A stretch of 64,000 nucleotides of DNA from Capsulimonadaceae bacterium (GTDB taxonomy: Bacteria > Armatimonadota > Armatimonadia > Armatimonadales > Capsulimonadaceae), in the NCBI GenBank assembly GCA_965215505.1, contig OZ244065.1, forward strand, positions 4,096,001 through 4,160,000, given 5' to 3'. This document shows, in pieces, positions 1 through 64,000 of this stretch. The translations under genes and the position numbers were made by a program. The notes beneath the pieces were generated by a model. It was given only the letters and a program-made list of their open reading frames with translations. It was not told the DNA's origin and did not search any database. The stretch's first letter is position 1; every line of letters starts with the position of its first letter.

Positions 1-161
1 CCCGAACTCGCGCCGCCCGCCGAATCGGCCGGGGCGGGCCGCCGCGTCATGTCGTCCTGGGCCGCGCCGCGCTGGGGCAGGCCGAGGCCTACGCTGGAGA
101 CGGCGAGGAAGGCGGAGGCGGCGAGCAGGGAACGGGGCGAGAGGAAGCGAGAGTGCTGCAT
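1..161 (-). CDS. Secreted protein, N-terminal part only (runs off the window)
   Basis: Manual translation from ATG at 161: MQHSRFLSPRSLLAASAFLAVSSVGLGLPQRGAAQDD..., a signal-peptide-like start; frame open to the window edge. Confidence 0.6.
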   Translation of the reverse strand, partial: MQHSRFLSPRSLLAASAFLAVSSVGLGLPQRGAAQDDMTRRPAPADSAGGASS

Positions 162-331
162 GGTTGGTCCTAAGATGAGTTCTGAGATAGGTCCTGCGAG
201 GGAGTTGGGGCCGGTGACGGGGTCAGAAGACGGCAATGACACCAGTATACATCATTTTTGCGCGAATCCGCCCGCGTCCGGCGCGTGGCCGGCAGGATTT
301 TCCCGTCAGGACGCCGAAAGGCTGTGTCACT

Positions 332-754
332 ATGTCGGCAACACTCCCCCTGAACGAACCCCAGACCGGAACCCTGCGCGCCGCCGTGGACCGCATTCTG
401 CCCGCCGACGCCGCGCCGGGCGGCTGGGAGGCGGGGGTGGGCGACTACTTCGCACTCCTTCTATCGCGCGAACCCCGGTTTTTGTTCCCCACCCGTCAGG
501 GACTGGACGCGCTGGACGCCGAGGCGCTGGCGACCGAAGGCTCCCCGTTCGCCGCCCTCGCGCCGGACGCCCAGGACGCCCTGCTGGCGCGCGTCGAGGC
601 CGGGGACGTGCGGGCGGCCTGGCCCCTGCCCGCCGCCGACTTCTTCCGCCGCCTGGTTTCCCAGGCGATGGAGGGCTACTACGCCGACCCCGGCAACGGC
701 GGCAACAGAGGGGAAGCGTCGTGGAAGATGATCGGCTTCCGGGTGACGGCGTGA
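332..754 (+). CDS. Gluconate 2-dehydrogenase subunit 3 family protein
   Basis: VDRILPAD...EGYYADPGNGGNRGEASWKMIGF motifs; lies upstream of a GMC oxidoreductase; ATG at 332 is in the 236..754 frame. Confidence 0.85.
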   Translation: MSATLPLNEPQTGTLRAAVDRILPADAAPGGWEAGVGDYFALLLSREPRFLFPTRQGLDALDAEALATEGSPFAALAPDAQDALLARVEAGDVRAAWPLPAADFFRRLVSQAMEGYYADPGNGGNRGEASWKMIGFRVTA

Positions 755-768
755 GGCATCAGAGGGAA

Positions 769-933
769 GCCGGGCCGGAACGAGTGATTGAAATCACTCG
801 CTGCCGCCGGATTTGTCCAGGGGACAAGGGAGCGGAATGATGCCGAACATTCGTCTGTCCCTGGCCTGCCTTCTTCTGTCCCCTGGACAGGTCCCCTTCA
901 GCGAGTGATTTCAATCACTCGTTCCGGCCCGGC
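769..933. repeat. REPIN-like element, family B (perfect 35-bp terminal inverted repeat)
   Basis: gccgggccggaacgagtgattgaaatcactcgctg (769-803) is the exact reverse complement of 899-933; each arm is itself a hairpin. Confidence 0.85.
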
Positions 934-961
934 CCCTCAGTCGCGTACAGGATGTAACTCC

Positions 962-2614
962 ATGACACAACCACACTACGACGCCATCATCATCGGGGCC
1001 GGGGCGGGCGGCGGCGTCGCCGCCGGGCTGCTGGCCGAGGCCGGCAAGCGCGTCCTGCTCCTGGAGCGGGGCCGCCGGCTCTCGTTCGCCGAGGTGGGCC
1101 GCGACCACCTGCGGAACCAGCGCCTGCCGCAGTACGGGTTCAATGCCGGGCCGGACCCGCTCGGCAACCCGCGCGTTGTCGTCTCCTCCGAGGGGGAAGC
1201 TTTTACCGTCAACCCGATTGACGGCGGGTATCAGGCGAACGCCGCCTGCGTCGGCAGCGGGACGCGGGTCTATGGGTCGCAGGCTTGGCGGTTCCTGCCG
1301 GACGACTTCCGCATGGCCTCCAAGTACGGCGTCCCCCCCGGCAGCAGCCTGGCCGACTGGCCGATCACTTACGAAGACCTCGCGCCGGACTACGAGCGCG
1401 CCGAGTGGGAGATGGGCGTCTCGGGCGACGAGGCGACGGCGGGCAAGGGTCGCCCGCGCCACCGGCCCTACCCCATGCCGCCTCTGCCGATGAACATGCA
1501 GGGGCGGGCCTTGCGGGCGGGCGCGGCGGCGCTGGGGTGGGGGACCGAGCGCGTGCCCCTTCTCATCAACAGCGTCCCCAATCTGGGCCGGGACGCCTGC
1601 GTCCACTGCCAGCACTGCGTCGGCTTCGCCTGCCCGACCGACGCCAAGAACGGCACCCAGAACACGATGATCCCGCGCGCCCTGGCCTCGGGCAACTGCA
1701 CCCTGGAAACCGAGGCGATGGCCGAGCGCATTGACACCGATGGGGCGGGCCGCGTCGCCGGCGTCACTTACTGGACCAAGGAGGGCCTGCACGTCACGGC
1801 CACGAGCGAGGTCGTCGTCGTCTCGGGCGGCGCGGTCGAATCGGCCCGGCTGCTGCTCAACTCCAAGTCTTCCGTCCACCCCGACGGCCTGGGCAACGCG
1901 CACGACCAGGTCGGGCGCAGTTTGCAGGGGCACTACTACGCCGGGGCGGTGGGCTGGATGCCGGACCCGATCTGGGACGGCATCGGGCCGGGCGCGACCA
2001 CGGCCACCATCGAGTGGAGCCACGACAACGTGGACGAAAAGGGCGAGCGGATCATCGGTGGCGGGATGCTGGCCGACGACTTCATCTGCCTGCCCCTCAG
2101 CGTCCTGAAGGGCCGCGTCCCCGTCGAGGTCCCGCGCTGGGGCCTGGCCCACAAGGAGTGGATGCGCCGTCACTACACGCGGATGCTGCTCATCACCGGC
2201 CCCGTCCAGGAGATCCCCAGCCCCGAAGGCCGCGTGTCCGTGGACCCGGACGTGTGCGACCGCTGGGGCCTGCCCGTCGCCCGGATGTCCGGCACGACCC
2301 ACCCGGAAACCCTCCGCACCTACGACTTCATGCGGCTGCGCGCCGAGGAGTGGGCGCGCGCCTGCGGGGCCGAGGACACCCGGAGCCACGCCAACGCCCT
2401 CACCCTGAGCGGCGGCCAGCACCAGGCGGGGACCTGCCGCATGGGCGACGACCCGCAAACGTCAGTCACCGACAAGCATGGCCGCGTCCACGGCCACGAC
2501 AACCTCTACATCGCCGACGGCTCCCTGCACGTCACGAACGGCGGCTTCAACCCCGTCCTGACGATCCTCGCGCTTTCCTTTCGCGTCGCCGGGCATCTGG
2601 TGAGGTCTTGGTAG
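962..2614 (+). CDS. GMC family oxidoreductase (FAD-dependent)
   Basis: DAIIIGAGAGGG FAD motif, CxxCxxC...CP cluster, HQAGTCRMG, NPVLTILAL. Confidence 0.92.
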   Translation: MTQPHYDAIIIGAGAGGGVAAGLLAEAGKRVLLLERGRRLSFAEVGRDHLRNQRLPQYGFNAGPDPLGNPRVVVSSEGEAFTVNPIDGGYQANAACVGSGTRVYGSQAWRFLPDDFRMASKYGVPPGSSLADWPITYEDLAPDYERAEWEMGVSGDEATAGKGRPRHRPYPMPPLPMNMQGRALRAGAAALGWGTERVPLLINSVPNLGRDACVHCQHCVGFACPTDAKNGTQNTMIPRALASGNCTLETEAMAERIDTDGAGRVAGVTYWTKEGLHVTATSEVVVVSGGAVESARLLLNSKSSVHPDGLGNAHDQVGRSLQGHYYAGAVGWMPDPIWDGIGPGATTATIEWSHDNVDEKGERIIGGGMLADDFICLPLSVLKGRVPVEVPRWGLAHKEWMRRHYTRMLLITGPVQEIPSPEGRVSVDPDVCDRWGLPVARMSGTTHPETLRTYDFMRLRAEEWARACGAEDTRSHANALTLSGGQHQAGTCRMGDDPQTSVTDKHGRVHGHDNLYIADGSLHVTNGGFNPVLTILALSFRVAGHLVRSW

Positions 2615-4109
2615 GCGCGCGCTCCCACGCCTTGCCGCCGCAGTTCACGGAGCATCGGGCGATCTCTGCTTTCAGCTCGTCCCCGCCGACGATGCCGCTG
2701 CCGAAACCGAGCCGCTCGCCGCGCCCCACGACGACCCCGCCGCCTTCCGATGTCAGGAAGTAGTCTTCCACCTGTGCCCAGGATAACCGACGCCGGCCCA
2801 GCGGCGTGATGCGGGTCAGGCCGTTCTCATCCGTTTCAATGCGGCAGACGCGGTAGGTGTGCAAGCAGGCGAGGTACACCAGCCCGAAGAAAAACGCCGC
2901 GCAGGCCTGCCCCGTTATCTGCGTTCCTGGTATCAGCCCCTGCCACGTCGCCCAACAGCCGAAAATAATCGTCAGGCAGATGCCGAGCGGCAGCCCCAGC
3001 AGCGCCCGGTGCATGCGTGTCCGGTAATGGTACACGCGCGCCCCTTCCCCGACCCGCCCGCCACTCCAGCGCGCCGCCTCGCCGCCCAATACCTCCGGGT
3101 CAACATCCGCCCGCCATTCCTTATCCTCAGCGTTCGCGGCGTAGCGCTGGATGACTGCCTTCAGGAGCGTCGCGCCGCTCAAGACAGCGAGAAAGTCAAA
3201 CCTGCCCTGCCGCGTTTCCACAACGTAGCGGATGGTCAGCGCGCCCGGCCCGCGAACGACCTGGTAGCCGGTTACATCTGACCATGCCGCCTCCACCCGC
3301 CGCGCCCCGTCTTCAAAGACTATCTGGTTTGTGTCCGCCGTGATGCGCTCCGCCTTGCGCCGCGCCGCCGCGCGGTACTGGGCGAACACCACCAGGAGCG
3401 GCCCTGCGTACAGGAAAGGGATGATCAGGTAGGGCGCGAAGAGGGCCAGCTTCATCGGCCAGCCCACAAACCCGCCCAGCCCCGCCGCCTGCTGCAACGG
3501 CTTGGCAAAGACGTAGATGAAGCCGGTCAAAACCAGCTTCAAGAGGATGCGCGGCGTCCAGACGTTCTGCCAGGTGTCATACCGGAAGACGCGCGGCCAT
3601 GCATCACAGGGGCGCGTGCCGAGCAAGTCCCATCGGCTGACGGCGGCACCCGTCGCACGGCGCGTGACTTGCTCCCGGAGCGAGTCTACCTGCGTCCACT
3701 GCCTGCTGAATGAGACTGCCCCGGATGGCGTTCTAATGACTGCCCGCAGCGAGTCCCGTCCCGCCTGCACCGGAAGGCGGTCGTAATAGTCCTGGACCTC
3801 CTCCCAGGGCGCCGCCTTCCAGCCGAACCCCCCGTGCCAGCGCAGGCCGCGCACATCCGCTTCAATGCGGGCGTTCAGCGTCCACCACGTCAGCCACGCC
3901 GCCGTGAGGAAGGAGCCGAGAGAGGTGGTGCCGAAGAAGGCTGCTTCCAAAACCGGGTGCAGGGGTGGCGGGTTGGAAGGGAGGGTCGCGCCCAGCCCAG
4001 CCATGATGGCAAAAAGCACGGCCATGCCGACCATTAGCCACCACTCGGCGGCAGGGCGGCAGGAAACAGTTCCAGCGGGATTGAAAGCGTCGGGCGCGTC
4101 GGTCGGCAT
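2547..4109 (-). CDS. Membrane protein with three repeated TM-hairpin plus PH-like segments
   Basis: Repeated units such as RIEADVRGLRW...WEEVQDY, ITADTNQIV...WSDVTGY and IETDENGL...WAQVEDY, each after hydrophobic helices; start uncertain (4109 or 4205). Confidence 0.65.
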   Translation of the reverse strand: MPTDAPDAFNPAGTVSCRPAAEWWLMVGMAVLFAIMAGLGATLPSNPPPLHPVLEAAFFGTTSLGSFLTAAWLTWWTLNARIEADVRGLRWHGGFGWKAAPWEEVQDYYDRLPVQAGRDSLRAVIRTPSGAVSFSRQWTQVDSLREQVTRRATGAAVSRWDLLGTRPCDAWPRVFRYDTWQNVWTPRILLKLVLTGFIYVFAKPLQQAAGLGGFVGWPMKLALFAPYLIIPFLYAGPLLVVFAQYRAAARRKAERITADTNQIVFEDGARRVEAAWSDVTGYQVVRGPGALTIRYVVETRQGRFDFLAVLSGATLLKAVIQRYAANAEDKEWRADVDPEVLGGEAARWSGGRVGEGARVYHYRTRMHRALLGLPLGICLTIIFGCWATWQGLIPGTQITGQACAAFFFGLVYLACLHTYRVCRIETDENGLTRITPLGRRRLSWAQVEDYFLTSEGGGVVVGRGERLGFGSGIVGGDELKAEIARCSVNCGGKAWERAPTKTSPDARRRERKARGSSGRG

Positions 4110-4290
4110 GGGATGATTGACACGCGGGGCGGTGGAAAGTTGCGACGGGGCGGGGATGGGCAGAAGGAATACCACGGGTTTCAACCCGTAGATCTCTTGC
4201 GTCACCTATGGGGAAAGTGCTACAGCAGAAAGAGACAGCCTGCTGAGGGGCTGTCTCTTCCAACTTGGACAGGAAGGAGGTGCATCTCCA

Positions 4291-4420
4291 ATGTCCAGAA
4301 ATGTGCGACAGGCCATTCTACGGGTCCGATCTACGGGTCCGACCCATCGCGCAGGTTATCGCGGCGATATTCTCGATTATCGCTGCGATTCTTCGGACCG
4401 CTAAAAGCCCCGGCTTCTAG
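4291..4420 (+). other. Small hydrophobic peptide ORF, candidate type I toxin, carrying a 13-bp duplication
   Basis: SD aaggaggtg at 4274-4282, ATG 4291; tctacgggtccga duplicated at 4317-4342; hydrophobic frame PIAQVIAAIFSIIAAILRTAKSPGF ends at TAG 4418-4420. Confidence 0.55.
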
Positions 4421-4430
4421 TCTCCGGTGA

Positions 4431-4468
4431 GAAGAAGGGGATCGCTGCCAGGCGGTTCCCTCTTTTTG
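4431..4468. terminator. Bidirectional intrinsic terminator-like hairpin
   Basis: gaagaaggggatcgctgccaggcggttccctctttttg: stem-loop with a T run on + and a purine run on the other side. Confidence 0.6.
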
Positions 4469-4677
4469 CTGTGTGAGATGCGGGGAGGGCCAGCCCTACA
4501 TCCACAGCAGCAAAGTGTTTGCTGTATGTCACGCAGCGTGACACAGCTAGTTTGACACCTGAGCGCCCGATTGTCAATAGCCCGGCGACAGATGCGGTAG
4601 CGTATCATCGGCTGTTATTCTGATTTTAATCAACCCACCGTACATGACAAAAGAAGAGGACGCGATGAATTTGGAAA

Positions 4678-4728
4678 GGGCGCGATGAATCGTGCCCCTA
4701 CGCCGTAGGGGCGAACCTTGTGTTCGCC
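4678..4728. repeat. GTAG-type REP pair, family A
   Basis: gggcgcgatgaatcgtgcccctac (4678-4701) and gtaggggcgaaccttgtgttcgcc (4705-4728). Confidence 0.8.
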
Positions 4729-4775
4729 TTTCGTAACGTGTTCGCCTTTCTCGCCTTTTCCGCCCCTCTAATGCA

Positions 4776-5915
4776 TTAATGCATTGCTGTCGCCCCGCCC
4801 GCCCCATCGCGGCTCAGATAGACGCGGCTGTAGTTCCACTCGTAGAATTTGCCGTCGAAGGCCGAGGCGGGCAAAGTGTGGTTGACGCTGCCGACCTGGG
4901 TGTGGCCCCAGCCGCCGTCGAACAGGAAGACCAGGTCAATGGGTTCGTCCCCGGCCTTGTTGCCGTAGGTCCAGAAGTAGTTCGCGCCGTGCTGGACAAG
5001 CACCCCGTCCACATACATGGCGAAGGTGTCGTCTTTCTTATACAGCCAGGTCCAGACGTGGTACTGGGAGGCGTCAAAAGGCTTGACGCCCTGGGCGGCC
5101 ATCGTCTTGCCCCAGTCGCCGTACTCCACGGCGTCTTTGGCCGGGGTGGCGACGGAGTTTGAGTGCCAGAAGCGGCCGTCGTAGTTCGTGTTCCCGCCGC
5201 CGTTGTCGTAGCCGAAGCTCTCGACGAGGTCCTGCTCGGCCCCCTGCGCCCCCTTGTCCCAGGCCCACTTGTTGCCCGCCGTCCAGATGGCGAACCAGAA
5301 GTAAGGCGGGGGACTGTAGCGGACGCGCGTCTCCCAGACGACATCCCGGCCCAGCAGGGACCCGGCGCGCGCCAGATTCCACTTCGCCATGAACGAGCCG
5401 TCGCCGGCGTTGTGCAGTTTCGGGTCCACGGTCGTCGCCCCGTTTAAAGGGGTGAGGAAGGTCTTCAGCGAGTCTGCCGTGAACTGACGCACGGGCGGGC
5501 TGTTGACCCCCTCGACCGGCTGGTGGAAGAGCGCGTCGGCGGCGTCGGGGGCGACCGTGACCGCCCCATAGTTGGTGCCGTTGCCGATGGTGCCGAACTG
5601 GTCGTGGTAGAAGAAGTTCGCGCTCATGTCGGCATAGTTCTTGACCGTGCCGTCCGCGCCGAAGTGCCAGTTCTTGACCAGCACCATGCCCGGCCCGCCG
5701 ATCCCGAAGGACGGGCCAGGCCCGGTGGCGGGGTCGGCGACGGTCCCGCCGCCGATGGTTTCCGGCACCTTGGCGGCAGGCGTTTTGACCGCCGGCTTCG
5801 TCTTCGCGGCTTTGGCCGTATGCGCCTTCGTCTTCGCAGCCTGGGTCTGAGGCGTGATGCCGAGAAGGAGCCCGGCGGCTCCGAGGAAAAGGGGGGCTAT
5901 TTTGGCGGCTTGCAT
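4776..5915 (-). CDS. Secreted GH16-like glycoside hydrolase (beta-jelly-roll fold)
   Basis: Signal peptide, Lys/Ala-rich linker, WFAIWT...EQDLVE matching the ExDxxE catalytic motif, YHVW and MYVDG strands. Confidence 0.65.
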   Translation of the reverse strand: MQAAKIAPLFLGAAGLLLGITPQTQAAKTKAHTAKAAKTKPAVKTPAAKVPETIGGGTVADPATGPGPSFGIGGPGMVLVKNWHFGADGTVKNYADMSANFFYHDQFGTIGNGTNYGAVTVAPDAADALFHQPVEGVNSPPVRQFTADSLKTFLTPLNGATTVDPKLHNAGDGSFMAKWNLARAGSLLGRDVVWETRVRYSPPPYFWFAIWTAGNKWAWDKGAQGAEQDLVESFGYDNGGGNTNYDGRFWHSNSVATPAKDAVEYGDWGKTMAAQGVKPFDASQYHVWTWLYKKDDTFAMYVDGVLVQHGANYFWTYGNKAGDEPIDLVFLFDGGWGHTQVGSVNHTLPASAFDGKFYEWNYSRVYLSRDGAGGATAMH

Positions 5916-6058
5916 TGTCTTACTCCGGTGACGATCGCTGCGCCGTCTTTTTGACAGCGTGGCGCGACAATCATAGCACGGAACGGCGGGGGCGTCAAGG
6001 CGGAAGCCAGCAACCTTTCGGCCCCCGCCGTGTCATAATGAAGCGGGGAGGGTGACTC

Positions 6059-7054
6059 GTGGACATCTACTTACAAGACTTAGGGCATCGGCGGCAGGCG
6101 GTGCTGCTGCAACGGCGGTATCTATCGCTGGGAACCCTTCCCACGGGGCAGCAGTCCGCCGGGATCGCGCTCGCGACCACGCAGGCAGCGGCGGCGAGGA
6201 AAGTCCCCCCACTCGGCCGGTTGGGCCGGTTCTGGGCGCGGGGCGCGGATACTCCGCCCGAAGTCGCGGCGGCATTCCTGGACTTGGTCCGCAGACCGGC
6301 CCGAGGCTTTGTCATCGGCAGTATGGTCGTGGGGTCTCTGTACGGTGGGGTAACTGCCGTCGGCCTCATCACCTCTGGAGAGTATGCGTTCGGAGCGGTG
6401 ATAGCCGGCCTTGGGGCAGTGATGAGTGGGACCGGCCTGTGGGTGCCGGGCTATTGGCTGCGGCGCGTCTGCCGCCCGCCGGTATCCGCCGCCGAGGTCG
6501 AGGCGCTGCGCGATTCTACAACGGACGAACTGGAACTGGCCTACCTGCGGCTCGTCATGGACGCCATGAAGCAAGGCGTCGCGCCCGACGCGGCGGGCCG
6601 GGTGCGGGCGGCCCTGCGGGCGGTCGGGGACGCCATCGACCTGCTGCCCGCCGTCGCCCTGCCGCGCGCCGGCGTGGATGCCCTGCGTACTGAGGCCGCC
6701 CAGGCGCAGGCGGAGGCGCGGGCCGAAACGGATGCGGTGGTCGCGGCCTCGCACGAGCGCCGGGCGGAGGCCCTGGAACGGTCCGCGTCCGCCGCCCAGC
6801 GGTCCCAGACTCTGATGCGCCGCGCCGCCGCCCTGCGCGGGGAGATGCTGGCCCAGATCGAGTCGCTGCGCCTGGGCCTGGTCGGCTTCGAGACGGCGAG
6901 CGGCGATGTGAGCAGCTTGGCCTCACTGGCGGACGCCGTCCGCACCGTCGCCGAGGAGTCCGTCTCGGTGGCCGACGCCCGCACGGAACTCGACGCCGCG
7001 CTGCCGGGCACGGCGGCTGAAGGGGCGGCTCTGAGGATGGGGTTGGGTGCGTAG
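6059..7054 (+). CDS. Hypothetical membrane protein (2 TM plus long coiled-coil C-terminus)
   Basis: 331-aa ORF with two hydrophobic helices, then an Ala/Glu/Arg-rich helical region. Confidence 0.65.
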   Translation: MDIYLQDLGHRRQAVLLQRRYLSLGTLPTGQQSAGIALATTQAAAARKVPPLGRLGRFWARGADTPPEVAAAFLDLVRRPARGFVIGSMVVGSLYGGVTAVGLITSGEYAFGAVIAGLGAVMSGTGLWVPGYWLRRVCRPPVSAAEVEALRDSTTDELELAYLRLVMDAMKQGVAPDAAGRVRAALRAVGDAIDLLPAVALPRAGVDALRTEAAQAQAEARAETDAVVAASHERRAEALERSASAAQRSQTLMRRAAALRGEMLAQIESLRLGLVGFETASGDVSSLASLADAVRTVAEESVSVADARTELDAALPGTAAEGAALRMGLGA

Positions 7055-7130
7055 GGGCGCGATTCATCGCGCCCTTCTTGCTGTCGGGAAGGCAGGCAGG
7101 ATAGGAGGGCGCGATGAATCGCGCCCCTAC
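7051..7130. repeat. GTAG-type REP doublet (REPIN), family A
   Basis: gtaggggcgcgattcatcgcgccc (7051-7074) and its reverse complement at 7107-7130, between convergent genes. Confidence 0.88.
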
Positions 7131-7131
7131 A

Positions 7132-8295
7132 TCAGACAAACGCGACCATGACCTCGCTTGCCAAAAAGATGCCCTGCGGAGTCAGGCGCAGGGCATTCCC
7201 CGCGACTTCGAGCAGGCCGCGCTTGGTGAAGGTTTCGACCTCGGCGGCGAACTTGACGCGCGGGTCTATGCCGAAGCGCTCCCGGAAGCGGCGGCAGTCC
7301 ACACCTTCTTGGGTCAGGCGCAGGCCGAGCATCATCGTCTCGGCCATCGTCTCCTCCACTGTCAATGTCTCGACAGACAGCATCAGGTCTTCCCCATTCT
7401 CAACAGCCTCGGCGTATTTGGCGGGGGATTTGACGTTCATCCGGCGCGCGCCGTCTAGGTACGCGACGGCCCCGCACCCGAATCCATAATACGAGTCGTT
7501 GCGCCAGTAGTGCAGATTGTGGCGGCTCTCGCGGCCCGGCCGGGCGAAGTTCGCGATCTCATACTGGGCATAGCCAGCCCCCTGGGCGGTCTCGCGGGCC
7601 AGGGCGAACATGTCGGCGGCGAGGTCATCGCTGGGCAGGGGCAGGCGGCCCTTCTGCTGCAAGGTGTAAAAGCCGGTGCCTTCCTCAACGATGAGCGAGT
7701 AGAGCGAGAGATGGTCGGTGTCCAGGGCCAGCGCCTGGTCCAGCGTGTCTCGCCACTGCTTCAAGGTCTGGCGCGGCAGGGCGAACATCAGGTCCAGGGA
7801 GACGTTCTCGAAGCCCGCCGCGCGTGCGGCCTTGACGGCGTTTCGGGCCTCCTCGGCGGAGTGGATGCGGTCCAGGGTCTTCAGCAGGTCGCCGTCAAAA
7901 CTCTGCACACCGAAGGAGATGCGGTTGAAGCCCGCCGCGCGCAGCACTTCCAGGTGCCGCACGTCCATCGTGCCGGGGTTCGCTTCGGTCGTGATCTCGG
8001 CCCCCGGCGTGACCGGCAGCGTCTCCAGGACGGCCCGCAGCAGGGCGGCTTCGTCGGTCGCCGGAATCGCGGTGGGTGTGCCGCCGCCGAAAAAGATCGT
8101 GTCTACTCCGGCTCCCCCGTCGGGTGCAGTTGCGCCAGAATTGGGGGCGGGGGGGGCTGACCTTATCTCCCGCGTCAAGGCCTGGACGTAGCGGGCGACG
8201 GAGCCGTCGGTGTAGCCCGAGTACGAGTTGAAGTCGCAGTAGGCGCACTTGCGGACGCAGAAGGGGATGTGGACATAGCAGCCGATGGCGTTCAT
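7132..8295 (-). CDS. hemW: Radical SAM heme chaperone HemW (HemN-like)
   Basis: YVHIPFCVRKCAYCDF, FFGGGTP, EANPG, YEIANFARPG, HNLHYW motifs. Confidence 0.92.
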   Translation of the reverse strand: MNAIGCYVHIPFCVRKCAYCDFNSYSGYTDGSVARYVQALTREIRSAPPAPNSGATAPDGGAGVDTIFFGGGTPTAIPATDEAALLRAVLETLPVTPGAEITTEANPGTMDVRHLEVLRAAGFNRISFGVQSFDGDLLKTLDRIHSAEEARNAVKAARAAGFENVSLDLMFALPRQTLKQWRDTLDQALALDTDHLSLYSLIVEEGTGFYTLQQKGRLPLPSDDLAADMFALARETAQGAGYAQYEIANFARPGRESRHNLHYWRNDSYYGFGCGAVAYLDGARRMNVKSPAKYAEAVENGEDLMLSVETLTVEETMAETMMLGLRLTQEGVDCRRFRERFGIDPRVKFAAEVETFTKRGLLEVAGNALRLTPQGIFLASEVMVAFV

Positions 8296-8341
8296 GGAGC
8301 CATTGTACCCGGTGGGTGGGCTTGGCGTCTGAGCGCGCCTC

Positions 8342-8371
8342 TTGACGCCGCCTCCCTTCTTCCCTTATACT
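8342..8371 (+). promoter_or_regulatory. Sigma70 promoter, probably giving a leaderless transcript
   Basis: ttgacg-N18-tatact, 6 nt before ATG 8378. Confidence 0.6.
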
Positions 8372-8377
8372 AGGCGC

Positions 8378-9052
8378 ATGACCCTGAAATCCCTCCCGCC
8401 CTGGCTGCCCTATGTGGCCCCGTTCGCCCTGTTCCTCGTGCTGACGACGCTGGAAGGGGCGCTCCACTTACCGCCCTCAACATTCCCCTTCACCTACGCG
8501 GTCAAGATCGCGCTGGTGGGCGGGCTGCTGATCGCGCTGCGCGGCTATTTCCCCGAGGCGCGGCCCGGCGGGGGCGGCTGGGCGGCGGCGACGGCCCTGG
8601 GGCTGGTCCTGTTCTTCCTGTGGATCGCCATTGACAAGCACACCCCCCACTTCGCCTTTCTGGGGGCACGGACCGGCTTCAACCCGAACCGCGAGATCGC
8701 GACGCCTGCGGGGATCGTCTTCTTCCTCTTTGTCCGGTTCCTGGGGCTTGTCGTCATTGCCCCGATCATCGAGGAGCTTTTCTACCGGGGCTTCCTGCTC
8801 CGGTTCGTCACGGACATGGACGACTTCCGGCGCGTGCCGGTGGGGACGTTCTCCGCCCTGGCGCTGGGCGTAAGCGTCGCCCTGTTCGCGCTCTCGCACC
8901 CGGAGTGGCTGGCGGCGGCGGTCTTCGCGCTCGCCCTGTGCCTGCTGCTGCGGTGGACGAAGAACCTGTTCGCCTGCATCCTGGCGCATGGGGTGACGAA
9001 CCTGCTGCTGGGGGTCTACATCCTGCACACGGGCCAGTGGCAGTATTGGTGA
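8378..9052 (+). CDS. CPBP family intramembrane protease (CAAX prenyl protease-related)
   Basis: PIIEELFYRGF, FALSH, AHGVTNLLLG...WQYW. Confidence 0.85.
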   Translation: MTLKSLPPWLPYVAPFALFLVLTTLEGALHLPPSTFPFTYAVKIALVGGLLIALRGYFPEARPGGGGWAAATALGLVLFFLWIAIDKHTPHFAFLGARTGFNPNREIATPAGIVFFLFVRFLGLVVIAPIIEELFYRGFLLRFVTDMDDFRRVPVGTFSALALGVSVALFALSHPEWLAAAVFALALCLLLRWTKNLFACILAHGVTNLLLGVYILHTGQWQYW

Positions 9053-9117
9053 CGCTTGAAGACCAGAAGATTGAAGGCGGCGGGACGGGGGAGCGTCAAA
9101 GGACACGGAGGTACGAA

Positions 9118-9870
9118 ATGAAGATAACGACGATCTGCGGCGCACTCGCCGCGCTGATGATAACGGCGGGACCGGCCTGGAGCCAGGCGGAGATCCTCCG
9201 CCCACCCGCCGCAGTCTACACCGTCTCGCTGGGAATGACGGCGCACGGACATGGGGAAGTCAAGGCCAAGCCGGACATCGCACGGCTGACGGCGGAGGTG
9301 CTGACGCATGACAAACGCCAGGCCCAGGCGGTGCAGGACAATGCCCGCCGCATGACAGACTTGGCGGCAGCCATCAAGGGCCTCGGCGTCGCTGACAAGG
9401 ACATCCAGACGCAGAACTACACCGTCAACCCGCAGTACGACTACAGCAATGGCCGGCAGCATCTGACAGGATACGAAGTGACAAACTCCGTGCAGGTGAC
9501 TCTGCGGGACTTCATGCAGGTGGGCGCGCTGATCGACACTATGACACGGGTAGGAGTCAATCAGCTCGACGGCGTCTCCTATGACCTGTCCGACCGGGCC
9601 GCCGCCCAGGACCAGGCACTTTCCGCGGCGGTCCGCGATGCCCGGCGGCGGGCCACTTCAATGGCCGACGCGGCGGGTGTGCCGCTCGGGAGCCTGCTCT
9701 CACTCAGCGACGGCGAGCCGGCCCCCATCCAGCCGATCTTCATGCCCCGGATGCAGAACGTGATGTTGATGGGTGATGCGGCTCAGGCACCGACGACGCC
9801 GATCGCCGCCCAAGACATCACCGTGACGGCGGACGTGACGCTGGTTTATGCACTGGGGGCGGCGAAGTAG
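9118..9870 (+). CDS. SIMPL domain (DUF541) periplasmic protein
   Basis: Signal peptide; GEVKAKPDIA, KDIQTQNYTVNPQYDY, AVRDARRRA. Confidence 0.88.
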   Translation: MKITTICGALAALMITAGPAWSQAEILRPPAAVYTVSLGMTAHGHGEVKAKPDIARLTAEVLTHDKRQAQAVQDNARRMTDLAAAIKGLGVADKDIQTQNYTVNPQYDYSNGRQHLTGYEVTNSVQVTLRDFMQVGALIDTMTRVGVNQLDGVSYDLSDRAAAQDQALSAAVRDARRRATSMADAAGVPLGSLLSLSDGEPAPIQPIFMPRMQNVMLMGDAAQAPTTPIAAQDITVTADVTLVYALGAAK

Positions 9871-9890
9871 GAGAGGGCGGAGAAGATTAG

Positions 9891-9953
9891 GAGGGCGGGG
9901 GACCCCGCCCCTACGTCATGTACGACAACGTAGGGGCAGGGTTTCCCTGCCCT
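9891..9953. repeat. GTAG-type REP pair, family A variant
   Basis: gagggcgggggaccccgcccctac and gtaggggcagggtttccctgccct, between convergent genes. Confidence 0.75.
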
Positions 9954-9969
9954 CTTCTCGTTCTCTTTG

Positions 9970-10821
9970 CTATGCAGATAATGCCAGCACCCGGTTATCA
10001 ATCAGCCGCACCTTGCCGAACGTGGCCGCCACCAGCGCAATCGCGCCGCCCGCGACCGTTTCCACCTCCTGCAACGTGTCCGGGGCCGTCACAACGGCAT
10101 AGTCCAGCGCGGCAAGAGGCTCCGCCTCGATGGTCCGCCGCATCCCCTCCATGATCTCCTCAGCATCCCGCACACCCGCCTCATCGAGCGCCTGAGCGCC
10201 GTCGAGCGCACAGGCAAGCACGAGGGCCGCCGAACGCTGCTCGGGCGTCAGCCGGACATTGCGCGAGGACAGGGCCAGGCCGTCCGGCTCGCGGACAATG
10301 GGAAGGCCGATGATCTCCGTGGGGATGTCTAGGTCGCGGGCCAGCGCCTTGACGATCTGGAGCTGCTGCCAGTCCTTCTCGCCGAAATAGGCGCGGTCCG
10401 CCTGGGCGATGTTCAGCAGCTTGGCGACGACGGTCGCGACGCCCGCGAAGTGGCCGGGCCGCGATGCGCCCTCGAGTAGGCCCGACAGGGTATTGACGGT
10501 GACGGTGGTGTCGAAGCCCTGAGGGTAAATCGCCTCGGGCGTCGGGCTGAACAGAATATCTACGCCTTCGCCCTCGGCCATCCGGGCGTCACGGTCGGTG
10601 TCGCGCGGGTAGCGTGCGAAGTCCTCCCGGTCGTTGAACTGCGTCGGGTTGACGAACAGGGTCACCACGCAGAGGTCGTTGTCGGCCTTCGCCCGGTGCA
10701 TCAGGGACAGATGGCCCTCGTGGAAGGCCCCCATCGTCGGCACCAGCCCGACGGTCTTTCCCTGCCGGCGCGCGTCCCGAAGGGCGGCGCGCAGGGCACT
10801 GATCTCGCTGATGGTCTGCAT
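9970..10821 (-). CDS. panC: Pantoate--beta-alanine ligase
   Basis: VPTMGAFHEGH, FVNPTQF, RPGHF, FGEKD, ALSSRN, RLIDN. Confidence 0.96.
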   Translation of the reverse strand: MQTISEISALRAALRDARRQGKTVGLVPTMGAFHEGHLSLMHRAKADNDLCVVTLFVNPTQFNDREDFARYPRDTDRDARMAEGEGVDILFSPTPEAIYPQGFDTTVTVNTLSGLLEGASRPGHFAGVATVVAKLLNIAQADRAYFGEKDWQQLQIVKALARDLDIPTEIIGLPIVREPDGLALSSRNVRLTPEQRSAALVLACALDGAQALDEAGVRDAEEIMEGMRRTIEAEPLAALDYAVVTAPDTLQEVETVAGGAIALVAATFGKVRLIDNRVLALSA

Positions 10822-10955
10822 GAGCGTGTGCGGCCTCCTATGTGGCGATGGGCTGTGCCGGTTTAGACACCCCAAACTAGGCGAACCCACCGCGCTATTG
10901 GGCTATCGGGGGAGCCTTCCAACCTCGCAGTACGCTTCCTGGCGGACGCCCGCCG

Positions 10956-11594
10956 CTACTTCTTCTCGTCCTCACGGGTGAACAGGTAGCGGTGGCCGGT
11001 GATCTCGCCCGAGGCGTCGAAGTCATACACCAGGGGGATGCCAGTCGGGATGTTCAGCTCCAGCACCTGCTCGCGTGTCAGGTGATCCAGTTCCATGACG
11101 ATGGAGCGGAGGGAGTTGCCATGGGCGACGACCAGGACGTTCAGGCCGGCCTGGATGTCGGGCAGGATGTGGGCCTGGAAGTAGGGCAGGGTGCGGGCCG
11201 CCGTGTCCTTCAGCGACTCGCCCTTCTCGCCGGGCGGGGGGACATCGTAGGAGCGCCGCCAGATCTTGACCTGGGCGTCCCCGTATTGGGCCGCCGTCTC
11301 GGCCTTGTTCAGCCCTTGCAGGTCGCCGTAGTGGCGCTCGTTCAGGGCCTGGTCACGCTCCGTGGGCAGGTCGGCGGGCTTGCCGGCGGCTTCCAGGGCG
11401 ATCTTGGAGGTGTTGATGGCGCGCTGCAAGACGCTGGTGTAGACCTTGTCAATGGGCAGGTCGCGCAGGTGTTCGCCCGCGATGCGGGCCTCGCCCTCGC
11501 CGCGCGGGGTCAGCGGCACGTCCACCCAGCCGGTGAAGCGGTTCTCGAGGTTCCACTGCGACTCGCCGTGTCGCACTAAGATCAGGTTGGGCAT
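10956..11594 (-). CDS. gpmA: 2,3-bisphosphoglycerate-dependent phosphoglycerate mutase
   Basis: LVRHGESQWNLENRFTGW, LNERHYG, AHGNSLR. Confidence 0.95.
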   Translation of the reverse strand: MPNLILVRHGESQWNLENRFTGWVDVPLTPRGEGEARIAGEHLRDLPIDKVYTSVLQRAINTSKIALEAAGKPADLPTERDQALNERHYGDLQGLNKAETAAQYGDAQVKIWRRSYDVPPPGEKGESLKDTAARTLPYFQAHILPDIQAGLNVLVVAHGNSLRSIVMELDHLTREQVLELNIPTGIPLVYDFDASGEITGHRYLFTREDEKK

Positions 11595-11694
11595 GTTGGG
11601 GCAGGCTCCTTGGGTGATTTCGCTTGGGGCAGTATACCCCAGGCGTGAAAAAAGGCCGCAGGGACGATCCCTGCGGCCCGATGGGCACGGGAGG

Positions 11695-12081
11695 TCAGAG
11701 GCCAGCGGATTGACGGGCGATCTTGCCGATGATGGGGATCTCGTACCAGTCGCCGTTGTTGGCGGCCATGCCGGCGAGGATGCTGAAGACCAGGCCGAGT
11801 ATCCAGAACGCGGGGCCTGTGATGAACCCGATGAGGAAGACGACCAAGACGCTGGACAGGATGTAGCCGATCGTGACGGCGGCGTGGAGAAGCAGCGCCT
11901 GGAGTGCATGGTAGGCGACGAATTTCGACTGGTCTTTCTTGATCAGCCAGAGGACGAGGGGACCGACGAAACCGGTAAAGACGCCCAGGATGTAGGACAG
12001 CATCGCCATGGTCTTGTCGTCCTGGGAAATACCCGGCGCGTTGTAGGGCGGGATGCTGCTTTCGGGGGTCGGTATGCTCAT
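11695..12081 (-). CDS. DUF4870 membrane protein
   Basis: DDKTMAMLSY...PLVLWLIKKDQSKFVAYHALQA...YEIPIIG. Confidence 0.85.
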   Translation of the reverse strand: MSIPTPESSIPPYNAPGISQDDKTMAMLSYILGVFTGFVGPLVLWLIKKDQSKFVAYHALQALLLHAAVTIGYILSSVLVVFLIGFITGPAFWILGLVFSILAGMAANNGDWYEIPIIGKIARQSAGL

Positions 12082-12137
12082 GTGATGTCACTCCTTCAAC
12101 TTTACAGAACTTTAGAAAAGCGACTTACAGAGAACGG

Positions 12138-12938
12138 CTACGGGAACTGACCGGACTCCACCTCCTCTCGATAGGCGTTAAGGGCGCGCGCGATCTCCGC
12201 GCCGACCTGGGCGTACTGCCGGACATGCCGCAATGCCGGGCGGTCCGGGCGCAGGCCGAGGAGGTCCGACGTCACCAGCACCTGGCCGTCGCACCCCGCC
12301 CCGGCCCCGATGCCGACCGTCGGGATCAGGAGGGCGGCGGTGATCTGGGCGGCCAGTGCGTCCGGGATCAGCTCCAGGACGACGGCGAACGCGCCCGCCT
12401 CCTGCACGGCTAGGGCGTCTTCCATGACTTGTTTCGCCCCCGCCTCATCCTTGCCCTGCTTCCGCAGGCCGATCTGGTGGACGCTCTGGGGCGTGAACCC
12501 GATGTGGGCCATGACGGGGATGCCCGCCTGGACCAGCCGCCGGATCGTCGGGGCGACGGTGACGCCGCCCTCCAGCTTGACCGCCCCGGCCTCCCCCTCC
12601 TGCATCAAGCGCCCCGCGTTGCGGACGGCCTCGTCGGCGTTCACCTGATAGGAGAGGAACGGCATGTCGGCCAGCAGCAGTGCGCGCCGCGTCCCGCGCC
12701 GGACGGCCTTGGTATGGTGCAGCATGACTTCCATCGTCACCGGGACGGTGGTGTCGTAGCCTAATTCTTCCATGCCGAGCGAGTCGCCCACGAGGACGAT
12801 GTCCACGCCGGACCCGTCCACCAGGAGGGCGGTCGGGTAGTCGTAGGCGGTCAGGGCGGTGACTTTCTGGCCGCGCCGCTTCTTCTGCGCCAGACTCGCC
12901 AGGGTCACTTTGTCTTTCAGTTCAGGGTATGCGTTCAT
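12138..12938 (-). CDS. panB: 3-methyl-2-oxobutanoate hydroxymethyltransferase
   Basis: LTAYD, LVGDSLG, DMPF, VKLEGG, GIGAG, DGQVLV. Confidence 0.96.
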   Translation of the reverse strand: MNAYPELKDKVTLASLAQKKRRGQKVTALTAYDYPTALLVDGSGVDIVLVGDSLGMEELGYDTTVPVTMEVMLHHTKAVRRGTRRALLLADMPFLSYQVNADEAVRNAGRLMQEGEAGAVKLEGGVTVAPTIRRLVQAGIPVMAHIGFTPQSVHQIGLRKQGKDEAGAKQVMEDALAVQEAGAFAVVLELIPDALAAQITAALLIPTVGIGAGAGCDGQVLVTSDLLGLRPDRPALRHVRQYAQVGAEIARALNAYREEVESGQFP

Positions 12939-12961
12939 GTTGTTGTTATGTTGTTATAGAA

Positions 12962-13051
12962 TTACCAGAGGCGGCTGACACCGCAGGCGTCCAGCGCCGG
13001 GTCGCCGAAGGCGTACCACAGGATGCTCTGTGTGTCCAGAATCAGGCGCAT
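12962..13051 (-). pseudogene. Truncated PIN/VapC toxin remnant (29 codons)
   Basis: MRLILDTQSILWYAFGDPAL..., a typical VapC N-terminus; ATG overlaps the antitoxin TGA; stops after 29 aa. Confidence 0.75.
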
Positions 13052-13287
13052 CACATATAATCCTTAAAGTCTTCCATGGGTGCGTCAAAATCATCGGCCA
13101 TGTAGATCAGATCATCTCTGGCATTGCCGAAATGCGAGACTGCTGCTGTTGACTTCTCTTCTGGCAGCGGGATGAGCTTGGCGACGGGGGTGCTGTCGCG
13201 CAGGATGATGACCTCTTCGCCCCGGCGGACTTGCTCCACGAGGTGAGCGAGCTGGCTGTCGGCGTTTTCGAGCATGACTTGGGACAT
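13051..13287 (-). CDS. Phd/YefM family antitoxin
   Basis: LAHLVEQVRRGEEVIILRDSTPVAKLIP...MADDFDAPMEDFKDYM. Confidence 0.88.
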   Translation of the reverse strand: MSQVMLENADSQLAHLVEQVRRGEEVIILRDSTPVAKLIPLPEEKSTAAVSHFGNARDDLIYMADDFDAPMEDFKDYM

Positions 13288-13333
13288 GAGCGGCCTCCTA
13301 AAGCTACGGCATACGGGATCAAGTATACCCGCG

Positions 13334-13363
13334 TTGACAACGGGGACGCCGCCGGGTTACAAT
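13334..13363 (+). promoter_or_regulatory. Sigma70 promoter of cmk, probably leaderless
   Basis: ttgaca-N18-tacaat, 5 nt before in-frame ATG 13369. Confidence 0.65.
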
Positions 13364-13368
13364 GGGCC

Positions 13369-14088
13369 ATGATTGCTGCCGAACCTCTTTCCCTCATGGA
13401 ACCACCTGAAACCGTGCCGAGAACCCTGCGCGTCGCCATTGACGGGCCGGCGGGCGCGGGCAAAAGCACGGTCGCCCGTCGGGTCGCGGCCCGCCTGGGC
13501 TACACCTATGTGGACACCGGCGCGATGTACCGCGCCCTGGCCTGGGCCGTGCTTGATGCCCACGTCCCGCCCGGCGACGCCGACGCGGTCTGCGCGCTGG
13601 CCGCCCGGCTGGACGTCCACCTGGAGCCGGGCGGGCGCGTACTGGTGGACGGGCGGGACGTGGCCGGGGAGATTCGGACGCCCGAGATCAGCAACCTGAC
13701 CTCGCCGCTCTCCGCCCTGCCCTGCGTGCGGACCCGGATGGTCGCCTTGCAGCAGGCGATGGCCCGGCGCGGCGGCGTGGTGATGGAGGGCCGGGACATC
13801 GGGACCGTCGTCCTGCCGGACGCCGAGGTCAAGGTCTTCCTGGTCGCCTCGCTGGCCGAGCGGGTACGGCGGCGGGGGGAGGAGCTGGCCCTGTCCGGCA
13901 GCGCGCCGCCTCCCAAGGAGCTGGCACGGGACATCGCCGCGCGGGACGCCCGCGATGCCGCCCGCGATGTCGCGCCGATGGTGGCCGCCCGCGACGCCGT
14001 GACCCTGGACAGCGACGGCCTCGACATCGACGCGGTCGTGGACAAGATACTTGCCCTGTGCGCCGGAGCGGAGGCAAAAAATGGCTGA
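13369..14088 (+). CDS. cmk: Cytidylate kinase
   Basis: VAIDGPAGAGKST, DTGAMYR, MEGRDIGTVV; start 13369 or 13396. Confidence 0.95.
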   Translation: MIAAEPLSLMEPPETVPRTLRVAIDGPAGAGKSTVARRVAARLGYTYVDTGAMYRALAWAVLDAHVPPGDADAVCALAARLDVHLEPGGRVLVDGRDVAGEIRTPEISNLTSPLSALPCVRTRMVALQQAMARRGGVVMEGRDIGTVVLPDAEVKVFLVASLAERVRRRGEELALSGSAPPPKELARDIAARDARDAARDVAPMVAARDAVTLDSDGLDIDAVVDKILALCAGAEAKNG

Positions 14089-14914
14089 CAAGAAGCTTGC
14101 CGGAATGACCCCCGAGGACTTCCCGCCCGACACGCACTCGCGCGCCTACGCGATCACGCGCGTCTTTGTACGCCTGCTGATGCCGATCCTCGGCGGGATC
14201 ACGGTGCGCGGCGGGGAGAACATCCCGCCGCGCGGCCCCGTCCTGCTGGCGATCAACCACCGCTCCTACATGGACCCGCCGTACCTCTCGATGGTCACCG
14301 GGCGGCAGCTCCACCTGATGGCGAAGGAGCCGCTGTTTGAGATCCCCGTCTTCGGCCCGTACATCCGTGCCTTGGGCGCTTTCCCGGTCAAGCGCGGCGC
14401 GGCGGACCGGGGGGCGATCCGGCAGGCGATGGACGAGCTGAAGGCCGGGCACGTCCTGGGCATCTTCCCCGAGGGGACGCGGGCCGATCCAGGGACATTG
14501 CTGCCCGCCGAGCGTGGCTTCGCCCTGATCGCCAAGCAGACCGGCATCCCCATCGTGGCCGTCGCCCTGGAAGGGACGGACCTCGTCCACCCGAAGCACG
14601 CCAAGCGGCTGCACCGCGCCCACGTCACGGCCACCATCGGTAAACCCGTCACGGCGGCGGAGATGCTGGCGGCGAACGCCGATCCGGACAAGGACGCCCT
14701 GACGATCATCGGGGAGGCGACCACGCGGATGATCGCCGCCCTGATGACCGGCCCGGTCACGATCCTGGAAGCGCCGGCCGGGGATGGGGTGGCAGAGGAC
14801 CAGCCGGCGGAGAGGGGCGGGGGTAACAGTACACAGAAAAAGCGGCTCGCCCTCCTGGCTGTCGGCGCGGTCGGGATTATCCTGTTCCTCGCTGCGCGGT
14901 CAAAGCGCCGATGA
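14081..14914 (+). CDS. plsC: 1-acyl-sn-glycerol-3-phosphate acyltransferase
   Basis: NHRSYMD and IFPEGTR motifs; overlaps the end of cmk. Confidence 0.88.
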   Translation: MADKKLAGMTPEDFPPDTHSRAYAITRVFVRLLMPILGGITVRGGENIPPRGPVLLAINHRSYMDPPYLSMVTGRQLHLMAKEPLFEIPVFGPYIRALGAFPVKRGAADRGAIRQAMDELKAGHVLGIFPEGTRADPGTLLPAERGFALIAKQTGIPIVAVALEGTDLVHPKHAKRLHRAHVTATIGKPVTAAEMLAANADPDKDALTIIGEATTRMIAALMTGPVTILEAPAGDGVAEDQPAERGGGNSTQKKRLALLAVGAVGIILFLAARSKRR

Positions 14915-14936
14915 TCGCAGGGGACGGAGGCTTGGA

Positions 14937-15995
14937 ATGAAAACACGCGCTTTTGCGGGCCTCGCGGCACTGATGCTCGCGGTCCCACTGATGCCCGCCA
15001 TGACCCGCGCCACATCCGCCGGCCCGCCCCTGCCGACGGCGGCGCAGCTCTCGCGGCTGCGTCTGGGCGACGGGTTCACATTGGTCTACCAGGTGACGGC
15101 GCGGGATCTCCGGCCCCCGGACCTGCGCGCCAAGGAGATGGCGGAGGCAAGACAAGCGACCGGCGAGGCGCTGGCGGCGGGACGGCTGCCGAAGCAGATG
15201 GCCGACTACTATGAGGTGCAGAACGAGGCCCTGGGCAGGCCACGACCCGAGGAACGGTTCACCATCACCCTCTCTGCCCGTGACGGCCAGCTCCTGTACC
15301 TGAGTACGCGCGGCGCAACGCCTGGAAAGCAGGTGACACGTCAGGCGATCCTTCTGGACGCCGACAAGGAGTACGAGGCGAACGGCAAGACGTCAGCGAT
15401 GATCAACGATGACGGGTGGCGGAGTGCGCCCGTCTACCGGAGTGAGAACGTGGATCGGCTTGCCTTCTGCCCCCTGCCGGGTGTGGGCCTGCCCGGCGTG
15501 GATTTGATCCAGTCCCCTGTGCGGGCAGGCGGTGCCGCGGACGGGCACGTCCGCTTCACGGGGCGGGTGCCGCGCCTCAACCTGATAGACGGCGACACGC
15601 CCTACAGGGCCGGCGTGCTGGAAGCGGTGCTGTTCCAAGGGCGTCTCAAAGTCGTCTCGCTCACTGTCGGGCCGCCGGCGGCACCGGAGCAGTCGTGGCG
15701 CATCACAGCCTCCCGGCTGGTGCAGGATCACTGGCTCGGGTCCGGAATGCGGATGACGACCTACGAGGCCGGTACGCCCACGTCCGAGGCGGAGTATCAG
15801 CTAGTGGAGGCGCGTGCGACGGCGCTGGAAACCCCCGCTTTCGACATGGAGACTTACCTCGACAAAGGCGCGAGTGTCTTTGACGGCTCAACCGGCAGCT
15901 CAATCAACTTCACCTATGACCCGCAGGAGGGCAGTCTGAAAGACCAGGCGGCAAAGGCGCGCACCGCCCAGGCCGTGAAAGACGACAAAAAATAG
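14937..15995 (+). CDS. Hypothetical secreted protein
   Basis: Signal peptide MKTRAFAGLAALMLAVP; long open frame. Confidence 0.65.
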   Translation: MKTRAFAGLAALMLAVPLMPAMTRATSAGPPLPTAAQLSRLRLGDGFTLVYQVTARDLRPPDLRAKEMAEARQATGEALAAGRLPKQMADYYEVQNEALGRPRPEERFTITLSARDGQLLYLSTRGATPGKQVTRQAILLDADKEYEANGKTSAMINDDGWRSAPVYRSENVDRLAFCPLPGVGLPGVDLIQSPVRAGGAADGHVRFTGRVPRLNLIDGDTPYRAGVLEAVLFQGRLKVVSLTVGPPAAPEQSWRITASRLVQDHWLGSGMRMTTYEAGTPTSEAEYQLVEARATALETPAFDMETYLDKGASVFDGSTGSSINFTYDPQEGSLKDQAAKARTAQAVKDDKK

Positions 15996-16400
15996 TTTCC
16001 AGAACCCCTTGACTCTCGTGGCGGCAGGAGCCATAATACTCCTCGTTGCCCGGTCAAAGCACCAGCGACACGGACCGCGCCCTGGACGGCAAGACGGCGA
16101 CCGAAAACAATCCAAAAGAAAGTTTTCCGAACCCCTTGACAAACCGAAAACGCGGTGCCATAATATCCCTCGTTGCCCGGCCAGAGCGCTGGACAGCGGG
16201 AACCGCCGGAAAGCATCCTGAAAAAATACTTTCCAAACCCCTTGACAAAAGGGACGCGGTTCTGATATACTAAATCTTGTCGCCGGGCCACAGAGCCAGC
16301 GACAAAGCGACGCTGAAAAGCGAAGCGAAAAAAGAATTGAAAAACTTTGACGAAGGGCTTGACAAACCGGAAACGGTTGGTGTATACTATCCCTCGTCAC
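15990..16400 (+). promoter_or_regulatory. Four tandem rRNA promoters in imperfect repeats of about 105-127 bp
   Basis: -35/-10 pairs at 16009/16032, 16136/16159, 16242/16266 and 16359/16383 (ttgacw-N17/18-cataat or tatact), each preceded by A-tracts. Confidence 0.85.
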
Positions 16401-16806
16401 TAAGCCGAAGAGCAACGACCTCCGCGCTGCAAGGGTAACCGAGTGGGGGTGACAGACGAATTGAAAAGCGTCCGCGCCATCAATTATCTTCACCTAGCCA
16501 AACGGACTATCCAAGCGATAGCGTGGTTTTTTATTGCTCTATCCAAACAGGTAAAAGCCTGGTCGGCGATGCACATTGAAAACTAAATAGTGGAATCGTG
16601 AAATGAACCTTTGAGCAATTAGACCTTGCGTGCTGTGATCTTCGGATTGCAGACATGCAGGAAACTAAAAAGTAACAAAGAAGCCAAGGAAGTTTTAACG
16701 AGGCTCTCTGCAAAGAGAAGTCCTCAAAACTGGAACCGTGTACCTAGCCGGACACGGTATCTCAGACAATCCAAGTTTGCTCTACCCTTCGGGGTTTAAC
16801 AATACA

Positions 16807-18328
<1,522 letters not shown>

Positions 18329-18604
18329 ATCTTGGCTGCTAGTCGTCTCCTACCTCGGTAGGAGCGCAAAGCGCCGATCACAGGTCGATCTTTCTTGGAA
18401 CTACTTTTTTGTTACTGCTCAATTGTTCATTTCACGAGACCCTATTTAGTTTTCAATGTGCATTGTCATCGTTTTGACAACACAGCAGCCAGCGAGAGTT
18501 TATGACCATTCTCATTCAGGCAACCGCATAAGATACGGAACAATCGTTTCGCACTCCTCACAAGGGAAGGCACGGTTGCCTTCCCTTTTGCGTTGCCGAC
18601 CTGG

Positions 18605-18681
18605 GGGCCTATAGCTCAGTTGGTTAGAGCACTCGGCTGATAACCGAGAGGTCAGAGGTTCGAGTCCTCTTGGGCCCACCA
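18605..18681 (+). tRNA. tRNA-Ile(GAT)
   Basis: Cloverleaf, anticodon arm ctcgg-ctgataa-ccgag, CCA encoded. Confidence 0.96.
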
Positions 18682-18705
18682 ACCCCTTTCACAAGGTTAT
18701 CGCCT

Positions 18706-18778
18706 GGGGAATTAGCTCAGTTGGTAGAGCGCTACTTTTGCAAAGTAGATGTCAGCGGTTCGAACCCGCTATTCTCCA
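18706..18778 (+). tRNA. tRNA-Ala(TGC), CCA not encoded
   Basis: Anticodon arm ctact-tttgcaa-agtag; G3:U70 pair; followed by ct instead of cca. Confidence 0.95.
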
Positions 18779-19068
18779 CTGATGCTTTCGCATCCTGCAC
18801 ATTAAGATTTGAGTTCTGTCGCCGCGTAACAAAGTTTCACGCACCAAGGCTTGACAAACTCGTAAGGTTTGCGGTAACATAATTGCCGCGAAGAAATCAC
18901 CGACCAGCCCTCATCGTTAGGGAGCGGTGCCGGAGAGAAGCAAATGCTCCTCTTCAACTGTCCTTTGACAACTGCATAAAGAAAAACAAACGGGTAAACA
19001 GCATTACAATTTCATCGATGCTGTCAGCGTAGCAATATGTCTGTCAGTGAAGAGAAAAACCTTTGAGT

Positions 19069-21999
<2,931 letters not shown>

Positions 22000-22089
22000 A
22001 CAAAAACTCAGCAATAATCGCTGTGAACCGTTTGTTTTTTGATATGCAGTTGTCCAAGGACAGCCCCTTCGGGGGATGTCCTAACGATT

Positions 22090-22204
<115 letters not shown>

Positions 22205-22212
22205 TTATTGTC

Positions 22213-22255
22213 AAGAAGCCGCCGCGCTCCCCGGAGCGTGGCGGCTTCTTTGTTT
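22213..22255 (+). terminator. rrn intrinsic terminator
   Basis: aagaagccgccgcgctcc-cc-ggagcgtggcggcttctt-tgttt. Confidence 0.85.
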
Positions 22256-22270
22256 GTGGTAGGTTCCCCC

Positions 22271-23227
22271 ATGACCCTCTTCGCCGTCGTCCTGCGTGCG
22301 CTCACACCTCTGTTCCTGCTGATCGTCCTGGGCAGTCTCCTGCGGCGGTCGCGCGTCCTGCACACGGCCCACGTCCCCGTCCTGAACGGGCTGGTCGTTC
22401 AGGTGACGTTGCCAGCTCTGATCTTCCTGGCCCTGACGCGCGCGCCCGCCCTGCCCGCCTCTGATGCCCGCCTGCCGGTTGCCTTCTGGCTGGCCGAGGC
22501 GGTGACTATGGCGCTCGGCTATGCTCTAGGCCGGCTCGCACGGCTGCCGCGCCTTGCCCTCGGCGCGCTCCTGATCGTGGGCGTCTTCGGCAACACGGCC
22601 TTCCTCGGCTACCCCGTCACGCTGTCGCTCCTGCCGGGCCACTTCCCCCAGACCGTCCTGCTTGACGAATTCGGCTGCGTCCTCCCCCTGTATGTCAGCG
22701 GTGCGCTTATCGGCGGTGCCTTCGGCTCCCAGGGCGGCGACTGGCGCGCAGCGATGCTGCGGTTCGCCCGCTCTCCCCTCTTTGTGTCAGTGGTTGCTGC
22801 GCTCGCCGTTCGCCTCATGCCGTGGCCGCACGCGATCACGGCCCTGCCGGGTGCAGCCGCCGCCGGGTCGGTGTTCTCCCACTGCCTCTCCTACTTAGCC
22901 CAGGGAACAACTCCCCTCATCCTGCTGTCCGTAGGGGTGTCCCTCCAGCCGCGCGCCGCCCTGGATGCGCCCCATGCGTCCCTGCTGCCGTGCCTGCTCA
23001 AGCTGGTCGTCTGCCCCGTCTCCATGTGGGGGGCCTGTCACCTGCTGGGGCTTCATGGGGAAATGCTGCGCGTCGGCGTGCTGCAAGCCTCCATGCCGAC
23101 CAGCGTACTGGCCTCGGTGCTGTGCGCGCACAACGACATGGAAGGCCCGCTGGCCGTCGGCGTCGTCTTCCTGACGACGACACTGTGCCTCGTCAGCCTG
23201 CCTCTGATGCTCACGTTCCTGCATTGA
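22271..23227 (+). CDS. AEC family transporter
   Basis: About 10 TM segments; VTLPALIF, FGNTAFLGYP, LQASMP. Confidence 0.85.
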   Translation: MTLFAVVLRALTPLFLLIVLGSLLRRSRVLHTAHVPVLNGLVVQVTLPALIFLALTRAPALPASDARLPVAFWLAEAVTMALGYALGRLARLPRLALGALLIVGVFGNTAFLGYPVTLSLLPGHFPQTVLLDEFGCVLPLYVSGALIGGAFGSQGGDWRAAMLRFARSPLFVSVVAALAVRLMPWPHAITALPGAAAAGSVFSHCLSYLAQGTTPLILLSVGVSLQPRAALDAPHASLLPCLLKLVVCPVSMWGACHLLGLHGEMLRVGVLQASMPTSVLASVLCAHNDMEGPLAVGVVFLTTTLCLVSLPLMLTFLH

Positions 23228-23352
23228 CACTCATTGATGCCGCCCCATACAGTATAATGACGGTGCAGAGCGGAGTGCAGAAAGCGGCGCGTCCTGCCGA
23301 CAATAGAGTGTTCGCTCATTTTTGCCCTTGCTTCCGAGAGGTTAATCTCTTT

Positions 23353-24537
23353 ATGGACATCGAAGAACTGCTCCGCAAAACCGTACACAGCCAGGCCTCC
23401 GACCTGCACCTTACCGTTGGGGCACCGCCTACGGTCCGCCTGCACGGGGAGATGCGGAAACTCCCGTACCCCGAGCTGACCCGCGACATGCTGCGGATGA
23501 TGATGATCGGCATCCTGACCGGCGAGCAGCAGAACGTGTTTGAGGGTAAGCGCGACCTGGACTTCAGCATCGAGATCCCCGGCCTCGCCCGGTTCCGTGC
23601 GAACTTCTTCGTGGGCCGGCGCGGCGAGTCGGCGGTCTTCCGGGTCATCCCGACCGAGATCAAGTCATTCACCGACCTGGGCCTGCCGCCCGTCCTGGCC
23701 GAGTTCGCGCGTGAGGAGCGCGGGCTGGTGCTGGTGACCGGGCCGACCGGCTCGGGAAAGTCCACCACCCTAGCTGCCATGGTGGACCTCATCAACAATG
23801 AGCGGGCCGCGCACATCCTGACCGTGGAAGACCCCATCGAGTTTGTCCACCCGCACAAGAAGTGCCTGGTCAACCAGCGCGAAGTGAAGGTGCATACCGA
23901 GTCGTTCGCCTCCGCCCTGCGCGCCGCCCTGCGCGAAGACCCCGACGTCATCCTCGTCGGGGAGATGCGCGACCTGGAGACGATCTCCCTGGCCGTCTCA
24001 GCCGCCGAGACGGGCCACCTCGTTTTTGGGACGCTGCACACGTCGTCCGCCGCCCAGACGGTGGACCGCATCATTGACGTCTTCCCGCCCCATCAGCAGT
24101 CCCAGATCCGCACCCAACTCTCCGAGTCGCTGCAAGGGGTCATCGCTCAGACACTCGTCGCGAAGGTCGGCGGGGGCCGGGTGGCGGCTCTGGAGATCAT
24201 GAAGACGACGGCCGCCGTCAAGAACCTGATCCGCGAGGGCAAGACATTCCAACTGCCGTCTATTATCGAGACCGGCTCCAATGTCGGGATGCAGACGTTG
24301 GGACAGGCCTTGCAGGAACTGGTGATCAAAGGCAAGATCACGCCGGACAACGCCGTCGCCAAGGGGCTGGACCCCGCCCTGCTCAACTCGCTGCGGCTTG
24401 GGACGCCGACCATGATGAACGGCGATCCGCCTCCCCCCTCCGCGCCGCCCCTGCCGGCCGCACTCTACAGGGACGATGACGACGATGATCTGGGCGACTT
24501 GAAGCCGCTCGCCTCGCCGTTCTCGTTCCGGCGGTAG
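23353..24537 (+). CDS. pilT: Type IV pilus retraction ATPase PilT
   Basis: ASDLHL, GPTGSGKSTT, EDPIE, ALREDPDVILVGEMRD, AVKNLIRE. Confidence 0.93.
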   Translation: MDIEELLRKTVHSQASDLHLTVGAPPTVRLHGEMRKLPYPELTRDMLRMMMIGILTGEQQNVFEGKRDLDFSIEIPGLARFRANFFVGRRGESAVFRVIPTEIKSFTDLGLPPVLAEFAREERGLVLVTGPTGSGKSTTLAAMVDLINNERAAHILTVEDPIEFVHPHKKCLVNQREVKVHTESFASALRAALREDPDVILVGEMRDLETISLAVSAAETGHLVFGTLHTSSAAQTVDRIIDVFPPHQQSQIRTQLSESLQGVIAQTLVAKVGGGRVAALEIMKTTAAVKNLIREGKTFQLPSIIETGSNVGMQTLGQALQELVIKGKITPDNAVAKGLDPALLNSLRLGTPTMMNGDPPPPSAPPLPAALYRDDDDDDLGDLKPLASPFSFRR

Positions 24538-24548
24538 GCCGACACGAC

Positions 24549-24578
24549 AAAAAGGGCCGACACTGAAAGTGTCGGCCC
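24549..24578 (-). terminator. Terminator between convergent genes
   Basis: aaaaa-gggccgacac-tgaaa-gtgtcggccc. Confidence 0.7.
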
Positions 24579-24593
24579 CTCCCCTTTGCCACC

Positions 24594-25664
24594 CTACTTC
24601 TCCCGGTACGCCATCAGCCCGTTCTTTCCTGCCACCTTCCCCCTTATAGGCGGGTAAAGCCCGCGCTGGGCGATCACCGTCTCCGTCGCCTCGCGCGCAA
24701 TCTGCGTGGCCCGAAGGCCGTCATATCCGGTCGGCAGCTCGCCCGGATCGCCTGTTTCCAGGGCATGCGCGAAAGCCGCATACATCCCTTCAAAGTTCTT
24801 CTCGCTCGCGCCCGGCAGGTTGTGTGTCCCGTAGCGGTTCCGCAGCTCGAACATCCAGCCGTCCCGGTCATAGCGTATCACGCCTTCCGTGCCGATCACA
24901 TGATAGGAGAAGTGGGCCAGCGGGTTTCGCGCCGTGTGACCATAGGAGAAGCTCATCTCGGCCATCGTGTGCGCCCCGTTCTCATGATCCAGGTGCAGCC
25001 ACATGTGGTCGGGTGCCTCGTAGTCCTCCACCCAGGCCCCTGCCGCCTGATAATGCGCCACGTCCGAGTCCAGCCACCACCGCGCCAGGTCTATCTGGTG
25101 GACGCCGCAGTCCACCATCGGTCCGCCCTCCTCCATACGCCCCTGCCAATACGGATTTGGCTCGCTCTGCCCCATCGGCGTCACCCGGTCGCGCCCGTGC
25201 AGGCTCCAAATGTAGACCAGGCGCAGCGACCGCACCGACCCGATGGCACCGTCCTGGACCAGCCGCTTGATGTTCTGGGCCACCGGACTAAACCGATAGC
25301 AGAAGCCGGTCGCCAGCAGCAAACCTGCCGCGTCCATCGTCTGGATCATGAACTCGGCGTCCCCGTCGGTCATCGCCAGCGGCTTCTCGCACAGGACGGG
25401 CAGCCCGTGCCGGGCGGCCTCCGCCACGTTCTGCCGGTGCGCGGGCGCGGCCGAGGTCACGACGACGGCGTCCAGGCCCGACTCGAAGAACATGTCACTG
25501 ACCGCGTAGCCGTGCGGGATGCCGAACTTGTGCTGCAAACCGTAAGCCCGCTCCGGGTCCGGGTCATAAACGGCCCATACCTCCAGGCCCTCCGTCGCGA
25601 GCATGGCCGGGATGTGTCCATACTCCGCGATCATGCCGCATCCCATCAGTCCGATTTTCTTCAT
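24594..25664 (-). CDS. Gfo/Idh/MocA family oxidoreductase
   Basis: KIGLMGCGMIA, VLCEKPLA, DCGVHQID. Confidence 0.9.
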   Translation of the reverse strand: MKKIGLMGCGMIAEYGHIPAMLATEGLEVWAVYDPDPERAYGLQHKFGIPHGYAVSDMFFESGLDAVVVTSAAPAHRQNVAEAARHGLPVLCEKPLAMTDGDAEFMIQTMDAAGLLLATGFCYRFSPVAQNIKRLVQDGAIGSVRSLRLVYIWSLHGRDRVTPMGQSEPNPYWQGRMEEGGPMVDCGVHQIDLARWWLDSDVAHYQAAGAWVEDYEAPDHMWLHLDHENGAHTMAEMSFSYGHTARNPLAHFSYHVIGTEGVIRYDRDGWMFELRNRYGTHNLPGASEKNFEGMYAAFAHALETGDPGELPTGYDGLRATQIAREATETVIAQRGLYPPIRGKVAGKNGLMAYREK

Positions 25665-25907
25665 AGATGCCATACACGTCTTCCAAAAGCATTCGCCACT
25701 GTCTAACAGTCGCATGGGCCATTCAGTTCCCCTGCTCGTCTGCTTTATGATGGTTCCCCACCGTATAATGGGCAAAACGCGGTGCGCTCTTCAGGAGGCC
25801 CCGGCCATGGCCCGCTCCCCTATGCCCCGGTCACAACAAAGCTATGACCGGCCGGGTATAATCGAGGCACCTTTTCAGGACGCAGCTACAGTGAAAGGAT
25901 ACATGAG

Positions 25908-26126
25908 ATGGCGACGCAAACATTGGAAGACCGCCTGGCGACGTTGGAAAACGAACTCGCACAGATCAAGCAACAGCTCGCCGCAGAAAGACCACAGACT
26001 GCCGTAACCGGGTGGGAAAAGATCTTCGGCAGTTTCGCCAACAGCGAAGGGTTCGAGGAGGCGACTCGGCTTGGGCGCGAATACCGTGAAGCGCAAAACA
26101 GGGCAGATGACAAAGAAGCGACATGA
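25908..26126 (+). CDS. Putative antitoxin (coiled-coil N-terminus)
   Basis: 72 aa; ATGA overlap with the downstream PIN gene; TLEDRLATLENELAQIKQ...WEKIFGSF. Confidence 0.75.
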   Translation: MATQTLEDRLATLENELAQIKQQLAAERPQTAVTGWEKIFGSFANSEGFEEATRLGREYREAQNRADDKEAT

Positions 26127-26548
26127 TGGTCATTCTCGACACTGATCACATAAGTCTGTTGCAGCGCGGAGGCGCGGAAGGACGCCGTATCCGGCTACGA
26201 TTACGCGCTCTCCCACTGGATGATATCGCCACCACCATCGTCAGTTATGAGGAACAAACGAGCGGCTGGCTCGGCCGCCTTGCAGGGCTGAACAGCCTGG
26301 AGCGGCAGACATTCGACTACAGCGAACTCAAAAAACTACTTCACGACTACTGCAATATCGCCGTTCAAGATTTTGATGCAGGGGCTGCCGCCGAGTTCCA
26401 ACGGCTCCGTGCCACGAAAATCCGGGTCGGGACGATGGACCTTAAGATTGCCGCCATCACCCTCGCCATCAACGCCACTCTCTTGACCCGCAACATGGTT
26501 GATTTCGGAAAGGTCCCTGACCTCCGCGTCGAAGACTGGTCTGTGTGA
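26123..26548 (+). CDS. vapC: VapC family PIN toxin
   Basis: ILDTDHIS, SYEEQ, TMDLKIAA, LTRNMVDFGKVPDL. Confidence 0.92.
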   Translation: MMVILDTDHISLLQRGGAEGRRIRLRLRALPLDDIATTIVSYEEQTSGWLGRLAGLNSLERQTFDYSELKKLLHDYCNIAVQDFDAGAAAEFQRLRATKIRVGTMDLKIAAITLAINATLLTRNMVDFGKVPDLRVEDWSV

Positions 26549-26641
26549 ACCGCCCGCTGCTGCCCCGTAGCCAATCCCGCGCCCCCACAGGTATACTCTC
26601 CCTAAAGCCGCAGTCAATCGGATTCAATCGGAGACTCCCCC

Positions 26642-28327
26642 ATGTCCTATGACCCCAAAGCGCGAAGCCGCGTCATCACCGAGGGGCGCGACCGCGCCGC
26701 CGCCCGCTCCTACCTCAAAGCCACCGGGCTGTCCGACGACGACATCAAGAAGCCGATCATCGGCGTCGCCTCCACTTGGATCGGCACCATGCCGTGCAAC
26801 CTCAACCTGCGCGCGCTAGCCCAAAAAGTCATGCAGGGCATCCGGGAGGCGGGCGCGACCCCGCAAGAGTTCAACACCATCGCCATCAGCGACGGCATCA
26901 CGATGGGGACCGAGGGCATGAAGACGTCGCTCATCAGCCGTGAGGTCATCGCCGACTCCATCGAGCTGGTCGCGCGGGGGCATATGTTCGACGCCGTGAT
27001 CGCCCTGGTCGGCTGCGACAAGACCGCGCCCGGCGCGGCCATGGCTCTGGCCCGGCTGGACATTCCCGGAATGCTGCTCTACGGCGGCTCCATCGCGCCA
27101 GGCCGCTACAAGGGCCGCGACATCACCATCCAGGACGTCTTCGAAGGGGTCGGCGCGGCCCACGCCGGCAAGATCACCGATGACGACCTGCGTGAGCTGG
27201 AGGACGCCGCCTGTCCCGGCGCGGGTTCGTGCGGCGGCCAGTTCACCGCAAATACCATGGCGATCGTTATGGAGTTCCTGGGGCTGGCCGCCCTCGGCTC
27301 GGCGGGCGTCCCCGCCGTGGACCCGCGCAAGGATGACATCGGCGTCCAGGCCGGCCACATGATCGTCAGCCTCCTGAAGAGCGGCGTCAAGACAAGCGAC
27401 ATCCTGACCAAAGAGGCATTCGAAAATGCCATCGCGGCGGCGGCGGCGACGGGTGGCTCGACGAACTCCGTCCTGCACCTGCTCGCTTTGGCCCGCGAGG
27501 CGAACATCCCCCTCTCCATGGACGACTTCAACCGTGTCTCCGCCCGCACCCCGGTCATCACGGACCTGACGCCCGGCGGCCATTATGTCGCCACCGACAT
27601 GCACTACGCGGGCGGGACGCGGCTCGTCGCCAAGAACCTCCTGGCGGCGGGCCTGCTGCACGGTGACCGGCCCACGCCCTCGGGCCGGACGCTGGCCGAG
27701 GAAGCCGCCGGGGCCGAGGAGGCACCCGGCCAGAAGGTCATCTCCACGGTCGCGAACGCCTTCAAGCCGCGTGGGGGCATCGTCATCCTGCACGGCAATC
27801 TCGCACCCGAGGGCGCGGTCATCAAGCTGGCTGGGACCGAGAAGACGCGGTTCACCGGCCCCGCCCGCGTCTTCGACCGCGAGGAGGACGCCATGGAGGC
27901 CGTCAAGGCCCGCCGCGTCCAGCCGGGCGATGTCGTCATCATCCGCTACGAAGGCCCCAAGGGCGGGCCGGGGATGCGCGAGATGCTGGGCGTTACCGCC
28001 GCCCTCGTCGGGCAGGGCCTGGGCGGCGACGTTGCCCTGCTGACCGACGGCCGCTTCTCGGGCGCGACGCGGGGCCTGATGGTCGGCCATGTCGCCCCCG
28101 AGGCCAGCGTCGGCGGCCCCATCGCCCTCTTGCTGGAAGGCGACACGGTGACGCTGGACGTCGAGAGGGGCCTCCTCCACGCCGACGTGTCCGACGAAGA
28201 ACTGGCCCGACGCCGCGAAGGCTGGACCGCGCCCGCGCCGCACTATACGACCGGCGTCATGGCGAAGTACGCCGCCTCCGTGACCTCCGCCTCCGAGGGT
28301 GCGGTGACGGTGGCGGTGTTCCATTAA
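26642..28327 (+). CDS. ilvD: Dihydroxy-acid dehydratase
   Basis: [36 protein letters not shown]. Confidence 0.96.
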
Positions 28328-28372
28328 AGGCCCGTAGAGGTCCCATGAGAAACGCCGCCGGCTAGGAATATC

Positions 28373-29179
28373 ATGAAAACACCTCATCAACTCCATGTGC
28401 TGAAAAATCTGGGGCTGCGGGACGCGCTGACATACAAATTCGCCGACCCCTGGTACGGACTGCTGTCCAGGCTGGGCCTTTCCGCGCCGGGCAAGACCTA
28501 CTCGCTCCATGTCAGAGGCGACCAGTGGCCGGTCCACCTCCGCGCGAACAGCAGCGACGGCAACGCGTTCCGCATGATCTACATGGATCATGAGTATGGC
28601 GCTCTGGATGGCCTGGACGACGTGAAACTGATCGTAGACTGCGGGGCGAATGCCGGCTTCGCGTCTACTTACTTCCTGAACCGCTATCCGCAGGCACATG
28701 TGATCGCCGTCGAGCCTGACGACCGCAATGTGGAGATGCTGCGCCGTAACTTGCAGCCGTATGGAAACCGCACTACGATCTATCCGACCGGCGTCTGGTC
28801 GCACACCACGGGTCTGGTCGTCAGCAAGGGCCAGCACGGCGACCAAAAGGAATGGTCCACGCAAGTCCGGGAGTGTCGCGCCGGCGAAACCGCCGACATC
28901 CAGGCGATGGACCTCCAGACGATCCTCCAACGGTCCGGCTTTGATGCCATAGACCTGCTCAAAGTGGACATCGAGCGCTCCGAAACCGAAGTGTTCTCCC
29001 ACAACTACGAAGCCTGGCTGAACCGGACGCGCAGCATCGTGATCGAGCTGCACGACGGCGACTGTGAGCGGATATTCTTCCAGGCGCTGTCGCCTTACGT
29101 CTACGCCCTCTCGCGGTTCGGGGAGGTGACCATCTGCCAGGCGCTCCGGCCCGCTGCCGGAGGAGCCGCGCCCGAGTGA
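28373..29179 (+). CDS. FkbM family methyltransferase
   Basis: IVDCGANAG, VIAVEPD, IDLLKVDIE. Confidence 0.88.
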   Translation: MKTPHQLHVLKNLGLRDALTYKFADPWYGLLSRLGLSAPGKTYSLHVRGDQWPVHLRANSSDGNAFRMIYMDHEYGALDGLDDVKLIVDCGANAGFASTYFLNRYPQAHVIAVEPDDRNVEMLRRNLQPYGNRTTIYPTGVWSHTTGLVVSKGQHGDQKEWSTQVRECRAGETADIQAMDLQTILQRSGFDAIDLLKVDIERSETEVFSHNYEAWLNRTRSIVIELHDGDCERIFFQALSPYVYALSRFGEVTICQALRPAAGGAAPE

Positions 29180-29240
29180 GACGCGGCGCAGTGAGACGCC
29201 AAACAAGGGCCTAGCCTCGCTCTCAGGCCATCGCCCGCCC

Positions 29241-29573
29241 CTACATGCTCACCTTGTCCAGTGAGTTGATCATCTGCACCCCATGCACGAGGGCTGCCCC
29301 GCCCCGGACGCTGGCGGCGACGTGCAGGGCCTCGGTCATCTGCCCCGCGTTCGACCCCGACTCCAGGCACTGCTGCGCGAACGAGTCGATGCAGTAGGGG
29401 CACTGCAAGGCGTGGGCCACCGCCAGCCCGATCAGCGCCTTCTCCCGCCGGGACAGCTCCCCCTCCGCCAATGTCGCCCCGTACCAATCCATGAATTTGG
29501 CGAACAGGTCGGGCCGCTCCCGCCCCACCTCGCCGAACCGGTTTAGGTCCTTCTCCTCGTAATAGTCTGCCAT
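29241..29573 (-). CDS. AhpD/CMD family peroxidase-like protein
   Basis: REKALIGLAVAHALQCPYCID...GGAALVHGVQM. Confidence 0.88.
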   Translation of the reverse strand: MADYYEEKDLNRFGEVGRERPDLFAKFMDWYGATLAEGELSRREKALIGLAVAHALQCPYCIDSFAQQCLESGSNAGQMTEALHVAASVRGGAALVHGVQMINSLDKVSM

Positions 29574-29667
29574 CGTTCATGCCGCCTTTCGCCTCAGAGA
29601 TAGCCCATTGTACCACCGGCTTGACAACGGCAAAGCGCGCGGCCCATACTACTGTAGGAGGCCAGCC

Positions 29668-30268
29668 ATGACAGTCGCGACACAGACGAAAACCAGTTAC
29701 GAAGAGTTTCTGGAATGGGCCGACGAAGACCAACACGTCGAGTGGGTCGAGGGGGAGGTCGTTTCTCTCGGTCCAGTCACCGAACGGCATCAAAACATCG
29801 CCTGCTTCCTGTTGATACTACTGCGGACGTATTCGGAAGAGCGTGTGCCGGGCGTGGTTCGCACCCGGCCATTCCAGATGAAGATGGCCCCCGATCTGCC
29901 GGGGCGTTCTCCTGACCTCCTGTCTATCGGTCGTGCGTGCCCCTCACGCCTGAGAGATGTATTTGGACGGCCCCGCCGACCTAGCCGTGGAGATCATCAG
30001 CCCGGAAAGCCGGGCGCGGGACCGGGGCGACAAGTTCTACGAGTACGAGCAGGGCGGCGTCCCTGAATACTGGCTGATTGACCCGGTGCGCGAGCAGGCC
30101 GAGTTCTGCCAGCGCGGCGCGAACGGTTTCTACTTCCCCGTCGCACCCGACGCGCAGGGCCGCTACTACAGTGCCGTCATGGCGGGCTTGTGGCTGCAAG
30201 TAGACTGGCTCTGGCAAACACCCCTGCCGCCGCTGCTGGACGTGCTGAAGGCGTGGGGTCTGGTCTAG
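29668..30268 (+). pseudogene. Uma2 (DUF820) family endonuclease, frameshifted
   Basis: N-half (EWVEGEV...HQ...RSPDL) in one frame; C-half (GPADLAVEIISP...DK...YEQGGVPEYWLIDP) in the +1 frame; switch near 29950-29958. Confidence 0.8.
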
Positions 30269-30274
30269 CCGAGG

Positions 30275-30835
30275 ATGACTCCCAAAAAGCTGCTGATTCT
30301 AGACCTGGACGAGACTCTGGTCTTCGCCGCCGAGCGCCCCCTGGCGCGGGCGGCGGACTTCCTTGTGGGGCCGTACCACGTCTACAAGCGCCCCGGCCTG
30401 GCCGGTTTCCTGGACGTGTGCTTTGAGTTGTTCGATGTCGCCGTCTGGACATCCTCCTCGCCGCTCTACGCCGAGGAGGTCGTCGGGGCCATCTTCCCCG
30501 ACCCGTCCCGCCTCGTCTTCGTCTGGGCGAGTGACCGCTGTACGCCGGCCTATGACCCGGAGACGGGCGAACACTGCGCCCAGAAGAACCTGAAAAAGAT
30601 CAAGGGCCGCGGCTATCCCCTGGGGTCAGTCATCGCCGCAGACGACAGCCCGGCGAAGTGGCGGCAGAGCTACGGCAACCTGGTCCGGGTCGCGCCTTAC
30701 TACGGTGCGGAAGAGGACGCGGAGCTATCGCAGTTGGAGTCCTACCTCAGCTTCTTGGAAAGGCAGCCGGACGTTCGCGCCGTCGAGAAGAGGCAGTGGC
30801 GGCACCACGCCTCGGGTCCCAATCGGGTACAATAA
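30275..30835 (+). CDS. NIF/FCP1-like HAD phosphatase
   Basis: LLILDLDETLV, VYKRPGL, VWTSS, KNL, DDSP. Confidence 0.85.
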   Translation: MTPKKLLILDLDETLVFAAERPLARAADFLVGPYHVYKRPGLAGFLDVCFELFDVAVWTSSSPLYAEEVVGAIFPDPSRLVFVWASDRCTPAYDPETGEHCAQKNLKKIKGRGYPLGSVIAADDSPAKWRQSYGNLVRVAPYYGAEEDAELSQLESYLSFLERQPDVRAVEKRQWRHHASGPNRVQ

Positions 30836-30843
30836 GCCTACAC

Positions 30844-31482
30844 ATGGACCTGTACCCGATCCACCTCAACCTGCGAGGGCGGCGCTGCCTCCTCGTCGGC
30901 GGCGGGGCGGTCGCCGCCCGCAAAGCGGCGGGCCTCGTGGCGGCGGGGGCCGAGATCGTCCTCGTCTCGCCCGCCGCCGCGCCCGCCCTGGAAGCGATGG
31001 CCCAAGCTGGCGAGGTCGAGTGGCGGCGGGAGGTCTACGGAACCGGGCACCTCGACGGCGTGTTTCTAGTCATGGCCTGCACCGACGACCGCGCCGTCAA
31101 TGCCGCCGTGACGCGCGAGGCATCGGCGCGTAATCTGCTGGTGCTGTGCGCCGATGACCCGAGCGCGGGCAGTTTCGTTTCCCCGGCCACGGTCCGGCGC
31201 GGCGACCTGCTGCTGACGGTTTCCACCGGCGGGGCCGGGCCGACCTTGGCCGCCGTCCTGCGTGAGCGTTTGGAAGCCGAGTTCGGGCCGGAATGGGCGG
31301 AAATGGCTGAGGTCATCGGCGCGATGCGCGAAACTGTCAAAACGAACCCCGGCGAGGCCGCGCGCAAGGCCGCCGTCCGGCGCGTCCTGGACGACGCGAC
31401 CGTCCGCGATCTGCTGCGCGCAGGCGAACGATTAGAAGCGGAGACGCGGATACGAAGATGTCTCTCCTCGTCCTCGGAATAA
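30844..31482 (+). CDS. sirC: Precorrin-2 dehydrogenase / sirohydrochlorin ferrochelatase (CysG N-terminal/SirC type)
   Basis: LLVGGGAVAARK, ACTDDRAVN, VSTGGAGP. Confidence 0.85.
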   Translation: MDLYPIHLNLRGRRCLLVGGGAVAARKAAGLVAAGAEIVLVSPAAAPALEAMAQAGEVEWRREVYGTGHLDGVFLVMACTDDRAVNAAVTREASARNLLVLCADDPSAGSFVSPATVRRGDLLLTVSTGGAGPTLAAVLRERLEAEFGPEWAEMAEVIGAMRETVKTNPGEAARKAAVRRVLDDATVRDLLRAGERLEAETRIRRCLSSSSE

Positions 31483-32747
31483 ACCACACCAGCGCGCCCA
31501 TCGAGGTGCGCGAGAAGCTGGCGATCGGCGACCGCGAGCTGCCGCGCGCGCTCCGGGCTCTGACACGCCTGCCCGACGTGCGCGAGGGCGCCCTGCTGTC
31601 CACCTGCAACCGGACCGAGGCGTATGCAGTCGCCGCAGCCCACGCCGGGCCTCCCGAAGACGCCCTAGCCGAGTTCCTGGCGGGCTGGCACGGCCTGTCC
31701 CGGCGCGAGTTCGACGGCCACCTCTACTGCTACCGCGCGGGGGCGGCGGCGAACCACCTGTTCTCGGTCGCCTCGGGCTTGGACTCGATGATATTGGGCG
31801 AGCCGGACATCCAGCGCCAGGTCAAGACGGCGCTGGAAGCCGCCCAGGCCGCCCAGAGCATCGGGACCCGGCTGAACAGGCTGTTCCAGGAGGCTCTGGT
31901 CGCCGGCAAGCGCGCCCGGACCGAGACCGGCATCGCGCGCGGGACGTTCTCCGTCGGCGCGGCGGCCGTGGAGCTTGCGACCCAGATCTTCGGCGCGTCG
32001 TTGTCCGGCCACACCGTTCTGGTGCTGGGCGCGGGCAAGATGAGCGAGGTCACCGCCCGGCACCTCCAGGCGGCGGGTGCGCCCGCCGTGCTGGTCGCGA
32101 ACCGCACATTCGAAAAGGCCGAGGCGCTGGCCGGGCAGTTCGGCGGGACCGCCCGGCGCTTCGACGACCTGCCGCTTCTTTTGCAGACCGCCGACATCGT
32201 GGTCTGCTCCACGGCCGCCCCGCACCCCATCGTCACGCGCGCCTTGATGCAGGACGTCATGCGCGCCCGCCGGGGCCGCCCCCTGTACCTCGTGGACATC
32301 GCCGTCCCGCGCGACGTGGAGGCGGGCGTGGGCGAACTGGAAAACGCCTATCTGTATAACATCGATGATTTGCAGGAGTTGGTGGCCGGGGCGCGTCAGT
32401 CGCGGGCCGGCGAGATGGCGCGGGCGCGGGAGATCATCGAGGCTTCGGTCGCCGAATACGGCCGCTGGGAACGCTCTTTGGACGCCGCCCCGCTCGTCGT
32501 CGCCGTCCGCCGGAAGTTGGACGACGTCAAACAGGGGGAGCTGGATCGCCTGCGGACCCGCCTGCCCGGCCTGTCCGACAAGGACTGGCGCGCGGTCGAG
32601 GCCGCCATGGGGGCCTTGACCAACAAGATCGCTCACCCCGCCACCGTCGCCATCAAGGCCGCTTCGGAGGCGGAGGACGGCACGGCGGCAACGGATGCCA
32701 TCCGCCGCGCTTTCGGAGTGGAAGAAGCAGGGGAGGGGAACACATGA
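31458..32747 (+). CDS. hemA: Glutamyl-tRNA reductase
   Basis: LSTCNRTE, GLDSMILGE, LGAGKM, DIAVPRD. Confidence 0.96.
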   Translation: MSLLVLGINHTSAPIEVREKLAIGDRELPRALRALTRLPDVREGALLSTCNRTEAYAVAAAHAGPPEDALAEFLAGWHGLSRREFDGHLYCYRAGAAANHLFSVASGLDSMILGEPDIQRQVKTALEAAQAAQSIGTRLNRLFQEALVAGKRARTETGIARGTFSVGAAAVELATQIFGASLSGHTVLVLGAGKMSEVTARHLQAAGAPAVLVANRTFEKAEALAGQFGGTARRFDDLPLLLQTADIVVCSTAAPHPIVTRALMQDVMRARRGRPLYLVDIAVPRDVEAGVGELENAYLYNIDDLQELVAGARQSRAGEMARAREIIEASVAEYGRWERSLDAAPLVVAVRRKLDDVKQGELDRLRTRLPGLSDKDWRAVEAAMGALTNKIAHPATVAIKAASEAEDGTAATDAIRRAFGVEEAGEGNT

Positions 32748-33574
32748 CTGAAGCCGCCTTCCTCATCGCCGCCGCCGCGCTCTATCTGCTTGCCTCCGTC
32801 GCCTACGGCGCGTTCCTGTTCCTCCGTCTGCCTGCCCTGGCCCTGTCGGGGCGGCTCGCCACGATTTTGGCCGTCGGCCTGCACACCGTCGCCATCGGGG
32901 TCCACTGCGCGCGGACGCATCAGACGCCGTTCACGACGCCCGCCGAGACGCTGTCGGCGTCCGCCTGGGCCGTCGCCATCGCATATCTTGCTTTGGAGCT
33001 TTTGATGAAGCCCCGCCCGACCGCCCTGGGCGCGGTCGCCCTGCCCGCCGCCTTCCTGTGCCTGTTCGCCGGGGCCTTCCTGCATTCGGCCCAGCCCGCC
33101 GCGCTGACGGTGGCGACGCCGCTGCTGAACTCGCGCCTGGTCAGCCTGCACATCCTGGCGATCCTGTTCGCCTTCGGCCTGCTGGTCTTGGCCTTCGGCT
33201 GCGCCGCTTTGTACCTGGCCCAGCACCGGATGCTCAAGCGAAAGCGGCTCAAGAGTGGCCTGTTCGGCCTCCTGCCGCCGCTCGCCAGCCTGGACCACCT
33301 CGCCTTCGCCCTGGTCGCCTTCGCCTTCCCACTGCTGACGGTCGGCCTTGCGGCGGGCGTCGTGGAGGCGTTGGCCGGTGGCTTCGGCGGGCGCTGGGGC
33401 GCGGACCCGATGGTGCTGACCTCGGTCGTGACCTGGCTGGTCTACGGCGTCTATCTGGCCCTGCACGTCCTGGCCCAGTGGCGCGGCCCGCGGGCCAATT
33501 ACTTGCTCCTCGGCGGCCTGTGTGCCGCCCTTGTGACCTATTTCATCCCGACCACGACCCATCGGTTCGGGTAG
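32744..33574 (+). CDS. ccsA: Cytochrome c biogenesis CcsA/HemX-like membrane protein
   Basis: About 8 TM segments; LHI, LPPLASLD, WGADP; coupled to hemA. Confidence 0.8.
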   Translation: MTEAAFLIAAAALYLLASVAYGAFLFLRLPALALSGRLATILAVGLHTVAIGVHCARTHQTPFTTPAETLSASAWAVAIAYLALELLMKPRPTALGAVALPAAFLCLFAGAFLHSAQPAALTVATPLLNSRLVSLHILAILFAFGLLVLAFGCAALYLAQHRMLKRKRLKSGLFGLLPPLASLDHLAFALVAFAFPLLTVGLAAGVVEALAGGFGGRWGADPMVLTSVVTWLVYGVYLALHVLAQWRGPRANYLLLGGLCAALVTYFIPTTTHRFG

Positions 33575-33583
33575 GACTTCTCC

Positions 33584-34483
33584 ATGCTCAAACGCGGCCT
33601 CTTTAAAAGCATCTTCCAGAAGGTTGACCAGATGGTCACCGGGCGGGGCAAGATAGACGAAGAACTCTTCGAAGAACTCGAAGAGTCGCTCATCGGGGCC
33701 GACCTCAATGTCCACACCACGATGCGCGCCATGGACGCCCTGCGCGGCATGGTCCGCGACAACCAGCTCCATAATGCCGGCGATGTCACCAACTACCTCC
33801 GGCGCTTCCTGTGGGAGACCTTGGTCTCCGACGACGCCAAGAACCCCGCCCTGAACGTCTCCGCCGAGGCCCCGACCGTCTACCTCGTCGTCGGCGTCAA
33901 CGGCGTCGGCAAGACGACCAGCATCGCCAAGCTGGCCCACAAGCTGAAGGGCGAGCGCAAAAAAGTCGTGCTGGCCGCCGCCGACACCTTCCGCGCCGCT
34001 GCCGTGGACCAGCTCGCGCTCTGGGGCGAGCGCATCGGCGTCGAGGTCGTCAAGGGCCGCGACGGGGCCGACCCCGCCGCCGTCGTCTTCGATGCCATCC
34101 AGGCCGCCAAGGCGCGGTCGGCCGATTACCTCATCATTGACACGGCGGGCCGCCTGCACAACAAGGCGAACCTCATGGAAGAACTCAAGAAGATCAACCG
34201 CGTCGTCATGCGCGAATTGGGGGGCCGCTCCGCCGACGAGACCCTCCTTGTGCTGGACGCGACGACCGGCCAGAACGCCGTCAACCAGGCCCGCGAGTTC
34301 AAGAATGCCGTCAGCGTCACGGGCCTCATCCTGGCGAAGCTCGACGGCACGGCGCGCGGCGGCATCGTCATCACAATCAAGGACGAACTCGGCGTCCCCA
34401 TCAAGCTCATCGGGACGGGCGAGAAGCCCGGCGACATGGAATACTTCAACCCCCGCACCTTCGTCGAGGCGCTGTTCGAGTAG
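33584..34483 (+). CDS. ftsY: SRP receptor FtsY
   Basis: [30 protein letters not shown]. Confidence 0.97.
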
Positions 34484-34492
34484 GCGACGCAG

Positions 34493-35242
34493 ATGAACAT
34501 AGACGCGGCGGAAATAGAGTTGTGCCTACGCAAATACCAGTGGGCACGGGAAGATTTTCTTCGCGAAGTCGAAGACGGGTACATGTTCCTGAGAACCCTG
34601 TCTCATCCACATGTACGGCAGTTCCTGGGTTGTGTGGAGCAACTGCCCCCCTCAGAGCAATTAGAATTAGCGCGGCTACTTGTGGCAAGCTCGCACCTAC
34701 CGGCCCTGACGTTGTTGGGAGAATCGCTCACCAAAGAGGATGAGGCGAGGTTGAACGCATACAGAGCAGGAATAAGAAGCATTGTCTTACCTGCTATCTC
34801 TAACAGTCCTGCTACGAAGACTTTCGCCGTGAAGCGAGCGGACGTCGCTAAAACCGTATTGCCGGTTCTTTCCTCTGCGTTCGGTGAGAAGCCCCAGAAG
34901 CTTGCAAGCCTGCAATGGTTTTATGCCACGCCTGTTGGCGATTGGCGGTTCTTTATGGAACTTGATTTCGGCGGCACTTGGGGCACCGAAATCCGTTGCT
35001 ACCACCGATTAGTCCGCAATGATAGTAAGTCATCGGGGTTGATGCCGATGACGTTGCAGAGTTCAGTTGGACCGGTTCATGTACCGCAAGTCTTTTCGTT
35101 GCTGTCCCTCTATGGGCTTCCGGGTGACACATGTTATATCCATAGTTCTGAAGATGTGCAGGATGCCATGCGATCAATCCTGGTTAGCCGCGCCCGTCTC
35201 TTTCGAGCAGTACCGGGCTGGGTTGACCAGTTATCAGTCTAG
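34493..35242 (+). CDS. Hypothetical protein, lower GC
   Basis: 249-aa ORF 9 nt after ftsY; visibly more AT-rich codons than its neighbours. Confidence 0.65.
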   Translation: MNIDAAEIELCLRKYQWAREDFLREVEDGYMFLRTLSHPHVRQFLGCVEQLPPSEQLELARLLVASSHLPALTLLGESLTKEDEARLNAYRAGIRSIVLPAISNSPATKTFAVKRADVAKTVLPVLSSAFGEKPQKLASLQWFYATPVGDWRFFMELDFGGTWGTEIRCYHRLVRNDSKSSGLMPMTLQSSVGPVHVPQVFSLLSLYGLPGDTCYIHSSEDVQDAMRSILVSRARLFRAVPGWVDQLSV

Positions 35243-35271
35243 GACTGATACCAGAAGATTAGTAGAGCATA

Positions 35272-35589
35272 ATGGAAACGATTAATCGGGTGGTCACCAG
35301 GGCAACATTCGTGGGGGTGACGGACAAAATCCCCCCTGCTCTCATGGTGCGTAAGCGCGCGACCGGTGCCGGCGGTGCGGTGCGCCACTTCACCTTTATG
35401 TTCCCCATGCTTGACCCGGACCTGCTCCGGCGGCTCTCCGCAGAAATTCATCTAGGGGATGAAGTGGAGGCGACCGTGGTGAATGTCTGGCGTGAAGACG
35501 GCCACACCGCCTGCCTTGAAAGTTTCTGCAAGGTTTCGGCGGAAAAAGAGACGCCCCCGGCCAAAGAACTCGCCTCTCAGGCCGACTGA
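35272..35589 (+). CDS. Hypothetical protein
   Basis: 105-aa ORF filling the gap between 35242 and the MFS gene. Confidence 0.55.
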   Translation: METINRVVTRATFVGVTDKIPPALMVRKRATGAGGAVRHFTFMFPMLDPDLLRRLSAEIHLGDEVEATVVNVWREDGHTACLESFCKVSAEKETPPAKELASQAD

Positions 35590-36842
35590 GTGACCGCCCC
35601 GTCCGGCTTCGCCATCAGCGTGCGGGGGATCAGCGGGAGGGCCAGCAGGGGCAGGGCGGACGTGATCGCGTTGATCCAGATCAGGTCCGGCAGGGGGATG
35701 TGCTGCTTCTCGTACAGCCACGAGCCGAAGACGTTGGCGAGCGACACGCCGAGGTTGGACGCGCTCATCAGCAGCGAGTAGCACAGCGCCTCGCTGCCGC
35801 GCGGGGTCGCGCGGGCAGCCAAATCCAGTAGCGCGATCCCAACGCCTGCGCTCAGGAAGGCGTTCGCGGCTTCGATGCCGATGGCCGCACGGTGCGAATG
35901 GTAGCCTAAGAAAAGCAGAGAGCCGGAGGCGCTGAAGACGATGCCGGCCGCCAGCATCCGGTTCAGCGGGATGCGCCCGCAGAGTATGCCGTAGAGAACG
36001 ACCCCCGCCACCCCGCCGATGCCGGCCACCAAGCCGAGGTTCCCGATGAACTGGCTCGTGAACTTCAGCGTGTCGTTTTGATAAAAGAACAGCGGCGTCC
36101 CGAAGCCCGGCGAGAGCTGGTCCAGGAAGAGGAACGCGACCGCGATCCAGAGCGGGCGGCACCGCCGCATCGCCCCGAACTGCTTCCGCAGGTCTGCCCC
36201 GATGGTGCTTTCCCGCCGTGCCGCGCGGGGTTCCGGCAGCAGCCAGGCTACGATGGGGATCAGCGCCAGGAGCAGCATCGCCTCGGTCGCGCAGGTCCAG
36301 CCGAAGGCCCGCCCCCCCAAAAACCCGCCGACCGGCCCCGCCGCGAGTGCCGCCGCGCCCAGGACCAGCGTCCGCAGGACGCTGAGGCGGCCGGTGAGCC
36401 CGCTCCGCTGCCCCGCCTCCACAATCATCCCGCCCGCGACGCTGCTGAGGATGACGCACATGGCGTTCACCCCCGCCATCGTCCACAGGATCGGCCCGTA
36501 GCGGCGCGGCAGGATGTCCAGCAGTCCCCACAGTGCGACGGCCACTGCGCTGCTGCATATCAGGTAGAAGCGCCGCCGCGTCCCCCACAGCGGCACGCTG
36601 TCCGAGAGCATCCCCGCCAGAGGCTTCGCGTACCACGCCGCCCCCGCCAGCGCGAAGAACCCGGCGATCGCCGTCGCGCCCAGGTGCATGTGGTTTTTCA
36701 GCAGATATGTCAGCGGTAGCGCGGCCAGCCCCATGCTGTTGGAGAGCAGGAGGCTCAGGCCGATGACGAGCATCAGCCGCCGGTTCTGCCTGCGGGACAG
36801 CGGCACGGGGTCTAGTACAGGTGCGGCGGTGATTGCGGCCAT
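35577..36842 (-). CDS. MFS transporter (BT1/folate-biopterin-like)
   Basis: AWYAKPLAGMLSDSVPLWGTRRRFY, PRGSEALCYSLLMSASNLG. Confidence 0.85.
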   Translation of the reverse strand: MAAITAAPVLDPVPLSRRQNRRLMLVIGLSLLLSNSMGLAALPLTYLLKNHMHLGATAIAGFFALAGAAWYAKPLAGMLSDSVPLWGTRRRFYLICSSAVAVALWGLLDILPRRYGPILWTMAGVNAMCVILSSVAGGMIVEAGQRSGLTGRLSVLRTLVLGAAALAAGPVGGFLGGRAFGWTCATEAMLLLALIPIVAWLLPEPRAARRESTIGADLRKQFGAMRRCRPLWIAVAFLFLDQLSPGFGTPLFFYQNDTLKFTSQFIGNLGLVAGIGGVAGVVLYGILCGRIPLNRMLAAGIVFSASGSLLFLGYHSHRAAIGIEAANAFLSAGVGIALLDLAARATPRGSEALCYSLLMSASNLGVSLANVFGSWLYEKQHIPLPDLIWINAITSALPLLALPLIPRTLMAKPDGAVTQSA

Positions 36843-36917
36843 GGTGTTTTCCTTCCAATTCGTGTCCAGGCTGAGTGTGGTATAGTGTGTCTATCGCGAT
36901 AGAGGAGGAGCCGCGTC

Positions 36918-37544
36918 ATGCCCCCACGTTCCCGCGCCGGCGTTACTGTTGTACAGGTGGTCGTCGTTCTCGCCATCATTGCCTTCGTGGCCGCCGTGTT
37001 GTTCCCAATGTTTCAGAAGGTCCATGACTATCCCCATCACGGTAGTTGTGCCTCCAACATGAAGCAGCTTGGCCTCGCCATGATTCAGTATGAACAGGAC
37101 GCCGACGGCGAGTTTCCGCCAGGGACTACCCCGGCGGGCAACGGCTGGGCCGGGCAGACCTACCCGTTCGTGAAGGCCACAGGCGTTTACCACTGCCCCA
37201 ACGATCTCCAGGACGTCCCATACGTCTCCTACACGGAGAATCGCAACCTCGTCGGGCGCTCCTTGAATGACCTGACTAACCTCTTTGGCACGGTCGCGCT
37301 CTACGAGGCTACAACGCTGAACTGCGACCCTGCGACTGCCGAAACCGTCAGCGCGACTGGCCTGAGCGCGCCGCAGGACAGCAAACGCCATGACTCGTCC
37401 TCGTTCCCTTATGGCCTGAACTTCCTCGCCGCAGATGGTCATGTCAAGTTCCTGACGCCGGAGAAGGTATCAGGTGGCCCCCAGGCCGTCAGCGCGAAGA
37501 CGTTGCCGCAGGGGGCGTATGTGGAGACGTTCGCGATCAAATGA
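36918..37544 (+). CDS. DUF1559 / prepilin-like protein with H-X9-DG motif
   Basis: GVTVVQVVVVLAIIA..LFP, CASNMKQLGLAMIQYEQD, RH...NFLAADGHVK. Confidence 0.85.
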   Translation: MPPRSRAGVTVVQVVVVLAIIAFVAAVLFPMFQKVHDYPHHGSCASNMKQLGLAMIQYEQDADGEFPPGTTPAGNGWAGQTYPFVKATGVYHCPNDLQDVPYVSYTENRNLVGRSLNDLTNLFGTVALYEATTLNCDPATAETVSATGLSAPQDSKRHDSSSFPYGLNFLAADGHVKFLTPEKVSGGPQAVSAKTLPQGAYVETFAIK

Positions 37545-37725
37545 TCCTCTCCCGTCTCGCAAGCTCGCCACCCTCCCCTCGGAAGGAAGGGTTCCGGACA
37601 GAGGGAAGAGTTCTGGACAGACGCAAAGGCTTTTGCCGCTTGACCACAAGCAGGGGCTTTCTTCCATTCCGAAACCCCTTCCCTCCGAGGGGAGGGTGGC
37701 GAGCTTGCGAGACGGGAGAGGATCA
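37542..37725. repeat. Inverted-repeat element, family C (perfect 42-bp arms)
   Basis: tgatcctctcccgtctcgcaagctcgccaccctcccctcgga (37542-37583) is the reverse complement of 37684-37725. Confidence 0.88.
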
Positions 37726-38940
37726 GGCCACCCTCAGCCCCTCCAGCCCCCGGAAGATGAAGTTGGGACGCCACCGCAGCGGCTCGTCCCCCGCCAGCCG
37801 CAGTTTCGGGAAGCGGCGCAGCAGGGTCCCCAACACGATCTGCCCCTCCATACGGGCCAGGGCCGCGCCCAGGCAGTAATGGACGCCCCAGCCGAAGGCC
37901 AGATGACGCCCCTCCCGGCGCGTGATGTCCAGCCGGTCCGGGTCGGTGAACTGGGCGGGGTCACGGTTGGCTGCGCCCAGGCCCAGCATCACGAACTGCC
38001 CCGCCTCGATCCGCAAGCCGTCTAGCGTAACCGCCTCTTTCGGGATACGCGAGGTCCATTGGACCGGGCTTTCATAGCGCAATAGCTCCTCAATGGCCGT
38101 GGGGAGCAGGGCCGGGTCCTGCCGCAGACGGGCGGCCTGCTCGGGGTGGGTGAGGAGCGCCAGCAGGCCGTTGCCGATCAGGTTTGTCGTCGTCTCATGC
38201 CCCGCGACCAGCAGCAAGAGGCAGTTGGCGATCAGCTCCTCTTCGGTCAGCCTGTCGCCCTGCTCCTCGACTTCAACCAGGGCGCTCAGGAGATTGTCGC
38301 CCGGCTTCGCCCGTATCCGGTCTACGACCCCGTGCAGATAGTCCATCAGCCGGTAGATGCCCGGCAGGAGGGGGCGCGTGGCCTCCCAATCATTGCCGTC
38401 CGTCCCCAGGAAGTCGGCGAAGTCGTCCGACCAGTGCTTGAAGCGGTCGCGGTCTTCGGGCGGGACGCCCAGCATCTCGGCAATCACGGTCGCGGGCAGC
38501 GGATTGGCGAGGGCGCGGATGACGTCCAGCGGCCCGGCGGCGAGGGCCGTGTCGAGGAAATCATCCGTCCAATCCTGTATCCGGGACCGCAGGCGCTCGA
38601 TGACACGCGGCGTGAACGCCTTCGCCGCCAGCGTCCGCAGGCGCGTCTGGTGGGGCGGGTCCTGGAACAGCATCTGCCGCGACAGCATTTCGTAGAGCGG
38701 CCCGAACTCCGACCGGAGTTCGGGTGCAAGCCCCGCCGCGCTGAACTTCTGTGCGCTCAGGCTCGGGTGTGCGAGCAGGGCGGCAACGTCGGCATGGCGC
38801 GTAAAGACCCAGATGCCGCGCTCCGCATTCCACAGGCGCGGCGACTCCGCCCGGAGCCGGCGGTAGGCGGGGTAGGGGTCCGCAATCGCCTCGGGCGAGA
38901 AGACGTCGTAGCCTGCATCATCATTCATGGCATCGCTCAT
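37723..38940 (-). CDS. Cytochrome P450
   Basis: AGHETT, EELLRYESP, ANRDP, FGWGVHYCLG heme motif. Confidence 0.95.
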   Translation of the reverse strand: MSDAMNDDAGYDVFSPEAIADPYPAYRRLRAESPRLWNAERGIWVFTRHADVAALLAHPSLSAQKFSAAGLAPELRSEFGPLYEMLSRQMLFQDPPHQTRLRTLAAKAFTPRVIERLRSRIQDWTDDFLDTALAAGPLDVIRALANPLPATVIAEMLGVPPEDRDRFKHWSDDFADFLGTDGNDWEATRPLLPGIYRLMDYLHGVVDRIRAKPGDNLLSALVEVEEQGDRLTEEELIANCLLLLVAGHETTTNLIGNGLLALLTHPEQAARLRQDPALLPTAIEELLRYESPVQWTSRIPKEAVTLDGLRIEAGQFVMLGLGAANRDPAQFTDPDRLDITRREGRHLAFGWGVHYCLGAALARMEGQIVLGTLLRRFPKLRLAGDEPLRWRPNFIFRGLEGLRVA

Positions 38941-40760
38941 GCCGCGCCGACGATTTCTTCCAGCCGGTCCACCATCCGGGACAGCACGCCGAAAGCGCGC
39001 TGAATCGGGGCGGGCGAGGTCATGTCGATCCCCGCCAGCTTCAAAGCGTCCAGCGGGTACAGCGAGCCGCCCGCCTTCAGGAAGCTCAGATACCGCTCGG
39101 CAGCAGGTGCGCCCTCCGTGCGGACGTCTTCGGCCAATGCGTTCGCGGCGGCGATGCCCGTCGCGTACTGGTAGACGTAGAACGGCGAGTACAAGTGCCC
39201 GAACTGCGCCCAGGTGATGCCCAGCCGCGCCTCGTCTATTTCCACCTGCCCGCCGTAGCCCTCGGCGAAGAATCCGGCCAGCGTCCGCGTCATACCGTCC
39301 GCCGTCAGAGCCTCGCCGCGCTCGATTTTCTCATGGCAGTCCAGCTCGAACCGCGCCAAGGTCGGCATGACGAACAGGTAGCGGTGGAAATTGGAGATGG
39401 CTTCCTCGATGATCGTCAGTGTCCCGTCGCGGTCCGTACTCTCGTCCAGCAGCTTGCCCCGGACGAGCGCCTGGTTGAAGTTCGAGGCGACCTCGGCGAC
39501 GAACAGGGAGTAGTTGGAGTAGACCGGCGGCTGGTTCTCCCAGGTCAGGTAGGAGTGCATCGAGTGGCCCAATTCGTGCGCCAGAGTGCTGACCGAGAAC
39601 AGGTCGTCCCGGTAGTTCATCATGATGAACGGGCGCGTCCCCTTCATGCCCGACGAAAACGCGCCGCTGCCCTTACCCTGGTTCGGCGCACCGTCCACCC
39701 AGCGGTCTTCTACCAGGCCCTGGCGCATGGCGGCGACGTAGTCCTTGCCCAAGGCCCCCATCCCCGCGCAGAGCGTTTCGGTTGCCTCGGCATACGAGAT
39801 CGTCCGCTCCGTCTTCGGCATCGGGGCCGGCACGGCATAGGTGGGCAGGTCGGCGCAGGACAGCGTTTCGACGCCAAGGCCCTTCTTTAACAGGCCCCAG
39901 TAGCGGTGCCAGATCGGCAGGTTGTCTTGGAACGTACTCAGGAGCGTATCGAAGACCTCGCGCGGGATGGCGTTGGGCGCGAGCGACGACTCCAGCGCCG
40001 ACGGGTAGTGCCGGACGCGGGACGAGAACACGCTCTGCTTGATCCGCCCGCTGAGGCACGCAGCCAACGTGTTCTTGACGCCCAGATACCCGTCGGCGTA
40101 GGACTCCCACGCCTGCCGGCGCAGGGCCTGGTCGGGGTCCCTGACCAAGTCGCTGATCGTCCCCTGCGCCACTTCTAATGGCTCCCCGGCTTTGCCCGGC
40201 AAGGGCGAGAACTTCAGGTCTGCGTTGGTCAATACGCTGGCCGCCGTTCCCAAGGCCCCCAAAGGCTCCGACACCTGCGCCAGCAGCGACTCGACCTCTT
40301 CCGACCGCACATGCGCCCGCCTTCGGTTCAGCCGGTCGAAGTAGTGCGCGTAGACGGCCAGCGCGGCGTTCTCCGACTGCCACTGCGTCAGCCGCTCGGC
40401 GGGGATTTGCAGCATCTCCGGCTCGTAGAACGCCGACGCCGCCGCGAAGCGGGCGTACAAACCTCCCGCCCGGCTCGCCAGCGCGGCGGCGGCCTGGTCG
40501 CCGGTGTCGCCCGCCCGAAGCATGGAGGCGTAGAGGGCGACCTTGCGGGCCGCCATCCCGACCGCCTCCTGATGCGCCAGCGTCTCGGCCAGCACATCGG
40601 CCGACTCGCCGAGCCGCCCCTGGTAGGGGGCGAAGCTTTCGAGCAGGCCGCCCACGCGGGCGTACTCCGCCTCCCACGCCTCCTCGTTCGGGAAGACGCT
40701 CTCGACGCTCCATTTCTTCTCGTCCGGCACGTCTTGTCGCCGTGGCAATGTCTCGGGCAT
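38937..40760 (-). CDS. pepF: Oligoendopeptidase F
   Basis: GAFS, TLAHELGHSMHS, FVAEVASNFN, HLYSPFYVYQYATG. Confidence 0.93.
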   Translation of the reverse strand: MPETLPRRQDVPDEKKWSVESVFPNEEAWEAEYARVGGLLESFAPYQGRLGESADVLAETLAHQEAVGMAARKVALYASMLRAGDTGDQAAAALASRAGGLYARFAAASAFYEPEMLQIPAERLTQWQSENAALAVYAHYFDRLNRRRAHVRSEEVESLLAQVSEPLGALGTAASVLTNADLKFSPLPGKAGEPLEVAQGTISDLVRDPDQALRRQAWESYADGYLGVKNTLAACLSGRIKQSVFSSRVRHYPSALESSLAPNAIPREVFDTLLSTFQDNLPIWHRYWGLLKKGLGVETLSCADLPTYAVPAPMPKTERTISYAEATETLCAGMGALGKDYVAAMRQGLVEDRWVDGAPNQGKGSGAFSSGMKGTRPFIMMNYRDDLFSVSTLAHELGHSMHSYLTWENQPPVYSNYSLFVAEVASNFNQALVRGKLLDESTDRDGTLTIIEEAISNFHRYLFVMPTLARFELDCHEKIERGEALTADGMTRTLAGFFAEGYGGQVEIDEARLGITWAQFGHLYSPFYVYQYATGIAAANALAEDVRTEGAPAAERYLSFLKAGGSLYPLDALKLAGIDMTSPAPIQRAFGVLSRMVDRLEEIVGAA

Positions 40761-40818
40761 GGTATTGATACTCCTTAAAATGGTCCTTTGCTGGCGCTAA
40801 TCAGCCTCTGTGGCATCG

Positions 40819-40971
40819 AGTCGAGTGGTTGAAAACCACTCGCTAGGAGAGGTGTCCTTCGGACACAGGGACGGACACAGGATATGGCCCCCCAGAGACG
40901 GGGCACGGCCTGCATCCATGTTCCCGTCCGCAGGACGCTTTTCCTAGCGAGTGGTTTTCAACCACTCGACT
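40819..40971. repeat. REPIN-like element, family B (perfect 30-bp arms)
   Basis: agtcgagtggttgaaaaccactcgctagga (40819-40848) is the reverse complement of 40942-40971; same hairpin core as 769-933. Confidence 0.85.
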
Positions 40972-40974
40972 TGT

Positions 40975-43179
40975 TTACGGCCTCACGACTCGCCCCGCCA
41001 CCGAAGACAGCAGCCGGACTCGCCCGAGCTGAGGCGAATAGACCTTGGCGTCGTTGGCGAACTCGATCCTGACATAGTTCGTCCCCTCCGGCACCCGGAC
41101 GGGGCGGAAGTTCGTGCGGGAAAACTCCCCGCTGGTCGGAACGGGGGCGTCGTTCTTGACTTCAAGCGGCGTCCAGCGCCCGCCGTCGGGCGAGGCGTAG
41201 AACCGGACCTTGCCGGCCAGCGCGTCCGTGAAATAGACGCGCGCCGTGAAGTCGGTCAAGTGGTAAAGATGGTAGGTCAGGCTCTCGGGCGCGTCGCTGA
41301 CCCGCTTCAGATGTGAGGCAGCCCCTTCGAACATGTCCGGGTGGATCGTCTCGAAGAACCAGCCCCCGGCGTGGCTGTCCGTCTTGCTCCAGTCCAGCAT
41401 GTCGTCCACGACCACTTTGTCATTCGTGATCGAGACGGGCGCGGACGCCCTGATGTCTCGGCCCGCGCCGTCCTTCGCCGTCGCCGTGACACGCACCCGG
41501 CCCAGCCTGCGCGCCGTCAGCAGGCCGGACGGCGTGATGATCGCCAGGGCGGTCGGCCTGCCGTCGGGACCGCTGACCGACCACCGCACCGCCCCATTGT
41601 CTGGGGTGACGGCAGCCTCCATCGGCAGCGTCTCGCCCCGCATGACCTGTGCGGGGCGGACGGTGACGGCGGAAACCGGCACCGCGCGGCCCGACGCGAG
41701 CGCCACCGGGGAGCCGCCATCCAGTGTGGTCAGGAGAACCAGCCCGCGCGACGGCAGCGAGACGGTCAGGCCGGTCGCCAGGCTGATGCCGGGCAGGACC
41801 CGTCTGACTACGGGGAAGCCGCCAGCGTTGGTGGGCCGGTCGGCGTCAAAGTAGTGGTACTCGCGCAGGATCGCCCGCCCCGCTGCGTTCGGAACGATGA
41901 CGCGCACCGTCCGGGGAGTGTCTGAGTCGTTGACGACGGCCAGGCTGAGGTCGTCCTTGCCCCCGTTCATCCGCGTCGCCGCCGCCGCCCGGACGCCGGG
42001 AAGTGCCGTGCTGCTGGCGCTGACGACCTTCATGCCGCGCGGGAACGCATGGCACAGCAGGGACCACGGATAGAACCAGGGGCGCAGGTTCTCGTCCTCC
42101 GGCCTGCCCATCGCGCCGCCGAACGTGTTCCAAAAGCCCCAGACTTTCAGGCTGTAGGCATTCGGGTTCGCCGCCGTCGGCGCGATCTTCGCCTGCGTGT
42201 GCATCGAGTCGTCCAGGTCCCAGGCGGAGACGCCGCCGACGCCCGCCCGCATGGTCTGGAGCAGATAGTCGGCCATGTAGACGCCGTAGCCGAAGTCCCG
42301 GATTTTCGTGTTGCTGTCGCCGCTCTTCCAATCGCCGGTTTGGGCCGCCAGGGTGTCGCTGGTCCCGGCTTCGGCGATCAGGAACGGCTTTGCCCGCCCC
42401 GCCGGGTCGTGCGCGGCGGCGAAACTTCGTCTGCGCGTCAGCGTCTTCTCGATGAGGCCGCCGGTGATCTCGTCATCCTGCGCGTACCAGTGGACCTCGT
42501 AAGCGCCTAACGTCTGCGGCATTTCACCGGCCGCACTGTTCGCCCACCACAGCAAGTCGGTGCCCGAGGTGTCCGGCCCGACCAAGGCGATTTGCCGGTC
42601 CAGGCCGCGTTTGTGCAACTCGGCGGCCAGGCTTTCCTGAGAAGTTTTCCAGCGCTCGAATGCGGCCTGATCGCCCGTCGGCTCGTTCTGCTTGTTGTAG
42701 TACCGGATGCAGGAATACCCCTTCGCCCGGACCAGGTGTTCCAGGCAGTCCGCGATGAGCCGCGACCAGCGCGGGTCGTCGGCGGCCATGCCGAAGGACG
42801 GCCCCCACTCACCCAGCAGCACCTCCACATGATGCGACTGGCAGTAGTCCAGTATCCTGTAGAGCCGCCCCATCCGCGCCGTGTCCCAGTCGTAGCCCGG
42901 CCGGCCCTGCGCGTCGAACCCGGTACAGTAGAAATCAGAGGTCAGGCAGCAGCGGATGAACTGCGGCCTCAGCACGTCCACGCGCTGGGATATCCGGCCC
43001 CACTGCGCGTCGGTGTAGGCGAAGTCGCTGGGGTCCCACTGCACCCCCGCGCCCGTGTAGCTCTTGACCACGGCCGTGTCGGTGTCTACATAGACCGTGG
43101 CGTCGGAGGGCGCGGCGGCACGCGCCACCAGAGGGGAAAGAAGCAGGGCGATTGCGGTCAGGGTCAGGCGGATGGTCAC
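40975..43179 (-). CDS. Secreted clan-A-like glycoside hydrolase with Ig-like domain
   Basis: GTG start with signal peptide; QNEP acid/base motif, HWY, IAEAG nucleophile; Ig-like segment VRWSV...ITPSGLLTA. Confidence 0.7.
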   Translation of the reverse strand: MTIRLTLTAIALLLSPLVARAAAPSDATVYVDTDTAVVKSYTGAGVQWDPSDFAYTDAQWGRISQRVDVLRPQFIRCCLTSDFYCTGFDAQGRPGYDWDTARMGRLYRILDYCQSHHVEVLLGEWGPSFGMAADDPRWSRLIADCLEHLVRAKGYSCIRYYNKQNEPTGDQAAFERWKTSQESLAAELHKRGLDRQIALVGPDTSGTDLLWWANSAAGEMPQTLGAYEVHWYAQDDEITGGLIEKTLTRRRSFAAAHDPAGRAKPFLIAEAGTSDTLAAQTGDWKSGDSNTKIRDFGYGVYMADYLLQTMRAGVGGVSAWDLDDSMHTQAKIAPTAANPNAYSLKVWGFWNTFGGAMGRPEDENLRPWFYPWSLLCHAFPRGMKVVSASSTALPGVRAAAATRMNGGKDDLSLAVVNDSDTPRTVRVIVPNAAGRAILREYHYFDADRPTNAGGFPVVRRVLPGISLATGLTVSLPSRGLVLLTTLDGGSPVALASGRAVPVSAVTVRPAQVMRGETLPMEAAVTPDNGAVRWSVSGPDGRPTALAIITPSGLLTARRLGRVRVTATAKDGAGRDIRASAPVSITNDKVVVDDMLDWSKTDSHAGGWFFETIHPDMFEGAASHLKRVSDAPESLTYHLYHLTDFTARVYFTDALAGKVRFYASPDGGRWTPLEVKNDAPVPTSGEFSRTNFRPVRVPEGTNYVRIEFANDAKVYSPQLGRVRLLSSVAGRVVRP

Positions 43180-43213
43180 TCTCTGCTCCGTGCCGGCGAC
43201 GCCGGCACCATCG

Positions 43214-44818
43214 CTAGGCCGTCGCCTGCAAGACGTACAGGACGCCGTTCGTCGCGGCGCAGACGAGGTAGTCGCCGTACAGCGCCAGCCCCGCCGTCGC
43301 CAGGCGCGTGCCGGGCGTCGTCTCGTAGGCGCGCAGCACGTTATACTCGGCATCCAATGAATAAATGTTGCCGTCGTCCGCGCCCGCGAAAACTGTATGA
43401 CCCCCGCAGGCGGGGGCACACCGCAGGGGGGACGCGCTGACCCGGCGCGAGCGGATCAGGTTGCCGGTATTGACGGCGACGATGTGCAGGAACCCGTCGT
43501 CGCTCCCGACATAAAGCAGGCCATCGAAGGACAGCGCGGGCGATACGGAGACGGGGCGGGACGACACATTGGTCTTCCAGCGGACCGTGCCGGTCGCCGA
43601 CTCCACGGCCCAGACTGTGCCGGTCATGGTGGCGGCATACACGACGCCGTCGCGGACGAGCGGCGCGGCGTCGAACGGCCCGTCCGTCTCGGTCGCCCAG
43701 ACCTGTGCCCCCGTCGCCAGGTCGAAGGCGCGCAGGTGGCCGTCGTCGCTGCCCACAAAGGCCCCGCCGCCCCAAGCCGCCGGGGCCGTGTCGAGCTGCC
43801 CGCCGACCGGGAGCGTCCGCACCAACCGCCCGTCATCGCGGTCCAGAATGGCGAGGTCCGTGCCGGACGGCACCAGCAGGAGGTCGCCGGACACCGTGAC
43901 GCCCCCGTAGACAGCCCCGGCGACTTTTGACTCCCAGCGGCGCGTCCCACGAATCACGTCCATCGCCAGGACCGACCCGCCCAATGTCGCCGCGTACAGC
44001 ATCCCGTCAGGGGAGAGCGCCATCGCGCCCCGGTCGGGATACAGCCCGCTACCGTCCGGCAGGTCGAAGTCCCAGAGGGCCGCTCCGTTCGCCAGGGCGA
44101 AGGCGTAGATCGAGGCGCGTCCCGCCTCGGAGTCAATGGCCGAGGCGATCACCATGCCGAAGGCGGCCAGCGGCGCGCTCCACTCCAGAGCGTCGGCGGC
44201 CCGCGTCGGCGCTGACGTCGGGAAGGACCAGCGTCGGGCCAGGTGTGCGCCCAAAGGGGTTTCGGACGCCAGGGCGTGGCTGGCGTCCCCGCCCGGTGCC
44301 ATGCGCCAGTCCGCCTGGGTCCGCAGGACGTGGGCCGGGTTCAGGCGGCACCCGCGCGCCAGCCAGGTGTTCGGCGTCCCGCAGACCGGGCACAGGCGGA
44401 TGCGCTCCCCGCACCGGCGGCACTCGGTCGCACCCTCGGGCAGATCGGCGGCGCAGTGCGGGCAGTTGGACAGCGGCGGGACGACGGCGATGGCGAGTTC
44501 CACGTCGGCGGGCAGCGCGGCGGCGTCCGCCGCCTGCACGGCGAGGTACTGCCCAAACAGCGTGACCCGCGTCAGGGCCAGGGCCGCATTCCCGGCCCGC
44601 TCCGGCCTCAACTCCGCCACGACCGTCTGCGCCTCAGCGGGGGCCAGCGCGAACTCGGACGGGTACAGGTCCAGCCACGGCACGGCCGAGCGGACGCCCA
44701 CATGCAGGACGGCCTGCGCGTTCTCGTTGCGGACGACGGCGACGCGCCGGGCGACCTTGTCGGTGCCCAGCGCGTGCTCCTGCGAGAAATCGAATTCGGT
44801 TGTGTCGAGGACGGGCAT
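43214..44818 (-). CDS. PQQ-like beta-propeller repeat protein with N-terminal Ig-like region and zinc ribbons
   Basis: CPHC/CRRC/CPVC motifs; repeated GSDDG.L.A.D..TG...W blades; no signal peptide. Confidence 0.85.
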   Translation of the reverse strand: MPVLDTTEFDFSQEHALGTDKVARRVAVVRNENAQAVLHVGVRSAVPWLDLYPSEFALAPAEAQTVVAELRPERAGNAALALTRVTLFGQYLAVQAADAAALPADVELAIAVVPPLSNCPHCAADLPEGATECRRCGERIRLCPVCGTPNTWLARGCRLNPAHVLRTQADWRMAPGGDASHALASETPLGAHLARRWSFPTSAPTRAADALEWSAPLAAFGMVIASAIDSEAGRASIYAFALANGAALWDFDLPDGSGLYPDRGAMALSPDGMLYAATLGGSVLAMDVIRGTRRWESKVAGAVYGGVTVSGDLLLVPSGTDLAILDRDDGRLVRTLPVGGQLDTAPAAWGGGAFVGSDDGHLRAFDLATGAQVWATETDGPFDAAPLVRDGVVYAATMTGTVWAVESATGTVRWKTNVSSRPVSVSPALSFDGLLYVGSDDGFLHIVAVNTGNLIRSRRVSASPLRCAPACGGHTVFAGADDGNIYSLDAEYNVLRAYETTPGTRLATAGLALYGDYLVCAATNGVLYVLQATA

Positions 44819-44830
44819 GGGGTGGTACTT

Positions 44831-45151
44831 TTACTCGTACCGTATGCCGAGTCGGTTGGCTTCGTCGAAGGTCAGGCCCTCCGCCGCCGTCACATACAGG
44901 ATGCTGTCAGGGTCATGGGTCGCTTCGTAGGCGCGCATGATCATGACCGAGCGTTCGAACGGGTCTGTCCCGGCCCACGCATCCCAGATGACGTAGAGGT
45001 GAGAGGGGTACTCATGCTCCTCGCGCCTCTGCTCGACGATGACAGGCTCCGCCGCGTCTTCCTGGGGCTGCGCCCATTCTTGGACCAGCCGCGCCTCCAG
45101 AAGCGGCGCGTCCGGTTCAAGCACGTTGGGTTCAAATCTTCTGACTGGCAT
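44831..45151 (-). CDS. Small protein coupled to a HEPN gene (putative antitoxin), copy 1
   Basis: ATG 2 nt after the HEPN stop, with SD ggagg; paralogous to 46498..46830. Confidence 0.7.
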   Translation of the reverse strand: MPVRRFEPNVLEPDAPLLEARLVQEWAQPQEDAAEPVIVEQRREEHEYPSHLYVIWDAWAGTDPFERSVMIMRAYEATHDPDSILYVTAAEGLTFDEANRLGIRYE

Positions 45152-45153
45152 CG

Positions 45154-45654
45154 CTACCTCCACAACTTTCCGTAATTGGCGCGCAGCCAATCCATATCAT
45201 CGAGCAATATCAGGGCTTCCCTCGGCTGCGCCGCGTCCGGCCGGTAACGCATCCCGATCCACCAGTTTTGGTACAAGCGCCGGGTTCGAGATATGAATGG
45301 GGCATCCACGGCCGGAGGAAGCGGGTTGTTCTGCTGCCTCCTTTTTGCGCGCAGCAGAAGCGCCCAGAAGCGCAGGCTGTGGAAGGTTTCGCGGGGAATG
45401 CCTGGTATCAACCGCTGCGCGGTCTGCTGTGCCGGCCCCAACAGGGCGGCGATGCGGTCCGTCGGCTGCGCCCCGCTGAAGTGGAAGTAGGCCGACTTCA
45501 GCAGCATCTCCGCGCTGTAGCCCATCAGGTACATCCCCGCCCCGCCATAGCCGCCGGACATGAGTTCGCGTCCCTCCAGATACCGGGCGGAAGCGGCCCT
45601 CTCAAAGCTGAAGAGGGTTTCCTGTTGCTGTTCCAGCCGAAAACGAAGCGGCAC
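45154..45654 (-). CDS. HEPN domain protein (putative toxin)
   Basis: R..E...L..G...G.YL.GY..E.LLK ... HSL ... W...MRY pattern typical of HEPN. Confidence 0.72.
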   Translation of the reverse strand: MPLRFRLEQQQETLFSFERAASARYLEGRELMSGGYGGAGMYLMGYSAEMLLKSAYFHFSGAQPTDRIAALLGPAQQTAQRLIPGIPRETFHSLRFWALLLRAKRRQQNNPLPPAVDAPFISRTRRLYQNWWIGMRYRPDAAQPREALILLDDMDWLRANYGKLWR

Positions 45655-45756
45655 CCCTGCGTCTCCTCCAATTTTACCAGAAGCATAAAGACCTCTGCGC
45701 CAACGCCGGCACCTAAACCGCTGGCTACAGCGGCGCGCATCCGGCGTCGGCCCGCT

Positions 45757-46485
45757 TCACCTCGTCCGATAGTATATCCGGTAGTGGTAGCTCATCTCCA
45801 CCCCATCCACCTCGGACATGATGGTTTCCACCGCCCCGGTGGGGAACTCCATCGCCACGACACGCCGCAGCGTCTCCCGGTCGGGGGCTGTCCAAGTGGA
45901 CTCGACCGTCGCGTGTGCGAATCCGAGGCCGCCATAAAACTCGTTGTTCTCCTGCTGCATCCGGGCGGCCTGTCCCTGAGAGTAGGCGAAGCGGGCAAGG
46001 AAGCCGGCGAACTGCCCCGAGGTGAGGGCGTTGTCAACGATGAAGAAATGGCCGCCGGGCCGCAGCAGGCGCAGGCCCTCTTTGACGCCCGGCTCGCAGG
46101 AGCGCCCCGCCCCGCGCGCCGGGCCGAAGAAGTAGGCGAAGCGCGAGTGGATCATGTCCAGGCAGCCGTCGCGCAGCGGCACGTCCTCGGCCCGCGCCGC
46201 CAGGACGCTGATGTTGATCCTAACCCCGCCCGCGACACGGCCATAAAGCTGGCGGAGCATCTTGGGTGCAGGCTCGACGGCGAAGACGTGGGCGGCGCGT
46301 TCCGCGAAGCGGCAGGCGTGGCAGCCGCCGCCCGCACCGATGTCGGCCAACCACGCACCCGCTAGCGGCGCGACGCCTTCCATGAACCGCTCGATGCCTG
46401 CTCAGGGTCGGCAATGGCGTTCTCTAGGTCGTAAGTCGCCGCGTCTTCCTCGCCTGGGTAGTGGTAGATGTCGGGCGCGTTCAGC
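45757..46485 (-). pseudogene. Class I SAM methyltransferase with an apparently frameshifted N-terminus
   Basis: LADIGAGGG motif in ORF 45757..46383; upstream coding-like segment (NAPDIYHY...YDLENAIADPEQ) is one base out of frame near 46398-46400. Confidence 0.6.
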
Positions 46486-46497
46486 TTATCGGGCCTC

Positions 46498-46830
46498 TCA
46501 AGCGGCTGGTTCCAGCGGCGCGTACCCAATACCCATGCGCTCCGCTTCCGCCGCCGTCAGGCCGAGCGCGACACGCAGGTTGGATGCGGATGCGCTCCCT
46601 TTTGCCTCACGGTAGGCTTCCAATGTGATTTCAGAGCGCTCCAGTTGCGTGAGTTGACCCCACTCGCTCCAGATTACATACAGATGTGTGGGTGCCTGTT
46701 GCCCCTGGGCTTCCAGCACGATGACTGGCTCCGCCATGCCCTCCTGCGGATTCTTGATCTCTTCCGCGATGCGATGGGAGAACGCCTCATAAACAGGATT
46801 TTTCGGATATATTCTTTGTGCGTAAGACAT
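46498..46830 (-). CDS. Paralog of the HEPN partner protein, copy 2
   Basis: Shares PQE..AEPVIV, P.HLYVIW..W, ERS, AY and GLT..EA.R.GI.Y with 44831..45151. Confidence 0.75.
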   Translation of the reverse strand: MSYAQRIYPKNPVYEAFSHRIAEEIKNPQEGMAEPVIVLEAQGQQAPTHLYVIWSEWGQLTQLERSEITLEAYREAKGSASASNLRVALGLTAAEAERMGIGYAPLEPAA

Positions 46831-46896
46831 GGTCTATCTCCGTGGGGTGTAAAGAGAGCCATCAAGGTAATGACGGCGGACCATGACATAGCCTAG

Positions 46897-47280
46897 TCAG
46901 GGCGTTGCTAAATCAGCCTCACGCATTTGCCGAAACGTATGCCGCAATGTTGCTTGTGCCTCGGGCAATTTGCACCCCTTCTCATCATACGCGATCCCCT
47001 GAATGTTATAGTAGCGGAGTTGAAACTTATCCACTTCATGCCAATACTGGGCGCAAAGGGAGACTCCGTCAAGAGGATAAATCTGGTGTGCTGTCTTATT
47101 GGCGAAGATGTAGAGCGCAAAATGTGAACTGACGGGCCAGACGCCATTTCTGATCCCCGCCTCAGCGACCGCCGTGACCAAAGCCGTCATCGGCTCCTGA
47201 CGATGAGCGGGATGTATTTCTTGGTAGCGTTGGACGATCTCGGCCCATCGCTCGTTTGTCAGTTCAGCAGATGACATCAT
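46897..47280 (-). CDS. Hypothetical protein, lower GC
   Basis: 127-aa ORF directly downstream of the E2 gene; gggag SD-like sequence upstream. Confidence 0.55.
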   Translation of the reverse strand: MMSSAELTNERWAEIVQRYQEIHPAHRQEPMTALVTAVAEAGIRNGVWPVSSHFALYIFANKTAHQIYPLDGVSLCAQYWHEVDKFQLRYYNIQGIAYDEKGCKLPEAQATLRHTFRQMREADLATP

Positions 47281-47298
47281 CCCACTCCCGTGGACAGA

Positions 47299-48708
47299 TT
47301 ACGCAAACATCAGGTACGGCTGTTCCAATGTCTCCTTGAGCTGCGCCAGGAACGCGGCGGCGGGGGCACCGTCCACGACGCGGTGGTCGAAGGACAGGCA
47401 GAGGTTCATCATCGGGCGCACGGCGGGCAATCCGTCCACGGCGACGACCGTGTCGCAGATGGCGCAGACGCCCAGGATGGCGGTCTGGGGCGGGACGATG
47501 ATGGGGTCAAACTGCGTGACGCCGAACGTGCCCAGGTTTGAGAGCGAGAAGGTCCCGCCCGTCACCTCGTCCGGCGCGAGGCCGCCGCTCTTGGCCCGTG
47601 CGGCGAGGTCCTTCAAGGCACGGCTGAACTCGCCCAGCGACTTCCCCTGGGCGTCCTTGACGACCGGCACGATCAGGCCGTCCGCGCCCAAGGAGACGGC
47701 GACGCCCAGATGCACGGCGGGGTGCAGCGTGATGTCGTCCCCGGCCAGGGTGCTGTTGAGGTAAGGGTGGTCCAGCAAAGCCCGCGCCGCAGCCTTGGCG
47801 ATGATGTCGGTGAACGAGACGCGGACGCCCAGCGTCTTCTCGATGGCGGGCAGGACCTGCGCCCGGAACCGGGTCGCCTCGGACATATCCACCGGCAAGG
47901 TCAGCGTGACGTGCGGCGCGGTCCGGGCGCTCCGGCTCACCGCCTCGGCCACCATCTTCCGCATCCCGCGCAGGGTGACGACTCGCCCCCCGGCAGCAGG
48001 GGGGGCGTCGGGGCGGGCCGGCGGGGCGACGCTGCGCTTGACGTCCTCCTGCGTCACCTTGCCGCCGTGGCCCGTCCCCTGCACCGCCTCGACCGAGACG
48101 CCGTGTTCGGAGGCGACACGCTGGGCGAGGGGCGAGACGCGCGGCGCAGCCCGCTCGGCCTCCTTCCGGCGGGCCTGCTCTTCCTCCTGGAAGGCGACCA
48201 CGTCCGCCTCGACGACCCGGCCGTCTACGCCGGTGCCACACCCAGCCAGCCGCGTGAGGTCCACGCTATTCTCGTCGGCGTACCGGCGGGCGCGCGGGCT
48301 GGCGAAGACGCGGTCCCCCGGCACTTCCAGTGCCGGGCCGCCCTGGAGTGGAAGTCGCTCCGTGACCGGGGACACGCCGCCCGGCTTGTCTGCTATGGCG
48401 CAGGCGGTCGCCGGCAGCTCGATCGGGGCGGCACCGGGTTCCTCGCCGAGCAGGCCCGAGATGTCTTCGTCCGCCGCCCCCAGGATCGCCACGGGGGCGT
48501 TGACCGGGACCGTCGCGTCCACGGCGGCCAGTATCTTCCGCAGGACGCCCGCCTCGGGGGCCTCGACCTCCATGTTGACCTTGTCCGTCATCACCTCATA
48601 AAGCGCCTCACCCTTGGCGACGGTTTCCCCTTCGGATTTGAACCACTGTGTGATCGTGCCTTCTTCCATGCTGTTGCCCAGCGCGGGCAGCCCGAGCGTC
48701 TTTGCCAT
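47299..48708 (-). CDS. 2-oxoacid dehydrogenase E2 (dihydrolipoamide acyltransferase)
   Basis: Lipoyl domain EVMTDKV, two E3-binding domains (ASPRARR, VSPLAQR), DHRVVDG. Confidence 0.93.
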   Translation of the reverse strand: MAKTLGLPALGNSMEEGTITQWFKSEGETVAKGEALYEVMTDKVNMEVEAPEAGVLRKILAAVDATVPVNAPVAILGAADEDISGLLGEEPGAAPIELPATACAIADKPGGVSPVTERLPLQGGPALEVPGDRVFASPRARRYADENSVDLTRLAGCGTGVDGRVVEADVVAFQEEEQARRKEAERAAPRVSPLAQRVASEHGVSVEAVQGTGHGGKVTQEDVKRSVAPPARPDAPPAAGGRVVTLRGMRKMVAEAVSRSARTAPHVTLTLPVDMSEATRFRAQVLPAIEKTLGVRVSFTDIIAKAAARALLDHPYLNSTLAGDDITLHPAVHLGVAVSLGADGLIVPVVKDAQGKSLGEFSRALKDLAARAKSGGLAPDEVTGGTFSLSNLGTFGVTQFDPIIVPPQTAILGVCAICDTVVAVDGLPAVRPMMNLCLSFDHRVVDGAPAAAFLAQLKETLEQPYLMFA

Positions 48709-48739
48709 TCGTGTCTCCTCGTTCGGCCTCCCCCGCACG

Positions 48740-50143
48740 TCACTTGCTGCCCCACATGATGAACTCATGGCCCGAGTCGGCCGGCGTCTTCGGCTTGGCC
48801 GCCGGCTCCGGAGCCGGGCTGTCGGGCGGCCTGGGCTGGGGCGGAGCGGTCGAGGCCACGGCAGGCACGGGAACGGGCGAGGGAGCGGGCGGGGCCACCT
48901 CCGGGCGCAGCGGGACGAGCGGCCTGAAGTGGAACGCGACGCGCGGGGGCCGGGGGTCGGGGGTGACCGCCGCCAGAGCCTTGATGTCACTCCGGACCGG
49001 ACGCCCGGCCTCCTCCAAACGGTCCAGGTCCGTCAGGAACGGCCCGGCCTCCTGGCGGACCTGATCGGGCGCGTCCCGCTCGGAGAGCCGGGCGAGGGCC
49101 GGGCGCAGGCGCTCGCGCGCCGCGCTCAGGCCCGCCAGGTCCGTCGCCAACTGCTCCCGCAGGAGGCGGCGCGGCCCGTCCCCCGCCTCCGCGCGGGCGG
49201 CGCTGCCACGCGCCAGAAGCCGGTCCGCACGCGGCAGCGCGGCCCGATACCGCGCCAGAAGCCGACGCCTCAGCGCGTCGGTCGGGTCCGCGTCCGCTGA
49301 AACCGCCCCGGACGGGACTGCCCCGGCTGGGGCTGCGGGGACGGCGCGCGGCACCGCCCAGGCGCTTCCCACGATACCGGGATGCGCCGGGGTTGTGAAG
49401 GGGGTGGGGACACGGAGGCGCGGAGCCGGGGCCGCGACAGGGACGGCAACGGGCGGGGCCGCCGGGTCGGCGTCCGCCGCAGTGGAGTCCGCCGCAGTGG
49501 AGTCCGCCGCAGTGGAGTCCGCCGCAGTGGAGTCCGCAGCCGGATCGGCGTTCCCGCTCGGTGTCAACCCGTCCCCGCGTCGCTCCTCCGGGGGGATGCC
49601 GGCCGCACCCCCGACGGGGATGGACGGCGAGACGCCGAAGTTCGCGGGTCGCCGGGGGCTGGAGCCGTCCAGGGAAAGCCCCACCACCACCAGCACCACG
49701 ACCGCGCCCGCCGTGGCCCCCAGCCAGGCGGAGCGCGTCATCCGGATACTGTCCGCCGACCCCTCGTGCGCTTCCTCCGGGGGGCCGCCTTGGAAGCCGG
49801 CCGGCGTCACGGACGCCTGGTGACTCCTGGACGCAGGCGAAGGCGGGGATTTCAGCGGCATGGGTCTCAGCGGCGGTGCCCCTGCCCGGCGCGCGGCCTG
49901 GAGGACGGCGTCATAGGCCGCCTTGCGTGGGGCGTCCGAGAGGAAGGTGTAGGCGGCATTGACGCGCCGGAACTGCTCCGCGCACCGAGCGTCGTCGCCG
50001 TGCAGGTCGGGGTGGCAGAGCTTCGCGAGCCGCCGGTACTGGCTCTTGACGTCCTCCATCGGGCTGCCCGGCTCTAGTTCCAGGACCCCATAATGGTCCT
50101 GCTCCATAGACATCATAGGTTTCGCTCTTTCAACCGCGTCCAT
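48740..50143 (-). CDS. J-domain membrane protein with Pro/Ala-rich C-terminal region
   Basis: HYGVLEL...HPD...VNAAYTFLSD..RKAAYD; one TM segment. Confidence 0.8.
   Translation of the reverse strand: MDAVERAKPMMSMEQDHYGVLELEPGSPMEDVKSQYRRLAKLCHPDLHGDDARCAEQFRRVNAAYTFLSDAPRKAAYDAVLQAARRAGAPPLRPMPLKSPPSPASRSHQASVTPAGFQGGPPEEAHEGSADSIRMTRSAWLGATAGAVVVLVVVGLSLDGSSPRRPANFGVSPSIPVGGAAGIPPEERRGDGLTPSGNADPAADSTAADSTAADSTAADSTAADADPAAPPVAVPVAAPAPRLRVPTPFTTPAHPGIVGSAWAVPRAVPAAPAGAVPSGAVSADADPTDALRRRLLARYRAALPRADRLLARGSAARAEAGDGPRRLLREQLATDLAGLSAARERLRPALARLSERDAPDQVRQEAGPFLTDLDRLEEAGRPVRSDIKALAAVTPDPRPPRVAFHFRPLVPLRPEVAPPAPSPVPVPAVASTAPPQPRPPDSPAPEPAAKPKTPADSGHEFIMWGSK
49472..49537. repeat. 15-bp in-frame tandem repeat, 4 copies plus a partial
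   Basis: gtccgccgcagtgga x4, encoding (AADST)n. Confidence 0.9.
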
Positions 50144-50176
50144 CCCGCCTGGCCGGCGTTGCCGCTAAACCGCTCG

Positions 50177-50932
50177 TCACTTCCCCATGCCGCGCAGTGC
50201 TTCCAGGCAGCGGGCGGCGCATTCCAGAGGCGGGTGGGCGTAGGTCTCCTGCTCCACGATGTACCACCGCGTCCCGCCCACGCTCTCGCACAGGCGGAAT
50301 ATCTCGCCCCACGGCACGTCGCCCGCGCCGACCAGCGCGTCCGGGTCGGCCGCCGAGTATTCTTTCAGGTGGACCGTCAGCGCGCGCCCCGGATAGCGCG
50401 AAAGGAACGGCGCGGGGGCGGCCCCGCCGTGCATCATGTTCCCCGTGTCCACCTGCATGACCACCTCGCGCCGCGTGTGGCCGAAAAAGAGGTCCCAGGG
50501 CAGCGCGCCGCCGGGAAGGGCCTGGAACTCCTCGGAGTGGTTGTGGTAGCCGACGTGCATCCCCAGCGCCTCCGCCCGCTCCGAGGCCCCGTCGAACACC
50601 CGCGCCGTCTCCAGCCAGGCCTCCGAGGAGCCGGTCCGCGCGCGGGGCAGGCTGGGGACGATGAGGAACAGATTTCCTAAAGTCTTGTTAAAGTCCGCCG
50701 TCCGCTCCAGTTCATCCCCCAGCACTGTTTCTAAAGCGGTGTGCGTCCCGCAGCAGGCCAGCCCGTTGTCGTCCAGCATCAAGCGCAGCTCCTCGGCCGT
50801 GCGCCCGTAATAGCCCGCGAACTCGACCCCCCCGTAGCCCATGCCGGCGACGGCCTTGAGGACGCCGGGCAGGTCCCGCGCGCAGTCGTCGCGCACCGAA
50901 TAAAGCTGCAAGCCGATGGGGATGTTGGACAT
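50177..50932 (-). CDS. Sugar phosphate isomerase/epimerase (TIM barrel)
   Basis: GLQLYSVRD, YHNH, QVDTG, HLKE, IVEQE. Confidence 0.9.
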   Translation of the reverse strand: MSNIPIGLQLYSVRDDCARDLPGVLKAVAGMGYGGVEFAGYYGRTAEELRLMLDDNGLACCGTHTALETVLGDELERTADFNKTLGNLFLIVPSLPRARTGSSEAWLETARVFDGASERAEALGMHVGYHNHSEEFQALPGGALPWDLFFGHTRREVVMQVDTGNMMHGGAAPAPFLSRYPGRALTVHLKEYSAADPDALVGAGDVPWGEIFRLCESVGGTRWYIVEQETYAHPPLECAARCLEALRGMGK

Positions 50933-50994
50933 GGGAACTCAACCTTTCACAAAGCGTCAAGCCACGTGAGGAACTCACCGCTGATTCGCTTGCG

Positions 50995-51216
50995 TCAGTG
51001 ATGCCGTGGCACTTCTGTCTCTTCTACTTGCTTTGGTTTTTCGGCACCCCAGCCGATCAGTTCCAACACCCACAGGAAGACGCTCGCAATGGCGGCGGCG
51101 GAATACAGAGCAAGTTCATAGGGTGCCTTGGCATGGAAGGCGTGTAGTGCCAAGTCGGAAAAAACAAGGCTGAAAAAGGGGTGCCGTAACTTGACAAGGA
51201 TTTTCTTGGTTTTCAT
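50995..51216 (-). CDS. Small membrane protein (73 aa)
   Basis: MKTKKILVKL... with two hydrophobic stretches; starts 4 nt after the PIN gene stop. Confidence 0.5.
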   Translation of the reverse strand: MKTKKILVKLRHPFFSLVFSDLALHAFHAKAPYELALYSAAAIASVFLWVLELIGWGAEKPKQVEETEVPRHH

Positions 51217-51220
51217 CGGT

Positions 51221-51694
51221 TCACCGCCGCCCGCGCTGTGTCGCCATCGGCCCCGGCAGGACTTCCAGCGCAATGCCGTCCGCCAGACGGTAGATGTAGA
51301 AGTCTTCGTCAATGCTGAAGACGCGCGTGTACCCTTCCGCCTCGGCCAGCGCGACCAGGGACGCATCCGCGAGGTCCATCGGACGGTCCGCGTATTGCTC
51401 CATGAGTTCCAAAATGCGCGTCGTCTCTTGCCGAGTCGGTGTATGCAGCCTCAGCGTGTCGGTCGCGATGTATCGTGCAACGAGCCGTTGCATGTCCCAG
51501 CCGTCCTCCCGCCCCGTCAAGTACATGGCCTCGGCGAGACAGGGCCATGTCGTCACCATAGGCATGGCGAGAACTGCAAAAAGGGCAGTGCAGCGTGTGA
51601 ACTGCGCGGGCTGGCCCTGCGGGTCCACCAAAGCAAACAGGGGGCCGGTGTCCGTCAGGGTTCCGTCCGGTCCTTTTGTCGAAGCCCGGTCCAC
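51221..51694 (-). CDS. PIN domain (VapC-like) toxin
   Basis: LTDTGPLFALVD, TTWPCLAEAMY, PMDLADASLVA, DEDFYIYR. Confidence 0.9.
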   Translation of the reverse strand: MDRASTKGPDGTLTDTGPLFALVDPQGQPAQFTRCTALFAVLAMPMVTTWPCLAEAMYLTGREDGWDMQRLVARYIATDTLRLHTPTRQETTRILELMEQYADRPMDLADASLVALAEAEGYTRVFSIDEDFYIYRLADGIALEVLPGPMATQRGRR

Positions 51695-51978
51695 AGGTCG
51701 AAACCCTGTCGGCGGAACTTCTCCACGATGATCCCATCTATGGGAGAGTCACGGTAAGCCTGCCGCGCCGCTGAGTCCGCCGGGCCTGGAACCCGCGCTT
51801 GCGCTTCCGCGATGAGGACGGCGAGGACGGCTTTCCGGCGCTCCTGGTCGGCGACCCATTCCGCCGGCGTCATCTCTGGGCCGGCTCCGTTCTCTGACGA
51901 CTCGGCCTGCCGCTGCATCCGCGTCCGCGACTTCCGGCCCGCCGCGTACTTCTTCCGAGTCCGTGTCTCCTGCCTCAT
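51655..51978 (-). CDS. Putative antitoxin upstream of the PIN gene
   Basis: ATG overlaps the smpB TGA; 3' end overlaps the PIN gene start. Confidence 0.6.
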   Translation of the reverse strand: MRQETRTRKKYAAGRKSRTRMQRQAESSENGAGPEMTPAEWVADQERRKAVLAVLIAEAQARVPGPADSAARQAYRDSPIDGIIVEKFRRQGFDLWTGLRQKDRTEP

Positions 51979-52487
51979 GTGTCCTCTCCTGACTTGCCCG
52001 CGTCCCGCCCGAACACCTCGCGCCGCTGGTCGCGCTCGCGGTCGCGGTCGGCGATGCTCTCGCGCTTGTCCCACAGCTTCTTGCCGCGCCCCAGGCCGAT
52101 CTCCAATTTGGCGAAGCCGTTCTCGAAGAACATCTTCGTCGGGATCACCGACAGGCCGCGCTCGTTGACCCGAGTCGTGATCTTGGTGATCTGCCACTTG
52201 TGCAGCAGCAGCTTGCGCTGGCGGCGCGACTCGACGTTATAGCGGTTGCCCTGCTCGTAGGGCGCGATGTAGAGGTTGTAGACCCACACCTCCCCGTTCT
52301 GCACCCGGCAGAACGAGTCCTGCAAATTCGCCAGGCCCAGACGGACCGACTTGATCTCCGTCCCAGTCAGCGCGATCCCCGCCACATAAGTCTCCTCCAG
52401 GGCGTACTCGTGCCGCGCCTTGCGGTTGAGCATGGTTGGGTTACGCTTCTTTTCTTCTTTGTCTTTCTCTTTAGGTGTGGTCGCCAT
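51975..52487 (-). CDS. smpB: SsrA-binding protein
   Basis: NRKARHEY, AGIALTGTEIKS, RKLLLH, GKKLWDKR. Confidence 0.97.
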   Translation of the reverse strand: MATTPKEKDKEEKKRNPTMLNRKARHEYALEETYVAGIALTGTEIKSVRLGLANLQDSFCRVQNGEVWVYNLYIAPYEQGNRYNVESRRQRKLLLHKWQITKITTRVNERGLSVIPTKMFFENGFAKLEIGLGRGKKLWDKRESIADRDRERDQRREVFGRDAGKSGEDT

Positions 52488-52614
52488 GATTAAAGATATT
52501 ATAGCAGAATTCCGACAACTGTTATCGTAAGTTATCGTCCCCCGGTGGGGCTAACATGGTATAATAGAGCGACTTGGGCCGCCTCGGGGCGTCTCGAAGG
52601 GGAGTCTGAGGATT

Positions 52615-53601
52615 TTGAGTATCTACGTCGTGACGGGCGGGGCCGGATTCATCGGGTCACATCTGGCGACCCGGCTCGGGCGGGCGGGCCATGAGGTGCG
52701 CGTACTGGACAGCCTGGCGGGCGCGGCCTCGCGCCGCCGCGCCCACGCCCTGGCCTCCGTCCCCCACGTCGAGATCGTGCAGGGCGACATCCGCGACCCG
52801 GATGCCTGTCGGCGGATTTCGGAGGGCGTGGACTATGTGCTCCACCACGCGGGTGAGGCTTCGGTGCAGGGTTCGCTGGACGATACGGCGGGCTGCGCCG
52901 CCGTCAACATCGGCGGCACGATTAACCTGCTGGAAGCCGCGCGGGCGGCCGGGACCGTCAAGCGGTTCGTCTTCGCCTCCTCCTGCGCCGTCTACGGCGA
53001 TGCGCCCGGCGCGGCGAAGCACGAGGCCTCGCTGACCGACCCGCTCTCGCCCTATGCCTCCTCGAAGCTGTCCGCCGAGTACTTCTGCCGCAACTTTTTC
53101 CGGCTGCACGGGCTGCAAACGATCTCGCTGCGCTACTTCAACGTCTACGGGCCGGGCCAGGACCCCGCCGGCGACTACGCCTCGGTGATACCAAAGTTCG
53201 TCCTCGCCCTGGTGCGGGGCGAGCCGCCGGTCCTGTACGGCGACGGCGAGCAGTCGCGGGACTTCATCCATGTGGACGACGTGGTCGAGGCCAACCTGCG
53301 GGCGGTGGCGGCGACGCGCGGGGTGGGGGGCCGGGCGGTCAACGTCGGCAGCGGCCAGAGCGCGTCGCTGAAACAGGTCCTGCAAACGCTGGGCCAGATC
53401 GTGGGGCACGGCATCGAGGCCGACCGCCTGCCGGCCCGGCCCGGCGACATCAGGCACTCCCGTGCGGACATCGCCGCCGCCGCCGGGCTTCTGCAATTCA
53501 CGCCCTCCGTGAGCCTGCGCGACGGATTGGCACGGACTTTGCAGTGGTATCAGACAGAGGGCGGCGTCACAGAAGAAAATCGCGCGCCGGGCCTCAGCTA
53601 A
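52615..53601 (+). CDS. NAD-dependent epimerase/dehydratase
   Basis: VTGGAGFIGS, PYASSK, LRYFNVYGP, RDFIHVDD. Confidence 0.92.
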   Translation: MSIYVVTGGAGFIGSHLATRLGRAGHEVRVLDSLAGAASRRRAHALASVPHVEIVQGDIRDPDACRRISEGVDYVLHHAGEASVQGSLDDTAGCAAVNIGGTINLLEAARAAGTVKRFVFASSCAVYGDAPGAAKHEASLTDPLSPYASSKLSAEYFCRNFFRLHGLQTISLRYFNVYGPGQDPAGDYASVIPKFVLALVRGEPPVLYGDGEQSRDFIHVDDVVEANLRAVAATRGVGGRAVNVGSGQSASLKQVLQTLGQIVGHGIEADRLPARPGDIRHSRADIAAAAGLLQFTPSVSLRDGLARTLQWYQTEGGVTEENRAPGLS

Positions 53602-53617
53602 AGGAGTAGTTTTCAGC

Positions 53618-55006
53618 ATGAACATTTGCGTCATCGGAACAGGGTATGTCGGGCTGGTCACGGGCGTCGTCTTCGCCGACATGGGCAACGACGTGGTCTG
53701 CGTGGACAAGATCGCGGCCAAAGTGGACGGCTTGAACCAGGGCGTCATGCCCATCTACGAGCCGGGCCTGGAGGAGATGGTGGGCCGCAACGTCGCCGAC
53801 GGCCGTCTGGAGTTCACGACGGACCTCGACGCCGCCGTGCAGAAAGCGGAGATCGTCTTCATCGCCGTCGGCACCCCCCCCAAGGCGGACGGCTCGACCG
53901 ACCTGTCCTATGTGGAGGACGCCGCCAAGGGCATCGCGCGCGCCCTGAATCGCTACAAGGTCATCGTCAACAAGAGTACCGTGCCCGTCGGGACGGGCGA
54001 CTTCGTCCGCGAGGTCATCGAAACCAACAAGCGCCGGGCGGTGGACTTTGATGTCGTCTCCAACCCCGAATTCCTGCGCGAAGGCTCGGCCATCACGGAC
54101 ACCCTGGTCCCCGACCGCATCGTCATCGGTGCCCCGTCCAAGATCGTCGCCATGCGCCTGCTGGAGCTGTACGCGCCGCTGGAGCGCCCCATGATCGTCG
54201 TGGACGTCGCGAGCGCCGAGATGATCAAGTACGCCTCCAACGCCTTCCTCGCCACCAAGATCTCGTTCGCCAACGCCATCGCCAACATCTGCGAGGAGAC
54301 CGGCGCGGACGTCACCCAGGTCGTCAAGGGCATGGGGCTGGACGCGCGCATCGGCCAGGCCTTCCTGAACGCGGGCCTTGGCTACGGCGGCTCGTGCTTC
54401 CCCAAGGACACCCGCTCCCTTCTGCACACCGCCCAGGCCTTCGGCTGCGAGTTCCCGCTGCTCGCCGCCACCATCGAGACCAACGAGCAGCAGCCGAAGC
54501 GCTTCATCGCCAAGATCCACGACGCCCTGGGAGGCGAGTCCCTGAAGGGCAAGACCGTCGGCATCCTGGGCCTGGCTTTCAAGGCCAACACCGACGATAT
54601 GCGCGAGGCGAAGTCGCTGGACGTCATCGCCGACCTGCTGGCCTCGGGCGCGACCGTCAAGGCCTACGACCCCATCGCCATGGAGAACACCAAGCCCGTC
54701 TTCCCGCACATCACCTACGGCGCGAACGCCTACGAGGTCGCCACGGGGGCCGACGCCCTGGTCATCGTGACCGAGTGGAACGAGTTCAAGAACCTGAACT
54801 TCGAGCGCCTGTCCACGCTGATGGCCCGCCCGCTGATCCTGGACGGGCGCAACCTGTATGACCCGGAGCGCCTGCGCCGGCTGGGTTTCGAGTACCACTC
54901 CATCGGCCGCGCCTCCATGAAGCCGGCGGTCAAGACGCACACCGACAAAGCGCCGACCGACCTCCCGGCCCGCAATTCCACTTCCAAGGAAACCGTAGCT
55001 GTTTGA
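53618..55006 (+). CDS. ugd: UDP-glucose 6-dehydrogenase
   Basis: GTGYVG, KSTVPVG, NPEFLREG, GYGGSCFPKD. Confidence 0.93.
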   Translation: MNICVIGTGYVGLVTGVVFADMGNDVVCVDKIAAKVDGLNQGVMPIYEPGLEEMVGRNVADGRLEFTTDLDAAVQKAEIVFIAVGTPPKADGSTDLSYVEDAAKGIARALNRYKVIVNKSTVPVGTGDFVREVIETNKRRAVDFDVVSNPEFLREGSAITDTLVPDRIVIGAPSKIVAMRLLELYAPLERPMIVVDVASAEMIKYASNAFLATKISFANAIANICEETGADVTQVVKGMGLDARIGQAFLNAGLGYGGSCFPKDTRSLLHTAQAFGCEFPLLAATIETNEQQPKRFIAKIHDALGGESLKGKTVGILGLAFKANTDDMREAKSLDVIADLLASGATVKAYDPIAMENTKPVFPHITYGANAYEVATGADALVIVTEWNEFKNLNFERLSTLMARPLILDGRNLYDPERLRRLGFEYHSIGRASMKPAVKTHTDKAPTDLPARNSTSKETVAV

Positions 55007-55485
55007 TGATCGCTCCCGAGAAATCGCCCCCGCTGAAATCCCTCGCCCGGAGGCCCGGCGTCCGCCAGTTCGTCAAGTTCGGCATCGTCGGTGCCAGCAG
55101 CACGGCGGTCAATTTCGCCGTGCTGAACCTGTGTCTGATCTTGCTGCATCAGAACCGCTACCTGGCTGCGACCATCGCCTTTCTAGTCTCGGTCGTCAAC
55201 GGCTACTTTTGGAACAAACGCTGGACCTTCCGGGAGGCCCAGGCCAAAGCGGTTCACACACAGTTCATGCAGTTCCTACTGGTGAACCTGGTCGGTCTGG
55301 GCCTTGACCTGCTTTTCATCCGCCTGGTTTCCGTGCCGCTGGAACACCAGCTCCTTCTCGCCCGCCCCTTGATGCACCCGGAGAAAGCGATGCACCTCGC
55401 TACCAACGGTGCCCAACTCGTCGCCACCGCTGCCATCGTCTTCTGGAACTTCTTCGCAAACCGCCTGTGGACCTTCAAGCACTGA
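55006..55485 (+). CDS. GtrA family protein
   Basis: QFVKFGIVG, WNKRWTF, WNFFANRLWTF. Confidence 0.9.
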   Translation: MIAPEKSPPLKSLARRPGVRQFVKFGIVGASSTAVNFAVLNLCLILLHQNRYLAATIAFLVSVVNGYFWNKRWTFREAQAKAVHTQFMQFLLVNLVGLGLDLLFIRLVSVPLEHQLLLARPLMHPEKAMHLATNGAQLVATAAIVFWNFFANRLWTFKH

Positions 55486-55493
55486 CAACCCTG

Positions 55494-55527
55494 CGCCCCG
55501 CCCTTTCGGGCGGGGCGTTTTGCTTTT
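55494..55527 (+). terminator. Intrinsic terminator
   Basis: cgccccgccc-tttc-gggcggggcg-ttttgctttt. Confidence 0.8.
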
Positions 55528-55635
55528 CTCTGGGCCCCTCGCCAGGTTCCTTCCGGCCTCCCGCCGTGTCTGTCTTGTTGAAGGTGTCGTCCTCGGAATT
55601 GGCTGAGGCTGCCACCACCGGACAGGAGATTTCCC

Positions 55636-56025
55636 ATGACCACTGAGCAGACCCCGGACGAAATGAAAGCCTTCGTCCGCCGGCACTTCGAGGATTTCGT
55701 CAACAACCGGAACGCCGCCGTCATCCACCAGAACATGACGCCGGACTTCTTCGACCATGACGGCCCCGGCGGCAGGCCGACCGACGCGGACGGGGACGAG
55801 AAGATGATGGAGGCCATGTACGCCCTGATGCCCGGCCTCCGGGTCACGGTCGAGGACAGCATCGCCGAGGGAGACAAGGTGATGTGCCGCAACGTCTGGC
55901 GCTGGACGGATGCCCAGACCGGCAAGCCGATGGAGTTCCACGGCTTCGTCCTGTGGCGGCTGGAAGGCGGCAAGATCGCCGAGCGCTGGGCGACGGTCAC
56001 GCCCCCGGCGGAAGACGCGGGCTGA
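55636..56025 (+). CDS. SnoaL-like ester cyclase family protein
   Basis: VTVEDSIAEGDKV, TGKP, RLEGGKIAERW; SD aggag. Confidence 0.85.
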   Translation: MTTEQTPDEMKAFVRRHFEDFVNNRNAAVIHQNMTPDFFDHDGPGGRPTDADGDEKMMEAMYALMPGLRVTVEDSIAEGDKVMCRNVWRWTDAQTGKPMEFHGFVLWRLEGGKIAERWATVTPPAEDAG

Positions 56026-56278
56026 CTACTGGTGTAAGAAACGGGCACGGAGGGGGCCGGGGGCATCGTTGTCCTCGGCGCAACTCACAAGGCCACCACA
56101 AAGATATTTATCACCGCCTCGTAATTTGAGCAGGTTGTGTGGTATATTGTAGCGAGCGGTCAGTGCTAGCCGTTCCCTCCATTGTGGCCGCGTCCTACTG
56201 TACCTACGCAGCCATTTTCGGCCTTGCGCTTCCTTGGCGCCTTTCCCTGTTGTCCCGAGTCCGGAAAGAGGTCGCGTC

Positions 56279-57541
56279 ATGTTCCGCCGCATAATCTCAT
56301 CCCTGACGGTTCGTTTTTGCCTCATCCTATTTCTGCTGTTTGGCCTAAGCAGTCGGAACAGTTCTGCACAGCAGGCGGCCAGACCCACTGCTCGTCTAGC
56401 AAGTGCTTCGGTGAACGGTTCCGCTATGAAGGTTGAGGCTTTCACCTATGGCCTGACGAAAGCATCCAAGGTGGAAGCAAACCGACCGGGCCGCCGGGGC
56501 AGACGGCAGGCTGCTGGTATCCCACCCCGACTCGATCTTACCATCCCGCCCCGTCTCAATCAGCGGGTGCGGAGGCCAGGCCGACTTACCCCAAGCACCG
56601 GGACTCCCAACCCTTCCATTCCGATCGAAGCTCCCGACTTTCCGATAACTGGTAGATGGACGGGGACCGTTACCCAGGGAAGCACGGTAGTGAATTGCAC
56701 AATGGATACTGAGTCAGATCCAGGTGGTGATGGACCTTTCTCGAACGCATATCCGGTAAATGGCTCTTCAACCTACTCAACGCAGGACGGTAAAAAAATC
56801 AGCATGTGTGATTTCGTGGGGGCCTTCTGGAAGAATGAGCTTCGCTATCAAGAATCAGGCCAGATAGAGCCTCTCACCATGAACAGAGCTGGCTTGAAAC
56901 AAGGCGACCTTTGGCTTTCTTCCAATGGGACACATTTGGCAGGTCAGTGGATTGCTCGAAATGGCTCGTCTGGAACGATTCATCTTGAAAAAGTTAATTC
57001 TGCATCGAAAGTTGTAAACATCTTTATTGGTGGTTTCTTTGATGCTACATATAAACCAGTCAAATCGTATTTTGACAATCATAAATCTGATTTCTCAAAT
57101 CCTATATACTTCAGCTACGATGCGAGACGCGAGATTAGGCAGTATATCGCGGGCCTTCCGACTAATACGGTGATTAACCTTATTGGGCATAGTTACGGCG
57201 GTGATACCGCTGCGATAATGGCAGTTCGTTGTGGCAAACCAATCAACTTACTTATTACCATTGATCCTGTAAGCTGGGTCGGAATAAACTCAATATTTGG
57301 CCCAAGCTACTCTACCCTCACAGCCCATGCAGCTAAATGGATTGACGTTAATGCAACTGGTGGAGGCATCTTTAAGGGCGGCAATCTGCCTGCGGGGGTA
57401 GGAGGAGCTTGGAACACAGGGCCAAGTAAAAGTGCAACGATATACTATGAAGTTCCTAAGGTCCATGCGGACTTTGAAGGAATGATGGAAGCGGACGGAC
57501 CTACTGGTAGAAGTGCAGAGCAGATGTTGATTGGCCACTGA
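56279..57541 (+). CDS. Secreted protein with C-terminal alpha/beta-hydrolase domain, low GC
   Basis: Signal peptide; INLIGHSYGG nucleophile elbow, LLITIDPV, late His (VHADF). Confidence 0.7.
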   Translation: MFRRIISSLTVRFCLILFLLFGLSSRNSSAQQAARPTARLASASVNGSAMKVEAFTYGLTKASKVEANRPGRRGRRQAAGIPPRLDLTIPPRLNQRVRRPGRLTPSTGTPNPSIPIEAPDFPITGRWTGTVTQGSTVVNCTMDTESDPGGDGPFSNAYPVNGSSTYSTQDGKKISMCDFVGAFWKNELRYQESGQIEPLTMNRAGLKQGDLWLSSNGTHLAGQWIARNGSSGTIHLEKVNSASKVVNIFIGGFFDATYKPVKSYFDNHKSDFSNPIYFSYDARREIRQYIAGLPTNTVINLIGHSYGGDTAAIMAVRCGKPINLLITIDPVSWVGINSIFGPSYSTLTAHAAKWIDVNATGGGIFKGGNLPAGVGGAWNTGPSKSATIYYEVPKVHADFEGMMEADGPTGRSAEQMLIGH

Positions 57542-57827
57542 TGACAAATTTCAGAGAGTAATAACCGCAAACAAATCATTCGGACGCGGGCTAATTGCTT
57601 TTCTTTGCATTTTTGGACTTGCGGATATGACCTGACTTCACTATCAGGCCCATAAGATTTGTGGACTGCGATCTGTAAACATTGTTGACATTCGCGATAC
57701 GTCTAAGTTTAATGTGCGTGGGTAGCAACCATCAAGAGGATCAAAATCCTTTCATTGGATCACTGGTGTGACCGTGCAAACCACCGTTTGCAAAAGTTAG
57801 ACCTTCCATGTTATGATGTGCAATGCC

Positions 57828-60530
57828 ATGAAGCCTACGCCTCTGCTCTTTACCCTTACTTTCCTCTTAGCCTTCCTCTCCTTCCAAACCAGCGCCAGCG
57901 CTGCGCTGACCGTCCGCGTGGACGCTTCCCAGGGAGCGCCGCGCCTGGTCGTCAACGGTCGGCCCGTTCGCGCCCGGATGTTTTATGGCAGCTACGGCAG
58001 TTACCGTCTGCCTCCGCCCGCGCCCCTTCCCGTCCCCGCCGGCGCGCACACCCTGAGGTTCGACTTCACGGCGCGGGCGACCGAGCCGGGCCAAGCGACC
58101 CTGCACTTCCGCTTCGGGCAGGCACCGGGGGAGATTGACCTGGATGACATCCATGTCACCGACCTGAACACGCATCAGGACGTGATGCCGACGCGCACCT
58201 TCGAGGGCGGGGCGGCGGAGTTTGCCCGCGACTGGGCGGTCTGGCCGGAGGGCGCGGCCAACACGGTCGGCACGGTACGGGTCGAGCCGGGCGTCGGGGA
58301 GGGCGGCTCGGCGGGGCTGCACATCAGCATCAAAGCACCCGCGAATGGGGCGTGGCCGGACTTCCATGTCCATTCCAGCGAGACTTTGGCGCTCACCAAA
58401 GGCCATCACTACCGTGTCAGCTTCTGGATACGGGCGGACGCACCCCGTTCATTGACCGTCGCCTTCTACCGGCCTGGCAGTCCCTTCGTCTACCTCGGCG
58501 GCGTGTCACAGCCGGACGTTTTCTCGGCCCAGATCAAAATGGCGGCGCGGGCGGGAGTGCCGTTTGTCTCGTTCATGATCAGCCCGATCCCCTGGCCCGC
58601 TCCTGGGCAGCCTGCCGACTGGTCCGAAGCGGACGATGCCTGTGACGCCGTTCTGCGGGCCGACCCGAGCGCCCTGCTCGTGCCGCGCATCTCGGTCAAC
58701 GCCCCCGACTGGTGGCGCAGGGCACATGCGGGCGAGATGATGCGCTGGGAGGATTCGCCCGCCGGGGACCACCCGCCCGTCGCCGTCCCCGCCTCCCCTG
58801 CCTTCCGCCGGGACGCGGGCGCACGCCTTGCCGCGCTCATCGCCCACGTGGAAGGGAAGTACGGGGACCACATGGGCGGCTACCATGTGGCCGGGCAGAA
58901 CACCGACGAGTGGTTCTATCAGGACAGTTGGGGCCACGCCCTGAACGGCTATGCCCCCGCCGACCTGACGGCCTGGCGTTTGTGGCTGAAACAGCACTAC
59001 GGGACCAGCGCCGCCCTCCAGGCCGCCTGGAACGACCCCGGTGTGACGCCCGAGACAGCCGCCGTCCCTACCCCCGCCGCCCGTCATGCCGCGCCCAACG
59101 GGCTGTTCCGGGACCCACAGCGCGAGCGCGCCATCATTGACTTCAACCTGTACCAGCAGCAGATGATGGCCGACTGCGTCTGCGATCTGGCCCATGTCGC
59201 CCGCGTGGCGAGCGGCGGGCGAAAGCTGGTTCTATTTTTCTACGGCTACGGCTTTGAACTGAGCGTCGTCCCGACCGGGCCGGGGTCGTCGGGGCATTAC
59301 TCCCTGCGCCGCGTGCTGGACTGCCCCGACATTGATGTCCTCTGCTCCCCGATCTCTTACTACGACCGTGGCCCGGACGGCAGCGCCCCCACGATGACGA
59401 CGGCCGAAAGCGTCGCGCTGGCAGGCAAGATGAAGCTGAACGAGGACGACACGGCTACCTATTTGAGCCTGGGGGACGCGCCCGGCGCGGACGTCCGGGT
59501 GAGGACGCGGGCCGAGACGAACGAGGAGCTGACGCGCAACGTCGCGCAGGAGGCTTTGCGGAACTTCGGGACCTGGTGGATGGACCTGGGCGCGACGGGC
59601 TGGTTTAACGACGCCGGCCTGTGGGACCGGATGGCCCGCCTGAACGCCCTCGACCAGCCGCTGCTGAGGCACCCGACGCCCTATCACCCTCCCGTCGCCG
59701 CCGTGCTGGACGAGCGGACCATGCTGCGGCTCGCCGAGGGCGCGGCCCTGGTGACCGGCCCCGCCGTCTCCGAGTCGCGCCGGCCCCTGGGCCTGATGGG
59801 TGCATCTTATGGGCAATACCTATTGGATGACGTAGCGGCGGGGCGTGTCCCGGCCCAAGTCTACGTCTTCCTGAACGCCTGGGTCCTGTCGGCACAGCAG
59901 CGGACCGCCCTCGCGCGGGCGACGCGAGGCCGCACCCGCGTCTGGTGCTACACGCCCGGCCTCTACGATGACGATTACCTTTCGCCCGCTGCAATGCGCG
60001 CCCTGACCGGGTTCGCGCTCCGCCCCGCCGCTCCCCAAAAAGCGATGGCGACGCCGACGGCGCGCGGCCGGGCGCTTGGTCTGACGCGGCCCTTCGGCCT
60101 GGGCCGCTCCCTCCCATTGCTGTTCACCCCGGCTGACGCCAAACTCGGTGAGATCCTGGCGACCTACCCGGACGGCTCCCCCGCCGTCGCCCTGCGCCGG
60201 TCGGCGGACGGCGTCTCGCTATTCGTCGGTGTACCCGGCCTGACTCCCGAACTCCTGCGCCTGGCCGCCCGCGCGGGCGGCGTCCACCTTTACACACAGA
60301 CGGACTGCAATGTCTGCGCGAATGGCCCATTTTTAGTCGTCCACGCTGCCCAGCCTGGGCCGGTCCAGATTGATACCGGCAAGGCCGGCCCGGTCCGGGA
60401 TGTCCTGAGCGGTCGGGTGATCGGGCAGGGGCCGCACTTGTCCTTGAACCTTGCGCGCGGCGAGACGCGGGTGCTGATCCTCTCCCCGGCGCTACGCGCC
60501 GACCCTCCCCTCGGAGGGAAGGGTGGGTAA
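57828..60530 (+). CDS. Secreted GH42-like glycoside hydrolase with an inserted carbohydrate-binding domain
   Basis: Signal peptide; YRVSFWIRA (CBM4/9-like), NTDEWFY, WLKQHYGT..ALQAAWN, NEDDT. Confidence 0.7.
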   Translation: MKPTPLLFTLTFLLAFLSFQTSASAALTVRVDASQGAPRLVVNGRPVRARMFYGSYGSYRLPPPAPLPVPAGAHTLRFDFTARATEPGQATLHFRFGQAPGEIDLDDIHVTDLNTHQDVMPTRTFEGGAAEFARDWAVWPEGAANTVGTVRVEPGVGEGGSAGLHISIKAPANGAWPDFHVHSSETLALTKGHHYRVSFWIRADAPRSLTVAFYRPGSPFVYLGGVSQPDVFSAQIKMAARAGVPFVSFMISPIPWPAPGQPADWSEADDACDAVLRADPSALLVPRISVNAPDWWRRAHAGEMMRWEDSPAGDHPPVAVPASPAFRRDAGARLAALIAHVEGKYGDHMGGYHVAGQNTDEWFYQDSWGHALNGYAPADLTAWRLWLKQHYGTSAALQAAWNDPGVTPETAAVPTPAARHAAPNGLFRDPQRERAIIDFNLYQQQMMADCVCDLAHVARVASGGRKLVLFFYGYGFELSVVPTGPGSSGHYSLRRVLDCPDIDVLCSPISYYDRGPDGSAPTMTTAESVALAGKMKLNEDDTATYLSLGDAPGADVRVRTRAETNEELTRNVAQEALRNFGTWWMDLGATGWFNDAGLWDRMARLNALDQPLLRHPTPYHPPVAAVLDERTMLRLAEGAALVTGPAVSESRRPLGLMGASYGQYLLDDVAAGRVPAQVYVFLNAWVLSAQQRTALARATRGRTRVWCYTPGLYDDDYLSPAAMRALTGFALRPAAPQKAMATPTARGRALGLTRPFGLGRSLPLLFTPADAKLGEILATYPDGSPAVALRRSADGVSLFVGVPGLTPELLRLAARAGGVHLYTQTDCNVCANGPFLVVHAAQPGPVQIDTGKAGPVRDVLSGRVIGQGPHLSLNLARGETRVLILSPALRADPPLGGKGG

Positions 60531-60659
60531 ATAGAGAGCGGGGCGGTCCTATCGTAAGTCTTGCCGTAATTGGAAGGCCGCAGGACAAGAAGCGCCCCGG
60601 CCCTCGCCAAACACCCTTCCCTTTGAGGGAAGGGTCGGCGCGTAGCGCCGGGGGTAGGA
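60475..60659. repeat. Inverted-repeat element, family C (imperfect copy)
   Basis: tgatcctctccccggcgctacgcgccgaccctcccctcggagggaagggtg pairs with 60612-60659; same outer core as 37542. Confidence 0.8.
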
Positions 60660-60663
60660 CCTC

Positions 60664-60693
60664 TTGACTTCCTCCGCCCGCACCTGGTATAAC
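60664..60693 (+). promoter_or_regulatory. Sigma70 promoter of the mod operon
   Basis: ttgact-N18-tataac with TG extension. Confidence 0.6.
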
Positions 60694-60717
60694 TTACCCG
60701 CCTTGCCTATTACTGCC

Positions 60718-61149
60718 ATGTCTACTACCTCCACATCCGTCAAGCTGACGCGCGCGCAGGTCGCGCAGATGCTCCAGATCACGCCCAAGACGCTGGCCGT
60801 CTGGGAGAAAAGCGGGCGCATCCCCGTCCCCGAGCGGGACTGGCGCGGGTGGCGTCTCTACGATGAGGCCGCCGTCGCCGCCGTCCGCGCCGCGCTTGGT
60901 GCGCCGGCGGAAGAGGTCGCGGCCCCTGAGCCGAACCGGCCCATGCAGATCAGCGCGCGGAACGCCCTGCGCGGCATCGTCCGCGAGATTACGGGCGACG
61001 GCGTGCTGTGTGAGGTGACTCTGGACCTCGGGAACGGGCAGGAGGTCGTGTCGGTCATCACGCGCTCCTCCGCCCAGCGTCTCGGGCTGAGGCCCGGCGT
61101 CGAGGCGACGGCACTCATCAAATCTACGGAGGTCCTCCTTGCGCGTTAG
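60718..61149 (+). CDS. MerR-type HTH plus TOBE (Mop) molybdate-binding regulator
   Basis: VAQMLQITPKTLAVWEKSG..RDWRGWRLY; QISARNALRG...ALIKSTEV. Confidence 0.88.
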   Translation: MSTTSTSVKLTRAQVAQMLQITPKTLAVWEKSGRIPVPERDWRGWRLYDEAAVAAVRAALGAPAEEVAAPEPNRPMQISARNALRGIVREITGDGVLCEVTLDLGNGQEVVSVITRSSAQRLGLRPGVEATALIKSTEVLLAR

Positions 61150-61912
61150 ACTTAGGATTGCTTTCCTGCTCCTGTCCGTCCTGCTGGCATTGCCCGCCCA
61201 CGCCGACCCTTTGCGCGTGGCCGCCGCCGCCAACCTGCAAAAAGTGTTCACCGAGGCCCTGCTGCCCGCCTTCACGAAGAAGACCGGCACGGCAGTGACG
61301 CCGACTTTCGGGGCGACTGGGGCGCTCGCCACGCAGATCGAGAACGGGGCACCGATTGACGTCTTCGTCTCCGCCGACACGGCTGCGGTGCAGAAGCTCG
61401 CCGCCGGGGGGACCGTCGTGCCCGCCAGCGTCCACCCCTACGCCATCGGCCGGCTCGTCCTGTGGTCCAGCGCTGGGGCCGCGCACCACCCGAAGAGCAT
61501 CCAGGACCTTGGCGACCCGGCCTACGCCAAGATCGCCATCGCGAACCCCAAGACCGCCCCCTACGGTCTGGCCGCCGAGCAGGCGTTTACCCGCTCCGGC
61601 ATCGCGGCGCGCATCGCCCCGCGCGTGGTCCAGGCCGAGAACATCGGCCAGGCCTTGCAGTTCGCCCAGTCCCGCAACGCCGATGTCTGCCTGACCGCCC
61701 TGTCCCTGGTCATCGGGGACAAGACCGACCCTTATGTCATCGTCCCGGACGGCCTGCACGACCCCATCACGCAGAGCCTCGGCCTGGTCCGGACGACCAC
61801 GCAGACGACCCAGGCGATGGCGTTCATTGACTTCCTCACCGGCAAAGACGCCGCCAAGATCTGGAAGAGCTACGGCTACGAGCTGCCCAAGGCACTGAAG
61901 GAGGCCAAATGA
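61139..61912 (+). CDS. modA: Molybdate ABC transporter substrate-binding protein
   Basis: VAAAANL, GATGAL..QIENGAPIDVFVSAD, ANPKTAPYG. Confidence 0.92.
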   Translation: MRVRLRIAFLLLSVLLALPAHADPLRVAAAANLQKVFTEALLPAFTKKTGTAVTPTFGATGALATQIENGAPIDVFVSADTAAVQKLAAGGTVVPASVHPYAIGRLVLWSSAGAAHHPKSIQDLGDPAYAKIAIANPKTAPYGLAAEQAFTRSGIAARIAPRVVQAENIGQALQFAQSRNADVCLTALSLVIGDKTDPYVIVPDGLHDPITQSLGLVRTTTQTTQAMAFIDFLTGKDAAKIWKSYGYELPKALKEAK

Positions 61913-62472
61913 GCCACACCCGCCTCTCGCCGGTCGGCCTCGTCCTGCTGGTCGGCGTGGCAGTGTTCGGCCCGTCCGCCCGCGCCCAGACCGTGCCCGC
62001 CGACACCTTCCAGATCGCCGGGGCCGTGACCGCGCCCCACACCTGGAGCGTCGCGCAGATCAAGAAGCAGATGCCGACCGACATCCGCCCGCTGACCTAC
62101 ACATTGAAGGGGCAGAGCCACACCGCCCACGCCGTCGCGCTCTGGACACTGCTCCAGGCCGCCGGGCCGCGCCTCAACCCGCAGATCAAGCACCACCTGT
62201 TGCAGTTCATCGTGGCCGTGCGCGGGCAGGACGGCTACACCTCGGACTTCACGCTGGGGGAGCTGTCGCCGGACTTCGGGGACCGGGCGGTCTGGGTCGC
62301 TTTGGACGAGGATGGCAAGCCGCTGACCGGTGACGGTGGCCCGGTCCAGCTCCTGGTGCCCGGTGACAAGAAGCCCGCGCGCTGGGTCCACGCCGTCCGG
62401 GCGATCATCGTCACCGACGGTGCCGCTGCCGCCGCCCCCGCCCTCCTTCCTGCGACCCCCGCCGGGGCCTAG
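61909..62472 (+). CDS. Secreted molybdopterin-binding-domain-like protein
   Basis: GQDGY, DGKPL..DGGPVQLLVPGDKKPARWV; located inside the mod operon. Confidence 0.75.
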   Translation: MSHTRLSPVGLVLLVGVAVFGPSARAQTVPADTFQIAGAVTAPHTWSVAQIKKQMPTDIRPLTYTLKGQSHTAHAVALWTLLQAAGPRLNPQIKHHLLQFIVAVRGQDGYTSDFTLGELSPDFGDRAVWVALDEDGKPLTGDGGPVQLLVPGDKKPARWVHAVRAIIVTDGAAAAAPALLPATPAGA

Positions 62473-62475
62473 CCT

Positions 62476-63120
62476 GTGGACTGGTCGCCGCTCTGGCTCT
62501 CGCTCAAAGTCGCCGGCTGGGCCACCGTGGGCAGCGTCCTGTTCGGCCTGCCGCTCGCCTACCTCCTGGGCCGCGTCCGCTTTCCGGGCCGCAGCCTGCT
62601 GGAAGGGGTGGCCCTGCTGCCGCTCGTCCTGCCGCCCACCGTACTAGGCTATGCCCTGCTGGTCGGCCTGGGCCGGCGCGGCGCACTGGGGGCCTGGCTG
62701 GACCGCGTTCACCACCCCCTCGTCTTCACCTGGCAGGGGGCCGCCCTCGCCGCCTGCGTCGCCTCCACGCCCCTGTTCGTCACCCAGGCCCGCGTCGCAC
62801 TTTCCGCCGTGGACCCAGATGTCCTCGCCGCCGCCCGCACCGACGGGGCCGGCTTCTGGCCGGTGCTGCGCTTCATCCTGCTGCCCCTGGCCCGGCCCGG
62901 CCTGATCGCGGGCACGACCCTGGCCTTCGCCCGCGCCCTGGGCGACTTCGGCGCGACCCTGATGGTGGCCGGGGACACGCCGGGCCAGACGCAGACCATG
63001 CCCCTTGCCATCTACGACGCCGTCCAATCCGGCGACGCCCACACCGCCGCCGCCTTCGCCGCGCTGTCCGCCGCCCTCTGCCTCACGGTCTGCGTCCTGG
63101 CCGCGCGCCTGGGGCGCTAA
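62476..63120 (+). CDS. modB: Molybdate ABC transporter permease
   Basis: PLWLSLKVA, LPLVLPPTVLGY, FARALGDFGATLMVAG. Confidence 0.92.
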   Translation: MDWSPLWLSLKVAGWATVGSVLFGLPLAYLLGRVRFPGRSLLEGVALLPLVLPPTVLGYALLVGLGRRGALGAWLDRVHHPLVFTWQGAALAACVASTPLFVTQARVALSAVDPDVLAAARTDGAGFWPVLRFILLPLARPGLIAGTTLAFARALGDFGATLMVAGDTPGQTQTMPLAIYDAVQSGDAHTAAAFAALSAALCLTVCVLAARLGR

Positions 63121-63214
63121 ATGGACGGAGGAAAGGGCCGCCCCGGCGTCGAACGGTCTTACGTCCTCATTGCCTTTCCGCTTCCCCGCTCCCCACGCGA
63201 GTGTTTCCAGTATC

Positions 63215-64000
63215 ATGCCGAACACACAATCCAGCATCATTGACAACCGCGAGGGGAATACCCTCCTTTCCAGCCTCCAGGCCGTCACGGACAGCGGGCG
63301 GGAGCTGTGCATCGCCTCCGCCTTCTTCACCCTGGACGCCCTGCTGCTGCTGGCCGACACCCTGGACGGCTACGCGAAAATCCGCCTGCTGTTCGGGGGC
63401 GATGCCGACGCCACGCAGCGGCGGAAGCTGATGGAGAAGGCGCGGATGGAGTCCGAAACCGATTTGCTCCGTCAGCGCGAGGAGGGGCCGGCCCTGCTCT
63501 CGCCCCTCCAGGTCGTGGAGAGGCTGTTCCAGGAGGGCAAGATCGAGGCGCGCTGCTACACCAAGCAGAAGTTCCACGCCAAGGCCTACCTCATCCGGCG
63601 CGATGCCGCCTTCGCCCCCCGGCAGGGCATCCTCGGCAGCGGCAACTTCACCCGGTCGGGCATGACCCGCAACATCGAGCTGAACGTACACCTGACCATC
63701 GAGCAGTCCGCCCATCTGGAAACCTGGTTCGACGACCGCTGGGCCGAGGCCGAGGCCGACGAGGTGACGCCGGACATCCTGACCCTCCTCCAGACCCAGA
63801 TCGCCCTGTACCACCCGTATGTGCTGTTCCAGAAGGCGCTCGCCGTCTGGGGGGAGTTTTTCGGCGGGGCGCAGGAGGAAAGTACCCTGCCCCTGGACCC
63901 GCACCAGGCGCAGGGCTTCGGGCAGGCCCTGAACATCATCGCGCGGGAGCAGGGCGTCCTGGTGTGCGACGGAGTCGGCCTGGGCAAGAGCTTCATCGGC
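63215..64000 (+). CDS. PLD-domain plus SNF2-like helicase fusion, partial (runs off the window)
   Basis: Not in the ORF track; manual translation gives IIDN, FHAKAYL...GSGNFT (PLD HxK) and VCDGVGLGKS (Walker A). Confidence 0.85.
   Translation, partial: MPNTQSSIIDNREGNTLLSSLQAVTDSGRELCIASAFFTLDALLLLADTLDGYAKIRLLFGGDADATQRRKLMEKARMESETDLLRQREEGPALLSPLQVVERLFQEGKIEARCYTKQKFHAKAYLIRRDAAFAPRQGILGSGNFTRSGMTRNIELNVHLTIEQSAHLETWFDDRWAEAEADEVTPDILTLLQTQIALYHPYVLFQKALAVWGEFFGGAQEESTLPLDPHQAQGFGQALNIIAREQGVLVCDGVGLGKSFIG

Follow-up and report, generated by a model that had tools for sequence, protein, structure and literature searches.

Type I toxin-antitoxin families do not readily yield to homology searches. 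Does the locus at 4197–4577 of the window (the whole stretch of Capsulimonadaceae DNA analyzed here, 64,000 nt in length) represent such a family? This locus consists of a small gene on the + strand and a convergent promoter-like box on the – strand. An earlier note on this DNA had taken it for a possibly new type I family, attenuated or made reversibly switchable by a 13-bp duplication within the toxin ORF.

Layout of the window unit

The small gene is headed by a predicted promoter (4197–4226, + strand), composed of –35 TTGCGT (4197–4202), an 18-nt spacer and –10 TACAGC (4221–4226). By eye, these hexamers align with the corresponding elements of solo copies and first tandem copies of the family described below, in which a –35 element (TTGCTT, TTGCGT or TTGACT) is followed after 17–18 nt by a –10 element (TAAAGT, TACAAC or TATAAC), and transcription is predicted to start just before the 5' stem-loop. 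We considered whether TACAGC reflects decay of the window –10 box and dropped the idea, since the hexamer has a final C in five intact copies as well.

The predicted transcript, 4229–4472, folds at –113.3 kcal/mol (z –6.1), with 0 of 200 shuffles folding as well. Its minimum-energy structure contains, on the + strand, a 12-bp 5'-terminal stem-loop (4230–4259, family helix 1), a hairpin enclosing the SD and ATG 4291 (4265–4298, family helices 2 and 3), a further hairpin within the helix-coding codons, formed by the inverted repeat ATCGC.GCG...CGC.GCGAT (4358–4389, family helix 5), and a predicted intrinsic terminator (4425–4471, family helix 8), which is also the candidate shared (bidirectional) hairpin. 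The SD, AAGGAGGTG, occupies 4274–4282 and is complementary to the 16S 3' end, CACCTCCTT; a gap of 8 nt separates it from ATG 4291–4293. Within the enclosing hairpin, TGGACA (4266–4271) pairs with TGTCCA (4292–4297), and GGAG (4276–4279) pairs with CTCC (4286–4289). The sequence and the 16S 3' end thus agree with the perfect SD described in the earlier note, and the hairpin over SD and ATG that it drew is indeed part of the minimum-energy fold. At the other end of the transcript, a terminator-like hairpin at 4436–4461 (+ strand) is followed by CTTTTTGCTG. After 4460, the window is one T shorter than the family and than two of the sequencing runs considered below (X4 and X8).

The ORF itself (4291–4420, + strand) is disrupted. 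Frame 1 reaches a stop at 4404, and the helix-coding part lies in the +1 frame, where the stop codon is 4418–4420. Translation from ATG 4291 gives a hydrophilic product of 37 aa, whose Kyte-Doolittle mean over 19 residues reaches –0.54 at best. The helix is entered in the frame of ATG 4301, a codon without an SD of its own (best mean 2.14; stop at 4420), and in no other frame, just as had been stated before. A ribosome starting at ATG 4291 would leave the helix frame after codon 13. Because this reading yields the hydrophilic 37-mer, we regard the window copy as a probable pseudogene.

The duplication against 36 related copies

The proposed tandem duplication at 4317–4342 (+ strand) was recovered by TRF as two copies of TCTACGGGTCCGA (period 13, 2.0 copies, 100% identical); by a rough estimate, the chance of a perfect 13-bp tandem repeat in 64 kb is ∼1e-3. 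In DNA searches, matches of 68–76% identity covered query positions 25–277, which correspond to window 4221–4473. These were found at E < 1e-10 in 16 of 23 genomes of the same genus, many of which contain several copies, often arranged as head-to-tail pairs, while 17 genomes of other genera gave no DNA match at E < 0.003. We extracted 36 related copies from the fetched loci, for a total of 37 with the window copy, and refer to this group as subfamily 1. By computation, each family unit carries a promoter and a terminator of its own, for a predicted transcript of about 235 nt, and the fetched loci include eight tandem pairs.

In 34 of the 36 related copies, an ATG-started ORF of exactly 38 codons lies behind AAAGGAGGTG. 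Of the other two, one starts with TTG and one is frameshifted by a 1-nt insertion near the 3' end, so the 38-codon ORF is intact in 35/36 copies. The 13-bp insert occurs in 0/36. In the alignment, the duplication appears as a 13-column insertion in the window relative to all 36 homologues, which makes the window copy a frameshifted member of a conserved small-gene family. Consistent with this, the family profile matches the window in the +1 frame at positions 11–38 (E 2.6e-9). The claim that removal of one repeat restores an ORF is hence borne out at the level of the family, whose reading frame is the one regained. Multiple intact copies across Armatimonadota assemblies had been anticipated as well, and these were found; in the window's own genome, the DNA search returned no second DNA-level copy of subfamily 1.

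The frameshifted copy has otherwise changed little. By eye, it retains 8/8 invariant and 6/9 nearly invariant residues in their native frames, along with the RNA fold and the antisense promoter-like box. The duplication lies inside family helix 4 (4302–4308 with 4347–4353), where it folds as an extra local hairpin at 4322–4345.

Logan contigs from three DNA runs belonging to three studies (X1, X4 and X8) span this region, covering 4253–4700, 4268–4700 and 4196–4700, respectively. Both repeat copies are bridged in 3/3 runs. No one-copy allele was seen in these contigs, which by their nature cannot show rare variants. In X4 and X8, one more T follows 4460, restoring the family terminator consensus, X4 also differs from the window by C>T at 4410, and the X8 contig diverges from the window to the left of 4196, which marks the module edge. 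As all three runs have the two-copy form and two of them differ from the window elsewhere, the frameshift allele is real and common to diverged strains. These data argue against the reversible switch proposed in the earlier note.

A conserved basic and hydrophobic peptide

The 38-codon ORF is protein-coding and under purifying selection. Across the 35 intact ORFs, pN/pS is 0.37 in frame, compared to 1.24 and 2.11 in the two other frames, and codon positions 1, 2 and 3 have column entropies of 0.52, 0.31 and 1.06 bits. The subfamily 1 consensus is MSKxLRRAFVRxRPIAQTIAAVVSAIAAILRILKSLGF. Its N-terminus is basic, with +5 of the median net charge of +7 falling in the first 14 residues, and the best 19-residue Kyte-Doolittle mean (median 1.95) begins at residue 15. 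AlphaFold2 predicts a single helix spanning residues 3–36 (pLDDT 91), on one face of which lie Q17, S24 and R31. Members of the family thus encode a small (< about 60 aa), hydrophobic, toxin-like peptide; in the window this ORF is frameshifted. The hydrophobic frame with a basic flank, which had been postulated from the single window sequence, is conserved (pN/pS 0.37; 35/36 intact).

A structured mRNA with a paired start site

RNAalifold applied to the 37 copies of subfamily 1 gave a consensus structure of 62 pairs, 19 of which show compensatory changes. From 5' to 3', a 5'-terminal stem-loop comes first, then the SD/AUG hairpin, then a long-range helix that closes off a variable hairpin (the site of the window duplication); after these come one hairpin within the helix-coding codons, another around the stop codon, and finally a long terminator. 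In the alignment, 96.9% of cells are paired, compared to 42–52% when partners are slid by 1–3 columns, and pairs changing on both sides number 19, versus 3–10 in the slid controls. None of 500 shuffles reached any of five fold measures, and single-sequence folds have z values of –6.1 and –7.4. The fold and covariation check suggested by the earlier note thus comes out in favor of the structure (62 pairs, 19 compensatory; z –6.1).

Support is spread along the molecule. Helix 1 has 11 pairs, 6 with changes on both sides, and 98% of its cells are paired. For helices 2 and 3, which form the SD/AUG hairpin, the corresponding values are 98.9% and 100%, and pair 46/72 of this hairpin is AU in 18 copies, GU in 13 and GC in 4. 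Helix 5 contributes 12 pairs (96.6% of cells paired; 2 with both-side changes), and the terminator, helix 8, contributes 17 pairs (98.7% of cells paired). The 3' arm of the terminator is almost invariant, at 0.05 bit per column; its loop comes in 14 variants among the 37 copies.

Both subfamilies (the second is described below) have consensus folds in which SD and AUG are paired, with covariation, and single-sequence folds show this pairing too. Sequestration of the SD, first proposed for the window hairpin, is therefore conserved in two subfamilies with different stem letters. Such a structure would be expected to hinder ribosome binding on the mRNA and thereby lower translation.

A 5'–3' fold-back had also been proposed, with the leader pairing to the 3' end. 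The complementarity is present as letters (4222–4234 with 4460–4472). As a conserved feature, we rejected the fold-back: its 5' half overlaps the predicted –10 box (4221–4226), and the rest of the pairing falls within two covariation-supported elements, helix 1 and the terminator. Since 4221–4226 aligns with the family –10 box, the 5' half of the fold-back is probably not transcribed.

A sister subfamily with other stem letters

Searches with the peptide profile gave additional, weaker matches in 22 of 23 genomes of g1, the window's genus, and in 2/2 genomes of g15 (Capsulimonadaceae), with 0 matches in 20 other genera of the order. These matches define subfamily 2, composed of 35-residue ORFs with ATG or TTG starts and the consensus MKQGxWRxALKLRVIAQTIAAIVSAIAAIHQLLKK. 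Of the 24 copies, 19 are intact and 5 are broken by frameshift or truncation; for subfamily 1, 2 of the 37 copies are broken. One intact member lies elsewhere in the window's genome (G000:C1:3772619-3772723).

The mRNA of subfamily 2 folds with 61 pairs, 25 of them compensatory, and its elements occur in the same order as in subfamily 1. An equivalent 7-bp stem, made of other letters and including 2 covarying pairs, forms the SD/start hairpin. The 5' stem-loop is present with partly other letters, and the helix-codon hairpin occurs as well. Between the subfamilies, then, the peptide core has been kept while the letters of the RNA stems have changed.

A convergent promoter-like box and the predicted antisense RNA

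We searched up to 200 nt downstream of each copy for – strand promoter-like sites, requiring a –35 with at least 5/6 matches, a spacer of 16–18 nt, and a –10 with A2 and T6 that matched at 4/6 positions, or at 3/6 with a TG extension. A site passing this rule was present downstream of 30/37 copies. Controls gave 2/37 for the + strand of the same flanks and 104/2000 for random 200-nt windows from the fetched loci, indicating that the convergent promoter candidate noticed in the window is a conserved feature. In subfamily 2, under a somewhat looser rule, a full convergent promoter was found for 13/24 copies versus 137/2000 random windows, and several more flanks contain, by eye, TGTGGTATAAT-like extended –10 boxes.

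In every solo copy and every last tandem copy of subfamily 1, the box lies 18–114 nt past the terminator. The 7/37 copies without a site comprise one that is cut by a contig end and six that are upstream members of tight tandem pairs, in which the next copy begins 25–40 nt away. These six upstream members, lacking an antisense promoter of their own, were counted against a type I reading.

Most boxes are of the type TTGACA-N14-TGT-CAAGAT, and a second type is TTTACA-N17-TATACT. The window box (4549–4577, – strand), TTGACA-N14-TGT-CAAACT, belongs to the main type, with –35 TTGACA at 4577–4572, a 17-nt spacer, and TGT plus CAAACT at 4554–4549. One caveat here is that –10 boxes of the main type (CAAGAT, CAAACT) agree with the consensus at just 3/6 positions and rely on the TG extension. 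Moreover, the element is palindromic (TTGACA-N14-TGTCAA; in the window, a + strand TTGACA occupies 4552–4557) and could be a protein operator instead.

Assuming a start ∼7 nt past the –10 and an end after the shared hairpin, the predicted antisense RNAs are 74–170 nt long. The one in the window, placed from the promoter position and the consensus fold, would measure about 118 nt (4425–4542, – strand). A single RNA run (X19), listed with 5% of the words, gave nothing at the locus for either strand and so speaks neither for nor against expression. The predicted antisense RNAs would contain a UUUGCUG/CAGCAAA stem and, after it, the terminator hairpin as read on the opposite strand. The stem is invariant and hence without covariation information. 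Read on the – strand, G.U pairs of the shared hairpin become A.C mismatches, and U makes up only about half of the tail; thus, selection seems to have acted on the hairpin as part of the + strand RNA, which leaves the position of the antisense 3' end uncertain. The almost invariant terminator arm beside a variable loop would fit a double constraint from two overlapping RNAs. At one locus, L019, a tandem pair is flanked on one side by a convergent DUF4385 gene and on the other by a divergent GH57-family gene. The DUF4385 gene ends 74 nt from the terminator, and read-through from it could explain a two-way terminator in L019 without a dedicated sRNA.

We also compared the 5' part of each predicted antisense RNA with the translation start region, using RNAduplex and 200 shuffles per copy. 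For the 30 copies with a downstream promoter, no pairing beyond the shuffles was seen (median z 0.25, lowest –1.79).

Distribution and database searches

Pattern scans covered one genome per species. For subfamily 1, 33 loci were found, 30 of which are titled as Armatimonadota, Armatimonadales or Capsulimonadaceae MAGs; for subfamily 2, the same is true of 19/19 loci. Copies occur in at least five flank contexts between ordinary genes, as judged by eye. The neighbors of the window copy have no Pfam family, and neither in the window nor in L019 is there a transporter or immunity gene beside the copy.

Rfam returned nothing at the locus, either for the whole window at gathering thresholds or for 4000–4900 at E up to 10. 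An Atu_C4 match (16.5 bits versus a cut-off of 80, E 2.3) was set aside as chance. Pfam and NCBIfam, searched to E 10, gave chance matches alone (E 0.05 or worse), and plasmid and phage collections gave no match. A search of 1.84 billion representative proteins yielded 14 clusters at E up to 1e-3, and the six of these that were looked up are unnamed. Among language-model neighbors, the nearest clusters (0.86) are unnamed, and a TisB cluster ranks 23rd (0.82), a score that amounts to a lead only. We found no literature linking type I toxin-antitoxin systems with Armatimonadetes, with the proviso that supplements of surveys may list ORFs from the phylum. Among the Capsulimonas papers listed as matches, none concerns toxin-antitoxin systems, as judged by title and the start of the abstract. 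The suggestion that the family is possibly new is in line with the absence of Pfam, NCBIfam and Rfam matches.

Comparison with known type I systems

Passages of a paper on T1TAdb, a curated type I database with 24 families from 218 species, give toxin mRNAs as 150–400 nt long, describe 3'-overlapping antisense RNAs, and list hydrophobicity and tandem repeats among the criteria by which type I loci are searched for (PMC8594479). In Pfam, NCBIfam and Rfam, we detected no sequence similarity to known type I toxins or antitoxins, so likeness is a matter of layout and peptide character.

In the Bacillus systems TxpA/RatA and BsrG/SR4, the toxin is likewise a peptide of small size and hydrophobic character. 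In systems of this type, a duplex forms at the 3' end and degradation follows. According to the same passages, the antisense gene of these systems is placed on the 3' side of a short toxin mRNA, which it partially overlaps in convergent orientation (PMC8594479); this is the layout predicted for the Capsulimonadaceae unit. Bacillus is of another phylum, and the resemblance is in layout only, with no similarity of peptide or RNA sequence. In addition, the overlap predicted here involves the terminator rather than the ORF, provided that the antisense RNA ends at the shared hairpin, and the Capsulimonadaceae peptide has a long basic N-terminus.

The RNAs of the Enterococcus par system (Fst, RNAI-RNAII) end in a shared two-way terminator. 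Like SprA1/SprA1as, they are convergent, and their overlap excludes the ORF, as stated in those passages (PMC8594479). The unit described here differs from both, in that the Fst and SprA1 antisense RNAs pair through a 5' domain with the translation start region, and in the 30 copies compared here no such complementarity exceeded the shuffles (median z 0.25).

With hok/sok, the family shares a highly structured mRNA, predicted to be translationally closed, and a putative small membrane peptide. Unlike hok/sok, the Capsulimonadaceae unit has no Hok-family match and no overlapping mok-like frame, its candidate antisense gene is at the 3' rather than the 5' end, and the 5'–3' fold-back is unsupported. 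We therefore rejected membership in hok/sok, for which there was no Hok/Gef Pfam match to E 10, no Rfam match and no fold-back, the promoter being 3'. TisB is similarly a short single helix with a polar stripe; it has no sequence homology to our peptides, and its antitoxin IstR-1 is encoded divergently, on the 5' side of tisB (PMC8594479).

Interpretation

We favor the view that these loci represent a new type I toxin-antitoxin-like family restricted to Capsulimonadaceae, and that the window copy is a frameshift pseudogene. Judging from sequence comparisons, we give this reading a probability of about 0.6. It retains one part of what was first proposed, a conserved type I-like family, and abandons the other, the reversible switch, as the window copy would be a pseudogene. 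According to our favored reading, the primary transcript would be poorly translated because its SD and AUG are paired, and the peptide, when made, would insert into the cytoplasmic membrane and be harmful. The convergent promoter would produce the predicted 74–170 nt antisense RNA, which would pair with the 3' end of the mRNA, in the terminator region. The resulting duplex may be cleaved or decay, much as in Gram-positive bacteria with 3'-overlapping systems.

Many small membrane proteins are non-toxic, a point against this type I reading. The gene might encode an ordinary protein of that kind, for example a regulator or a stress factor, unrelated to any toxin-antitoxin system, with expression tuned by mRNA structure and perhaps by antisense transcription, and with the window copy as a dead paralogue. 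We consider this somewhat unlikely, while acknowledging that the coding signal, the helix, the structured mRNA and the position between housekeeping genes would fit equally well, and that plasmids and phages, where addiction modules are common, gave no match. Speaking against a non-toxic protein are several features that would be out of the ordinary for a plain small protein and that count as type I traits or search criteria (PMC8594479), namely burial of both SD and AUG, a dedicated convergent promoter that accompanies the module in different contexts, a very narrow taxonomic range, the recurrence of broken copies (2/37 in subfamily 1, 5/24 in subfamily 2), and the multi-copy, tandem layout (8 tandem pairs). 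The peptides could alternatively be exported, acting on other cells as leaderless cationic helical peptides akin to bacteriocins or phenol-soluble modulins. In favor of this, they are short and strongly cationic (+5 to +8), their single helix shows a narrow polar stripe made up of Q17, S24 and R31, no signal peptide is present, and paralogues are found in tandem. Yet neither L019 nor the window has an adjoining transporter or immunity gene, the flanks represent several unrelated contexts, each copy has its own promoter and terminator, and SD burial together with a convergent promoter would be unexpected, all of which leads us to regard export as improbable.

The data leave still less room for the 13-bp duplication as an on/off slippage switch that alternates between one and two copies and attenuates a functional toxin. 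Slippage can in principle collapse a perfect tandem repeat, and the residues, the RNA fold and the antisense promoter-like box of the window copy are well preserved. However, the two-copy form was found in 3/3 DNA runs (a low-frequency revertant being beyond what contigs can exclude), and repeat number varies at this site in 0/36 homologues, making a switch very improbable in our estimation. That the conserved element is a non-coding structured RNA, with an incidental ORF, seems to us barely credible. Its fold is indeed very strong (z –6 to –7), and covariation extends inside the ORF. Against this, pN/pS is 0.37 in the coding frame and exceeds 1 in the others, variation clusters at the third positions of codons, 35/36 copies have 38 intact codons behind a strong SD, and the subfamilies keep the peptide core while changing the stem letters.

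A more elaborate version of the type I reading, speculative and in our view doubtful, is that the copies form a network. The almost invariant terminator arm would be a shared target, the variable loop would provide kissing-loop specificity, one antisense RNA per locus could control both tandem members in trans, and the window copy would persist as an orphan antitoxin or decoy. If true, it would give Armatimonadota their first described type I toxin-antitoxin superfamily, one with the terminator hairpin as its regulatory interface. Under the favored reading, about 60 natural variants in two subfamilies, with covariation for a closed start and a conserved convergent promoter, offer a comparative data set on how mRNA folding and antisense RNA may restrain a membrane peptide in a little-studied phylum. 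For the window alone, the result is modest: a probable frameshift pseudogene that had gone unannotated.

Other members of the family

The genome that holds the window also carries an intact member of the sister subfamily, a 35-residue ORF that lies outside the window on the + strand (G000:C1:3772619-3772723, equivalent to 1020-1124 of fetched locus L043). This copy comes with a 5' stem-loop, an SD/AUG hairpin and ORF hairpins of its own. Its terminator-like hairpin lacks a T run, and directly downstream of the copy lies a convergent TGTGGTATACT box. Broken copies are seen at several other fetched loci. The L036 copy has a 1-nt insertion close to its 3' end, those of L052 and L048 carry frameshifts, and three copies of subfamily 2 (L059, L046 and L041:2095-2618) have disrupted 3' ends. 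Inactivation of copies is recurrent across the superfamily.

In the upstream flanks of 12 family copies (L011, L013, L015, L016, L019, L020, L026, L028, L029, L034, L036 and L037), we found a common element, ATAGCATTTTTGACGGGAATTGTCAAAC. Its minus strand contains a predicted strong divergent promoter (TTGACA, 17 nt, TATTCT or TATCCT), and at L019 the next gene on the side of the element is an ORF of the GH57 family.

Typical copies were also recovered under titles from outside the Armatimonadota (L063, L081 and L088): a MAG titled Janthinobacterium lividum carries them on two contigs, and a MAG titled Acidobacteriaceae on one. Contaminated bins or wrong labels, and not gene transfer, probably account for these cases.

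Surroundings of the window copy

The contig from sequencing run X8 matches the window over 4196-4700, and its sequence to the left of 4196 is unrelated. In the strain of run X8, a different neighbour borders the module on its left. In the window, the small gene is flanked by minus-strand ORFs of 552 (2547-4205) and 379 (4776-5915) residues, neither of which matched a Pfam family at E values up to 0.001. Because the listed GTG start of the 552-residue ORF (4205) falls within the promoter region of the small gene, the true start is probably farther inside.

A second promoter-like site is predicted on the minus strand at 4623-4650 (TTGTCA, 16 nt, TAAAAT; 10/12 matches), 70 nt past the conserved minus-strand box (4549-4577), and is a better match than that box. 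It could mark the start of a longer antisense transcript or serve as a promoter for the 552-residue ORF farther along.

The window also contains a complete and ordinary rRNA operon (16807-22205), consisting of 16S (16807-18322), two spacer tRNAs (18605-18678 and 18706-18778), 23S (19069-22001) and 5S (22090-22205).

What the first reader, a model, noticed from the sequence alone, without database searches (positions are those of the whole stretch)
44831..46830. HEPN toxin paired with a non-canonical, duplicated partner (pseudo-MNT or BolA-like)
Seen in sequence: a HEPN-like gene (45154-45654; GYSAEMLLK...HSL...W..MRY) is followed 2 nt later by a 106-aa ORF. A clear paralog of that ORF, sharing AEPVIV, HLYVIW..W, ERS..I..AY and GLT..EA.R.GI.Y, lies about 1.3 kb upstream (46498-46830) with no HEPN of its own. 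Established knowledge: HEPN toxins usually pair with MNT antitoxins carrying GS...DxD. Both partner copies lack GS and DxD, although their pattern echoes the MNT C-terminal half (D.D.VVS..F....ER...TPEE) and BolA. Inference: an undescribed TA or defence module with a catalytically dead antitoxin that acts by binding, plus an orphan antitoxin copy that may cross-protect.
Basis: partly seen in the sequence, partly recalled or inferred. Interest (0 to 1): 0.72.

Follow-up and report, generated by a model that had tools for sequence, protein, structure and literature searches.

The report
HEPN-like gene with unknown acidic partner
A basic, HEPN-fold protein and a small acidic protein of an uncharacterised but widespread family form a conserved, tightly coupled gene pair that looks like a toxin with a binding-type inhibitor, and a second, divergent copy of the small gene sits nearby without a HEPN gene.

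Summary
A 166-aa ORF (45154-45654, minus strand) is followed 2 nt later by a 106-aa ORF (44831-45151). A 110-aa relative (46498-46830; 41% identity, E 8e-20) lies upstream with no second HEPN-like gene in the window.

The 166-aa protein matches no Pfam, NCBIfam or PADLOC model. Its confident model (pLDDT 90.8) is nearest to solved HEPN proteins, but weakly (E >= 0.13). It lacks Rx4-6H and keeps invariant E49, H92, R123 and R136, which resembles the AF0298-type HEPN-T pattern.

The partner is not a dead MNT. It has no GS/DxD motif and an alpha-beta-beta-alpha-beta-alpha fold. That fold resembles BolA only in topology (Foldseek E 0.04; hhalign against E. coli BolA 0.35%). It belongs to an unnamed family of 611 clusters at 50% identity.

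The pairing recurs in an Armatimonadota MAG at the syntenic site and in two read-through proteins. The HEPN-like family is basic (21 of 22) and the partner family acidic (117 of 123).

The two partner copies belong to different sublineages. Copy B holds the ancestral slot, where a low-GC 127-aa ORF replaces the HEPN gene.

A toxin-inhibitor function is inferred. Binding and toxicity were not tested, because the complex prediction never ran.

The parts
45154..45654 (-). HEPN-like protein, 166 aa, basic (pI 10.3); the putative toxin or RNA-binding component
   Evidence: ORF. 26 homologs. Invariant E49, K53, E89, H92, S93, W97, R105, R123 and R136 in 22 of 22 sequences. AF2 model pLDDT 90.8, all-helical. 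The first 7 Foldseek ranks are chains of 5 entries (2q00, 2hsb, 1wol, 1ufb, 4nqf) at E 0.13-0.37 and prob 0.63-1.00; 3 are named HEPN in the output, 2q00 is listed as HEPN-T in PMC3710099 Table 1, and 1ufb is HEPN by my recall. The three listed best Atlas clusters carry PF05168 on 19-33% of members. No Pfam, NCBIfam, PADLOC or PHROG hit.
44831..45151 (-). Partner copy A, 106 aa, acidic (pI 4.5, net charge -13); the putative inhibitor, translationally coupled to the HEPN-like gene (2-nt gap)
   Evidence: Model pLDDT 80.1, alpha-beta-beta-alpha-(alpha)-beta-alpha. The family has 611 clusters. Charge.
46498..46830 (-). Partner copy B, 110 aa, of the sublineage with a YAP..AA tail. It is 51% identical to the partner next to the HEPN-like gene of locus L001. 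No HEPN-like gene is adjacent.
   Evidence: GC 57.7%, GC3 62%.
46897..47280 (-). ORF127, of no known family. It lies in a 48-55% GC patch and fills the slot directly after the E2 gene, where L001 has its HEPN-like gene. It may be a replacement gene or an insertion.
   Evidence: No plasmid or phage match. A 66-nt gap with a terminator-like hairpin (46877-46858) separates it from copy B.
45757..46383 (-). Class I SAM methyltransferase between copy B and the HEPN-like gene. It is probably truncated or frameshifted at its 5' end. It is not part of the module, because it is absent from L001.
   Evidence: Methyltransf_11 at 8.4e-12, with the match starting at residue 14. ORF 46362-46529 lies in another frame. 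L001 gene order.
47299..48702 (-). 2-oxoacid dehydrogenase E2 acyltransferase, used as the synteny anchor
   Evidence: Pfam 2-oxoacid_dh at 4.5e-73. 71% identical to the E2 of L001, which is followed directly by a HEPN-like gene and a partner gene.

Best explanation
This is a two-gene, translationally coupled module. The first gene encodes a basic HEPN-fold protein of the HEPN-T kind. It lacks the canonical Rx4-6H motif but keeps an invariant set of polar residues (E49 in helix 2, H92 in the insert before helix 3, R123 and R136). I infer that this protein binds or cuts RNA and is harmful when free. The second gene encodes a small, strongly acidic alpha/beta protein of an unnamed family. I infer that it neutralises the first protein by direct binding and not by nucleotidylation, as RnlB does for the HEPN toxin RnlA or barstar does for barnase. 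Copy B belongs to a different sublineage. Its HEPN-like neighbour, which is still present at the same chromosomal site in a related Armatimonadota genome, has been lost or replaced by the low-GC ORF127. Copy B is therefore either a leftover inhibitor or the partner of a swapped-in gene. Shown: the genes, their conservation, the fold class, the missing motifs, the recurrent pairing, the opposite charges and the synteny. Inferred: toxicity, RNA as the target, binding and neutralisation.
For: Coupling: a 2-nt gap with a Shine-Dalgarno sequence inside the HEPN-like gene's 3' end, and the same 2-nt spacing in L001 (coordinates). Fold: the model has pLDDT 90.8. The first seven Foldseek ranks are chains of five entries (2q00, 2hsb, 1wol, 1ufb, 4nqf). 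Three are named HEPN in the output, 2q00 is listed as HEPN-T in PMC3710099 Table 1, and 1ufb is HEPN by my recall. Csm6, sacsin HEPN and TM0613 rank lower. The three listed best ESM Atlas clusters score 0.95-0.96 and carry PF05168 on 19-33% of their members. Residue pattern: E49, H92, R123 and R136 are invariant in 22 of 22 sequences. Passages of PMC3710099 say that AF0298 (2hsb)-type HEPN-T and AbiV lack the H of Rx4-6H, keep the basic residue, have a second conserved H N-terminal to it in the insert between helices 2 and 3, and have an acidic residue in helix 2. Pairing in relatives: L001 has E2, then a 172-aa HEPN-like gene (40% identity), then a partner. P0069 is a read-through protein whose first 100 residues match the HEPN-like profile (hhalign 98%, E 1.5e-13) and whose C-terminus is a partner. 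P0177 carries a ...SYHSLLFW... fragment followed by a partner (judged by eye). Three of the 8 close partner hits share source and longest-contig length with a HEPN-like hit: 181564, 5513 and 1606. Divergence of the two genes runs in parallel in the four linkable pairs: 77/71, 78/72, 69/57 and 42/45%. Charge: 21 of 22 HEPN-like proteins have pI > 8 (median 10.0), and 117 of 123 partners have pI < 6 (median 4.95). Gene order with the toxin first and a protein antitoxin second is known for the HEPN toxin RnlA and RnlB (abstract of PMC8266594 in the listing; the gene order is recalled). GC3 of the pair is 77-78%, against 86-90% in the flanking genes.
Against: No Foldseek match reaches E <= 0.001; the best is 0.13, with TM 0.44-0.66. 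No Pfam HEPN hit in 0 of 22 members, and no PDB hit with the profile. The window copy has no Rx4-6H string. At the site that best resembles the canonical motif, R123-x4-position 128, the residue is Y in 15 of 22 and H in 7 of 22, so catalysis is uncertain. I could not measure distances in the model to check that E49, H92 and R136 lie together. There is no match in 72,556 plasmids or 50,697 phage records for either protein. No integrase or transposase was found among the 52 window ORFs scanned. The chromosomal position is conserved next to SmpB and E2 in two genomes, which suits a housekeeping pair as well. No PADLOC model matches. Neighbourhoods of the 611 partner clusters could not be surveyed.
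Confidence: 0.45

Rival explanations
1. The two proteins form a non-toxic, chromosomal housekeeping or regulatory pair. The HEPN-like protein is a non-catalytic RNA- or nucleotide-binding subunit, like MtlR or the substrate-binding HEPN domains of nucleotidyltransferases. The small acidic protein is its stable companion or modulator. Neither kills the cell.
For: No canonical Rx4-6H. The position after SmpB and E2 is conserved in two genomes whose E2 proteins are 71% identical. No plasmid or phage matches. No mobile-element genes in the window. PMC3710099 passages say that HEPN domains without the motif probably act non-catalytically.
Against: Eight polar residues of the HEPN-like family are invariant, which suggests an active or ligand site. 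The same paper notes that HEPN proteins lacking the motif scored as toxins in a genome-wide screen. GC3 is lower than in the neighbours. In the window the ancestral site has lost its HEPN gene while a second pair sits 1.7 kb away, a turnover typical of accessory genes. The charge complementarity is strong.
Confidence: 0.3
2. Copy B is not an orphan. ORF127 is a non-homologous toxin or effector that replaced the HEPN gene in the same slot, and copy B neutralises it. This would be partner swapping of the kind described for type II TA networks.
For: ORF127 starts 18 nt after the E2 stop, exactly where L001 has its HEPN-like gene. ORF127 and the 5' half of copy B share a 48-55% GC patch, which suggests joint acquisition. 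Copy B keeps an intact ORF, a Shine-Dalgarno-like GGAGA and all of the family's near-invariant residues.
Against: A 66-nt gap with a terminator-like hairpin separates ORF127 from copy B, unlike the 2-nt coupling of the HEPN-like gene and copy A. ORF127 has no family, PDB, plasmid or phage match. Its pI of 6.3 is not that of a basic nucleic-acid toxin.
Confidence: 0.15
3. The partner is a true but very divergent BolA-family protein (Fe-S/glutaredoxin partner or transcription factor), and its adjacency to the HEPN-like gene has no toxin-antitoxin meaning.
For: The top Foldseek hits are BolA proteins 4pug, 3o2e and 3tr3, at E 0.044-0.054 and prob 0.77-0.85. The helix/strand order matches the BolA order as I recall it. 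An Atlas cluster at rank 16 (score 0.84) carries PF01722 on 22% of members. The A3 profile touches mouse BolA1 1v60 at E 1.4. P0114 matches BolA at E 0.071.
Against: hhalign of the 123-sequence profile against E. coli BolA gives probability 0.35%. PF01722 is not among the 25 commonest weak Pfam matches (E <= 10) of the 123 members; 33 families were matched and the other 8 were not shown. TM-scores are only 0.39-0.52. The residues conserved in BolA, as I recall them, are not the ones conserved here (P36, W56, W59, R67, GLT..EA).
Confidence: 0.07
4. The partner is a degenerate minimal nucleotidyltransferase (pseudo-MNT) that has lost catalysis.
For: HEPN genes classically pair with MNT genes (PMC3710099). 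The Sulfolobus putative nucleotidyltransferase 2rff appears at Foldseek rank 8 (E 0.17, prob 0.38).
Against: The two strands form a hairpin with no helix between them. That does not fit the NTase core as I recall it. No conserved GS or DxD. No NTase family is among the 25 commonest weak Pfam matches of the 123 members. The gene order is reversed: MNT almost always lies 5' of HEPN (PMC3710099 passage), whereas here the partner lies 3'.
Confidence: 0.03

Closest known systems
HEPN-MNT toxin-antitoxin modules (HepT-MntA; HEPN-T/PF05168 and HEPN-M/DUF86 with minimal nucleotidyltransferases)
   Same: A small HEPN-fold protein is encoded next to a small partner gene on the same strand with tight coupling. 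The nearest solved structures to the model (2hsb, 1wol, 1ufb, 1o3u) are, by my recall, from this MNT-associated HEPN group.
   Different: The partner is not an NTase: it has no GS/DxD, a different fold and no Pfam NTase match. Neutralisation by AMPylation is therefore not possible. The gene order is HEPN first and partner second, the reverse of the usual MNT-then-HEPN order (PMC3710099 passage). Rx4-6H is absent.
AF0298-type HEPN-T and AbiV (HEPN with an alternative conserved histidine)
   Same: The basic residue is kept, the motif histidine is missing, a second invariant His (H92) lies N-terminal in the insert between core helices 2 and 3, and an acidic residue (E49) lies in helix 2. 2hsb gives the best TM-score (0.66 normalised to the target, prob 1.00).
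   Different: No sequence-level match to PF05168 or to any PDB chain. The spatial clustering of the residues was not checked. The AbiV antitoxin is an RNA (abstract of 10.1101/2024.05.05.592566), whereas here the partner is a protein.
RnlA-RnlB / LsoA-LsoB (HEPN RNase toxin followed by a small protein antitoxin)
   Same: It would work the same way: a HEPN toxin encoded first, and a downstream small protein that inhibits by binding (abstract of PMC8266594 seen in the listing; the gene order is recalled).
   Different: RnlA is a large multidomain protein with a canonical HEPN site. No relation between RnlB and the partner family was tested here.
BolA family (PF01722)
   Same: The order of helices and strands (alpha-beta-beta-alpha-beta-alpha) matches the BolA order as I recall it. 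BolA proteins are the best, though weak, structural matches.
   Different: No sequence relation (hhalign 0.35%). PF01722 is not among the 25 commonest weak Pfam matches of the 123 members. Different conserved residues.

Membership tests
HEPN superfamily | All-alpha, four-helix up-down core, with solved HEPN domains as the nearest structures | tested here: met
   The model has pLDDT 90.8 and seven helices. Foldseek ranks 1-7 are chains of 2q00, 2hsb, 1wol, 1ufb and 4nqf. Csm6 5fsh is at rank 9, sacsin HEPN at rank 15 and TM0613 at rank 26. The matches are weak: E 0.13-1.2, TM (target) 0.52-0.66 for the HEPN-named hits, and none at E <= 0.001.
HEPN superfamily | Rx4-6H endoRNase motif at the end of core helix 3 | tested here: not met
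   The window protein has no Rx4-6H string. At R123-x4-position 128 the residue is Y in 15 of 22 and H in 7 of 22 family members. L001 has H there.
HEPN-T, AF0298-type (alternative active site) | Basic residue kept, a second conserved His N-terminal in the helix 2-3 insert, an acidic residue in helix 2 (PMC3710099 passages) | tested here: inconclusive
   E49 (helix 37-59), H92 (loop before helix 94-107), R123 and R136 are invariant in 22 of 22. Their proximity in space could not be measured because no coordinates were available to scripts.
HEPN (Pfam PF05168) | A match to the Pfam model at its gathering score | tested here: not met
   0 of 22 members match PF05168, even at E <= 10. The three listed best ESM Atlas clusters carry PF05168 on only 19-33% of members.
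MNT antitoxin (Pol-beta minimal nucleotidyltransferase) | GS and DxD catalytic motifs and the NTase fold | tested here: not met
   Invariant columns are only P36 and R67. 7 of 150 representatives have any G[ST]..DxD string. The topology is alpha-beta-beta-alpha-beta-alpha. No NTase family is among the 25 commonest weak Pfam matches of the 123 members.
BolA (PF01722) | Sequence membership (Pfam model or profile match) | tested here: not met
   hhalign of A3 against E. coli BolA gives 0.35%. PF01722 is not among the 25 commonest weak Pfam matches of the 123 members. The only touches are P0114 at E 0.071, below the cut-off, and 1v60 at E 1.4.
BolA (PF01722) | BolA-type fold | tested here: inconclusive
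   Foldseek best hits 4pug, 3o2e and 3tr3 have E 0.044-0.054, prob 0.77-0.85 and TM 0.39-0.52. The model's pLDDT is 80.1.
Type II toxin-antitoxin module | Two small adjacent co-oriented genes whose pairing is conserved in relatives | tested here: met
   The window pair, L001, read-through proteins P0069 and P0177, and 3 of 8 close partner hits sharing a contig length with a HEPN-like hit.
Type II toxin-antitoxin module | The toxin arrests growth, and the antitoxin binds and neutralises it | not testable with these tools
   This needs expression and rescue assays. The single complex-prediction job never ran.
Known anti-phage defence systems (PADLOC-DB v2) | A match to a system model | tested here: not met
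   There was no hit for the HEPN-like protein, copy B or ORF127. Copy A has only a chance-level SspB hit at E 0.037.

The most novel reading that the evidence does not exclude
The partner family (611 clusters at 50% identity, about 105 aa, acidic, no database model) is a new, widespread class of protein inhibitor, built on a BolA-like scaffold, for AF0298-type HEPN proteins that use a non-canonical active site. Its members can be re-paired with unrelated genes. Here ORF127 sits in the HEPN slot. In P0175, P0182 and P0185 the partner is fused to a conserved ~140-aa C-terminal domain of unknown function. On this reading the family is a promiscuous antitoxin or immunity module comparable to the hub antitoxin domains of type II TA networks.
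Probability: 0.3. Interest if true: 0.72.

Novelty: new variant of a known kind. Interest (0 to 1): 0.52.

Why it matters
HEPN proteins are among the commonest RNA-targeting toxins in prokaryotic conflict systems. Their known protein antidotes are few: MNT by AMPylation, RnlB/LsoB by binding, and a ParA-like ATPase that has only been predicted. A new antidote family found in hundreds of clusters, paired with a HEPN that lacks Rx4-6H, would do two things. It would widen the catalogue of HEPN control mechanisms. It would also give a direct test of whether the 'alternative histidine' HEPN-T proteins are active nucleases, a question raised in 2013 (PMC3710099) that, as far as my searches show, is still open for this group. 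If the pair is instead non-toxic, it would be a conserved HEPN-based regulatory complex of unknown role in Armatimonadota, Planctomycetota and other environmental phyla.

Tried and rejected
**Complex prediction**
- No result exists, so binding remains untested.

**Calls that failed or were unavailable**
- The first structure and representative jobs failed. I repeated them successfully.

**Searches with limited reach**
- The genome-contig scan used narrow patterns. It confirmed 1 locus out of 21 pattern matches.
- The search for longer fused forms scored only 8000 candidates and found 1 (P0185). That is weak evidence on how rare fusions are.

**Negative results**
- Pfam, NCBIfam, PADLOC and PHROGs on the four proteins gave nothing significant.
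- PDB sequence and profile searches gave only chance-level hits, including SOX-2 at E 0.17.
- tblastn against plasmids and phages found no match for the partner (P0035) in either collection, for the HEPN-like protein in plasmids, or for ORF127 in either collection.
- Foldseek of the partner model against viral models gave nothing below E 0.24.
- The C-terminal domain of the P0175, P0182 and P0185 fusions is not HEPN-like (hhalign 1.2%).
- No second, decayed HEPN gene lies near copy B.
- A 28-nt, 79% match between the 3' end of copy B and the DNA upstream of the HEPN-like gene does not extend. I treat it as chance.
- The only promoter-like site on the minus strand lies inside the methyltransferase gene, and I found no palindromic operator upstream of the HEPN-like gene.

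**Literature searches that found no description of this pairing**
- 'HEPN' + 'BolA' (in the two papers I opened, the only hit was the surname Bolam).
- 'HEPN' + 'NetFlax'.
- 'HEPN' + 'antitoxin' + 'KH domain'.
- 'HEPN' + 'toxin-antitoxin' + 'Planctomycetota'.
- 'HEPN' + 'Armatimonadota' (0 papers).
- Additional file 1 of PMC3710099, which lists the HEPN families, was not opened. It could name this HEPN-like group.
Full report
**What is in the sequence**

On the minus strand the gene order is:
- E2 acyltransferase of a 2-oxoacid dehydrogenase (ORF 47299-48990; the part compared with L001 is 47299-48702)
- ORF127 (46897-47280)
- partner copy B (46498-46830, 110 aa)
- a SAM methyltransferase (45757-46383)
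- the HEPN-like gene (45154-45654, 166 aa)
- partner copy A (44831-45151, 106 aa)
- a PQQ/BamB-like beta-propeller protein with a zinc ribbon (43214-44818)

The ORF list gives copy A as 119 aa from a TTG at 45190. Relatives begin at Met-Pro, which is the ATG at 45151. That ATG lies 2 nt after the HEPN-like stop codon, with a GGAGG 5 nt upstream. Copies A and B share 39 of 96 residues (41%, E 8e-20). tblastn of both HEPN-like proteins against the 64-kb window finds one HEPN-like gene and two partner genes.

**The HEPN-like protein**

It matches no model in Pfam, NCBIfam, PADLOC or PHROGs. None of 22 family members matches PF05168, even at E <= 10. A profile search of PDB sequences finds nothing meaningful.

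It has 26 relatives in the word-indexed collection, at 36-95% identity and nearly all 161-171 aa.

An AlphaFold2 model built on 22 sequences is confident (pLDDT 90.8, pTM 0.86) and all-helical. In Foldseek against the PDB, ranks 1-7 are chains of five entries: 2q00, 2hsb, 1wol, 1ufb and 4nqf. Three of these (2hsb, 1wol, 4nqf) are named HEPN in the output. 2q00 is listed as HEPN-T in PMC3710099 Table 1, and 1ufb is HEPN by my recall. Csm6, the sacsin HEPN domain and TM0613 follow. The scores are weak: E 0.13-1.2, TM normalised to the target 0.52-0.66 for the HEPN-named hits, and nothing at E <= 0.001.

The three listed best ESM Atlas clusters (score 0.95-0.96) carry PF05168 on 19-33% of their members.

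I accept a HEPN-type fold. I do not file the protein as a PF05168 member.

**Catalytic motif**

The window protein has no Rx4-6H string. Invariant in 22 of 22 members are E49, K53, E89, H92, S93, W97, R105, R123 and R136. At R123-x4-position 128 the residue is Y in 15 members, including the window copy, and H in 7. L001 has H there.

Passages of Anantharaman et al. 2013 (PMC3710099) describe the HEPN-T group typified by AF0298 (2hsb) together with AbiV. In these, the motif histidine is absent, the basic residue is kept, a second strongly conserved histidine lies N-terminal in the insert between helices 2 and 3, and an acidic residue lies in helix 2.

Against the predicted helices, E49 lies in helix 37-59. 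H92 lies in the loop before helix 94-107. R123 and R136 lie at the end of the helix 114-137 region, ahead of the last helix. The pattern fits that group. I could not measure whether these residues meet in space.

**The partner**

Neither copy matches any family library. A profile of 10 sequences, run over 1.84 billion representatives, finds 611 clusters at E <= 1e-3 and 241 at E <= 1e-10. Most are 100-119 aa. Scanning 123 members against Pfam gives only scattered weak touches; the best is DUF7167 in 10 members, with best E 0.011.

Only P36 and R67 are invariant. Nearly invariant are L22, E25, V54, W56, W59, A90, G92, L93, T94, E97 and A98. There is no GS or DxD.

The model (pLDDT 80.1) has the order alpha, beta, beta, alpha, short alpha, beta, alpha. 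The best Foldseek hits are BolA proteins (4pug, 3o2e, 3tr3; E 0.044-0.054, prob 0.77-0.85, TM 0.39-0.52). A Sulfolobus putative nucleotidyltransferase, 2rff, comes at rank 8 with prob 0.38. hhalign of the 123-sequence profile against E. coli BolA gives 0.35%.

The pseudo-MNT idea fails on fold, on motifs and on gene order. The Atlas places the family among unnamed clusters in which Planctomycetota is the commonest phylum.

**Is the pairing conserved?**

The only genome locus I could fetch, L001 (an Armatimonadota MAG), shows UDP-glucose dehydrogenase, epimerase, SmpB, E2, a 172-aa HEPN-like gene and then a partner, with the same 2-nt spacing. The window has the same flanking genes, and the E2 proteins are 71% identical. 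The L001 HEPN-like protein is 40% identical to the window's.

P0069 is a distant partner relative. It is a read-through protein whose first 100 residues match the HEPN-like profile (hhalign 98%, E 1.5e-13), followed by a disrupted stretch and then a complete partner. P0177 shows the same arrangement, judged by eye.

Three of the 8 close partner hits share source and longest-contig length with a HEPN-like hit. In the four linkable pairs the two genes diverge in step: 77/71, 78/72, 69/57 and 42/45%.

The sample is small. The collections that would allow a real neighbourhood survey were closed or capped.

**Charge**

21 of 22 HEPN-like proteins have pI above 8 (median 10.0; the window copy is 10.3). 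117 of 123 partners have pI below 6 (median 4.95; copy A is 4.5 with net charge -13). A basic nucleic-acid-binding protein next to an acidic small protein is the usual picture of a nuclease with a protein inhibitor. This is an analogy and not a test.

**The two partner copies**

They are not a recent duplication.
- Copy A falls in a well supported clade with its 7 close relatives (SH-like and SH-aLRT support 95-98).
- Copy B groups with sequences that end in a YAP..AA tail, including the L001 partner (51% identity), with weaker support (80-92).
- Forcing A and B together costs 46.5 log-likelihood units, but the AU test does not formally reject it (p 0.075).

Copy B, not copy A, lies in the position after E2 that holds the HEPN-like gene plus partner in L001. 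In the window that HEPN slot is filled by ORF127, which starts 18 nt after the E2 stop. ORF127 lies in a 48-55% GC patch that extends into the 5' half of copy B.

| Gene | GC (%) | GC3 (%) |
|---|---|---|
| ORF127 | 52 | 57 |
| Copy B | 58 | 62 |
| Copy A | 62 | 77 |
| HEPN-like | 63 | 78 |
| Methyltransferase, E2, PQQ propeller | 68-72 | 86-90 |

(All values.)

ORF127 is unrelated to the HEPN-like family (hhalign 0.08%). No HEPN remnant is detectable near copy B. A 66-nt spacer with a terminator-like hairpin separates ORF127 from copy B. Copy B is thus either a leftover inhibitor whose HEPN gene was replaced, or the partner of a swapped-in gene.

**Context**

The window is ordinary chromosomal DNA. 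It holds an rRNA operon (16.8-22.2 kb) and biosynthetic and transport genes. No integrase, transposase or NTase was found among the 52 ORFs scanned. Neither protein has a match in the plasmid or phage collections. A PIN-domain gene lies 6 kb away, next to SmpB.

**Mechanism**

My best reading (confidence 0.45) is a toxin-inhibitor pair. A HEPN-T-like protein binds or cuts RNA through a non-canonical site. The co-translated acidic partner holds it in check by direct binding, as RnlB does with RnlA, and not by nucleotidylation.

The main rival (0.3) is a non-toxic regulatory complex. It is favoured by the missing Rx4-6H, the H/Y variation at position 128 and the stable chromosomal position.

Toxicity, binding, target and any defence role are all inferred. 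The one complex prediction allowed never ran, because the queue was full through to and the cap was reported as used.

**Novelty**

Five full-text searches found no description of a HEPN gene paired with this partner family. The partner has no model in four libraries. The HEPN census of 2013 lists MNT and ParA-like partners and a HEPN-T group fused to ferredoxin-like domains, but I did not open its supplementary family lists.

I rate the finding a new variant of a known kind: a HEPN two-gene module with a new partner family. It is of moderate interest until toxicity and binding are shown.

Noticed in passing
window 45757-46529 (-): The SAM methyltransferase ORF begins only 13 residues before its SAM-binding motif (the Pfam match starts at residue 14). 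A 55-aa ORF in another frame (46362-46529) covers the DNA just upstream and overlaps the 3' end of partner copy B. The gene looks 5'-truncated or frameshifted, either as a pseudogene or as an assembly error.
   Followed up: partly
window 51221-51960 (-): A PIN-domain gene (Pfam PIN 3.6e-6) sits directly downstream of SmpB. There is room for a small upstream antitoxin-like ORF at about 51695-51960. This is probably a VapBC-type pair. Together with a TIM-barrel gene and a DnaJ-domain gene, it is absent between SmpB and E2 in the related locus L001.
   Followed up: partly
window 56234-57541 (+): A second low-GC patch (about 51% GC, against 65-70% around it) holds a 435-aa ORF with no Pfam match at E <= 1e-6. 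It contains a GHSYGG string that resembles a lipase/esterase serine motif. This was judged by eye and not tested.
   Followed up: no
proteins P0175, P0182, P0185 (relatives, not in the window): Three partner-family members are fused to a conserved ~140-aa C-terminal domain (42-46% identity between them). The domain has no Pfam match and no likeness to the HEPN-like family (hhalign 1.2%). P0114 is a tandem duplication of the partner domain.
   Followed up: partly
window 45715-45742 and 46500-46527: A 28-nt, 79% identical direct repeat links the 3' end of partner copy B with the intergenic DNA upstream of the HEPN-like gene. The similarity does not extend in an alignment of the flanks, so it is probably chance.
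   Followed up: yes
window 29957-30268 (+): A 103-aa ORF matches only the C-terminal half of the Uma2 putative restriction endonuclease family (profile positions 92-171 of 172, E 1.6e-15). It may be a gene fragment.
   Followed up: no
window 16807-22205 (+): A complete rRNA operon is present: 16S, two tRNAs, 23S and 5S. It accounts for the 52-54% GC stretch at 16-22 kb.
   Followed up: no
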